The notes under the pieces were generated by a model. It had not been told where the DNA came from and did not search any database. It saw nothing but the letters and a program-made list of their open reading frames with translations. A stretch of DNA of 32,000 nucleotides from Candidatus Saccharimonadota bacterium (GTDB lineage: Bacteria > Patescibacteriota > Gracilibacteria > UBA1369 > 2-02-FULL-48-14). Within the stretch, counting starts at the first letter, position 1. The number at the start of each line of letters is the position of its first letter. Both the position numbers and the translations under genes were made by a program. The stretch is from NCBI GenBank assembly GCA_965230905.1, contig OZ246396.1, forward strand, positions 750,001 to 782,000, in the 5' to 3' direction. Below are positions 1 through 32,000 of the stretch, one piece after another.

Positions 1-1138
1 TCGCTTCAGGAAACGAATTATAGCCTTTGGTGGACATGCTGGCGCAGTAGGCGCCGGTGCCTTCAATCAAGAATAGATCTCCGATCTCAGCTTTTTGGAG
101 CAGACGGGGTTTGGGCACATCGCCGTTGCCGGGCTCCGGAGTCAGCAGGTCGCCGGATTCGCAGCAGTGGCCGACCACAATATATTCCTGGGTTTCGGAG
201 CGGGGAGTTTGAGAAATTACGCTCATGCGGTGCTGCGCGCCGTAGTAAGAAGGGCGAATGATTTCGGTCATGCCGCAGTCGAGTTTGATGAACTTAAAGC
301 GGTCGGTTTCGGTCATGTCTTGGATGCGGGAAAGGAGCACGCCCGCGTTGGCGGTGAGGTAGGTGCCGGGCTCAATTTCGAGTTTAATTTGTCGGCCCGT
401 TTTGTCGGCAAAGTCGCGCAGGGCTTCACTCACTTTTTCGCTGATGGCCTGGAGGTCGGTTTGTTTTTCGCCTTCGTAGCGGGCCACTTTAAAGCCGCCG
501 CCCAGGTTTAAAATAGTTGCGGTTGGGAAGCGCTCTAAAAAAGTGAGCATGAGTTCGGTGCTGCGTTTCCACACCTCGGGGTCGGCGCCGGAACCGATGT
601 GGCTGTGGATGCGTTTCACCGTGAGCTCGTGTTTTTCAAGGAGCGCTGTGGCCTCCGCTAGGTGCTCGTGCCAAATCCCAAAACTGGATTCGCTGCCGCC
701 CACATTGGTTTTTGCAAAAGCGCCGCTGCCTTCGCCCGGGTTGATGCGCAGGCTCACTTCGGTGCCCGGGAATTGCTCACCATATTTTTCAAGTTGGTGC
801 AGGGAACATGCATTGAACTGCACGCCTTTTTGAATGAGCGCCGCGAGGTCGCGAGGAAATTCTTGAGAGGTGAGTAGGATGTGCTCGCCGGGAATTCCGT
901 AGTCCAGCGCTCGCAGGGCTTCGTATTCGGAACTCGCATCGATGTGAATGCCCATTTTATAAAACAGCTCGATGATGGCGCGGTTGGGATTCGCTTTCAT
1001 GGCGTAACTCACTTGCAGTCCAAAAGGCGCTTGAAAGGCGAGGGCTTGCTGGGCCGCTTGTCCCAGCGCGTCTTCAAAATACACATAAACCGGCGTTCCA
1101 AACTGCTCGGCAATTTTAAGCGCTTGCGGGTGTTCCAT
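1..1138 (-). CDS. lysA: Diaminopimelate decarboxylase (PLP-dependent, fold-III), C-terminus cut by window edge
   Basis: Absent from the ORF track because it runs off the window. Manual reverse translation from ATG at 1138-1136 gives MEHPQALKIAEQFGTPVYVYFEDAL..YAMKANPN (PLP-lysine motif)..HSHIGSG..LGGGF..EIEPGTYL..VGHCCESGDLL..GAYCASMSTKGYNSFP, with no in-frame stop down to position 1. Its start overlaps the upstream gene's stop by 23 nt. Confidence 0.85.
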   Translation of the reverse strand, partial: MEHPQALKIAEQFGTPVYVYFEDALGQAAQQALAFQAPFGLQVSYAMKANPNRAIIELFYKMGIHIDASSEYEALRALDYGIPGEHILLTSQEFPRDLAALIQKGVQFNACSLHQLEKYGEQFPGTEVSLRINPGEGSGAFAKTNVGGSESSFGIWHEHLAEATALLEKHELTVKRIHSHIGSGADPEVWKRSTELMLTFLERFPTATILNLGGGFKVARYEGEKQTDLQAISEKVSEALRDFADKTGRQIKLEIEPGTYLTANAGVLLSRIQDMTETDRFKFIKLDCGMTEIIRPSYYGAQHRMSVISQTPRSETQEYIVVGHCCESGDLLTPEPGNGDVPKPRLLQKAEIGDLFLIEGTGAYCASMSTKGYNSFPEA

Positions 1139-2963
1139 GGAAATGATTATGCAGAATTACTTCTGCCTCGAACAGTTGATTTTGTGGGACCATCATCACG
1201 GTCACTCCACGGTCGGGCAAAGCGTGCATGTAGTTAACGCTAATGCCATTTGCTTCTAAAAGCTTCCAGAGTGGATGTTCGTTGAAATTTTCGGTTTGAG
1301 CTACAATTTTCAAGTCGGTGCGGGATTCGAAAGTCCAACCGTTCCCAAAAGCTTCATAGAGAGCGTCGCGCAGTCTACTGATGTCTGCCGTTTGAATGTG
1401 TTCATCTAGGGTAACGGTCCAAGTGGTTTCGGAACTGAAGGTTTGATCAATATTGTAATCACGCAGCACGGCCGTTATAACTGCCAGCACTCCGGGGGAA
1501 TCGCTCATGGGACCCTCAATGGTCAGCGCGTAAGGAATGGGTACGCCTTCTGCTGAATTCTCTAGCACCGTAGCGGCAAAAGGAGGCTGGGCCACCCGGT
1601 TAGACATGAGTACTTTTCCGCTGGCGCTGCTAGTGGGATGCTCGCGTTGAGAGCCTCCCAGACAAAAAACCATTCCCAGTTCATCTTGTTTTTGAACCGT
1701 GAAGGAATCGTCCTCCAGGCGGAGTCTTAAACACGCTTCTATTTCTTCAGGTTCTTCATCTTTTAAGGTGTTGTCTAGGGTGAGGGTCACGGTGTCTCGT
1801 GTGCTGATGGTTTGATCAATATTGTCGTTTTTCAAAAGGGAGGTGATGGCGGCCAAAACTCCTTTTCGGTTCGCCATATTGCCTTCAATTCGTAGCACGC
1901 TTTTTGTTGCTCGTGGCTGCACAATTTCTAATTCGTCTACTTCTAAGCCGGCATGCCAGGGAATATAGGTGGTGCCTTCTTCGGGCTTGTCTGGATCGCC
2001 CACCACAATATCCACTTTGGTGCCCTTTAAAATGGACATCACATCGGACTGCAGTACCTTAGCGGCTGCTCCGCGGGCCCCGGTGAATTCGGCTGCCAAG
2101 CGACGACTCATCATTTCCACGCCTTTTGATCCTGGAATTTTATCTCCCGTTCGAATCCTTGTTCCTTTTTGTTCATCGATTAAGGTGCGCCGTCCATGAG
2201 CATCAGCTGCTCGGGCTTCTTCCGCGGTTCCGGCGTCGGTGTAACCTCGTTTTCCTGCTACAAAAGGTAGGTGACCGCTATCCAATTCAATTGGCGCAGG
2301 AGTTTTCAGAACTTCTCCCACGGTTTGCTTCAGTACTCCTCGTACCCGTTCAAGGGTTTCTCGTTTGTTTCCAAAAGCTTCAGCAGGCCCTTCTGGGTAG
2401 ACTCTTTTTGTCATTCGCTCCTTATTAATATTGCTGCTGTCCAGACCGTGGTGGGCAAAGTAAGCCTGGTATAAACCTTGGCACAAGTCTTCGCCGAAAC
2501 CAGTTAAGGAATGATGTGCGCCGGTAAGATCCGTATAGATCCAATCTATACCCAGATTTTGTAGGCGTTTGAGCCCCTCTGAATTCTCTATTTCTAAAAG
2601 TAGCTTGGAAAAATCGCTCAAATACCTTGAAACTACGGCTTTCAAAATGGGCCGCGCTTCTGCCTCTACTTTTTCGTCGATGATTCCTTCGTGAAAAGTT
2701 CGGATGCTTTCTACAATGGCTTCGGTTTTAACTTTGTCCCCCTTGCGAAGTGCCTCAACGATTTTCAAAAGCTCGTCTGTGGTGCTGAATGTCGCCGTTC
2801 GCAAAGCTGAAACCAAAATGAGCTGAGTTTGTCCTGCGGTTTTTCTCTGTTTTGCTCGCTTTAAATTGCTTTGGAATTTACACGCGTTTTCACCACCGAT
2901 TTTGGTAGCGAGTACATCGGCTTCTTTTATGGCTTGCTGTCCTTGGTCTAAATTTACGTTCAT
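1116..2963 (-). CDS. Aspartokinase-like protein (amino-acid-kinase fold, two C-terminal ACT-like repeats), divergent
   Basis: 615 aa. The N-terminus VLATKIGGENACKF..LILVSALRTATFSTTDELL resembles the aspartokinase KFGGTS / LVVLSA..G.T..L motifs. Two tandem ACT-like repeats are present: VLRIEGNMANRKGVLAAITSLLKNDNIDQTIS..TVTLTLD and ALTIEGPMSDSPGVLAVITAVLRDYNIDQTFS..TWTVTLD. It lies directly upstream of lysA. Catalytic motifs are altered (GG-EN for GG-TS, GKRGYTD for GRGGSD). Confidence 0.5.
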   Translation of the reverse strand: MNVNLDQGQQAIKEADVLATKIGGENACKFQSNLKRAKQRKTAGQTQLILVSALRTATFSTTDELLKIVEALRKGDKVKTEAIVESIRTFHEGIIDEKVEAEARPILKAVVSRYLSDFSKLLLEIENSEGLKRLQNLGIDWIYTDLTGAHHSLTGFGEDLCQGLYQAYFAHHGLDSSNINKERMTKRVYPEGPAEAFGNKRETLERVRGVLKQTVGEVLKTPAPIELDSGHLPFVAGKRGYTDAGTAEEARAADAHGRRTLIDEQKGTRIRTGDKIPGSKGVEMMSRRLAAEFTGARGAAAKVLQSDVMSILKGTKVDIVVGDPDKPEEGTTYIPWHAGLEVDELEIVQPRATKSVLRIEGNMANRKGVLAAITSLLKNDNIDQTISTRDTVTLTLDNTLKDEEPEEIEACLRLRLEDDSFTVQKQDELGMVFCLGGSQREHPTSSASGKVLMSNRVAQPPFAATVLENSAEGVPIPYALTIEGPMSDSPGVLAVITAVLRDYNIDQTFSSETTWTVTLDEHIQTADISRLRDALYEAFGNGWTFESRTDLKIVAQTENFNEHPLWKLLEANGISVNYMHALPDRGVTVMMVPQNQLFEAEVILHNHFHGTPASA

Positions 2964-3107
2964 AGAAGGAGGTGAGTGTAGCAGCTGGCTAAGAGAAAAT
3001 CACCCCTTTTTGTGCAAAACTAATTTTAGCGGGTCTGCATGTCAGATTTATTTCAGGAATTTGTCAGGAAAATTTCAGATTTATTTTGATAGCCTTAAGT
3101 GGCCTCA

Positions 3108-3136
3108 TTGACACTATTAACGCGTTACGTTATCAT
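3108..3136 (+). promoter_or_regulatory. Putative sigma70-type promoter of higBA (TTGACA-17-TATCAT)
   Basis: TTGACA at 3108-3113, a 17-nt spacer, TATCAT at 3131-3136, and the higB ATG only 4 nt downstream (near-leaderless geometry). Confidence 0.4.
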
Positions 3137-3140
3137 TTGT

Positions 3141-3422
3141 ATGATCAAAAGTTTTAAAGATAAGCTCGCTCGAAGTGTATTCACTCGAGAATTCTCAAAA
3201 AGAATGCCGCAAAATCTTGTAAGAACTGCCGAGAAGAAGCTCTGGATATTGCACTTTGCGGACCAGCTTGGTGACCTAAAAATCCCTCCTTCTAATCGTT
3301 TAGAACCTTTAAAAGGGGATCGTGAGGGGCAGCATAGTATTCGGATCAACCAACAGTGGAGAATTTGTTTCAACTGGCATGAGGGAAACGCTTATGATGT
3401 AGAAATTGTTGATTATCACTAA
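3141..3422 (+). CDS. higB: HigB-family toxin (RelE/ParE fold, 'plasmid maintenance system killer')
   Basis: MIKSFKDKLARSVF..IPPSNRLEPLKGDREGQHSIRINQQWRICFNWHEGNAYDVEIVDYH is a near-textbook HigB consensus. The internal ATG at 3141 is preferred over the track start at 3099, which lies upstream of the predicted promoter -10. Confidence 0.8.
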   Translation: MIKSFKDKLARSVFTREFSKRMPQNLVRTAEKKLWILHFADQLGDLKIPPSNRLEPLKGDREGQHSIRINQQWRICFNWHEGNAYDVEIVDYH

Positions 3423-3428
3423 AAATCT

Positions 3429-3725
3429 ATGAAAAAAAAACTAGCTCCCATACATCCCGGTGAAATCCTTTTGGAAGAGTTTTTGGAACCTTTGGGTATT
3501 AGTCAGTATCGTTTAGCCAAGGAGATCCATGTTTCTCCGAGAAGAATTAATGAAATTGTTCATGGTCTAAGAAGTATATCGCCAGATACGGCGTTGCGGC
3601 TGGGTCGTTATTTTAACATGACGGCTAAATTTTGGATGAATGCTCAGACTCACTATGATTTAGAACTTGAAAAAGATCTGTTGGAAGATCGTTTAGAAGA
3701 AATTAAAGTTTTACAGCACGCTTAA
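3429..3725 (+). CDS. higA: HigA-family antitoxin (XRE-type HTH)
   Basis: IHPGEILLEEFLEPLGISQYRLAKEIHVSPRRINEIVHGLRSISPDTALRLGRYFNMTAKFWMNAQTHYDLE is the canonical HigA HTH. It starts 6 nt after higB, in toxin-first order. Confidence 0.85.
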   Translation: MKKKLAPIHPGEILLEEFLEPLGISQYRLAKEIHVSPRRINEIVHGLRSISPDTALRLGRYFNMTAKFWMNAQTHYDLELEKDLLEDRLEEIKVLQHA

Positions 3726-3730
3726 GTCAC

Positions 3731-4135
3731 ATGACTTTTCAATTTCAATTGCTCACTTCGTTGGTTGCTAAACGTTTCACGCCTGCTCTTCTAAAGGAGG
3801 CGCGGAAAGTTTTTAAGCAGATTCGTATGGCGCTTGTGGAGGCGGATCCTGAACTCGATCCGTTTAGAGTGCCGAGTTTTGATACCGCTGAGGAGCTCGT
3901 GTTTTTTCTGGCCATGGTGGGAGACGATGAGTGGATTAAGAAGGCGGTGGATGTCTTTGAATTTGTGGAAAAGGGCCGTCATTTTATTGGCTTAGGTCTT
4001 CGGAGAGATCGAGAAATGTGGCTGGGTGAAGAAGGGCGCACGCATTTAAATGCCAGCGCGATTCAAGCGTTTACGCCGCTGGTTTATGTGAAGAAGCAGG
4101 TGGCTGCGTATCTTAAGCTCCGTGGCACTTTTTGA
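3731..4135 (+). CDS. Hypothetical protein (134 aa), no recognisable motif
   Basis: ORF starting 5 nt after the higA stop. Its 3' end overlaps the convergent secA 3' end by 23 nt. No family recognised. Confidence 0.4.
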   Translation: MTFQFQLLTSLVAKRFTPALLKEARKVFKQIRMALVEADPELDPFRVPSFDTAEELVFFLAMVGDDEWIKKAVDVFEFVEKGRHFIGLGLRRDREMWLGEEGRTHLNASAIQAFTPLVYVKKQVAAYLKLRGTF

Positions 4136-6671
4136 ACTTCTGGCCGCTGCCGCAAGGGCAGGGGTCGTTGCGCCCAATCTCATCCATATTGATGCTGCCT
4201 TTTTGCGGAGCTAGGGCAGATTCCTCGGTGTTGGCGTCGATTTCGTGAGTGTTGGTGGTGGCTGCAACGGGTGCGGGCGGTTTTACAATCTGTACATTGA
4301 TCTTCACGTGCAAGAGGCTGCGCACCGTGTTGCCATTGATTTTATCCATGAGTTCTTCAAACATCGTGTAAGCCTGGTTTTGGTATTCAATCAGTGGGTT
4401 GCGTTGGCCGTATCCGCTTAGGGAAACCGCGTCGCGAAGATCTTTGAGTTCGTCGATATGACGCATCCACAGCATATCTAAAGTGCGGAGGCTGATCATG
4501 CGCTCGGCTTTGCGCAAAATATCGGGCGAGGGCAGGCCCTTTTCTTTTTCCAAATATTCTTCGAGCAAATAGTTTTTGATTTTTTCGATGAGCGCCTCTT
4601 GGTCGAGAGCTTCCAAAGTCTCGCGGGCCAGCGGAGTTTTGGGGTCGCGGTGCAGCGCGCTCACACTTTCATAAATTTCTTTGGTGTCGCCGGGGTGCTG
4701 GAGCACAATCTTTTCGGCTTCTTGCTCAATCATCACCAGCATGTCGTTCTTGAGGTTTTCATTCTCCAAAATCAAGCGGCGTCGTTTGTAAATAATGTCC
4801 CGGTGCATGTTGATCACGCTGTCGTACTCCACCAGGTGCTTACGGATGTCGAAGTTGTGGCCCTCCACTTTTTTCTGCGCGCTTTCGATGCTGCGGCTGA
4901 TGATGCCGTTTTCAATGGGCACATCCTCGGGTAGGCCGAGTTTGTCCATGAGGCCAACCATGCGGCCGCCTCCGAAAATGCGCATGAGGTCGTCTTCCAT
5001 GGAAACGTAGAACTGCGTGAGCCCGGGGTCTCCTTGGCGTCCGGAGCGTCCACGGAGCTGGTTGTCGATACGGCGTGCTTCGTGGCGTTCGCTACCAATC
5101 ACGCAGAGTCCGCCGAGTTCCTTCACGCCTTCGCCGAGTTTGATATCGGTTCCACGACCCGCCATGTTGGTGGCGATGGTCACGGCGCCTTTTTCTCCGG
5201 CCTTGGAAATGATTTCCGCTTCCTGTTCATGGAATTTGGCGTTGAGCACATTGTGCGGCACACCTTCTTCCTTAAAGAGCTTGGACAATGCCTCGGATTT
5301 TTCTACGGAAATGGTTCCCACCAGCACGGGTTGTCCTTTTTCATTCAACTCTTTCACGGTGCGTGCAATGGCATGGAATTTGGATTGTACGTTTTTATAA
5401 ATGGCGTCCGATTTATCCTTACGCGTAACGGGGCGGTGGGTAGGAATTTCATACACATCGAGCCCGTAAATACTTTGAAATTCTTCCTCTTCGGTCTTTG
5501 CGGTTCCGGCCATGCCCGCCAGCTTTTTATAGATGCGGAAATAGTTTTGGAAGGTGATGGTTGCCAGCGTGCGGCTTTCACGTTTAATGGCCACGCCTTC
5601 TTTGGCTTCAATGGCCTGGTGGAGTCCTTGGCCAAAACGGCGTCCAGGCATGAGGCGGCCGGTGAACTCGTCCACAATCAGGATTTGGCCGTCTTTTATA
5701 AGGTAATCCACGTCCGCTTTGTACACGGCGTGGGCGCGCAGCGCTTGTTCAATGTGGTGCACTTCTTCAAAGCCTTTGTCGGTGTAAATATTGTCCACGC
5801 CCAGCAGTTCTTCCATCTTTTTAATACCTTCTTCGGTCAGGGTCACGGCGCGTTGTTTTTCGTCGATATTGTAGTGCGTGTTTTCATCCAGCAGGCTCAC
5901 AAGTTTGGTGTATTGGCCGTATTTTTCGGTGGACTCTTCCGCAGGCGCAGAAATAATCAGCGGGGTGCGGGCTTCATCAATCAAGATGCTGTCCACTTCA
6001 TCCACAATGGCGTAGTTGAGCTCGCGTTGAACCAGGGCTTCCAAACTGGGCGCCATGTTGTCGCGCAGGTAGTCGAAGCCAAATTCATTGTTGGTTCCAT
6101 AAGTGATATCCGAGTCGTAAGCCGCTTTTTTCTCGTCCTTGTTTTGGCCGTGCACCACGGTTCCCACGCTCAGCCCCAGGTAACGGTAAAGTCCGCCCAT
6201 CCATTCGGCATCACGTTGAGCCAGGTAGTCGTTCACCGTCACCACGTGCACCCCTTTTCCTTCAAGGGCGTTGAGGTAAACGGGGAAGGTACACACCAAG
6301 GTTTTTCCTTCTCCGGTCTTCATCTCGGAAATATTGCCTTCGTGCAGCACCATTCCTCCAATCATTTGTACGTCGAAGGGAACCATGTCCCAGGTATAAT
6401 CAAAGCCGCGCACCTTCCAGGTTTTTCCCACCAGAAAACGGCAGGCTGTTTTGAGGAGGGCGAAGGCTTCGGGTAAAAGGTCATTCACGGTTTCCCCACT
6501 TTGAATGCGACGTTGAAATTCAGCCGTTTTTAGCGGAATATCGGCTTCGGTGAGTTCAGTTTGGTAACGGGCTTCAATCTCATTGATGAGCGTCACAATC
6601 TTGGCGATGCGCTTCAGCTCTTTACCCTGATGGTCCCCGAAAAGTTTATTGAGAAAATTGACGACAGACAT
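4113..6671 (-). CDS. secA: Preprotein translocase ATPase SecA
   Basis: DEAD-like motor motifs (MKTGEGKTLV, VDEVDSILIDEARTPLIIS, TNMAGRGTDI) and the C-terminal zinc finger CPCGSGQKFKKCHG. The start at ATG 6671 (MSVVNFLNKLFG..) is preferred over the track start at 6686, which lies inside the conserved leader element. Confidence 0.97.
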   Translation of the reverse strand: MSVVNFLNKLFGDHQGKELKRIAKIVTLINEIEARYQTELTEADIPLKTAEFQRRIQSGETVNDLLPEAFALLKTACRFLVGKTWKVRGFDYTWDMVPFDVQMIGGMVLHEGNISEMKTGEGKTLVCTFPVYLNALEGKGVHVVTVNDYLAQRDAEWMGGLYRYLGLSVGTVVHGQNKDEKKAAYDSDITYGTNNEFGFDYLRDNMAPSLEALVQRELNYAIVDEVDSILIDEARTPLIISAPAEESTEKYGQYTKLVSLLDENTHYNIDEKQRAVTLTEEGIKKMEELLGVDNIYTDKGFEEVHHIEQALRAHAVYKADVDYLIKDGQILIVDEFTGRLMPGRRFGQGLHQAIEAKEGVAIKRESRTLATITFQNYFRIYKKLAGMAGTAKTEEEEFQSIYGLDVYEIPTHRPVTRKDKSDAIYKNVQSKFHAIARTVKELNEKGQPVLVGTISVEKSEALSKLFKEEGVPHNVLNAKFHEQEAEIISKAGEKGAVTIATNMAGRGTDIKLGEGVKELGGLCVIGSERHEARRIDNQLRGRSGRQGDPGLTQFYVSMEDDLMRIFGGGRMVGLMDKLGLPEDVPIENGIISRSIESAQKKVEGHNFDIRKHLVEYDSVINMHRDIIYKRRRLILENENLKNDMLVMIEQEAEKIVLQHPGDTKEIYESVSALHRDPKTPLARETLEALDQEALIEKIKNYLLEEYLEKEKGLPSPDILRKAERMISLRTLDMLWMRHIDELKDLRDAVSLSGYGQRNPLIEYQNQAYTMFEELMDKINGNTVRSLLHVKINVQIVKPPAPVAATTNTHEIDANTEESALAPQKGSINMDEIGRNDPCPCGSGQKFKKCHGA

Positions 6672-6736
6672 ATATTGGTGTGGCATTTGCCACCTTATTG
6701 CTTAGCAGACCTAACGGTCCGCTTGGTGCAGGCAGG
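6672..6736 (-). promoter_or_regulatory. Conserved structured leader element, copy A (abuts the secA ATG)
   Basis: 37 of 49 ungapped positions adjoining the ATG are identical to the region abutting the tilS ATG (15612-15677). mRNA sense: ..ACCGUUAGGU CUGCUAAGCAAUAAGGUGGCAAAUGCCACACCAAUAU-AUG, with three small dyads. Confidence 0.5.
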
Positions 6737-6771
6737 ATAGCATAAATGGCTTGTGAGCGCGACAGCTATTT

Positions 6772-8214
6772 TTAATCCGCCGCCTTTCCGCTCAGGATCA
6801 CCCAGAATGTTTTTAGCATGATCTTGAAGTCCATCCAAGGAGTCCAGTGTTTGATGTAGGTGGTGTCCAGGCGCACTTCTTCTTCAAAGTCCAAATCGCT
6901 GCGGCCGCTGGTTTGGCTGATGCCGGTGATGCCGGGTTTGATGGTTAGCAAAAAGTGGTGGTGTTTTTCGTATTTTTCCACCTCTTCTGGCAGGTGAGGG
7001 CGGGGCCCCACAATACTCATGTCTCCTTTGAATACGTTCCAAAGGTTGGGGAGTTCGTCGAAACTAGTCCGGCGCAGGAATTTGCCAAAGCGCGTGATGC
7101 GCGGATCGTTTTTTATTTTCATGAGGGGACCTTTGCGGTGATTTTTTTCGGCCAGTTCACTGTAACGCAAATGGTGAGTGTTGTGCTGCATGGTCCGGAA
7201 TTTGTAGAAAGTGAACTGTTCACCGGCTTGGCCAGTGCGCACGGCGGGGGAACCGTCTTCGAGTTTGGTGAAAAAGACGGGGCCTTTAGAATCCAATTTG
7301 ATTCCGATGCCGACCAGTAAAAATAAGGGTGAGAGAACCAGCAAAGAGGCCGCGCTGATCAGAATGTCCGCACTGCGTTTATAAATACGTCCCCAGCCGT
7401 CGAGTGAGGTGGGTTTGAGGTGGATGAGCGGGTAACCGCCGATGGTTTCTATCTCAATATTGCTGCGTTCCACCGCCAAAATGTCTGGTACAAAACGGTA
7501 TTCCAAATGGTTTTCCTGGCAGAACTGCAGAATTTCGTGGTCCTGCAAATAGCTGAGGTCTTGGTTGGTTTGAATCACGCCCTCCACTTTGTATTTTCGC
7601 ACCATGCGGCCCAGCTCCTTCAAACTTCCCAGCATTTTTGCACTTTCAATGCGTGCGCTGCCTTCCGTGAGGTAGCCCACCACGCGGTAGTGCGGATCTT
7701 TTTTGAGTTTGCGCGCCAGGCGGTCCGTGATTTTGTTTGCCCCAATCAGCAGCACGTGGCGGCGTCCAATGTCTGCGTTCAAAAGCGTGCGTTCCACCCG
7801 GTGGACCAGCAGGCGGGCCAATATAATGAGCAGTACGCTGGCTACGGCGCCAAAAATCAGTACCAAACGGGAAAAGAAGATTTCGCGACTCAGGAAAAAG
7901 TAGGACATAATCAGCAGCATCCACACAATGGAATGCTTCATCACACTGCGCGATTCGCCGAGCGGGCTTTGTGTGTTTTTGAGTTTGTAGAGTCCAAAGA
8001 AAGCAAAGGTTAGCACCAGCATGCTGGCAAAAAGCAGCCCAAATTGCAGATACTCATCGGCTGGGATGAAATTGGCGGGCACCACTTCAAAATTGCGTCC
8101 GGGGATGAAATCGCCCATGAGGCGCAGTTTATAACCTGTTAGAAATCCCAGCACCACCATGGTGAAATCCACGGGAATCCTCAGCAGGCCAAAGGTGATT
8201 TCGGAACGCTTCAT
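6772..8214 (-). CDS. Polyprenyl-phosphate sugar phosphotransferase (WbaP/WcaJ-type 'bacterial sugar transferase')
   Basis: Multiple N-terminal TM helices and a C-terminal domain: [82 protein letters not shown]. Confidence 0.85.
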
Positions 8215-8225
8215 GGCGGCAGTTT

Positions 8226-8289
8226 AGCAAAAAAGAGGGAGTTCTCATACACAACTCACTTCACGTATTCGAACTCCCTCTTTTTTGCT
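8226..8289. terminator. Large perfect hairpin (19-bp arms, 26-nt loop), bidirectional terminator-like
   Basis: AGCAAAAAAGAGGGAGTTC at 8226-8244 pairs perfectly with GAACTCCCTCTTTTTTGCT at 8271-8289. A and T runs flank a GC-containing core. It lies between rnpB and the sugar-transferase start. Confidence 0.5.
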
Positions 8290-8302
8290 AACCGATTTTT
8301 GG

Positions 8303-8330
8303 CCAAAAAGAAAACACCCTTTCGAGTGTT
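8303..8330 (-). terminator. Rho-independent terminator of rnpB
   Basis: Minus-strand RNA AACACUC-GAAA-GGGUGUU (7-bp stem, GAAA tetraloop) followed by UUCUUUUU. Confidence 0.55.
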
Positions 8331-8726
8331 CCTTCATACTCCCTATAAGCCGAGTTCTGTCCATTTACGGATTGCCCGCAAACAGTGTGACCATCTCTCT
8401 GGACCCGTTATTGCTAACGGGTTCAAGCGGTGGGCGCGCGGGGGTCTTAGGCAGACCGAGTCCCGTACTCCATTCCCACCTTGCAAGGAAAAGGGTTTAC
8501 CTAGCCAACTCTCTCTCGAGAGGGCTCCCCGTGTCCCGTATTGCTACTAGATAGAGGGGGCGTTTCATGTTGGTGCGTCTCTGTGGCACTTTCCCTACGC
8601 GGCGTTTTTTAGGTCGCCGTGCGGCCGCCGTTAGCGGCTTTTCTGCCTACCTTGCTCGGACTTTCCTCACCTTTTGCATACGTACCGAAGTGCGTGGTGC
8701 GCGGGGCGCGGTCACAAGGAGCTTTA
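8331..8726 (-). ncRNA. rnpB: RNase P RNA, bacterial type A (ends approximate)
   Basis: The minus strand carries the universal P4 elements GAGGAAAGUCCG (reverse complement of cggactttcctc near 8658-8670) and ACAGAACUCGGCUUAU (reverse complement of 8345-8360). It also carries GUGCCACAGAGACGCA and GGUAAAC..GCAAGG, similar to E. coli M1 RNA segments. No ORF, own promoter and own terminator. Confidence 0.85.
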
Positions 8727-8728
8727 AC

Positions 8729-8756
8729 AGATTACGGATTTTTGAGAAATTGTCAA
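8729..8756 (-). promoter_or_regulatory. Putative rnpB promoter (TTGACA-16-TAATCT)
   Basis: Minus strand has TTGACA at 8756-8751, a 16-nt spacer and TAATCT at 8734-8729, just upstream of the predicted RNase P RNA 5' end. Confidence 0.5.
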
Positions 8757-8766
8757 TCAGGCGAAC

Positions 8767-9123
8767 TTAGGCGGCAGATTGCATAACATCGCCGGGTCTC
8801 TTGTCACGTAGCTGGCGGTAGCTGGGGCCTCTTTGAGGTGTTTTTCCAGTTCGTTGGCTTAACGCCATCACTTCATCTGCTCGTCTTTGCACTTGTTGTT
8901 CAAGAACCGCTTCTAATGCGCTGTGGAAGCGAACCACCTCTTGATCCAGAGCCAAAATGGCGGCTTGTTCATCTGGGTCTTTAGTTGCTAGGTAAACATC
9001 AACGAGTTGATAGTTGAGTTTCACTGCCCTTGTAAAAACCTCTGGACTTGGCGCTTCCGTTTGTAGGTCTTTTAGAGTTTGGCGAACGGTAGCTAGAGTG
9101 GGCGTTTCATGAGGAGTATTCAT
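8767..9123 (-). CDS. Hypothetical protein (118 aa, predicted helical)
   Basis: ATG-initiated ORF in a visibly AT-richer patch. No recognisable motif. Confidence 0.4.
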   Translation of the reverse strand: MNTPHETPTLATVRQTLKDLQTEAPSPEVFTRAVKLNYQLVDVYLATKDPDEQAAILALDQEVVRFHSALEAVLEQQVQRRADEVMALSQRTGKTPQRGPSYRQLRDKRPGDVMQSAA

Positions 9124-9181
9124 AAGAGGGCAGGTAAGGGAGTATAACGTTTCAATGCAGAGAGGCGGGTTTTATTACAGA

Positions 9182-9376
9182 TTAATTCTGAGGAGGAGGA
9201 GGTTCGGGCACTAAAAAATTTTTAAGTGCACCATTTCCCCTCATTATCATCAAGATTCTATCTATCACAATCTGTCCTTCCTCTGTTTCCATTAAATCTG
9301 TTACGGGTCTGCCTTTCCATTCAGTAAGGTCAATAACTTGCTGGACGCTCTGGGTGAGATTAAGTTGGGCTGACAT
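9182..9376 (-). CDS. Hypothetical small protein (64 aa, C-terminal PEPPPPQN)
   Basis: Short ATG-initiated ORF. No family recognised. The upstream context contains TAGCCACAC, also present in the secA/tilS leader. Confidence 0.3.
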   Translation of the reverse strand: MSAQLNLTQSVQQVIDLTEWKGRPVTDLMETEEGQIVIDRILMIMRGNGALKNFLVPEPPPPQN

Positions 9377-9625
9377 AGGTAGTGTGGCTAAAAAATAAAA
9401 ATCCCCGCTTTGTGGGCGAGGAGGAGGTTTTAGATTTTTTATGAATCGTTTACCTACTTACTCCTCGCACAGACCAATACGCAAAGCAAAACTTTGTTGT
9501 GGTGGTGCAGGTGGGAATAAAATGTAGACGTGTCATAAGAAATTTAAAACAACCCTCACTCTACTTGGTCTATTGCATACGTCAAACAGTCCCTTTTGCA
9601 AGCGACGTGAAATCGGTGTCTGGTA

Positions 9626-10213
9626 TTACTTCTCCTCCTTGAGCTTTTTGAATTCGCGTTGGAAGAATTTAGCGGTTTCAAGGCAGTCTTTTGCTTTTTC
9701 GTTGTGGGGTTCCAGCGCGAGCGCGGTTTCCAAAAGAGCAATGGTTTCCACAAATTGACGGTCGTTCAAGTAGCACACTGCAAGGTCACACATAATGAGC
9801 GTGTCTTGGGGAGCCATAGCCTTGGCACGTTCCAAAATCACGAGTCCGCGTCGGCGGTCTCCGCTGTGGAAAATGCTCCATCCCAAACATCGGAGGATTT
9901 CGGGGTGGTGGGGTTGTACGCGGTTGGCGAGTTCCAAGGTTTCTACGGATTTCCCAAAGTCTCCTAAAGAGGAATAAAGGAATCCGAGGAGGTAGAGAGC
10001 GTTTGGGCTATTTGGCTTGAGTTTGAGCGCGTGTTTCAGCGCCTTCATAGACTTGTCGTACTCCCGTAAACTGAGGTAGTTGTCCCCAATTTCCTCATAA
10101 GCCTCCACATACTCAAGATCCATGATGAGCATCTTGTTGGAGAGTTGGATGGCTTCTTGGTGCCGTCCAGCTAGCTTGAGGCCATCGGCCTGTTTGAGGA
10201 GGTCGTCGTACAT
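9626..10213 (-). CDS. Tetratricopeptide-repeat (TPR) protein
   Basis: 195 aa with repeated TPR-like A..Y..G..Y....A...Y..AL...P patterns (AYEEIGDNYLSLREYDKSMKALKHALKLKPNSPNALYLLGFLY..). Confidence 0.7.
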   Translation of the reverse strand: MYDDLLKQADGLKLAGRHQEAIQLSNKMLIMDLEYVEAYEEIGDNYLSLREYDKSMKALKHALKLKPNSPNALYLLGFLYSSLGDFGKSVETLELANRVQPHHPEILRCLGWSIFHSGDRRRGLVILERAKAMAPQDTLIMCDLAVCYLNDRQFVETIALLETALALEPHNEKAKDCLETAKFFQREFKKLKEEK

Positions 10214-10245
10214 GTTTATTGATTTTTATTTTTTTGTATCTAGTT

Positions 10246-10274
10246 ATTATAGCAAAAAAACCGACTTCCTTCAA
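10246..10274 (-). promoter_or_regulatory. Putative promoter of the TPR gene (TTGAAG-17-TATAAT)
   Basis: Minus strand has TTGAAG at 10274-10269, a 17-nt spacer and TATAAT at 10251-10246, 32 nt before the ATG at 10213. Confidence 0.4.
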
Positions 10275-10311
10275 GGAGTGTAGGCTTGGCATTTGAGGGG
10301 AATGTGTTGGA

Positions 10312-11187
10312 CTATTCGCCGCCTTTTTGCAGGAATTCCTGCATGCGTTCCCGGAGTTCCGCATCCTTCTGCGCAAAAGCCATATTTGCCTGCAAAAGCC
10401 CCCAAGGGGTGCCGGTGTCGTAGCGGGTGCCTTCTACTTCCAAGGCGTAGATGGGTTTTCCTTCGGAAAGCAGGGTGCGGAGGCCGTCGATGAGGCGAAT
10501 CTCGCCGTCAGGTTGGCTGGATTGGCTGCGCGCCAGAGCTTCGAGCACATCAGGAGTGCAGATGTATTTACCTACGATTCCCAGATCTGAAGGTGCGTCT
10601 TCGGCGCGGGGTTTTTCCACGAGGCCGGTAACCTGGATTTGGCGGCCCGTGACGGTGCCGGGGCTGATGACGCCGTAACTGCTGATGTTTGCTTTAGGCA
10701 CGCGTTCGGTGCAGAGCACGGGGGCGCCGGTTTGTGCGTACACATCCAGGAGCTGGGCGAGGGCGGGGCGGGGTCCATCTATAATGTCGTCGCCAAAGAG
10801 TACGGCGAAGGGTTCGCTTCCCAAAAAGTCCTTTGCGCAGAGCAGGGCGTGGCCGTCTCCTTTGGCTTCCAGTTGAGGCACGTAGGCCAGATGAACGCTT
10901 TCTTCTATAGTGTGCAGTTCGTGCAGGAGTTCGCCTTTGCCCCGTTGGATGAGGTCTTGCTCCAGTTCGTAGTTGGGGTCGAAGTGTTCCTCGATGCTGC
11001 GTTTTCCAAATCCGGTCACAATGATGATTTCTTGGATGCCGGAGGCCAGCACTTCTTCCACCAGGTATTGAATCACGGGTTTATTCAAAATGGGGAGCAT
11101 CGGTTTGGGAATCACCTTGGTCATGGGGAAGAAACGCGTCCCGAGGCCCGCTGCCAAAATCACCGCTTTGCGTACAGGTTGGTTCAT
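10312..11187 (-). CDS. galU: UTP--glucose-1-phosphate uridylyltransferase
   Basis: KAVILAAGLGTRFFPMTKVIPKPMLPILNKPVIQYLVEEVLASGIQEIIIVTG is the GalU N-terminal signature. The start overlaps the upstream gene's stop (ATGA). Confidence 0.9.
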   Translation of the reverse strand: MNQPVRKAVILAAGLGTRFFPMTKVIPKPMLPILNKPVIQYLVEEVLASGIQEIIIVTGFGKRSIEEHFDPNYELEQDLIQRGKGELLHELHTIEESVHLAYVPQLEAKGDGHALLCAKDFLGSEPFAVLFGDDIIDGPRPALAQLLDVYAQTGAPVLCTERVPKANISSYGVISPGTVTGRQIQVTGLVEKPRAEDAPSDLGIVGKYICTPDVLEALARSQSSQPDGEIRLIDGLRTLLSEGKPIYALEVEGTRYDTGTPWGLLQANMAFAQKDAELRERMQEFLQKGGE

Positions 11188-11690
11188 GCGCTGGGGCCGC
11201 CTTCTTCTATGTGAATGATGCGGGTTTTAAAATCTTCCGTTTTAGGAATGGTGACGATGAGCATGTGTTCGTGTACTCGAGCATTGATGTTTTTGCGGTC
11301 GATGTGGTCGGGGAGCACAATGGAGCGAGAAAAAGTTCCCCAAAAGAGTTCGGATACCAAGGCTGAGTTCACTTGAAGGCCTTCGATTCGCTTACGTTCG
11401 CCGCGAATGGTGAGCACGTCGTCTTGAATGGCCACTTTGATATCGGATTTCTCTACGCCGGCAATGGGGCACACAATGATCATCAAATCTTCACGCTGCA
11501 AAATGTCCACGGAAAGCTGACCTTCCTGCGCGGCTTCTGCGGCGGTGGGTGCTTTATGGCCGTAGGCACTCGCCTCTGCTCGTGGGCGCGCGCTTAATTT
11601 AACGGGCTGAGGGGCGCCCTTTTTTAAGGGGGCTCCGGCTGGCGCCTCCGCCCTGGCGTGTTTGAGTTGGCCGATTCCTACTTGGCTCAT
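11184..11690 (-). CDS. Hsp20/alpha-crystallin family small heat-shock protein
   Basis: Alpha-crystallin domain: LSVDILQREDLMIIVCPIAGVEKSDIKVAIQDDVLTIRGERK..FSRSIVLPDHIDRKNINARVHEHMLIVTIPK. Ala/Pro-rich N-terminal extension. Confidence 0.85.
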   Translation of the reverse strand: MSQVGIGQLKHARAEAPAGAPLKKGAPQPVKLSARPRAEASAYGHKAPTAAEAAQEGQLSVDILQREDLMIIVCPIAGVEKSDIKVAIQDDVLTIRGERKRIEGLQVNSALVSELFWGTFSRSIVLPDHIDRKNINARVHEHMLIVTIPKTEDFKTRIIHIEEGGPSA

Positions 11691-11704
11691 GGGATTAGTG
11701 TAAC

Positions 11705-13549
11705 TTAAGCATCTGCTTTCGCCAATTTTTTCCCTTCCAGGAGTTTAACAAACTCCTCACGGGTGAGGGTTTCGCGCTCCTTCAAGGCTTTAGCGATGTG
11801 TTCCATGTCTTTGCGGTGTTTGGTGAGGAGTTCCTTGGCCAGCTTATAGGCCTTGTCCACGAAGCCTTGAATCTCTTTGTCGATGAGGGCGGCCTTTTCT
11901 TCGGAGTAATTTTTCACGTGACCAAAGTCGCGGCCTAGGAAGACTTCGTGATTCGCTTCACCATATACAGTGGGGCCAACGGCGGCGCTCATTCCAAATT
12001 CGGTCACCATGCGGCGTGCCATTTGGGTGACTTTTTGCAGATCATTGGAGGGGCCGGTGGAAACTTGGCCGTAGAACATTTCTTCCGCCACGTATCCGCC
12101 CATGCCGGAGGCCATTTCGTGCTCGAATTTTTCTTGAGTGACCAGATGCGTGTCTTCTTCAGGCATGAACCAAGTGAGACCCAAGGCCATACCGCGAGGG
12201 ATGATGGTCACTTTGCGCAGCGGGTCGCATTGGGGGAGCAGTTGGCGCACGAGAGCATGACCCACTTCGTGATAGGCCGTGACTTCTTTTTCTTTTTCTG
12301 ACATCACATGGGATTTGCGTTCTGGTCCGATTTGAACCTTTTCCACGGACATTTCAATGTCGTGCTGAGTGATTTCTTTTTCGCTCTTGCGGGCGGCCAT
12401 GATCGCGGCTTCGTTGAGCACATTTTCTAAGTCAGCTCCGGAGAAACCAGGGGTTTGCTTGGCCACATGGCGAAGGTCGATGTTTTTCACCATGGGCTTA
12501 TTTTTGCTGTGCACTTTAAGGATGGCTTCTCGGTCGTCCATGCTGGGACTGTCCACCACCACGCGGCGGTCGAAACGGCCGGGGCGCAGCAGGGCAGGGT
12601 CGAGCACATCGGGGCGGTTGGTGGCCGCCATTACAATGACGCCGGTATTGGTTTCGAATCCGTCCATTTCGGTCAGTATCTGGTTGAGGGTTTGTTCACG
12701 TTCGTCGTGTCCTCCGCCCACTCCGGTTCCGCGTTGGCGGCCCACGGCGTCGATTTCATCCATGAAGATAATACAAGGCGCGTTGCGCTTAGCTTTTTTA
12801 AACAAGTCACGCACACGGCTGGCTCCCACTCCCACGAACATTTCTACGAATTCAGAACCGCTGATGCTGAAGAAGGGCACGTTCGCCTCACCGGCAACGG
12901 CGCGGGCAAGGAGGGTTTTTCCATTTCCTGGAGAACCCACGAGCATAACCCCTTTTGGAATTTTGGCTCCCATGGCGGTGTATTTGCTAGGGTTCTTTAA
13001 AAAGTCCACCACTTCCACGAGTTCTTCCTTGGCTTCTTTGAGTCCGGCCACGTCGTCGAAAGTCGTCTTTTCTTTTTCTTTATCGTGCAGACGTGCGTTG
13101 GATTTCCCAAAGGACATCGCTTGGTTGTTGCTGCTCGCCGCGCCGCGCATCATGAAATAGAGGAATCCAATGATCAGCATAAAAGGAATGATGGCGAGCC
13201 CGATGTTGAGCCACACACCCTTGCTGGAAGTGTCCACGACTTCAATATCAATGGAAGCCACCAAAGCGGGGTCCACGCTGTCGAGCACTTCGCTCACGGT
13301 TTCACCCGGTTCTTTGTAGGCGTATTTTTTCGTTTCATCTTTAAGCGTGTAGTCCAGGCGGCTGTCGCTCACGGCCACGGTTTCCACGTTTCCTGCTGCC
13401 ACGTCTTCTACGAATTCACTGCGGCCCACTTGTTCAATCACGGTGCGGGAATCGGAATTCCAGATTGTATAAATACCCGAAAGCAGCAGCGCCACCACGA
13501 GCAGGGTCACTAAAGGATTGGGAGATTTTCTTGGGAGCATGTTTGCCAT
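11705..13549 (-). CDS. ftsH: ATP-dependent zinc metalloprotease FtsH
   Basis: Two N-terminal TM helices, an AAA+ module ([34 protein letters not shown], second region of homology [20 protein letters not shown]) and the HEVGHAL zinc motif. Confidence 0.97.
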
Positions 13550-13575
13550 GTTTTAATTTATTTAGGGCGGTCTCT

Positions 13576-13604
13576 ATTCTAGGCGTGTGGAGGGTTTGGG
13601 GCAA
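13576..13604 (-). promoter_or_regulatory. Putative ftsH promoter (TTGCCC-17-TAGAAT)
   Basis: Minus strand has TTGCCC at 13604-13599, a 17-nt spacer and TAGAAT at 13581-13576, 26 nt upstream of the ftsH ATG. Confidence 0.4.
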
Positions 13605-13606
13605 CT

Positions 13607-14632
13607 CTATTGGGCAATTGGAGCGAGCCTATTGGTGTAAGAGTCCAATAAGTCGAAACCAATCTCTCTCACGATTTCTCGCACCCTTCTGAGTTGCGCC
13701 TTAACACGGGCATCGTTTGGGGGCTCAACAAAATCAAGATGATCCAGGCGTTTGTCTATTTTGTGCCTGCCTTTGTCAAGAATCGCATCCTTTTTGGCGG
13801 CTCTAATTTTTGGCTCCAAATCTGTTAATGCATCACAAAAGGACACGCAATGAGCAAGCGCTGTTCGGTGATGTTTTGTGGCCATAGCAAGCTCAGCTAA
13901 TGAGGGTTCCAATTGGTTCTTTGCCAAGGTTTCTTCTCTACGTGCCGCGTCGGCTCCTTGAAAGTGCTGCTGTATGTCTCTTTGCGTGGTCAGAATTTTT
14001 TCGAATCTAGAGATGAAGGAATCGGTTGTACCGGCATAGTGACTTGCCACCACATAACGGAATCGATTTATAGTGTCGGGCACGAAGTAAGTAGCCACGT
14101 ATTCCCAGTGTTTTTCATCCAGAGTGCCAATCTCTACTTCATCCTTAAACCATTTCAGCCAAGGCACTTTAATGCGTCCTGTTTGGAAATCTACTTGGGG
14201 TACGAATGTTTGGGTGAGATCTTCAAATGGAGTCAGTGGAGAGGGGCTAAAAGAAAGGGCCCAAGGTGACACTAAGGTTCCTCTCATGTAAACCATACCG
14301 TGATTTACTTCCGAGTCGGTAACTTGTGCTACGGTTTTCCAATGATAACGGTCAGGATCTCTGGCAGCTATTGCTTGGAATAAATGTTCAAATGTTCTGC
14401 TTCCATGATCGTCGATGAGCAGATGAGCGTGTTCACTGTACATCTCATATGGATGAATAGAGTGATAATCTTGTTGCCATGAAGCGACGCTTTTTACTAT
14501 TCGCTCAACGACTTCTTCCCTTTTTTTCCGTGCGTTACACGCTTCTTCTAGGGCTTTTTGAGTATCCCCAGTAGGTCTTAAAAATCTTTCACTCAGGTCA
14601 CTTATACCTTTTTGTAGAGCGCTTTTTCCCAT
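13607..14632 (-). CDS. Hypothetical protein (341 aa), orphan between tilS and ftsH
   Basis: Long uninterrupted ATG ORF with its own good promoter. No TM segment, signal peptide or recognisable catalytic motif. Slightly AT-richer than its flanks by eye. Confidence 0.5.
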   Translation of the reverse strand: MGKSALQKGISDLSERFLRPTGDTQKALEEACNARKKREEVVERIVKSVASWQQDYHSIHPYEMYSEHAHLLIDDHGSRTFEHLFQAIAARDPDRYHWKTVAQVTDSEVNHGMVYMRGTLVSPWALSFSPSPLTPFEDLTQTFVPQVDFQTGRIKVPWLKWFKDEVEIGTLDEKHWEYVATYFVPDTINRFRYVVASHYAGTTDSFISRFEKILTTQRDIQQHFQGADAARREETLAKNQLEPSLAELAMATKHHRTALAHCVSFCDALTDLEPKIRAAKKDAILDKGRHKIDKRLDHLDFVEPPNDARVKAQLRRVREIVREIGFDLLDSYTNRLAPIAQ

Positions 14633-14648
14633 AATTAAAAGAGGGTGT

Positions 14649-14676
14649 ATTGTAACACCTTGGACTTATGCGTCAA
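14649..14676 (-). promoter_or_regulatory. Putative promoter of the 341-aa orphan (TTGACG-16-TACAAT)
   Basis: Minus strand has TTGACG at 14676-14671, a 16-nt spacer and TACAAT at 14654-14649, 16 nt before the ATG at 14632. It sits right after the tilS stop. Confidence 0.5.
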
Positions 14677-14681
14677 CAGGC

Positions 14682-15611
14682 TTAGCTGAGTTTTGCCCGC
14701 TCTTTTGTCATCGTGAGGAACTTGGCTTTTTTGGTTTCGGCGCTCCACTCGGTTTTTTTGCGGGGTTCGAGGGTGAGGATGGCTTCGTCCCAACGGTCGA
14801 TGGTGGCGTTGTCGGGCACGCGTTTGCCGGTGGACTCTAAATACCAGAGTTCCAGCACGGTGGCGCGCAGTGGGTAGGGGAGCTCGGTAAAGGCTTTGCG
14901 GTGCAGACCGTCTTTGGGATCCAGGAATTCGTTCATGAAATTTTTAGCGCCGGTTTCCAGCATCACTTGCAGATCGTTCCAGTAGCCCTTTTGGTTCTGC
15001 CAGCGTTCGGCGAGGCCGGGGTGCACGTGGTTGAGCACCGGCACGATTTTGTGGCGGAGGAAATTGCGCATGTAGCGGTCGTCTTCGTTGGTGGGGTCGT
15101 TGCGGAAAGGAATCTGGTGCGCCTCCACATACGCGGTGATTTCATTGCGGGACGTGTAGAGCAGCGGGCGGATGAGGTGGCCGCGAATAGGGGCCATGCC
15201 GGAAAGTCCTTTAACACGGGTTCCACGGAGCACGTGGAGCAGCATGGTTTCAAAATCGTCGTCTTGGTGGTGTGCGGTGAAAATAAAATCGGCGCCGTGT
15301 TTCTTGCAGAGTTTTTCAAAAAATTCGTAGCGTTTTTCGCGGCCCCATTCTTCCACATTTCCGCCTTCGGGTGGGCGAGGTTTGAAAAATTCACATTCGA
15401 GTTCCCAGCGTTGCATCATGCCGCGTGTAAAAAGAGCGTCGTCGTCGGCGCTTTCGCGGAGGCCGTGGTTGATGTGGGCGGGAATGATCTTTAAATCGGG
15501 GCGTTGGTGGATGAGCGCGTGCACGAGTGCCATGGAATCGCGGCCACCAGAAACACCGATAATGACGGTGGATTCTTTAGGAACAGCCTTGAGTTCTAGC
15601 TTGAGTTTCAT
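14682..15611 (-). CDS. tilS: tRNA(Ile)-lysidine synthase
   Basis: PP-loop motif VIIGVSGGRDSMALVHAL, followed by HINHGLR and TAHHQDD, typical of TilS. Confidence 0.9.
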   Translation of the reverse strand: MKLKLELKAVPKESTVIIGVSGGRDSMALVHALIHQRPDLKIIPAHINHGLRESADDDALFTRGMMQRWELECEFFKPRPPEGGNVEEWGREKRYEFFEKLCKKHGADFIFTAHHQDDDFETMLLHVLRGTRVKGLSGMAPIRGHLIRPLLYTSRNEITAYVEAHQIPFRNDPTNEDDRYMRNFLRHKIVPVLNHVHPGLAERWQNQKGYWNDLQVMLETGAKNFMNEFLDPKDGLHRKAFTELPYPLRATVLELWYLESTGKRVPDNATIDRWDEAILTLEPRKKTEWSAETKKAKFLTMTKERAKLS

Positions 15612-15677
15612 ATATTGGTGTGGCTAGGGCCACCTTCTTGCCTAGCAAACCTTTCGGGTTCGCGTGGGCGTAGGGTT
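15612..15677 (-). promoter_or_regulatory. Conserved structured leader element, copy B (abuts the tilS ATG)
   Basis: mRNA sense: ..AACCCGAAAGGUU UGCUAGGCAAGAAGGUGGCCCUAGCCACACCAAUAU-AUG. It is homologous to copy A at 6672-6736 and overlaps the last ~12 codons and the stop of the upstream RNHCP ORF. Confidence 0.5.
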
Positions 15678-15974
15678 TTGACTCAGCTGGGCAGCGAGGA
15701 CCATGTTATCATCATCTGCCATTTTATTGCGAATAGTTACGCCACATTTTGTACATTCGTGCAAGAGAATCCATCCTTTTTTGCCGGATTGCGTTACGCC
15801 GATTGGCTTCATTAAGCCATGACACGTGGAGGCACGGTCGCCCGGGAACTCGGCATCCAGATGCTGGGAGTGCAGACACTCGGTGCAGTGGTTTCGGCAG
15901 CTTCCTTTATGAGGCGCTACGTGGGCAGTGCAGTTTCCGCATTGAAAACCTTCGTTGATAACAGTAAAATTCAT
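15642..15974 (-). CDS. RNHCP-domain (Cys/His-rich, probable zinc-binding) protein
   Basis: FQCGNCTAHVAPHKGSCRNHCTECLHSQHLD..PGDRASTCHGLM..HECTKCG matches my recollection of the RNHCP domain signature (function unknown). Confidence 0.6.
   Translation of the reverse strand: MNFTVINEGFQCGNCTAHVAPHKGSCRNHCTECLHSQHLDAEFPGDRASTCHGLMKPIGVTQSGKKGWILLHECTKCGVTIRNKMADDDNMVLAAQLSQNPTPTRTRKVC
15942..15970 (+). promoter_or_regulatory. Putative promoter of the type IV pilus operon (TTGAAA-17-TAAAAT)
   Basis: TTGAAA at 15942-15947, a 17-nt spacer and TAAAAT at 15965-15970. It is embedded in the 5' coding end of the divergent RNHCP gene, about 47 nt upstream of the pilN ATG. Confidence 0.45.
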
Positions 15975-16017
15975 GCGACCTTAATTATAACGGACACACG
16001 CCGTGTCTGCACGCCAA

Positions 16018-16524
16018 ATGGATAAACCTTACGAAGCCCCCCGAGGGAGATTGTTGCCGACGCTCGTTGTATTTGTCTTCGTGCTGGGCGTACTTTACAC
16101 ATTGTTTTTGGTTTTCCAGCGCGTGAACGTGAGCGGAAACATTAAACAATTGGAAAACGAAAAAGTCGATGTGCAGGCCAAGATCGACGAACTCCGTGCG
16201 GAAGAAATTGAAGAACTCTTTGTGGCGCAAAAACTGAAAGACCTTTTGGAAGACAGCACGGTTGAATGGTCTAAGGTGGTTCGCAGTGTGCAAGATCTCA
16301 CGCCCGTGGCGGTGTTCTTAACGGCTTACACGATTGATGAAACCGGGGAAATTCAAGTGAGCGGACTGGGAGACTCCTTTGGCAGCGTGGCGGACATTAT
16401 TTCCAGCCTTCAAAAATCATCGGACTTTGCGAATGTGTTCGTTCCTTCGGTCACCGCAGGAACCACGGCCGACGGACAGCCGGTGGTGACTTTTAGTCTT
16501 AAACTTGACTACCTTCCTCAGTGA
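16018..16524 (+). CDS. pilN: PilN-like type IV pilus assembly protein
   Basis: Short cytoplasmic N-terminus, one TM helix (LLPTLVVFVFVLGVLYTLFLVF), a coiled-coil (IKQLENEKVDVQAKIDELRAEEIEEL) and a C-terminal ferredoxin-like segment. It is positioned just before pilO-pilC. ATG 16018 is preferred over the GTG at 16003. Confidence 0.6.
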   Translation: MDKPYEAPRGRLLPTLVVFVFVLGVLYTLFLVFQRVNVSGNIKQLENEKVDVQAKIDELRAEEIEELFVAQKLKDLLEDSTVEWSKVVRSVQDLTPVAVFLTAYTIDETGEIQVSGLGDSFGSVADIISSLQKSSDFANVFVPSVTAGTTADGQPVVTFSLKLDYLPQ

Positions 16525-17039
16525 AATCCAATTCTTTTTCTCAGCTCGTGTCCATTGTTCTGCTCTTCCTGATTATTGTGGGAAGTGTGGTGTTTGTGCT
16601 GCCCCTGCGTGAGAAAATCGCGGCGTTGCAGTTGACCGAGGAGACGTACAGCGGAGAACTGGCGGTCTTGGAAAGCAATTACGAAGATTTAAAAACACTT
16701 TCGGAAGAAGTGGCGACCAGCGAAACCACTCGGACTATGCTCAAGGCAGCGGTGCCGGTGGGCTACGATCAAGATGCGCTGCTTTTGGAACTTTCTGAGA
16801 TTACCGAGGAAATTGGATTTAAACTCAATGCCGTGAACTTTTCTGACACGGTGAGTGAAACGTATGGAAACAGCATCGAAATTTCTGCTAACTTTACCGG
16901 AACCTACGGGGACTTGGTTTCGTTTTTACAAGCCTTGGAAAGTGCGGACCGTTTGATGCGCGTGACGAACATGAGCATCCAAAGGACCAGCAGTGCCGCG
17001 GTGGCGTTTAATGTGAGCATTGAGGTCTATTACCAATAA
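16521..17039 (+). CDS. pilO: PilO-like type IV pilus assembly protein
   Basis: N-terminal TM helix, a coiled-coil, then DQDALLLELSEITEEIGFKLNAVNF..ANFTGTYGDLVSFLQALESADRLMRVTNMSI, which is the PilO pattern. The GTG start overlaps the pilN stop (GTGA). Confidence 0.6.
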   Translation: MKSNSFSQLVSIVLLFLIIVGSVVFVLPLREKIAALQLTEETYSGELAVLESNYEDLKTLSEEVATSETTRTMLKAAVPVGYDQDALLLELSEITEEIGFKLNAVNFSDTVSETYGNSIEISANFTGTYGDLVSFLQALESADRLMRVTNMSIQRTSSAAVAFNVSIEVYYQ

Positions 17040-17057
17040 TATTAAAATCCCCCTGTC

Positions 17058-18221
17058 ATGGAGCTTCCTTCTAAGCTGATGGAAAAATCGTCCGAGAAGG
17101 AAACTTCGGTTGTTTATGGAGTGTACAGCAGTGTGGGTCAGCCGTTTTCTGTGCGGATGAGGGACTTTTTTATAGACCGCCGAAAAGTGGGCATTAAAGA
17201 GAAATCGTATTTTTTCCATCTGCTCGCGGTGATGATCGATGCCGGGATTCCTATTATGAAGGCGCTGAAGGTGCTGTCTAAGAAAACAGAAAACCCACGC
17301 TTTGCGCGGATTATAAATACGCTGGCTTATGATGTGGAACGTGGAAAAGTGATGAGCCAATCCATGCTCAAGTTCCCCGATGTATTTAAGGATTCGGAAG
17401 TGGGAATTGTGCGCAGCGGAGAGAGCATTGGAAATTTGGGACTGCTTTTGTTCAAGCTCGCGAAGCAAACCGAGCGCACGCACACCTTGTATTTGAAAGT
17501 GCGCGGGGCTTTGATTTATCCAATCACGGTTTTGATTGCGCTGCTCATTTCCGGTGCCATTGTGGTGACGGTGGTGATTCCCCGCATCGATCAATTTTTT
17601 ACGCAGGCGAATTTTGACCTGCCTTTTTTGACTCAGGTGATTTTGAAAGGAGGAACGTTTTTTATCAACTTCATGTGGCTCTTCATTATTTTGATGGTGT
17701 TTTTAGTTTTACTGGCAACGTTTTATGCGGGAACGGAAGGTGGACGCCGGCGCATGGACATTTGGGCGCTTTCGTTTTTCTTTGTGGGCGACACCATTCG
17801 TAAACTCAATGTGGCAAAGTTCATTCAATTGCTCAGTTTGCTGGTGGAAGGTGGAGTGCCCATTCATGAGGCCATTCGCATTGCGGGTGGCGCGGTGAGT
17901 AATTCTTTATATAAGGACTTTTTTGTCACGCTGCGTAGCGGGATTGAGCGGGGAGAAAAAATTGCCGACAATTTGGCCAAGGCGCCGTTTTTGTTTCCAG
18001 AAACCGTGATCGCCATGGTTTCGGTGGGAGAGAACAGCGGGCAGCTCGGAAAAATTTCAGAAAAATTGGCCTCCCACTATGAACAAGAAGTGGAAAATTC
18101 CCTGGCGAATTTCACCACTATTTTGGAACCCATTGTGATTGTTATTGTGGGAGTGGCCGTAGGAGTATTGGCCCTCGCTTTGCTCGGGCCCATTTTCTCT
18201 CTTTCAACCTTAGTATCATGA
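17058..18221 (+). CDS. pilC: Type IV pilus platform protein PilC (GspF family)
   Basis: Two GspF-type repeats (FFHLLAVMIDAGIPIMKALKVL.. and FIQLLSLLVEGGVPIHEAIRIA..) plus the C-terminal LEPIVIVIVGVAVGVLALALLGPIFSL helix. Confidence 0.9.
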   Translation: MELPSKLMEKSSEKETSVVYGVYSSVGQPFSVRMRDFFIDRRKVGIKEKSYFFHLLAVMIDAGIPIMKALKVLSKKTENPRFARIINTLAYDVERGKVMSQSMLKFPDVFKDSEVGIVRSGESIGNLGLLLFKLAKQTERTHTLYLKVRGALIYPITVLIALLISGAIVVTVVIPRIDQFFTQANFDLPFLTQVILKGGTFFINFMWLFIILMVFLVLLATFYAGTEGGRRRMDIWALSFFFVGDTIRKLNVAKFIQLLSLLVEGGVPIHEAIRIAGGAVSNSLYKDFFVTLRSGIERGEKIADNLAKAPFLFPETVIAMVSVGENSGQLGKISEKLASHYEQEVENSLANFTTILEPIVIVIVGVAVGVLALALLGPIFSLSTLVS

Positions 18222-18808
18222 AAAAGCCACCTTCGATGATGGCGGCTCCTGGATTTACACTGCTAGAACTTCTTTTGGTGATCACCATTATTGGGGTGCT
18301 TTCGGCCACGCTGGTTTTGGATTTTGCAGGAGTGAAGCAGCGGCAGGAATTGGCGCTCATTGCGGATCAGTCTGTGGCGATGATGCAGCAGGCGCGCGGC
18401 GAAGTGGGCGGAGGAAAGGTGCGCCGTGAAACGGCGGAAGACGGAACGGTGGAGACGATTTTTTTGTGCGAGGGTGCGTATTTTGAAAAAGGCAAGGCGC
18501 CGCTTTTTGTGCGGGGCGATTATGTGGGCGGAGCTTGCGAGAACTTTGAAACGGAATCGTACGGAATGCCGAGTGGCGGCGCTTTTGCTTCTGCCATTGC
18601 TGTGGCCGAGCTGCCGGTTTCTAAGCTCTGGGTGCTTTACAGTCCGCCCGATGGAGAATTGGTTTTTTACACCGAAAATGGCGAGGCGACCACGGGCGAC
18701 GCCGTGGTTCATTTTGAGCACAAGAATGAACTGGATATGGATTTATCTGTTATCATTTCCCCCGTCACCAACTTAGCTACCTTATCCCTCGGCACCGATG
18801 AAGAATAG
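18218..18808 (+). CDS. Prepilin-type N-terminal cleavage/methylation protein (GspH/FimT-like minor pilin?)
   Basis: Class III signal MKKPPSMMAAPG|FTLLELLLVITIIGVL with Glu at +5. The ATGA overlaps the pilC stop. Confidence 0.8.
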   Translation: MKKPPSMMAAPGFTLLELLLVITIIGVLSATLVLDFAGVKQRQELALIADQSVAMMQQARGEVGGGKVRRETAEDGTVETIFLCEGAYFEKGKAPLFVRGDYVGGACENFETESYGMPSGGAFASAIAVAELPVSKLWVLYSPPDGELVFYTENGEATTGDAVVHFEHKNELDMDLSVIISPVTNLATLSLGTDEE

Positions 18809-19298
18809 CGCCCCTGGGTTTACTCTCATTGAAACCTTGATTGCCATCACCCTGATAACGGTGGTGATAAGCGCTGTAACAGGACTTATTTTGAGCACGC
18901 TGCTGGCGAATCAACGCAATCTGCACTCGCTGCAGGGCATGTATTTGGCGCAGGAAAGTTTGGAAGCCGTGCGTTTTATGCGCGACTCCAACTGGCTCCA
19001 AAATTATTCCTGGAATGGAGGTAGCCTGCTCTGGGGCAGTGATTTTGATATGGGCACGGAATCGCAGCTCAATCTTTTTTTGACGGATGAAGCCTGTCCA
19101 CCGTGTTTTGGCTTGGCGAGGTCAGCGGAGGATTCCATTGTCACCGACGACAGCGGATTCGAATACACACGTGCCCTTAGCTTCAAACCTGTTACCGACT
19201 TGCAAGACGTGGTGGAAGTCACGGCCACCGTGAGTTGGGAGGAACGCGGCATCGCCCGCAGTGTTGAACTTTCTACTTACTTAAGCGATTGGAAATGA
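18798..19298 (+). CDS. Prepilin-type N-terminal cleavage/methylation protein (minor pilin)
   Basis: MKNSAPG|FTLIETLIAITLITVVISAV with Glu at +5. The start overlaps the previous gene by 11 nt. Confidence 0.8.
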   Translation: MKNSAPGFTLIETLIAITLITVVISAVTGLILSTLLANQRNLHSLQGMYLAQESLEAVRFMRDSNWLQNYSWNGGSLLWGSDFDMGTESQLNLFLTDEACPPCFGLARSAEDSIVTDDSGFEYTRALSFKPVTDLQDVVEVTATVSWEERGIARSVELSTYLSDWK

Positions 19299-19846
19299 AA
19301 AGATCAGCCTTTACATTGCTGGAGATGATCATTGCCATCACGGTCTTCACTATTTTTATTGGCTTCGCTATTTCCACGTATTTGATGTTTCATCGCGCGG
19401 ACCAAGAAGCTTTGGCGATGCGCAGCCTGATGCTGGAAACGCAGGGGACCATGGATTTGATTTCCGATGCGGTGAAGGAGAACACCATCGATTACGCCTA
19501 CTACAACGATGGTTTGAGCTCCGACGTTTTGGCCCTGCGCAGCCCCGACGGCCAGACGGAGACGGTTTTTATTTGGGACGAGGAAGTAGAAACACTAAGC
19601 CTCTTCACCATTGATGAAAACGACGTGGCCAGCTCGCCCGTTTTGCTGCACAGTGAAACCACCCGCGTGCCCTATGTGCACTTCCGCATTTTCCCCGACA
19701 AAAATCCTTACGAAAACTCCACTGAAGAGGCCATTCAATACCAGCCCACCGTGCAAATGGAAATCACCTTCTCTATGCCGGGGCGCGTGCAAGAAGAAAT
19801 CACCGTGGACTTTCAAACCTCTATAACCAGCCGCTTCTACCAATGA
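19295..19846 (+). CDS. Prepilin-type minor pilin with Ala at the -1 position
   Basis: MKRSA|FTLLEMIIAITVFTIFIGFAI. ATG 19295 overlaps the previous stop as ATGA; the track start at 19289 is a TTG. Confidence 0.75.
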   Translation: MKRSAFTLLEMIIAITVFTIFIGFAISTYLMFHRADQEALAMRSLMLETQGTMDLISDAVKENTIDYAYYNDGLSSDVLALRSPDGQTETVFIWDEEVETLSLFTIDENDVASSPVLLHSETTRVPYVHFRIFPDKNPYENSTEEAIQYQPTVQMEITFSMPGRVQEEITVDFQTSITSRFYQ

Positions 19847-20886
19847 GAAACCGTCGTGCCAGTGCGCTGCTCCTTTCTTTCTTCATGATGACCATGCTGA
19901 TTTTGGTGAGCATTTCGGTGAGCGTTTTGGTGATTCGCGACATTGCGGCGGTGCGCACCATTGTGGGCGGCACGCAAGCTTTGTACGGGGCGGAGGGAAT
20001 GAGCGAAATTGGACTCTATGCCGTGAAAGAAAATTTGCCTGGCTACGAACCCAGCTACAGCGATTATGTGTACACCAACTCCGTTTTGGCGTCGGCAAAT
20101 CTGCACGCGCGTGAAGACATGGTGCCTTGCCTGGGCCAGGATTCCGACGGCTGGAGCGTACTCGCGCCCAACGAATCCATTCAATTGGCTTTGTTTGCGC
20201 AAACCAATGAGGGCGGCGATTTCTTAAAAAATACGTCCTTTGCGGTGGATTTTTATGTGGGGGATGACGAAGGCAAATCGCTGTATGGAGTGATGTCCAA
20301 TTTTCTCAATTCAGAAGACATTCTTCGTTGGAAAATTTTGGGACTTTATAATGAAAAAACGGAAGCGATTTCAGAATATATTCCGCTCGATACAGACAAC
20401 GCTCGTACCTCTAAGGTCAATCCCTCCGTTTTTGGCCCCGGCTCCAAGGGGGCTCCGAAGTATATGAATGCTAAATTTTATGACTCCGGTACGCCCTCCC
20501 ATTTTTATCCTGATTACCCCATTTCCACCTTTTTGGCGGATCACGATTACAGCTATTTGGTGCTCACCAACATCATTCAAGGCATCGACGATGCTAACAT
20601 TTATTATCGTTTGCGTTGGACCAGTGGTTCCAGCTCGGTAAATACCGAGCTCGACGAAGTGGTGTGTGAGTACACCGAAATCAGCAGCGTGGCGGATGTG
20701 GAGAACGGCAGCGCGCGTCAGCTCTTAAAAACCTTGGTGAGGGAAGGCGAAAATCTGCCCGTTTTTGACTTTGTTTTGTATCATACAGCGGATGACGATG
20801 CAGAAAAAAACTTTCCAGGTGTGGGTGGAAAGATTACGAATTTTCCATTCGCGGAGCTATTCAATCCGCTTCCTTCATTGGAATAA
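19843..20886 (+). CDS. PilX-like pilus-associated protein (347 aa)
   Basis: The N-terminus RRASALLLSFFMMTMLILVSISVSVLV..IVGGTQALYGAEG resembles the PilX N-terminal domain pattern (hydrophobic helix without the FTLxE motif). The ATGA overlaps the preceding pilin gene. Confidence 0.5.
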   Translation: MRNRRASALLLSFFMMTMLILVSISVSVLVIRDIAAVRTIVGGTQALYGAEGMSEIGLYAVKENLPGYEPSYSDYVYTNSVLASANLHAREDMVPCLGQDSDGWSVLAPNESIQLALFAQTNEGGDFLKNTSFAVDFYVGDDEGKSLYGVMSNFLNSEDILRWKILGLYNEKTEAISEYIPLDTDNARTSKVNPSVFGPGSKGAPKYMNAKFYDSGTPSHFYPDYPISTFLADHDYSYLVLTNIIQGIDDANIYYRLRWTSGSSSVNTELDEVVCEYTEISSVADVENGSARQLLKTLVREGENLPVFDFVLYHTADDDAEKNFPGVGGKITNFPFAELFNPLPSLE

Positions 20887-20906
20887 GGAAGAAAACCTAG
20901 TATAGT
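20878..20906 (+). promoter_or_regulatory. Putative metG promoter (TTGGAA-17-TATAGT)
   Basis: TTGGAA at 20878-20883 (overlapping the last pilX-like codons), a 17-nt spacer and TATAGT at 20901-20906, 20 nt before the ATG at 20927. Confidence 0.4.
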
Positions 20907-20926
20907 TGGGCCACTTTACTTTTCTT

Positions 20927-22381
20927 ATGGCCAAATTTTATCTTACCAATGCGATTGCTTACGTGAATGCGGGTCCGCACATGGGGCACGCGCTGGAGGC
21001 GGTTCAAGGGGACGCGCTGACGCGTTACCACCGTATGATTGGCGACGACGTGCGGTTTTTGGTGGGAACGGACGAGCACGGCAGTAAAATTCAGCAAGTG
21101 GCTAAGGAAAAAAACGTGGAACCGCAGGCTTTGGCGGATATGAACGCTGCGCTTTTTTTGGACTTCCACAAGGCGGTGAACGCGGCGAATGATGACTTTG
21201 TTCGCACCACGAGCGCGCGTCATGAAGCGGCAGCTAAAAAAATGTGGTTGGCTTTGGAAGCCGCTGGAAAACTCTACGATAAAGAATACGAAGGTAAGTA
21301 CTGCTCGGGTTGCGAGGCCTTTATTTTGGATAAGGATTTGGTGGAGGGTAAATGCAGCATTCACCTGCGTGAACCGGAAGTGCTGAAGGAGAAAAACATC
21401 TTCTTCAAGCTCTCCGATTATTCCGATGCGATTAAGGAAAAAGTGAAGAGCGGGGAGCTTTTGATTCGTCCGCAATCCCGAAAGAATGAATTTTTGTCGC
21501 TGCTGGAAGAAGGTCTGCAGGATGTGAGTTTTTCACGGCCCAAGAAAACTTTGGCGTGGGGGATTGATGTGCCTGGTCATGACGATCAAGTGATGTACGT
21601 GTGGTGTGACGCACTCACGAACTACATTTCGGCGGTTGGTTACGAGGACGATGAGGAACAATTTAAAAAATTGTGGCCGGCGGATGTGCATTTGATTGGA
21701 AAGGACATCATTCGGTTTCACTGCGGAATCTGGATCGGGATGCTGATGGCCGCCGGCCTAGAACTGCCCAAGGCAGTGTACGTGCACGGGTTCCTCACCA
21801 GTGAAGGGCAGAAAATGAGCAAATCGCTTGGCAATGTGGTGGACCCCATGGAGCTGCTGCGCGACTGGGGCGTGGACCCGGTTCGTTACTATTTGCTGCG
21901 TGAAGTGCCCAGCGACGAAGACGGCGATTTTTCACGCGAACGTTTTGCGATTGTGTACAAAGATGAACTGCAAAACACCATTGGAAACTTGCTTCGCCGC
22001 AGCGTAACTCTTTCTACAAAAAACTTTGAAAGCCGCCGACCGGTGGGCGACTCCGCTTTGAAGGGGGCCATTGATAAAGCGTGGAAGGGCTACCACGAAG
22101 GCTTCACTTCTTTTGATGTGAAAGGAGCTTTGGAATCGATGATTGTATTGGCGCGGGAGGGGAATTTGTACGTAGACCAACAGAAGCCTTGGGAACTGGC
22201 GAAGACGGATTTGGTGCGATTGGAAGTGGTGATGGGAAACCTGATGGATTTGTGCAAAGCCTTGGGCGAAATGCTGGTGCCCGTTATTCCTGAAGCGGCA
22301 CAAAAAATCCTGGACCAAGTGGGTGGTGAAACGATTGTGCTGGGGGATGCGCTGTTTCCAGCCAGGGAAGAAAGGAAGTAA
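20927..22381 (+). CDS. metG: Methionine--tRNA ligase
   Basis: The class I HIGH region (AYVNAGPHMGHALE) and the KMSKS motif (GQKMSKSLGN) are present. Start MAKFYLTNAIAY at 20927 is preferred over the track start at 20906. Confidence 0.95.
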   Translation: MAKFYLTNAIAYVNAGPHMGHALEAVQGDALTRYHRMIGDDVRFLVGTDEHGSKIQQVAKEKNVEPQALADMNAALFLDFHKAVNAANDDFVRTTSARHEAAAKKMWLALEAAGKLYDKEYEGKYCSGCEAFILDKDLVEGKCSIHLREPEVLKEKNIFFKLSDYSDAIKEKVKSGELLIRPQSRKNEFLSLLEEGLQDVSFSRPKKTLAWGIDVPGHDDQVMYVWCDALTNYISAVGYEDDEEQFKKLWPADVHLIGKDIIRFHCGIWIGMLMAAGLELPKAVYVHGFLTSEGQKMSKSLGNVVDPMELLRDWGVDPVRYYLLREVPSDEDGDFSRERFAIVYKDELQNTIGNLLRRSVTLSTKNFESRRPVGDSALKGAIDKAWKGYHEGFTSFDVKGALESMIVLAREGNLYVDQQKPWELAKTDLVRLEVVMGNLMDLCKALGEMLVPVIPEAAQKILDQVGGETIVLGDALFPAREERK

Positions 22382-22404
22382 TAAGCGAACGTGAATTATA
22401 GAAA

Positions 22405-22436
22405 GAAAAGAGAGAACTCATGAGTTCTCTCTTTTC
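22405..22436. terminator. Bidirectional terminator (perfect 16+16 palindrome) between convergent metG and the pilin-module operon
   Basis: GAAAAGAGAGAACTCA|TGAGTTCTCTCTTTTC is a perfect inverted repeat with A-run and T-run flanks. Confidence 0.7.
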
Positions 22437-22466
22437 GCTTCCAGTGAGCTTTTACTTCCTTTCGAA

Positions 22467-22823
22467 TTATTCAGCAACCATTGCCTCAGCAAGGTCCGCT
22501 GCGGTCACACCGCTGGCGGTGAGGGCTTCGGAACAAGTGGCTTCGAGGTGCGTGCGGGCTGCCTCAGAAACTTGGTTGAGATCTTCGGTTCCTCGGATTT
22601 CTGCGAGGTAGGTGTCGATGTCTTCTGGAGTGTCGTAACCGTATTTGTTCATGATTTCACCGGTCTGGGCTTCAATGTCTTCCAAGGCAACGTTTTCGTC
22701 GAACAAAAGACAAGCGGTTTCTGCCATAGCTTTCCCGGTGTCCTCAGCTTTGTTGCCGGATCCTCCGCAAGCGGTTAAAAATAGCGCTCCTGTAAGGAAA
22801 CTGGCTAGTAAAGGTCTGAACAT
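22467..22823 (-). CDS. Small lipoprotein (119 aa)
   Basis: From the internal ATG at 22823: MFRPLLASFLTGALFLTAC|GGSGNK, a signal peptide with lipobox LTAC. The track's longer N-terminus overlaps the upstream gene and lacks signal character. Confidence 0.6.
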   Translation of the reverse strand: MFRPLLASFLTGALFLTACGGSGNKAEDTGKAMAETACLLFDENVALEDIEAQTGEIMNKYGYDTPEDIDTYLAEIRGTEDLNQVSEAARTHLEATCSEALTASGVTAADLAEAMVAE

Positions 22824-22866
22824 GCTTTTAAGGTTAGAGATAAGGGCGTGCGCGGACACAGTACGC

Positions 22867-23283
22867 TTAAACCGCTGACTCGTCCACCTGGAGTACAATC
22901 TGCAAAATACCCTGCGCAATGGCGTAGGAAAGCAGAATAGTGAGCAGTCCCACCAGAGACCAAAACATTCCACGTTTTCCTTTTTCGATTTTTTCGTCCT
23001 TACCAAAGGCGAAGATGTAGTTGTAGCTGGCCCAGAGCAAAAAGACGATGGTTAGGGCGCCCGCAAAAAGCAGCACCTGGCTGACCAAATTTCCCACGAA
23101 CATGATTAGGGTTTGGGTGGCTGCACTTTCCGGGTGATCGTTGTCCACCGCTTCTTCCGCCGTGATGGTGGGGAGATTGCTGGGGCGCAGATTGTCGTCC
23201 AACTGAATGACGGCCAAGGCGGCGTCCGCGCAAAAGGAAAACAGGATAGCGGCCAAAACGGTGAGGAGGAGTTTTTTAATCAT
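22867..23283 (-). CDS. VirB2/TrbC-like 'T4SS pilin' module protein (139 aa)
   Basis: From the ATG at 23283: signal peptide MIKKLLLTVLAAILFSFCADAALA, an acidic spacer, then TM1-loop-TM2 (LIMFVGNLVSQVLLFAGALTIVFLLWASYNYIFAFGKDEKIEKGKRGMFWSLVGLLTILLSYAIAQGIL). 8-nt overlap with the upstream gene. Confidence 0.6.
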   Translation of the reverse strand: MIKKLLLTVLAAILFSFCADAALAVIQLDDNLRPSNLPTITAEEAVDNDHPESAATQTLIMFVGNLVSQVLLFAGALTIVFLLWASYNYIFAFGKDEKIEKGKRGMFWSLVGLLTILLSYAIAQGILQIVLQVDESAV

Positions 23284-24178
23284 TGGAGTCTTCACGGTTA
23301 TTGAATACCTCGTCGATTTCCGTATCTTCATTGTCGGTGAGGTTGAGGTTGGCGATACCGTATACGATGGCGTATCCCAGCGAAAGCAGCACCAAGGCCA
23401 CCCCTGAGTAAATGATGATGCTTTTGGCTTTGGTGGTGGCTTCTTCGTTTCCACGGCCAATCACCAGCAGCACGCCTCCGTACATGAAGGCAATGAAGAT
23501 GAGGAAGGCGGTTACGTAGAGCGCGTTGGTTATGACGGCCGGCACGATTTCTCCTAAAAAGTCTCCGCCCGGTAGCGAAACGCGTTTGTCTGGGTCCTGA
23601 TCTTCAATAATGGTTTGTTGGCTGGGGAGCAGGATATCTAGGTCGTCTTCAATGTCCACGGCGTAGGCCGATGGGATGCTGAAGAAGGCGGTGTCGGCGT
23701 CGTGGTCGTCGTTGTTTGGAAGGGCCACGGACACCACAATGGAAACGATTCCGTAAGAAAGGATGGAGAGCAAAAATCCTATGATTCCGTAGCGCAGACT
23801 GGTTTTGGCACGGTTGATTTTGTCTTCATTTCCGTAGGCGGTGAGCATTTGAATGGAGGCCACCAAAATACCTATGAAGGTTGCGATTCCAAAGAGACCA
23901 ATCACAATGTTGATTCCCCTGGGAATGGTTTCGTTGAGCAGATAATTTTGTGTGTCGTAACCGCGTTCACCCACATCGGGGCTTGGCAAAAAGGAGGGGA
24001 GGGGAATGACGGGTTGGGTCACCTGACCTGCAGGAGATTCGTCGCCGGTTTCTACGGTGCCTTCTTCATCGCTTGCGTCATCTGTTTCCCATTCGTAGGC
24101 AAAGGTCGTGACTGCGGTGGAGCACAGCAAGCTTATTCCCAGCACTAATCCGAAAAGAGTTTTGCGTAGAGTTTTCAT
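23276..24178 (-). CDS. Tandem double VirB2/TrbC-like pilin-module protein (300 aa)
   Basis: Signal peptide, then two complete TM-loop-TM modules: ..IGLFGIATFIGILVASIQMLTAYGNEDKINRAKTSLRYGIIGFLLSILSYGIVSIV.. and ..NALYVTAFLIFIAFMYGGVLLVIGRGNEEATTKAKSIIIYSGVALVLLSLGYAIVYGI.. They are separated by an acidic linker. Confidence 0.6.
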   Translation of the reverse strand: MKTLRKTLFGLVLGISLLCSTAVTTFAYEWETDDASDEEGTVETGDESPAGQVTQPVIPLPSFLPSPDVGERGYDTQNYLLNETIPRGINIVIGLFGIATFIGILVASIQMLTAYGNEDKINRAKTSLRYGIIGFLLSILSYGIVSIVVSVALPNNDDHDADTAFFSIPSAYAVDIEDDLDILLPSQQTIIEDQDPDKRVSLPGGDFLGEIVPAVITNALYVTAFLIFIAFMYGGVLLVIGRGNEEATTKAKSIIIYSGVALVLLSLGYAIVYGIANLNLTDNEDTEIDEVFNNREDSND

Positions 24179-25119
24179 CCGAAGAAGCCAGGGTTAATGG
24201 TGTACAAAATGAGTCCTGAGAGGAAGAGTAAAACAATTCCAGAAAGGGCTTGGAGGATTTTGTTTTTGGATTCACTGATGTCTCCGCTCACTCCCGAAAC
24301 CGAGATTTTTATTCCCTGAAAAACCATGGTGAAAACCGCAATAGAACCTACGGCAAAGGCTCCAAAGGTGAAGACTTGCTTCACCATGAGTTTGACCACA
24401 CCGATTCCACTGGATCCAATCACCCACTGGCGTTTGTCGCAGTTTTCGGCCACGGCATTGCACTTATCAAAACCGCTGCCGCCCTCATCCGTGCTTGTGT
24501 ATATGGTTCTTGTATCGTCGCAGGTTATGACCTTTCCGCTTGTCTCATCCACTTCTCCGGCAAAACAGCAAAGTCCCGCGTACACGGTGATGATTTTGTT
24601 GTCCTCCAGGTCTACGTCCGGGGCAATCACTTCCGTGATTTCCGTAACAATGAGTCCGTCGGCACTGCAATCGCCTTTTTCCAGGTAACCGCTGTAGTTG
24701 TTGGGTTGGCCACAAGTGTTAGAGTCCTTTCCTTCGTCCGTGCTGAACTCAAGCTCGTACATTAAGGTTTCCAATTCATTGGCTTGTTTGTATTGGTCCT
24801 TTTTGTATTCTTCGGTAGATCCATAAGGCAATTGGATTCCAAAAGGGCACATCTTATTGGGAGGATCGATGTCGTTTTCCTTCTCCGCGGCAGTGGCGGG
24901 AGTGGAGGTGGATTCTGCTGCTTCTCTTTCATCTGCTGCTGTTTCTGCTGCAGCCATCTCTTCTTCGGAGACTTCGTCACAATTGAGTCCTGTATATACA
25001 CAGCTTTCTGCGTCGGAGGCGTATTCATCGGTCGGGTCTGAATCCACCGCCAAAGTCACAAACGGAGCCCAGAAGGTCGTGAGGTAGGAAACGAGAGCGA
25101 AGGCGAGGAATTTGCGCAT
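24175..25119 (-). CDS. Secreted Cys-rich domain fused to a C-terminal VirB2/TrbC-like pilin module (314 aa)
   Basis: Signal peptide, an acidic/Ala-rich region and a domain of about 170 aa with 10 Cys. The C-terminus is VFTFGAFAVGSIAVFTMVFQGIKISVSGVSGDISESKNKILQALSGIVLLFLSGLILYTI. The ATGA overlaps the next gene. Confidence 0.55.
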   Translation of the reverse strand: MRKFLAFALVSYLTTFWAPFVTLAVDSDPTDEYASDAESCVYTGLNCDEVSEEEMAAAETAADEREAAESTSTPATAAEKENDIDPPNKMCPFGIQLPYGSTEEYKKDQYKQANELETLMYELEFSTDEGKDSNTCGQPNNYSGYLEKGDCSADGLIVTEITEVIAPDVDLEDNKIITVYAGLCCFAGEVDETSGKVITCDDTRTIYTSTDEGGSGFDKCNAVAENCDKRQWVIGSSGIGVVKLMVKQVFTFGAFAVGSIAVFTMVFQGIKISVSGVSGDISESKNKILQALSGIVLLFLSGLILYTINPGFFG

Positions 25120-25128
25120 AGCGTGGGG

Positions 25129-25554
25129 TCAGTAGAAGAAAGATTGAATAAGGGCGGCTATGAAGTAGGAGAAAAAGGCGAGCACCATCCCAATAACGGA
25201 TTGAGTGAGTATGCTTTTGGCGCGGTCGATTTTGCTTTCATCCCCGGCGGCGGTGACCATCATGAACCCTCCAATCATAATGGTGATGAAGGTGAAGGTG
25301 GCGATGAGCAGGGTGAGCACATTGATCACACGGAGGATGAGGGCGGCTGCTACGGACGTGTTATTTTCTTTTGCGTCGTCTTGAATGTTTTCGTAAATGT
25401 CGGTGCTTTCATTGGTGCCGTTGTCGTTGGTATCGATGTCCAGGATCTCGGAAACGTCAAAACCGCTGTAGCCATTATCCGCAAGGGCAAGCGGCGAATG
25501 CAGTAAACCACACGTTGTGAGTATAAAGGCCAGTGAGGCGAGATTTTTTTTCAT
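25129..25554 (-). CDS. VirB2/TrbC-like 'T4SS pilin' module protein (141 aa)
   Basis: Signal peptide MKKNLASLAFILTTCGLLHSPLALA, an acidic Asn/Asp-rich spacer, then LRVINVLTLLIATFTFITIMIGGFMMVTAAGDESKIDRAKSILTQSVIGMVLAFFSYFIAALI. It starts 2 nt after the ATPase stop. Confidence 0.65.
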   Translation of the reverse strand: MKKNLASLAFILTTCGLLHSPLALADNGYSGFDVSEILDIDTNDNGTNESTDIYENIQDDAKENNTSVAAALILRVINVLTLLIATFTFITIMIGGFMMVTAAGDESKIDRAKSILTQSVIGMVLAFFSYFIAALIQSFFY

Positions 25555-25556
25555 TT

Positions 25557-27647
25557 TTAGCGGAGACAGGGAGGCTCGGCTCTGCCGAGTGGGCGCGAAT
25601 CTCCTTTATTATACCTGATTTTCAGCTTTTCTTCAACCAGGAGAACCGGGCGGCCGTAGCGTTCTTGCGAGCTTCGTTTAATCTGGGAAGCGTCGTTTTG
25701 TGCGGGAAACTTGGGCTTGTGAACGTCCATGCGGAAAAGTGGGAGTGGACTTTGGCGATGGAGCAGCTTGCTGTAAGCCTGAAAGGGGGCGAGTTGGGTG
25801 AGGTCTTCTTCCAAAAGGCCGAGGGAGGGCGCGAGGATTTGGGCATCGGCGTAACTGGTGCGGAAACAGAGCAGTGAGCCTGCGTTGCCGAGCACCGCAT
25901 CTTGGATTTCGGGCGGCAGCTGGGTGAGGTACTGGTTGGCGAGGGTGAGGGCAAGGCCGTATTTGCGGGATTCGGCCAGCATACTGAGTAGGGTTTTGGT
26001 GGTGAAATTTTGAAATTCATCCACGGTGAGGCACACCGTGCTGCGCTGTTCGGGCGGCAATTCAGCGCGGCGGAGCAGGGTGGATTGAATCATGGAAATA
26101 AAAATCATGCCCAACATGGCGCTGCAGTCTTCGCCGAGTTTTCCTTTAGACAGCGAGACGAGGACAATTTTGTTTTCCGCGAAGGCGTTTTCGAAGGAGA
26201 ATTTGCTGCGGGGTTGGCCGAAAATATTTCGGAGCAGCGGGAGGGTGAGAAGCGGACCCACTTTATTGAGTATCGGCGCGATGTGTTCCTGGCGGGTCTT
26301 TAAATCCTGGGCCAAAAATTCCTGCTCAAAAAAACGGTGGAGTTCAAAATCTTGCGTGCAGTCCAGCAGACGTTGGCAAAAAGATGCGTTGGTGAGCAGG
26401 CGCGGCAGATCGAGCAGCGTGGTGTTGGGCGCGAGCGTGAGGAGCAGCAGCGCGTTGCGGAGAATGTATTCCAGGCGGGGCCCCCAGCTGCCTTTGGCCA
26501 GCACTTCAAACATTTCCACCAGGGCGGAGGTTTTTAGGTTGGCGTTTTCGCCCGTTTGCAGCTCCAGTGGATTGATGGCCAGCGGAAAATCGGTGAGGCT
26601 GGGGTCTAGGACGATGAGGTCTTTATGGCGCTGCGGCGGGGTGAGGCGCAGGGCGTCTTCAATCAGGTCACCGTGGGGATCCAGGACTACGATGGCGCGG
26701 TTTTCTTGGCAATCTTCTTGGAAAAAATTCAGCAGCACGGTGGATTTTCCCATCCCAGTTTTCCCGATGAGATAAAGGTGGCGCTTGCGATCCTCTTCTT
26801 CAAGTGTGAGCTCGGTTGGGGCGGGCAGGTAGGCGGTGGGTTCGGTGTGGAGATGCGCGGCTTGTTCCTTGGCGCTGGGCAGCGAGAGCAGGGTGGCGAG
26901 TTCTTCCGCACTAAAAATCAGCGGGCTGGGTTTGCGGCTGAGGCGGACTTCGCCCAGGTAGGGCAGGGTGAAGCCGTGAATAAAATCGCTGAACGGGTGG
27001 CTGAGTGCGAGGGTGCATTTGAAAAGTGGACGCGAGAGTTTGTCGAGCACCGCGCGGCGCGGATCTTCGCGTTCGTGCAGCGATTCCATTTGCTCCTGCG
27101 GTGGCGCTTTGAGCGGCGTGTGCAGTAGGGATTTGCGGAGGAGCGGGCCGAGAAAACGGCGGAGTTTAAAGCTGAACCAGGCTTTGCTTTCCCACTGGTC
27201 GAAACGGCGCTCGGGTTCAAAATAGGGCTTCTTGGCTTTTTTGAGTATACGTTCACGGGTGCGGTCGCGTAGCGGGGTGAAGTGTAGGTGGATGAAGGCG
27301 CCGGGCGTTTTTGCGAGCTGCGGCAGCAGTGTATCCAGCGGGGCGATGTGGGTTTTTTGGATGCGGTCTTCGAATTGCGAATAACGTTTTATAGGGAGCA
27401 GCGGACCTTTGCTTTGGCGGACGAAGTGGTGGGGCGTTTGTGGTGTGAGGGTGCTTGGAAGGAGGCGGCTGCCAAGGAGGTGCGCGCTCAGGTCTTCGCT
27501 GCAGAGCAGTTCCACCTTGCCCTCCTTTTCGCGGATGAAAAAGTCGATGGGGTGGGGATGTTTTTGCAGGGTGTGCAGCCAGTGTTCCAGCAGACGCGGA
27601 GAATATTCGCGCGTTTCGCAGAGCCGAAGTTCAAAAAGAGTGTGCAT
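25557..27647 (-). CDS. P-loop ATPase of the T4SS coupling-protein / HerA-FtsK type (VirD4/TraD/TraG-like), no N-terminal TM anchor
   Basis: Walker A LIGKTGMGKST, then VVLDPHGDL, Walker B CLTVDEFQNF, and AESRKYGLALTLANQYLTQL..LGNAGSLLCFR (the typical RKYG..Q..QL tail of TraD/VirD4/VirB4-like ATPases). The N-terminal ~290 aa are unassigned and end in FSAEELATLLSLPS. Confidence 0.7.
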   Translation of the reverse strand: MHTLFELRLCETREYSPRLLEHWLHTLQKHPHPIDFFIREKEGKVELLCSEDLSAHLLGSRLLPSTLTPQTPHHFVRQSKGPLLPIKRYSQFEDRIQKTHIAPLDTLLPQLAKTPGAFIHLHFTPLRDRTRERILKKAKKPYFEPERRFDQWESKAWFSFKLRRFLGPLLRKSLLHTPLKAPPQEQMESLHEREDPRRAVLDKLSRPLFKCTLALSHPFSDFIHGFTLPYLGEVRLSRKPSPLIFSAEELATLLSLPSAKEQAAHLHTEPTAYLPAPTELTLEEEDRKRHLYLIGKTGMGKSTVLLNFFQEDCQENRAIVVLDPHGDLIEDALRLTPPQRHKDLIVLDPSLTDFPLAINPLELQTGENANLKTSALVEMFEVLAKGSWGPRLEYILRNALLLLTLAPNTTLLDLPRLLTNASFCQRLLDCTQDFELHRFFEQEFLAQDLKTRQEHIAPILNKVGPLLTLPLLRNIFGQPRSKFSFENAFAENKIVLVSLSKGKLGEDCSAMLGMIFISMIQSTLLRRAELPPEQRSTVCLTVDEFQNFTTKTLLSMLAESRKYGLALTLANQYLTQLPPEIQDAVLGNAGSLLCFRTSYADAQILAPSLGLLEEDLTQLAPFQAYSKLLHRQSPLPLFRMDVHKPKFPAQNDASQIKRSSQERYGRPVLLVEEKLKIRYNKGDSRPLGRAEPPCLR

Positions 27648-27753
27648 TTCTTAATGCTAGCTTGGGGTGGTGGGATTTGGGAAATCGCGGCGAGGGCTTT
27701 AATCTGGAAAAATGCGTTGTTGGAAGGCTGACAACAGGTCACTATTTATAGCC

Positions 27754-28791
27754 TTATTGAGCTTTATCGAGGCTCTTAGGGTCGAAGTAGGTTTTGGAAT
27801 TGGCGGTCAGGGCTAGCTTGCCGGAGCGGAGTTTTTCTACGATTTCGTAGAGGATGCGGCGGGCTTCGTCGAGGGTGTTGATTTGTACGACTTGGGCGCG
27901 GTACTCGCTGGCTCCGTCGAAGCCGCGGAGGAGTTGTACAAAGTGTTTGCGCATTTCCTTGATGCCGCGTTCTTCGCCCTTCGATTCCACACAGAGTTCG
28001 GCGTGGCGCAAGTAGGTTGGCATTTTTTCTTCAAAAGTTTGCGGCGGCGTGTAGTCCTCGCCATTAAACGCAGCGGCGATTTCCGCCATCAGCCAGGGGT
28101 TGCCCATGGTTCCGCGGCCCACCATCACGCCGTCCAGATTGCCCAGTTTCGCGAGGGCATCGGCCACGCTCTTCACGTCGCCATTCCCAATCACCGGTAT
28201 GCCCACATTCCGCTTCACTTCGTAAATGGGTTCCCAGTCCGCGCGGCCCATGTACATCTGCTTCGCCGTGCGTCCGTGGATGCTGAGCAGCGAAGCGCCT
28301 GCGCTTTCCATATCTTTACAAAATTGCACAAACCAAGGCAGATCCAGTTTGTCGGAACCGATTCGGGTTTTCACGGACACGGGAATTTTGCAGGCCTTCG
28401 CCACGGCTTCCACAATTTCTGCTGCGCGGCAGGGGTTTTTCAGGAGGGCGCTTCCATGGTCGCTGCTCACCACTTTTTTGGCGGGACAACCCATGTTGAT
28501 GTCGATGGCGTCAATGCCCATGGCTTCGATTCGTTTCGCAGCTTCTGCAAAGTTCGCCGGCTTCTTTCCAAAAATCTGCGCCACCAGCGGGCGTTCTTCG
28601 TCCGGATTAAAATCCAGCTGTTTTAGAGTCATTTTGCTGTCGTACACAATTCCGTCGGCGCTGGTGAATTCGGTAAAACAAATCACGCGCGGCTCGATTC
28701 CTTTAATCAGCTGCCGGTAAGCGGTGTCCGTGTAGCCGGCCATAGGGGCCAGCGCCAGGATTGGTCGTTTTGGGTCTTTCCAGGAGAACAT
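27754..28791 (-). CDS. dus: tRNA-dihydrouridine synthase (Dus family)
   Basis: LAPMAGYTDTAYRQL, AIDINMGCPAKKVV (catalytic Cys) and LSIHGRT..GNGDV are Dus family motifs. Confidence 0.9.
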   Translation of the reverse strand: MFSWKDPKRPILALAPMAGYTDTAYRQLIKGIEPRVICFTEFTSADGIVYDSKMTLKQLDFNPDEERPLVAQIFGKKPANFAEAAKRIEAMGIDAIDINMGCPAKKVVSSDHGSALLKNPCRAAEIVEAVAKACKIPVSVKTRIGSDKLDLPWFVQFCKDMESAGASLLSIHGRTAKQMYMGRADWEPIYEVKRNVGIPVIGNGDVKSVADALAKLGNLDGVMVGRGTMGNPWLMAEIAAAFNGEDYTPPQTFEEKMPTYLRHAELCVESKGEERGIKEMRKHFVQLLRGFDGASEYRAQVVQINTLDEARRILYEIVEKLRSGKLALTANSKTYFDPKSLDKAQ

Positions 28792-29703
28792 TTAATTGTT
28801 TGGGTTCACTTTAGGCTCTTCGCCGTCGTCATTTGGACCTTTCCCAACGCTTTCTACGTCGTCTTCGTCGCCGCCAATAAAGGTCACGCTGGCCTCTTCG
28901 TAGTCACGGAAATCGGGGTAGTTTTTGATGGGTGCGCCTTCAGCCCAGGCGGTTCCAAAGCCACGATTGTCTTCAAAGAGAGCGGACAAAATATAAACGG
29001 AATTTTTACCCCCCACGCCGTCGTAAACCGCGTAGATGTATCCAAAAGCCTGGCCCGCCTTGTCGATTTCACCTTGGCGGGGGTCGGAAGGGATTTCGTC
29101 AAAATCGCTGTTTTCGGCAAAAACCGATTCAATCTTGGAAATAGAAGGGTATTCGCCGGTTTCCTGCTCGTACGCCTCAATGGCGGTTTCCATTTTTTGC
29201 ATCATTTCTACGCGCTCGTCGTTTTCTTCCAGGTAACGGTTTTCGTTTTCGTGTGTTTCATCGGTCAAATTGTCTTCGATCTCGGCTTCACGGTCACGGA
29301 TGGCGAGCCACCAGATTGCTCCCCCGCCAATCAAAACCACCAACACGGCCGGGATCAGCATGGCCAAAAAGAGTTTCCGTTTTTCAAAGCTATTGTCTTC
29401 TGCTTCATCTTCTTCAGGTGGAAGTTCAAAGTCGGTCGCGCTGGGATGGGGAGCCACTGGGGTTTCCTCCACTTGCAGCGTTGGCTCAGGCATGGGCGCT
29501 GGCGCAGGTATTGGTTCACCTTTCACGTTTGCGTGACGACGTTCTTCGGCCATTTTCATAAGGGCGGTTGCACGGGCATTTCCAGGTTCAATTTGCAAAA
29601 TTTCCTGGCAACCCTGGATCACTTTGTCGTATTCGCCAGCGTTGAGCCACGACTGAACGTGATTCAAGGCCTGCGCGATGCTGATTTCATGGTTGTTTTC
29701 CAT
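28792..29703 (-). CDS. Membrane protein: N-terminal TPR-like helix pair, one TM helix, C-terminal GspG/pilin-like globular domain
   Basis: AQALNHVQSWLNAGEYDKVIQGCQEILQIEPGNARA (TPR-like), TM LFLAMLIPAVLVVLIGGGAIWWLAI, and a C-terminus IEAYEQETGEYPS..IPSDPRQG..FGYIYAVYDG that resembles the pseudopilin 'YP...IP.DP...Y.Y' pattern. ATG 29703 is preferred over the TTG at 29721. Its stop abuts the dus ATG. Confidence 0.5.
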   Translation of the reverse strand: MENNHEISIAQALNHVQSWLNAGEYDKVIQGCQEILQIEPGNARATALMKMAEERRHANVKGEPIPAPAPMPEPTLQVEETPVAPHPSATDFELPPEEDEAEDNSFEKRKLFLAMLIPAVLVVLIGGGAIWWLAIRDREAEIEDNLTDETHENENRYLEENDERVEMMQKMETAIEAYEQETGEYPSISKIESVFAENSDFDEIPSDPRQGEIDKAGQAFGYIYAVYDGVGGKNSVYILSALFEDNRGFGTAWAEGAPIKNYPDFRDYEEASVTFIGGDEDDVESVGKGPNDDGEEPKVNPNN

Positions 29704-29709
29704 GCGCAA

Positions 29710-29738
29710 AGAGTAGGGCAAAGCAGTCTTCAGGTCAA
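29710..29738 (-). promoter_or_regulatory. Putative leaderless-type promoter (TTGACC-17-TACTCT-6 nt-ATG)
   Basis: Minus strand has TTGACC at 29738-29733, a 17-nt spacer and TACTCT at 29715-29710, then exactly 6 nt before the ATG at 29703. Confidence 0.45.
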
Positions 29739-29753
29739 CTCAGCACGTGAATC

Positions 29754-29782
29754 TTGTGAGAGTACGGTTTATATGGTACTAT
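29754..29782 (+). promoter_or_regulatory. Putative promoter of the 151-aa orphan (TTGTGA-17-TACTAT)
   Basis: TTGTGA at 29754-29759, a 17-nt spacer and TACTAT at 29777-29782, 20 nt before the ATG at 29803. Confidence 0.35.
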
Positions 29783-29802
29783 ACGCTATATAAACATATT
29801 CT

Positions 29803-30258
29803 ATGAACGTAGATATACCAGGAGAAAATTTAGTCGCCGAAGCCATCGCTCAGTTGGAAACTGGCGACAATAGGGGGGTGGTTCAACTCCTTACTAATCA
29901 AGAAAATGGTTTTGCACCTTCACTGTTTTTTGGACTAAGTTTTGATTCACGACTGGCCATTGTTCAAGCCATCCAAGCAGCAAGCACAACGAAAGATTGT
30001 TTAGGAAATGACGGTTATTATCAAGATCTATTCCATGGCCTATATACGGCTACATCTCATGATGAAGGTTATAAATTACTTACATGGATGCTTGGTCATG
30101 CAGATGGAAACATCAAAGAACGTGGAATGAAGTTGCTTGGGCTCAGTAATGTTCCCCCAAGTCCTCGAGTAAGACCTGCCTATTATGCCGCCCTTCAGAG
30201 CGTATGCCCCGAAGGTATACCAAATCATCTGAAGTGGGACGATACTCAGGCGGCCTAA
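29803..30258 (+). CDS. Hypothetical protein (151 aa)
   Basis: ATG ORF in an AT-richer patch, the only plus-strand gene in this neighbourhood. No recognisable motif. Confidence 0.4.
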   Translation: MNVDIPGENLVAEAIAQLETGDNRGVVQLLTNQENGFAPSLFFGLSFDSRLAIVQAIQAASTTKDCLGNDGYYQDLFHGLYTATSHDEGYKLLTWMLGHADGNIKERGMKLLGLSNVPPSPRVRPAYYAALQSVCPEGIPNHLKWDDTQAA

Positions 30259-30818
30259 AAGCTTTCTTCCTGATTGTACTCCGCTCCGCCTACTTGGGGA
30301 ATAACGGCTTCAATGGTTCCCCACATGGACTCGCGATCTTTGGGAATGATGAGGGTCACTTCGTCGCCCATGTTTCCTTTATAATAGGTTACGGAGGCGA
30401 GCAGCACACGGTAGGTTTTTCCGTTGGCCACCACTTTGAACTGGCCGTCTTCTTTGAGCAGGGCGCCTTTTACGAATTCGCGGTCGATGGGTGCGATTTG
30501 TTTATACACAAAGCTTCCGTTGGACATGATGGTGAGTTTTAAGCGGTCGCCTTCCACCAATTTGGATTTGCTGGCGTAGTTCGCTGGCACGGGGAAGATC
30601 TTTTCGTTTGGCCCGATCATGTTTTGGCCGTCAAAAGTGCCTTCGATGATTTGGGTTTCGCCTTGGTCGTAGGCTTTGGCGTCCTCGGCTTTCATAGGTG
30701 CGTGAGTGCTCACGGAACTTGGGGAGATCTCAGATAACAGATCGCGGGCGGACTTCAATGAAGACTCTGCCGCTTCGATCATGCGCAGAATTTTGGAGAT
30801 TTGTTCGGTGTCGGACAT
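30255..30818 (-). CDS. Hypothetical protein (187 aa) with N-terminal helix and two possible beta-rich repeats
   Basis: Starts 15 nt after the ftsQ-like stop. Possible internal repeat: IIEGTFDGQ..FPVPANYASKSKLVEGDRLKLTI versus FVKGALLKEDGQ..YRVLLASVTYYKGNMGDEVTLII. No family recognised. Confidence 0.5.
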   Translation of the reverse strand: MSDTEQISKILRMIEAAESSLKSARDLLSEISPSSVSTHAPMKAEDAKAYDQGETQIIEGTFDGQNMIGPNEKIFPVPANYASKSKLVEGDRLKLTIMSNGSFVYKQIAPIDREFVKGALLKEDGQFKVVANGKTYRVLLASVTYYKGNMGDEVTLIIPKDRESMWGTIEAVIPQVGGAEYNQEESF

Positions 30819-30833
30819 GGTTTGTGTGTTTAT

Positions 30834-31844
30834 TTACTCAGGTGTGCCTAATTTATATATTACTTTTTCGCCGTTCTGTCCAGAAATTCTTAGGTCGATG
30901 TACTCGAGCGGCGCGGTGTAAATATCGATTTCGGTAAGCGCTTTTTTGAGCTTCGCCAGTTGCAGCGGAACGTCCTGAGTGAGGTCGATCCACACAGAAA
31001 AATAACGCTCCGTGGAGAGGTGGAGTTCGCGGGCGCGTTTGAGATAGGCGATTTCCAGCACTTCCATGTCGAATTTTCCTTCAAAACTCTCGGCGGTTTC
31101 CAGCAGAGTGGCCAAGGTTTCCTGAGAAATCAACTCCTCGTTGATCTGGTCGGGCATGGTGTCGGCCGGAAGTTCTTCTTCCACAGCGGCTTCTTCTGTT
31201 GGAGTTTCTTCCGTGGGCGTCTCCTCAGCCACAGGTATGTCCATGTCGGTTCCGGTCACGTCCATCACAATCAGAGGCAGATTTTCCAGGCTGGTTCCAA
31301 TGCTGGCGATGAATCCGTGCTCATTGATCACAAAGTACTGGGTGCTGCCGTTTTCGAACTCCATGCGCACATTGGCCACGGGCGGGTAGGTCTCTACGGT
31401 TACGGAAATGGTGTGGAAAAAGTCACGGTCGATGTCCAGGGTTTTCAGGTAGGCGTAGGTGCTTAAAAACGCTTTTTCCTGGGTGCCGGTGTCAAAAAGC
31501 AGCAAATTGTCGCCCAAAAACTCTTGAAGCTCTTCTTTAATGGCGCTTTGCTCCTGGGCGGTGTCGGCTTCTCCTTTCACTTCAATGCTTTGAATTTCGA
31601 AGGCCGTGCTCAAAAAAAGCAGGTAGATGAGGCCTAAAGTGGCGACCACTCCCACGAAAATTTTGATGTACCATAAAAAGCGCCCGGTTTTTTCACTGCG
31701 ACGACGGGAGGCACGGTCGGTTCCGGCAATGGCACGCACTTTGGGCACAAATGGCTTTCTGCTCGAAAGCCGCGAGCTCTTGTAGCTGGTAAAGCTCGCT
31801 TGGCTGGTGCGGCGTTTTCGTTTAAAAACCGAAAAGAGACCCAT
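30834..31844 (-). CDS. ftsQ: FtsQ/DivIB-like cell-division protein
   Basis: Basic cytoplasmic tail, one TM helix (FLWYIKIFVGVVATLGLIYLLFL), a POTRA-like segment (FEIQSIEVKGEADT..LLLFDTG..TLDIDRDFFHTISVTVETYPPVA) and then QYFVINEHGFI. An acidic EETPTEETPTEE insertion is present. Confidence 0.6.
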   Translation of the reverse strand: MGLFSVFKRKRRTSQASFTSYKSSRLSSRKPFVPKVRAIAGTDRASRRRSEKTGRFLWYIKIFVGVVATLGLIYLLFLSTAFEIQSIEVKGEADTAQEQSAIKEELQEFLGDNLLLFDTGTQEKAFLSTYAYLKTLDIDRDFFHTISVTVETYPPVANVRMEFENGSTQYFVINEHGFIASIGTSLENLPLIVMDVTGTDMDIPVAEETPTEETPTEEAAVEEELPADTMPDQINEELISQETLATLLETAESFEGKFDMEVLEIAYLKRARELHLSTERYFSVWIDLTQDVPLQLAKLKKALTEIDIYTAPLEYIDLRISGQNGEKVIYKLGTPE

Positions 31845-31859
31845 AAATGGGGGGCGTGA

Positions 31860-32000
31860 TTAATTGCCCTTTGCCAGGGCTTCTCGCAGAGCGTTCTGAC
31901 GAGCTTCAGCACGAGGTCGGGCTTTCGCCTTGTTCTTGCGCTTAGAAAGCTTTGACTTCGGTCGAGTCGAATTGACCGTCGTCATCCCGTGTTTTAAGCT
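31860..32000 (-). CDS. 3' end of an ORF open to the window edge (or a 41-aa basic ORF from ATG 31985)
   Basis: The minus-strand frame ..SLKHGMTTVNSTRPKSKLSKRKNKAKARPRAEARQNALREALAKGN* has no stop back to position 32000. It ends 15 nt before the ftsQ-like ATG. Not in the ORF track. Confidence 0.3.
   Translation of the reverse strand, partial: SLKHGMTTVNSTRPKSKLSKRKNKAKARPRAEARQNALREALAKGN

Follow-up and report, generated by a model that had tools for sequence, protein, structure and literature searches.

Type IV secretion systems (T4SSs) with arrays of VirB2-like pilins, no relaxase and a coupling protein (T4CP) gene far from virB4 were described in Patescibacteria in 2023-2025 (PMC10633639, PMC12102498, PMC12857230). 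The arrays are chromosomal and comprise 2-11 divergent VirB2-like pilins. A survey of 3,035 Patescibacteria genomes counted 441 VirB2 arrays and 5,713 T4CP homologues, only 148 of them near virB4 (PMC12102498). Of the 3,035 assemblies, 2,417, drawn from 18 of 20 classes, carry VirB4 and ~20% lack it; in the Gracilibacteria the T4SS components are scattered and not clustered with virB4, and VirB6 homologues are absent (PMC12102498). The pilin arrays of Southlakia are essential (PMC10633639) and its T4CP homologue is reportedly non-essential (PMC12102498, citing PMC10633639), which argues against an obligatory, phylum-wide link between T4CP and pilins. Tubular putative T4SS pili have been seen at a parasite-host interface (bioRxiv 10.64898/2026.06.21.733656).

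The operon analyzed here lies in a window of 32,000 nucleotides from a tiny, host-dependent Patescibacterium (CPR), on a single contig of 1.307 Mb (1,307,106 bp). Like the T4SS of Southlakia epibionticum (SEML1_0006-0019; PMC10633639, PMC12102498, PMC12857230), it is chromosomal and relaxase-less, belongs to a monoderm host and carries an array of sequence-divergent PF18895/VirB2-like pilins; its T4CP-like gene has no virB4 beside it, as is usual for T4CP homologues of such systems, and the components are described as scattered in the class Gracilibacteria. It differs in three respects: the pilin array forms an operon with a T4CP-like ATPase, to which it is fused in relatives; no VirB4, VirB3, VirB6 or hydrolase gene occurs within ~50 kb; and the array is fixed, consisting of four orthologous genes that include tandem-hairpin and Cys-rich-ectodomain forms. 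The initial annotation was right that pilins of this kind are known from CPR genomes, but its suggestion of an undescribed apparatus was overstated, as relaxase-less chromosomal T4SSs with VirB2-like arrays had already been described in Patescibacteria. Thus, in view of the published pilin arrays, the operon does not represent an entirely new machine. In PMC10633639, PMC12102498 and PMC12857230 we found no report of an operon or gene fusion that joins a T4CP to pilins.

All six genes are on the minus strand. The ORF list places the ATPase gene (696 aa) at positions 25557-27647 of the window, followed by the genes for pilin-like proteins 1 (pil1; 141 aa, 25129-25554), 2 (pil2; 314 aa, 24175-25119), 3 (pil3; 300 aa, 23276-24178) and 4 (pil4; 138 aa, 22867-23283, ATG start, MIKKLLL) and for a small lipoprotein (118 aa, 22467-22823, ATG start, MFRPLL). 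These coordinates and the gaps of 2, 9, -4, -8 and 43 nt agree exactly with the initial annotation. The ATPase and the four pilin genes are translationally coupled. The perfect 16+16 palindrome noted earlier as a terminator is present at 22405-22436 (GAAAAGAGAGAACTCA/TGAGTTCTCTCTTTTC); it has no loop, is followed by a T-rich tail, and separates the lipoprotein gene from metG, the two genes being convergent. In a pattern scan of positions 22300-28000 (14 pairs) it was by far the longest terminator-like stem, and the total of terminator-like sites in this region showed no excess over shuffled controls. The palindrome is probably a bidirectional intrinsic terminator common to the operon and metG.

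We assign the ATPase to the TrwB/VirD4 family (T4CP-like), lacking the usual N-terminal membrane anchor. It matched Pfam TrwB_AAD_bind (41 bits, cutoff 20.5) and DUF87 (32.9 bits, cutoff 23.2) above the cutoffs, with weak matches to T4SS-DNA_transf and TraG-D_C and to the NCBIfam TraD, VirD4 and CedD models. TrwB was the best PDB sequence in a profile search and the best PDB structure in a Foldseek search with the AlphaFold (AF2) model (pLDDT 93.6; E 4e-13, TM(target) 0.63-0.66); DotL, Cag-beta, VirB4 and HerA ranked lower by both TM-score and rmsd. The match includes the all-alpha domain, at a structural-alignment identity of only ~15%. A Walker A motif (GKTGMGKS, residues 295-302), an all-alpha insertion (residues ~369-490) and a Walker B motif (DEFQ, residues 543-546) reproduce the arrangement of the canonical coupling proteins TrwB of R388, VirD4, TraD, DotL and Cag-beta. 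In contrast to these proteins, the ATPase has no N-terminal two-helix membrane domain: no transmembrane (TM) segment was detected by Kyte-Doolittle hydropathy and no TM helix in the AlphaFold model. Instead, residues ~1-280 form a soluble alpha/beta domain that is also found in DUF8128-bearing paralogues. A further difference from the canonical proteins is that no relaxase or T4SS core is encoded nearby. The earlier description of a soluble VirD4/TraD/HerA-type P-loop ATPase of 696 aa is thus borne out, and the NCBI record (MEK9159410.1) likewise reads 'type IV secretion system DNA-binding domain-containing protein'. Among other collections, PADLOC returned mad8 (47.7 bits) and HerA models, and PHROGs returned phrog_5156 (144.6 bits). 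Large Bacillus phages encode T4CP-like ATPases (gp156 of phage G, and phage JL; phrog_5156) whose overall fold is similar and extends to part of the N-terminus (Foldseek E 4e-32 to 7e-35, with TM(query) reaching 0.70). These differ in their phage genome context and are only ~23% identical.

The four small proteins each begin with a signal-peptide-like segment (hydropathy) and carry hydrophobic-loop-hydrophobic hairpins, one in pil1, pil2 and pil4 and two in pil3; signal peptides and topology were called from hydropathy plus a model. Pil1 is predicted to have a signal peptide, an acidic extracellular linker and a single hairpin with the loop AAGDESKIDRAKS. In pil2 the predicted signal peptide precedes an ectodomain of ~220 aa that is rich in Cys (10 residues), and a hairpin with the loop VSGDISESKNKI follows at the C-terminal end. 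After its predicted signal peptide, pil3 carries two hairpins in tandem, with AYGNEDKINRAKT and GRGNEEATTKAKS as loops, and pil4 a single hairpin with the loop AFGKDEKIEKGKR. All five loop motifs quoted in the initial annotation, which had proposed five TM-loop-TM modules in four genes, are present. The loop is short, basic and highly conserved (G-[DN]-E-x-K-[IV]-x-[KR]-[AG]-K), with G and K invariant in an alignment of the five modules from four genomes.

Profile searches identified these modules as PF18895 T4SS_pilin, i.e. VirB2/TrbC-type hairpins. Pil3 (36.2 bits, two stretches covered) and pil4 (30.8 bits) scored above the cutoff of 26.6, pil1 just under it (25.7 bits) and pil2 weakly, at only 13.5 bits; even so, the pil2 hairpin aligns with the remaining four modules, and both invariant loop residues (G and K) are retained. 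In the pil4 family alignment (A3), PF18895 matched 64 of 65 members and TrbC/VirB2 PF04956 also matched nine (best E 4e-6), in line with the TrbC/VirB2-type pilins proposed initially. The NCBIfam Mbov_0395 pilin-like family (NF045849) of Mycoplasma integrative elements is similar in comprising small two-TM pilin-like proteins of a monoderm, MPF-FATA-type system. However, all scores were below its cutoff of 40 (pil3 34, pil4 25.7, pil1 17.7 bits), and the Mycoplasma proteins are encoded on mobile elements beside the VirB4 Mbov_0397. Pil4 is 100% identical to P0130, a protein encoded on the 1.307-Mb contig. Its AF2 model (pLDDT 74) shows a signal helix and a helical hairpin (residues 51-90/96-136); Foldseek against solved structures gave non-specific matches, none better than E 0.8, and a profile search of PDB sequences with the hairpins did not find VirB2 or TraA.

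The last gene encodes a protein with a lipobox (L-T-A-C) that had no Pfam match, nor did NCBIfam, PADLOC or PHROGs give a significant one. It is present in L001, L004, L014 and L094-L097 and absent in L002 and L007, and is not a universal member of the module. The module thus contains five PF18895 hairpin modules in plain, Cys-rich-ectodomain, tandem and plain proteins, accompanied by the lipoprotein in most lineages.

We compared eight related lineages: the window (L009), L001, L002, L004, L007, L014/L096, L094 and L095/L097. The order dus, ATPase, pil1 to pil4, (lipoprotein), metG was found in 8/8, with ATPase identity falling from 82% to 47% and pilin identity among the loci ranging from 38 to 77%. 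Orthologues of pil1 occur at every related locus; those of pil2 are 38-58% identical with a variable N-terminus (the L004 orthologue has a precomputed weak PF18895 match), and those of pil3 44-73% identical. Retention of the dus-metG position down to 47% ATPase identity indicates vertical inheritance. However, synteny in this clade is strong in general, with dus, RNR, metG and the type IV pilus genes also conserved, so gene order alone is weak evidence. Most weight for a link between ATPase and pilins is carried by gene fusions. In at least five protein clusters (90% identity; P0010, P0033, P0037, P0046 and P0057; 50-72% identical to the window protein), pil1 is joined in frame to the ATPase C-terminus in a single ORF. 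The absence of a stop codon was verified in L002, and in L007 ATPase and pil1 share a reading frame. The fusion topology is consistent with a cytoplasmic ATPase followed by a signal-anchor helix and a hairpin with its positively charged loop inside. The association is also specific to these loci: of 79 non-orthologous T4CP-like loci from GTDB species representatives, 0/79 have a PF18895-like gene adjacent and only 2/79 have one within 10 kb, and the pilin-linked ATPases form a clade of their own in a rough NJ tree. Co-occurrence of ATPase and pilin genes, a check proposed initially, is therefore documented by both gene order and fusions.

Searches of the 32-kb window agree with the initial observation: they revealed neither VirB4, VirB6 or VirB8-11 nor a relaxase or a gene of a mobile element. 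Nor did inspection of the contig region 970,453-1,021,181 reveal a canonical T4SS just outside it; VirB4, VirB3, VirB6, TrsD, peptidoglycan hydrolase and relaxase were not found within ~50 kb of the operon. The operon is flanked by dus and metG. Past metG lie the type IV pilus genes pilN/O/C and pseudopilins, so the neighborhood seen earlier is real, but the link between the two filament systems may be mere clade synteny. Taken together, we consider it reasonably probable (roughly 0.6) that the operon is a vertically inherited, chromosomal, Gracilibacteria/Peregrinibacteria-type locus, in which T4SS parts of the Patescibacteria type (monoderm, MPF-FATA-derived) have a lineage-specific layout. 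That no VirB4-type core was found within ~50 kb weighs against this explanation, as do the non-specific structural matches of the pilin model and the lack of VirB2 or TraA among the profile matches of the hairpins.

The missing core would be accounted for if the operon encoded a minimal filament or translocon that works on its own, in a genome without VirB4, VirB6 and VirB3, the T4CP-family ATPase having taken the role of VirB4 and alone assembling or gating a five-module tube. Consistent with this, the single-contig genome has no further T4SS gene within ~50 kb of the operon, translational coupling is tight, ATPase-pilin fusions recur, and the pilin-linked ATPases form their own long-branch clade in a rough NJ tree. 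Archaeal Ced/Ted are DNA-import systems with a membrane ATPase and the VirB2-like pilins CedA1/CedA2. They resemble the operon in being compact, with one ATPase of the HerA/VirB4/T4CP superfamily and small VirB2-like hairpin proteins, and in being chromosomal, non-conjugative and proposed to move nucleic acids. However, CedB is a VirB4/HerA-like protein with a membrane anchor and Ced also has the polytopic, VirB6-like CedA, whereas the ATPase described here has only a weak NCBIfam P-loop match to CedD (26.6 bits, cutoff 600). The Ced precedent, the absence of VirB6 from Gracilibacteria and the ~20% of assemblies without VirB4 (PMC12102498) also speak for such an arrangement, but we regard it as unlikely: VirB4 is present in 2,417/3,035 assemblies and Gracilibacteria T4SS genes are dispersed, not absent (PMC12102498), and our inspection of the genome covered only ~50 kb around the operon. 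Moreover, in another Patescibacterium (L024) a homologous ATPase, also without TM segment, is part of a full T4SS cluster with VirB4 (P-loop_TraG, 94.9 bits), PrgI/VirB3-like and TrbL/VirB6-like proteins, an M23 peptidase and six pilin genes.

Synteny without joint function appears slightly less probable still. The ATPase would then be one of about two stand-alone, DUF8128-type T4CP-like translocases per genome with a cytoplasmic or unrelated role, and the pilins would serve a distant VirB4 machine. Indeed, most of the homologous ATPases (79 loci) stand alone among housekeeping genes. No pilin-like neighbor of the related Bacillus phage ATPases was annotated in the one phage locus inspected. 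The conserved gene order of the clade, and the finding that in Southlakia the pilins are essential but the T4CP homologue is not (PMC12102498), point in the same direction. This reading is opposed by the in-frame fusions in at least five clusters, by spacing that stayed at 2 nt or overlapping although the pilins diverged to 38-77% identity, and by the separate subfamily of pilin-linked ATPases. Finally, the mad8, HerA and phrog_5156 matches suggest that the module might be what remains of an integrated conjugative element, or might serve anti-phage defense through a HerA/mad8-like ATPase. This is very improbable, given that TrwB is the best structural match (all-alpha domain included), that neither an integrase or relaxase nor a methyltransferase, nuclease or further defense partner was found near the operon, that the GC content of the module (0.49-0.56) is not markedly atypical of the rest of the window (0.41-0.55), and that the dus-metG position indicates vertical inheritance.

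In conclusion, we favor a lineage-specific layout of Patescibacteria-type T4SS parts, with the VirB4/VirB3/TrsD core most probably encoded at another site of the 1.3-Mb genome, in keeping with the scattered components described for the class. The L024 cluster supports this reading by linking a homologous ATPase to a T4SS with VirB4. In canonical systems the pilin is handled by VirB4 and not by the coupling protein, and we know of no experimental precedent for a T4CP-pilin partnership. Following Sec export and cleavage of the signal peptide, each hairpin would sit in the membrane with its two termini external and its conserved loop on the cytoplasmic side. The ATPase probably forms a hexamer and may be drawn to the membrane via pil1 or the hairpin loops. 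There, ATP could be used either to extract pilins and polymerize them, giving a tube of the VirB2 type, or to move a nucleic acid or protein substrate into or out of this tube. The ectodomain of pil2 might contact the host cell, and we infer for this protein a possible adhesin or tip role. The new element of the locus is the ATPase-pilin operon and fusion. Conjugation is disfavored because a relaxase is absent; the role of the operon would rather be host interaction or macromolecule exchange.

An ORF check of the minus-strand module (window 22467-27647), which comprises a 696-aa ATPase, the pilin-like genes pil1 to pil4 and a small lipoprotein, exactly reproduced the six gene positions of the initial annotation and its spacings of 2, 9, -4, -8 and 43 nt. 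The claimed 16+16 terminator palindrome is perfect (window 22405-22436) and is followed by a T-rich tail; it sits 3' of the last gene of the module and is shared with the convergent metG. The description of five hairpins in four signal-peptide proteins was likewise confirmed, with every quoted loop motif found in the sequence, and the sixth protein carries the lipobox LTAC. TGA serves as a stop codon, indicating that the standard bacterial code applies.

The ATPase contains a Walker A motif, GKTGMGKS (residues 295-302), and a Walker B acidic pair, D543-E544, both invariant in an alignment of 68 homologues. Pfam TrwB_AAD_bind matched residues 280-610 with 41 bits (cutoff 20.5), and DUF87 also exceeded its curated cutoff; T4SS-DNA_transf (19.7 vs 20.1) and TraG-D_C (17.7 vs 22) scored marginally below theirs. 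A profile search of PDB sequences, based on the 68 homologues, returned TrwB as the closest solved relative. In the AlphaFold (AF2) model (pLDDT 93.6), an all-alpha insertion at ~369-490 interrupts a RecA-like domain. When compared by Foldseek, the model covered ~425 of the ~426 residues of TrwB (E 4e-13, TM(target) 0.63-0.66), and TrwB outranked DotL, Cag-beta, VirB4 and HerA by both TM-score and rmsd. As the initial annotation had proposed, the protein appears to be soluble: hydropathy analysis detected no hydrophobic stretch of at least 19 aa, and the AF2 model contains no transmembrane (TM) helix. Judged by the profile scores, the TrwB-best search and the TrwB-like model fold, the ATPase is thus a member of the coupling protein family. 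It shares the P-loop motifs, the all-alpha insertion and the overall fold with VirD4/TrwB/TraD. In contrast to these proteins, it is devoid of the N-terminal TM anchor, and no relaxase or VirB4-based T4SS is present in its vicinity (contig region 970,453-1,021,181). The same protein is deposited at NCBI as MEK9159410.1, already named 'type IV secretion system DNA-binding domain-containing protein'.

Residues 1 to ~280 form a soluble alpha/beta domain, which by alignment of the ATPase homologues (invariant P85, P103, K203 and E249) shares homology with the N-terminal part of paralogues that carry the annotation DUF8128 (PF26449). In other Patescibacteria, a homologue of this domain is often found as a separate ORF of ~420-600 codons, defined stop-to-stop, immediately upstream of the ATPase ORF (loci L020, L028, L031, L032, L036, L041, L047-L051, L056, L060, L063, L068, L070, L072, L076, L077 and L084). 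Either the protein exists in a two-gene form at these loci, or its gene has been split repeatedly. The upstream ORFs matched no Pfam family; note that the Pfam copy used returns no DUF8128 for pre-annotated proteins either. Proteins of 700-900 aa with the overall fold of the ATPase are also encoded by large phages of Bacillus and Lysinibacillus (phage G gp156, JL, SP-10 and others), and Carmen17 gp15 (L098 3050-5188) is another phage protein of this fold. The similarity reaches Foldseek E values down to 7e-35 and TM(query) up to 0.70 at ~23% identity, and phrog_5156 of the PHROGs collection matches the ATPase with 144.6 bits. At the single phage locus inspected, no pilin-like neighbour is annotated.

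According to hydropathy and to A-x-A-type cleavage motifs read from the sequences, pil1 to pil4 each start with a signal-peptide-like helix and its cleavage site, and each carries one predicted hairpin, or two in pil3, in which a short basic loop, predicted to be cytoplasmic, connects two hydrophobic helices. Pil3 (36.2 bits) and pil4 (30.8 bits) exceed the cutoff of 26.6 for the Pfam family T4SS_pilin (PF18895), pil1 (25.7) falls 0.9 bit short of it, and pil2 (13.5) matches weakly. Of the 65 members of the pil4 family, 64 match PF18895; nine of the 65 additionally match TrbC/VirB2 (PF04956). The small proteins also match a Mycoplasma ICE pilin-like family of NCBIfam, below its cutoff. The paralogous hairpins of the four genes are 20-36% identical. 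A glycine and a lysine in the loop are invariant in all aligned hairpins (the five modules from four genomes). The AF2 model of pil4, a signal helix followed by a long helical hairpin, agrees with the hydropathy analysis. Foldseek with this model retrieved only generic helical hairpins (every E at least 0.8), and a hairpin profile searched against PDB sequences gave only chance matches to glycine-receptor TM segments and no pilin. Since comparison with solved pilins was uninformative, the assignment of the small proteins to the VirB2/TrbC-type T4SS pilin family is based on profiles and predicted topology.

Pil4 is 100% identical to a protein on contig ERZ1292638 NODE_1 (ENA; 1,307,106 bp), a Patescibacteria MAG at NCBI, where the module is located at ~1.0 Mb. 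ATPase homologues with 43-90% identity occur in MAGs labelled Gracilibacteria or Peregrinibacteria. The order dus-ATPase-pil1-pil2-pil3-pil4-(lipoprotein)-metG, with type IV pilus genes beyond, is kept in every related lineage retrieved (L001, L002, L004, L007, L014/L096, L094 and L095/L097, besides the window). The lipoprotein (window 22467-22823, minus strand) is 47-90% identical in most relatives. Its gene is absent from L002 and L007, two low-GC lineages in which pilin 4 directly abuts metG; the lipoprotein is therefore peripheral to the module.

In five protein clusters (P0010, P0033, P0037, P0046 and P0057), ATPase and pilin 1 are encoded by a single ORF. These fusions retain the Met and signal sequence of pilin 1 at the junction, and the relatives carrying them gain C-terminal TM segments from pilin 1. 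Cleavage by signal peptidase at the junction, if it still occurs, would leave a C-terminal membrane anchor on the ATPase. At L002 (10001-12481) the junction is read through without a stop codon of any kind, and TGA read-through was therefore rejected as the origin of the fusions. The same in-frame junction is found at L007 (7192-8322) despite a frameshift-ridden assembly; an alternative genetic code for the split genes of this locus was also rejected, as the frame switches point to indel errors. In another lineage (L008), a 763-aa gene lies beside two pilin genes; upon inspection it did not encode an ATPase.

The surroundings were inspected over the window and ~10 kb on each side (970,453-1,021,181 of the 1,307,106-bp contig). 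Apart from a partial type IV pilus operon, HicAB and a small number of unannotated proteins, only housekeeping genes were found, among them those for SecA, FtsH, FtsK, RNR, queA and tRNA synthetases. The type IV pilus block (window 16003-20886, plus strand) encodes pilN, pilO, pilC, three pseudopilins with an N-methyl motif and a protein of 347 aa that has a single TM segment at its N-terminus; pilM, pilB and pilT are absent from the window. Together with metG, this block keeps its place beside the module in all relatives. A bacterial class A RNase P RNA (window 8330-8727, minus strand; Rfam RF00010, 133.7 bits, full-length model match) fills an apparently gene-free gap between a sugar transferase and TPR genes. 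The HicB-HicA toxin-antitoxin pair (L013 19051-19501; ~973 kb on ERZ1292638 NODE_1) lies ~7 kb past the low-coordinate end of the window. Also outside the window, an HTH_3 gene and an unannotated 134-aa gene are located between SecA and a 615-aa ACT-domain protein (L013).

A complete canonical T4SS immediately outside the window was looked for in the region 970,453-1,021,181 and was not found: neither VirB4 nor a relaxase is encoded there or in the window, and neither P-loops nor multiple TM helices occur in the unannotated proteins of the region. Relatives of the ATPase were also located at 80 loci in GTDB species representatives, with a pilin array only at a single orthologue (L014). Adjacent PF18895-like genes are missing at all 79 loci with more distant homologues (30-44% identity); at two of these loci such genes lie within 10 kb. 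One of these two, L024, is located on GTDB contig CAZQTD010000001.1, which carries the label 'uncultured Gammaproteobacteria'. Its homologous ATPase likewise has no membrane segment and is embedded in a complete T4SS cluster of the Patescibacteria style (1-21167). Besides this T4CP-like ATPase, the cluster encodes six PF18895 pilins in tandem, a TrbL/VirB6-like protein, a 1149-aa protein, a protein with a PrgI/VirB3 domain, VirB4 (P-loop_TraG, 94.9 bits) and an M23 peptidase; L024, a locus unrelated to the window, is the only one at which the analysis encountered a Patescibacteria VirB4. In a rough tree the L024 ATPase clusters with Microgenomates-type loci, and thus the taxonomic label may be wrong. 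This co-location shows that, at least in some Patescibacteria, the ATPase family is part of VirB4-based T4SSs.

We propose the following mechanism, to which, taken as a whole and with a VirB4 core probably encoded elsewhere in the genome, we assign a probability of about 60%. After Sec export and cleavage, the pilins would insert so that their conserved basic loop points to the cytoplasm. The ATPase, having no anchor of its own, may be kept at the membrane via pilin 1 or via the loops; the fusion proteins provide a covalent link of ATPase and pilin 1 that is topologically consistent. ATP hydrolysis would then drive extraction and polymerisation of the pilins, or the movement of macromolecules through the resulting tube, with the Cys-rich pilin 2 as a candidate host-contact subunit.

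A truly self-contained machine of ATPase and pilins would be compatible with the VirB4-free region around the module, but at L024 a homologous ATPase is accompanied by VirB4, and we regard this alternative as unlikely. Its most specific version is that, in this Gracilibacteria/Peregrinibacteria lineage, the coupling-family ATPase acts in place of VirB4 as the dedicated motor for a VirB2-type filament, with one pilin as its anchor and, in some cases, its fusion partner. Together with the five hairpin modules it would form a self-sufficient minimal tube for nucleic acids or proteins between epibiont and host, and the genome would encode no other T4SS core component; this version we consider quite doubtful. 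Adjacency of ATPase and pilins without joint function appears improbable. The distant homologues generally lie away from pilin genes, and two further ATPase paralogues, examined singly, have housekeeping-gene neighbourhoods; the pilin-linked ATPases are fused to pilin 1 in several relatives and form their own long-branch clade, apart from DUF8128-type paralogues of the same class (rough NJ tree). That the module is a remnant of a mobile element or defence system is hardly credible: matches to PADLOC mad8 (47.7 bits) and HerA (at most 34.8 bits) and to PHROGs concern the ATPase only, but the five neighbouring proteins have no PADLOC match, a Sir2, DUF4297, nuclease or methyltransferase partner and a defence island are absent, and the position among core genes is conserved, so that both defence-system and phage-origin readings were rejected on genomic context.

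Patescibacteria are dependent on other cells; among the few of their systems proven essential to epibiotic growth are T4SS-like genes. The module resembles the Patescibacteria-type T4SS (MPF-FATA-derived) in being a chromosomal array of divergent VirB2-like pilin genes without a relaxase, here with four genes, five hairpin modules and housekeeping flanks. In Southlakia, an essential cluster similar to Gram-positive conjugation systems is accompanied by a series of essential pilin genes and contains no recognisable coupling protein or relaxase (PMC10633639). Among 3,035 surveyed genomes, VirB4 was detected in 2,417; the survey further counted 441 arrays of 2-11 VirB2-like genes and 5,713 T4CP homologues, only 148 of which were near virB4; in Gracilibacteria, TrsD and VirB3 were rarely near virB4 and VirB6 was not detectable (PMC12102498). 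The rows listed from its supplement include no Peregrinibacteria and not this genome. A 2025 review singles out the Patescibacteria systems as the sole T4SSs of monoderms that are likely to produce conjugative-type pili (PMC12857230). Tubular, possibly T4SS-derived connections of a cultured Patescibacterium to its host are described in a 2026 preprint, which proposes that host RNA is taken up (10.64898/2026.06.21.733656). In view of these descriptions, the module belongs to a known kind of system. The initial annotation was therefore correct in recognising a T4CP-like ATPase with VirB2-like pilins, an association that proved to be conserved, but its suggestion of an undescribed apparatus is overstated. 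Within the literature cited here, we found no description of a conserved operon or fusion of a T4CP-like ATPase with the pilin array, nor of a constant set of four genes that includes a tandem pilin and a pilin with an ectodomain.

In conclusion, the operon and the gene fusion that bind a coupling-type ATPase to pilins provide a concrete, testable hypothesis, which specifies the ATPase that would contact the pilins and the surface involved, the conserved cytoplasmic loop. If VirB4 is encoded elsewhere in these genomes, the module would be a useful but incremental addition to the description of Patescibacteria T4SSs from 2023-2025. If the rest of these genomes is without VirB4, no smaller filament machine derived from a T4SS would be known, and pilus biogenesis would here have passed to a coupling protein.
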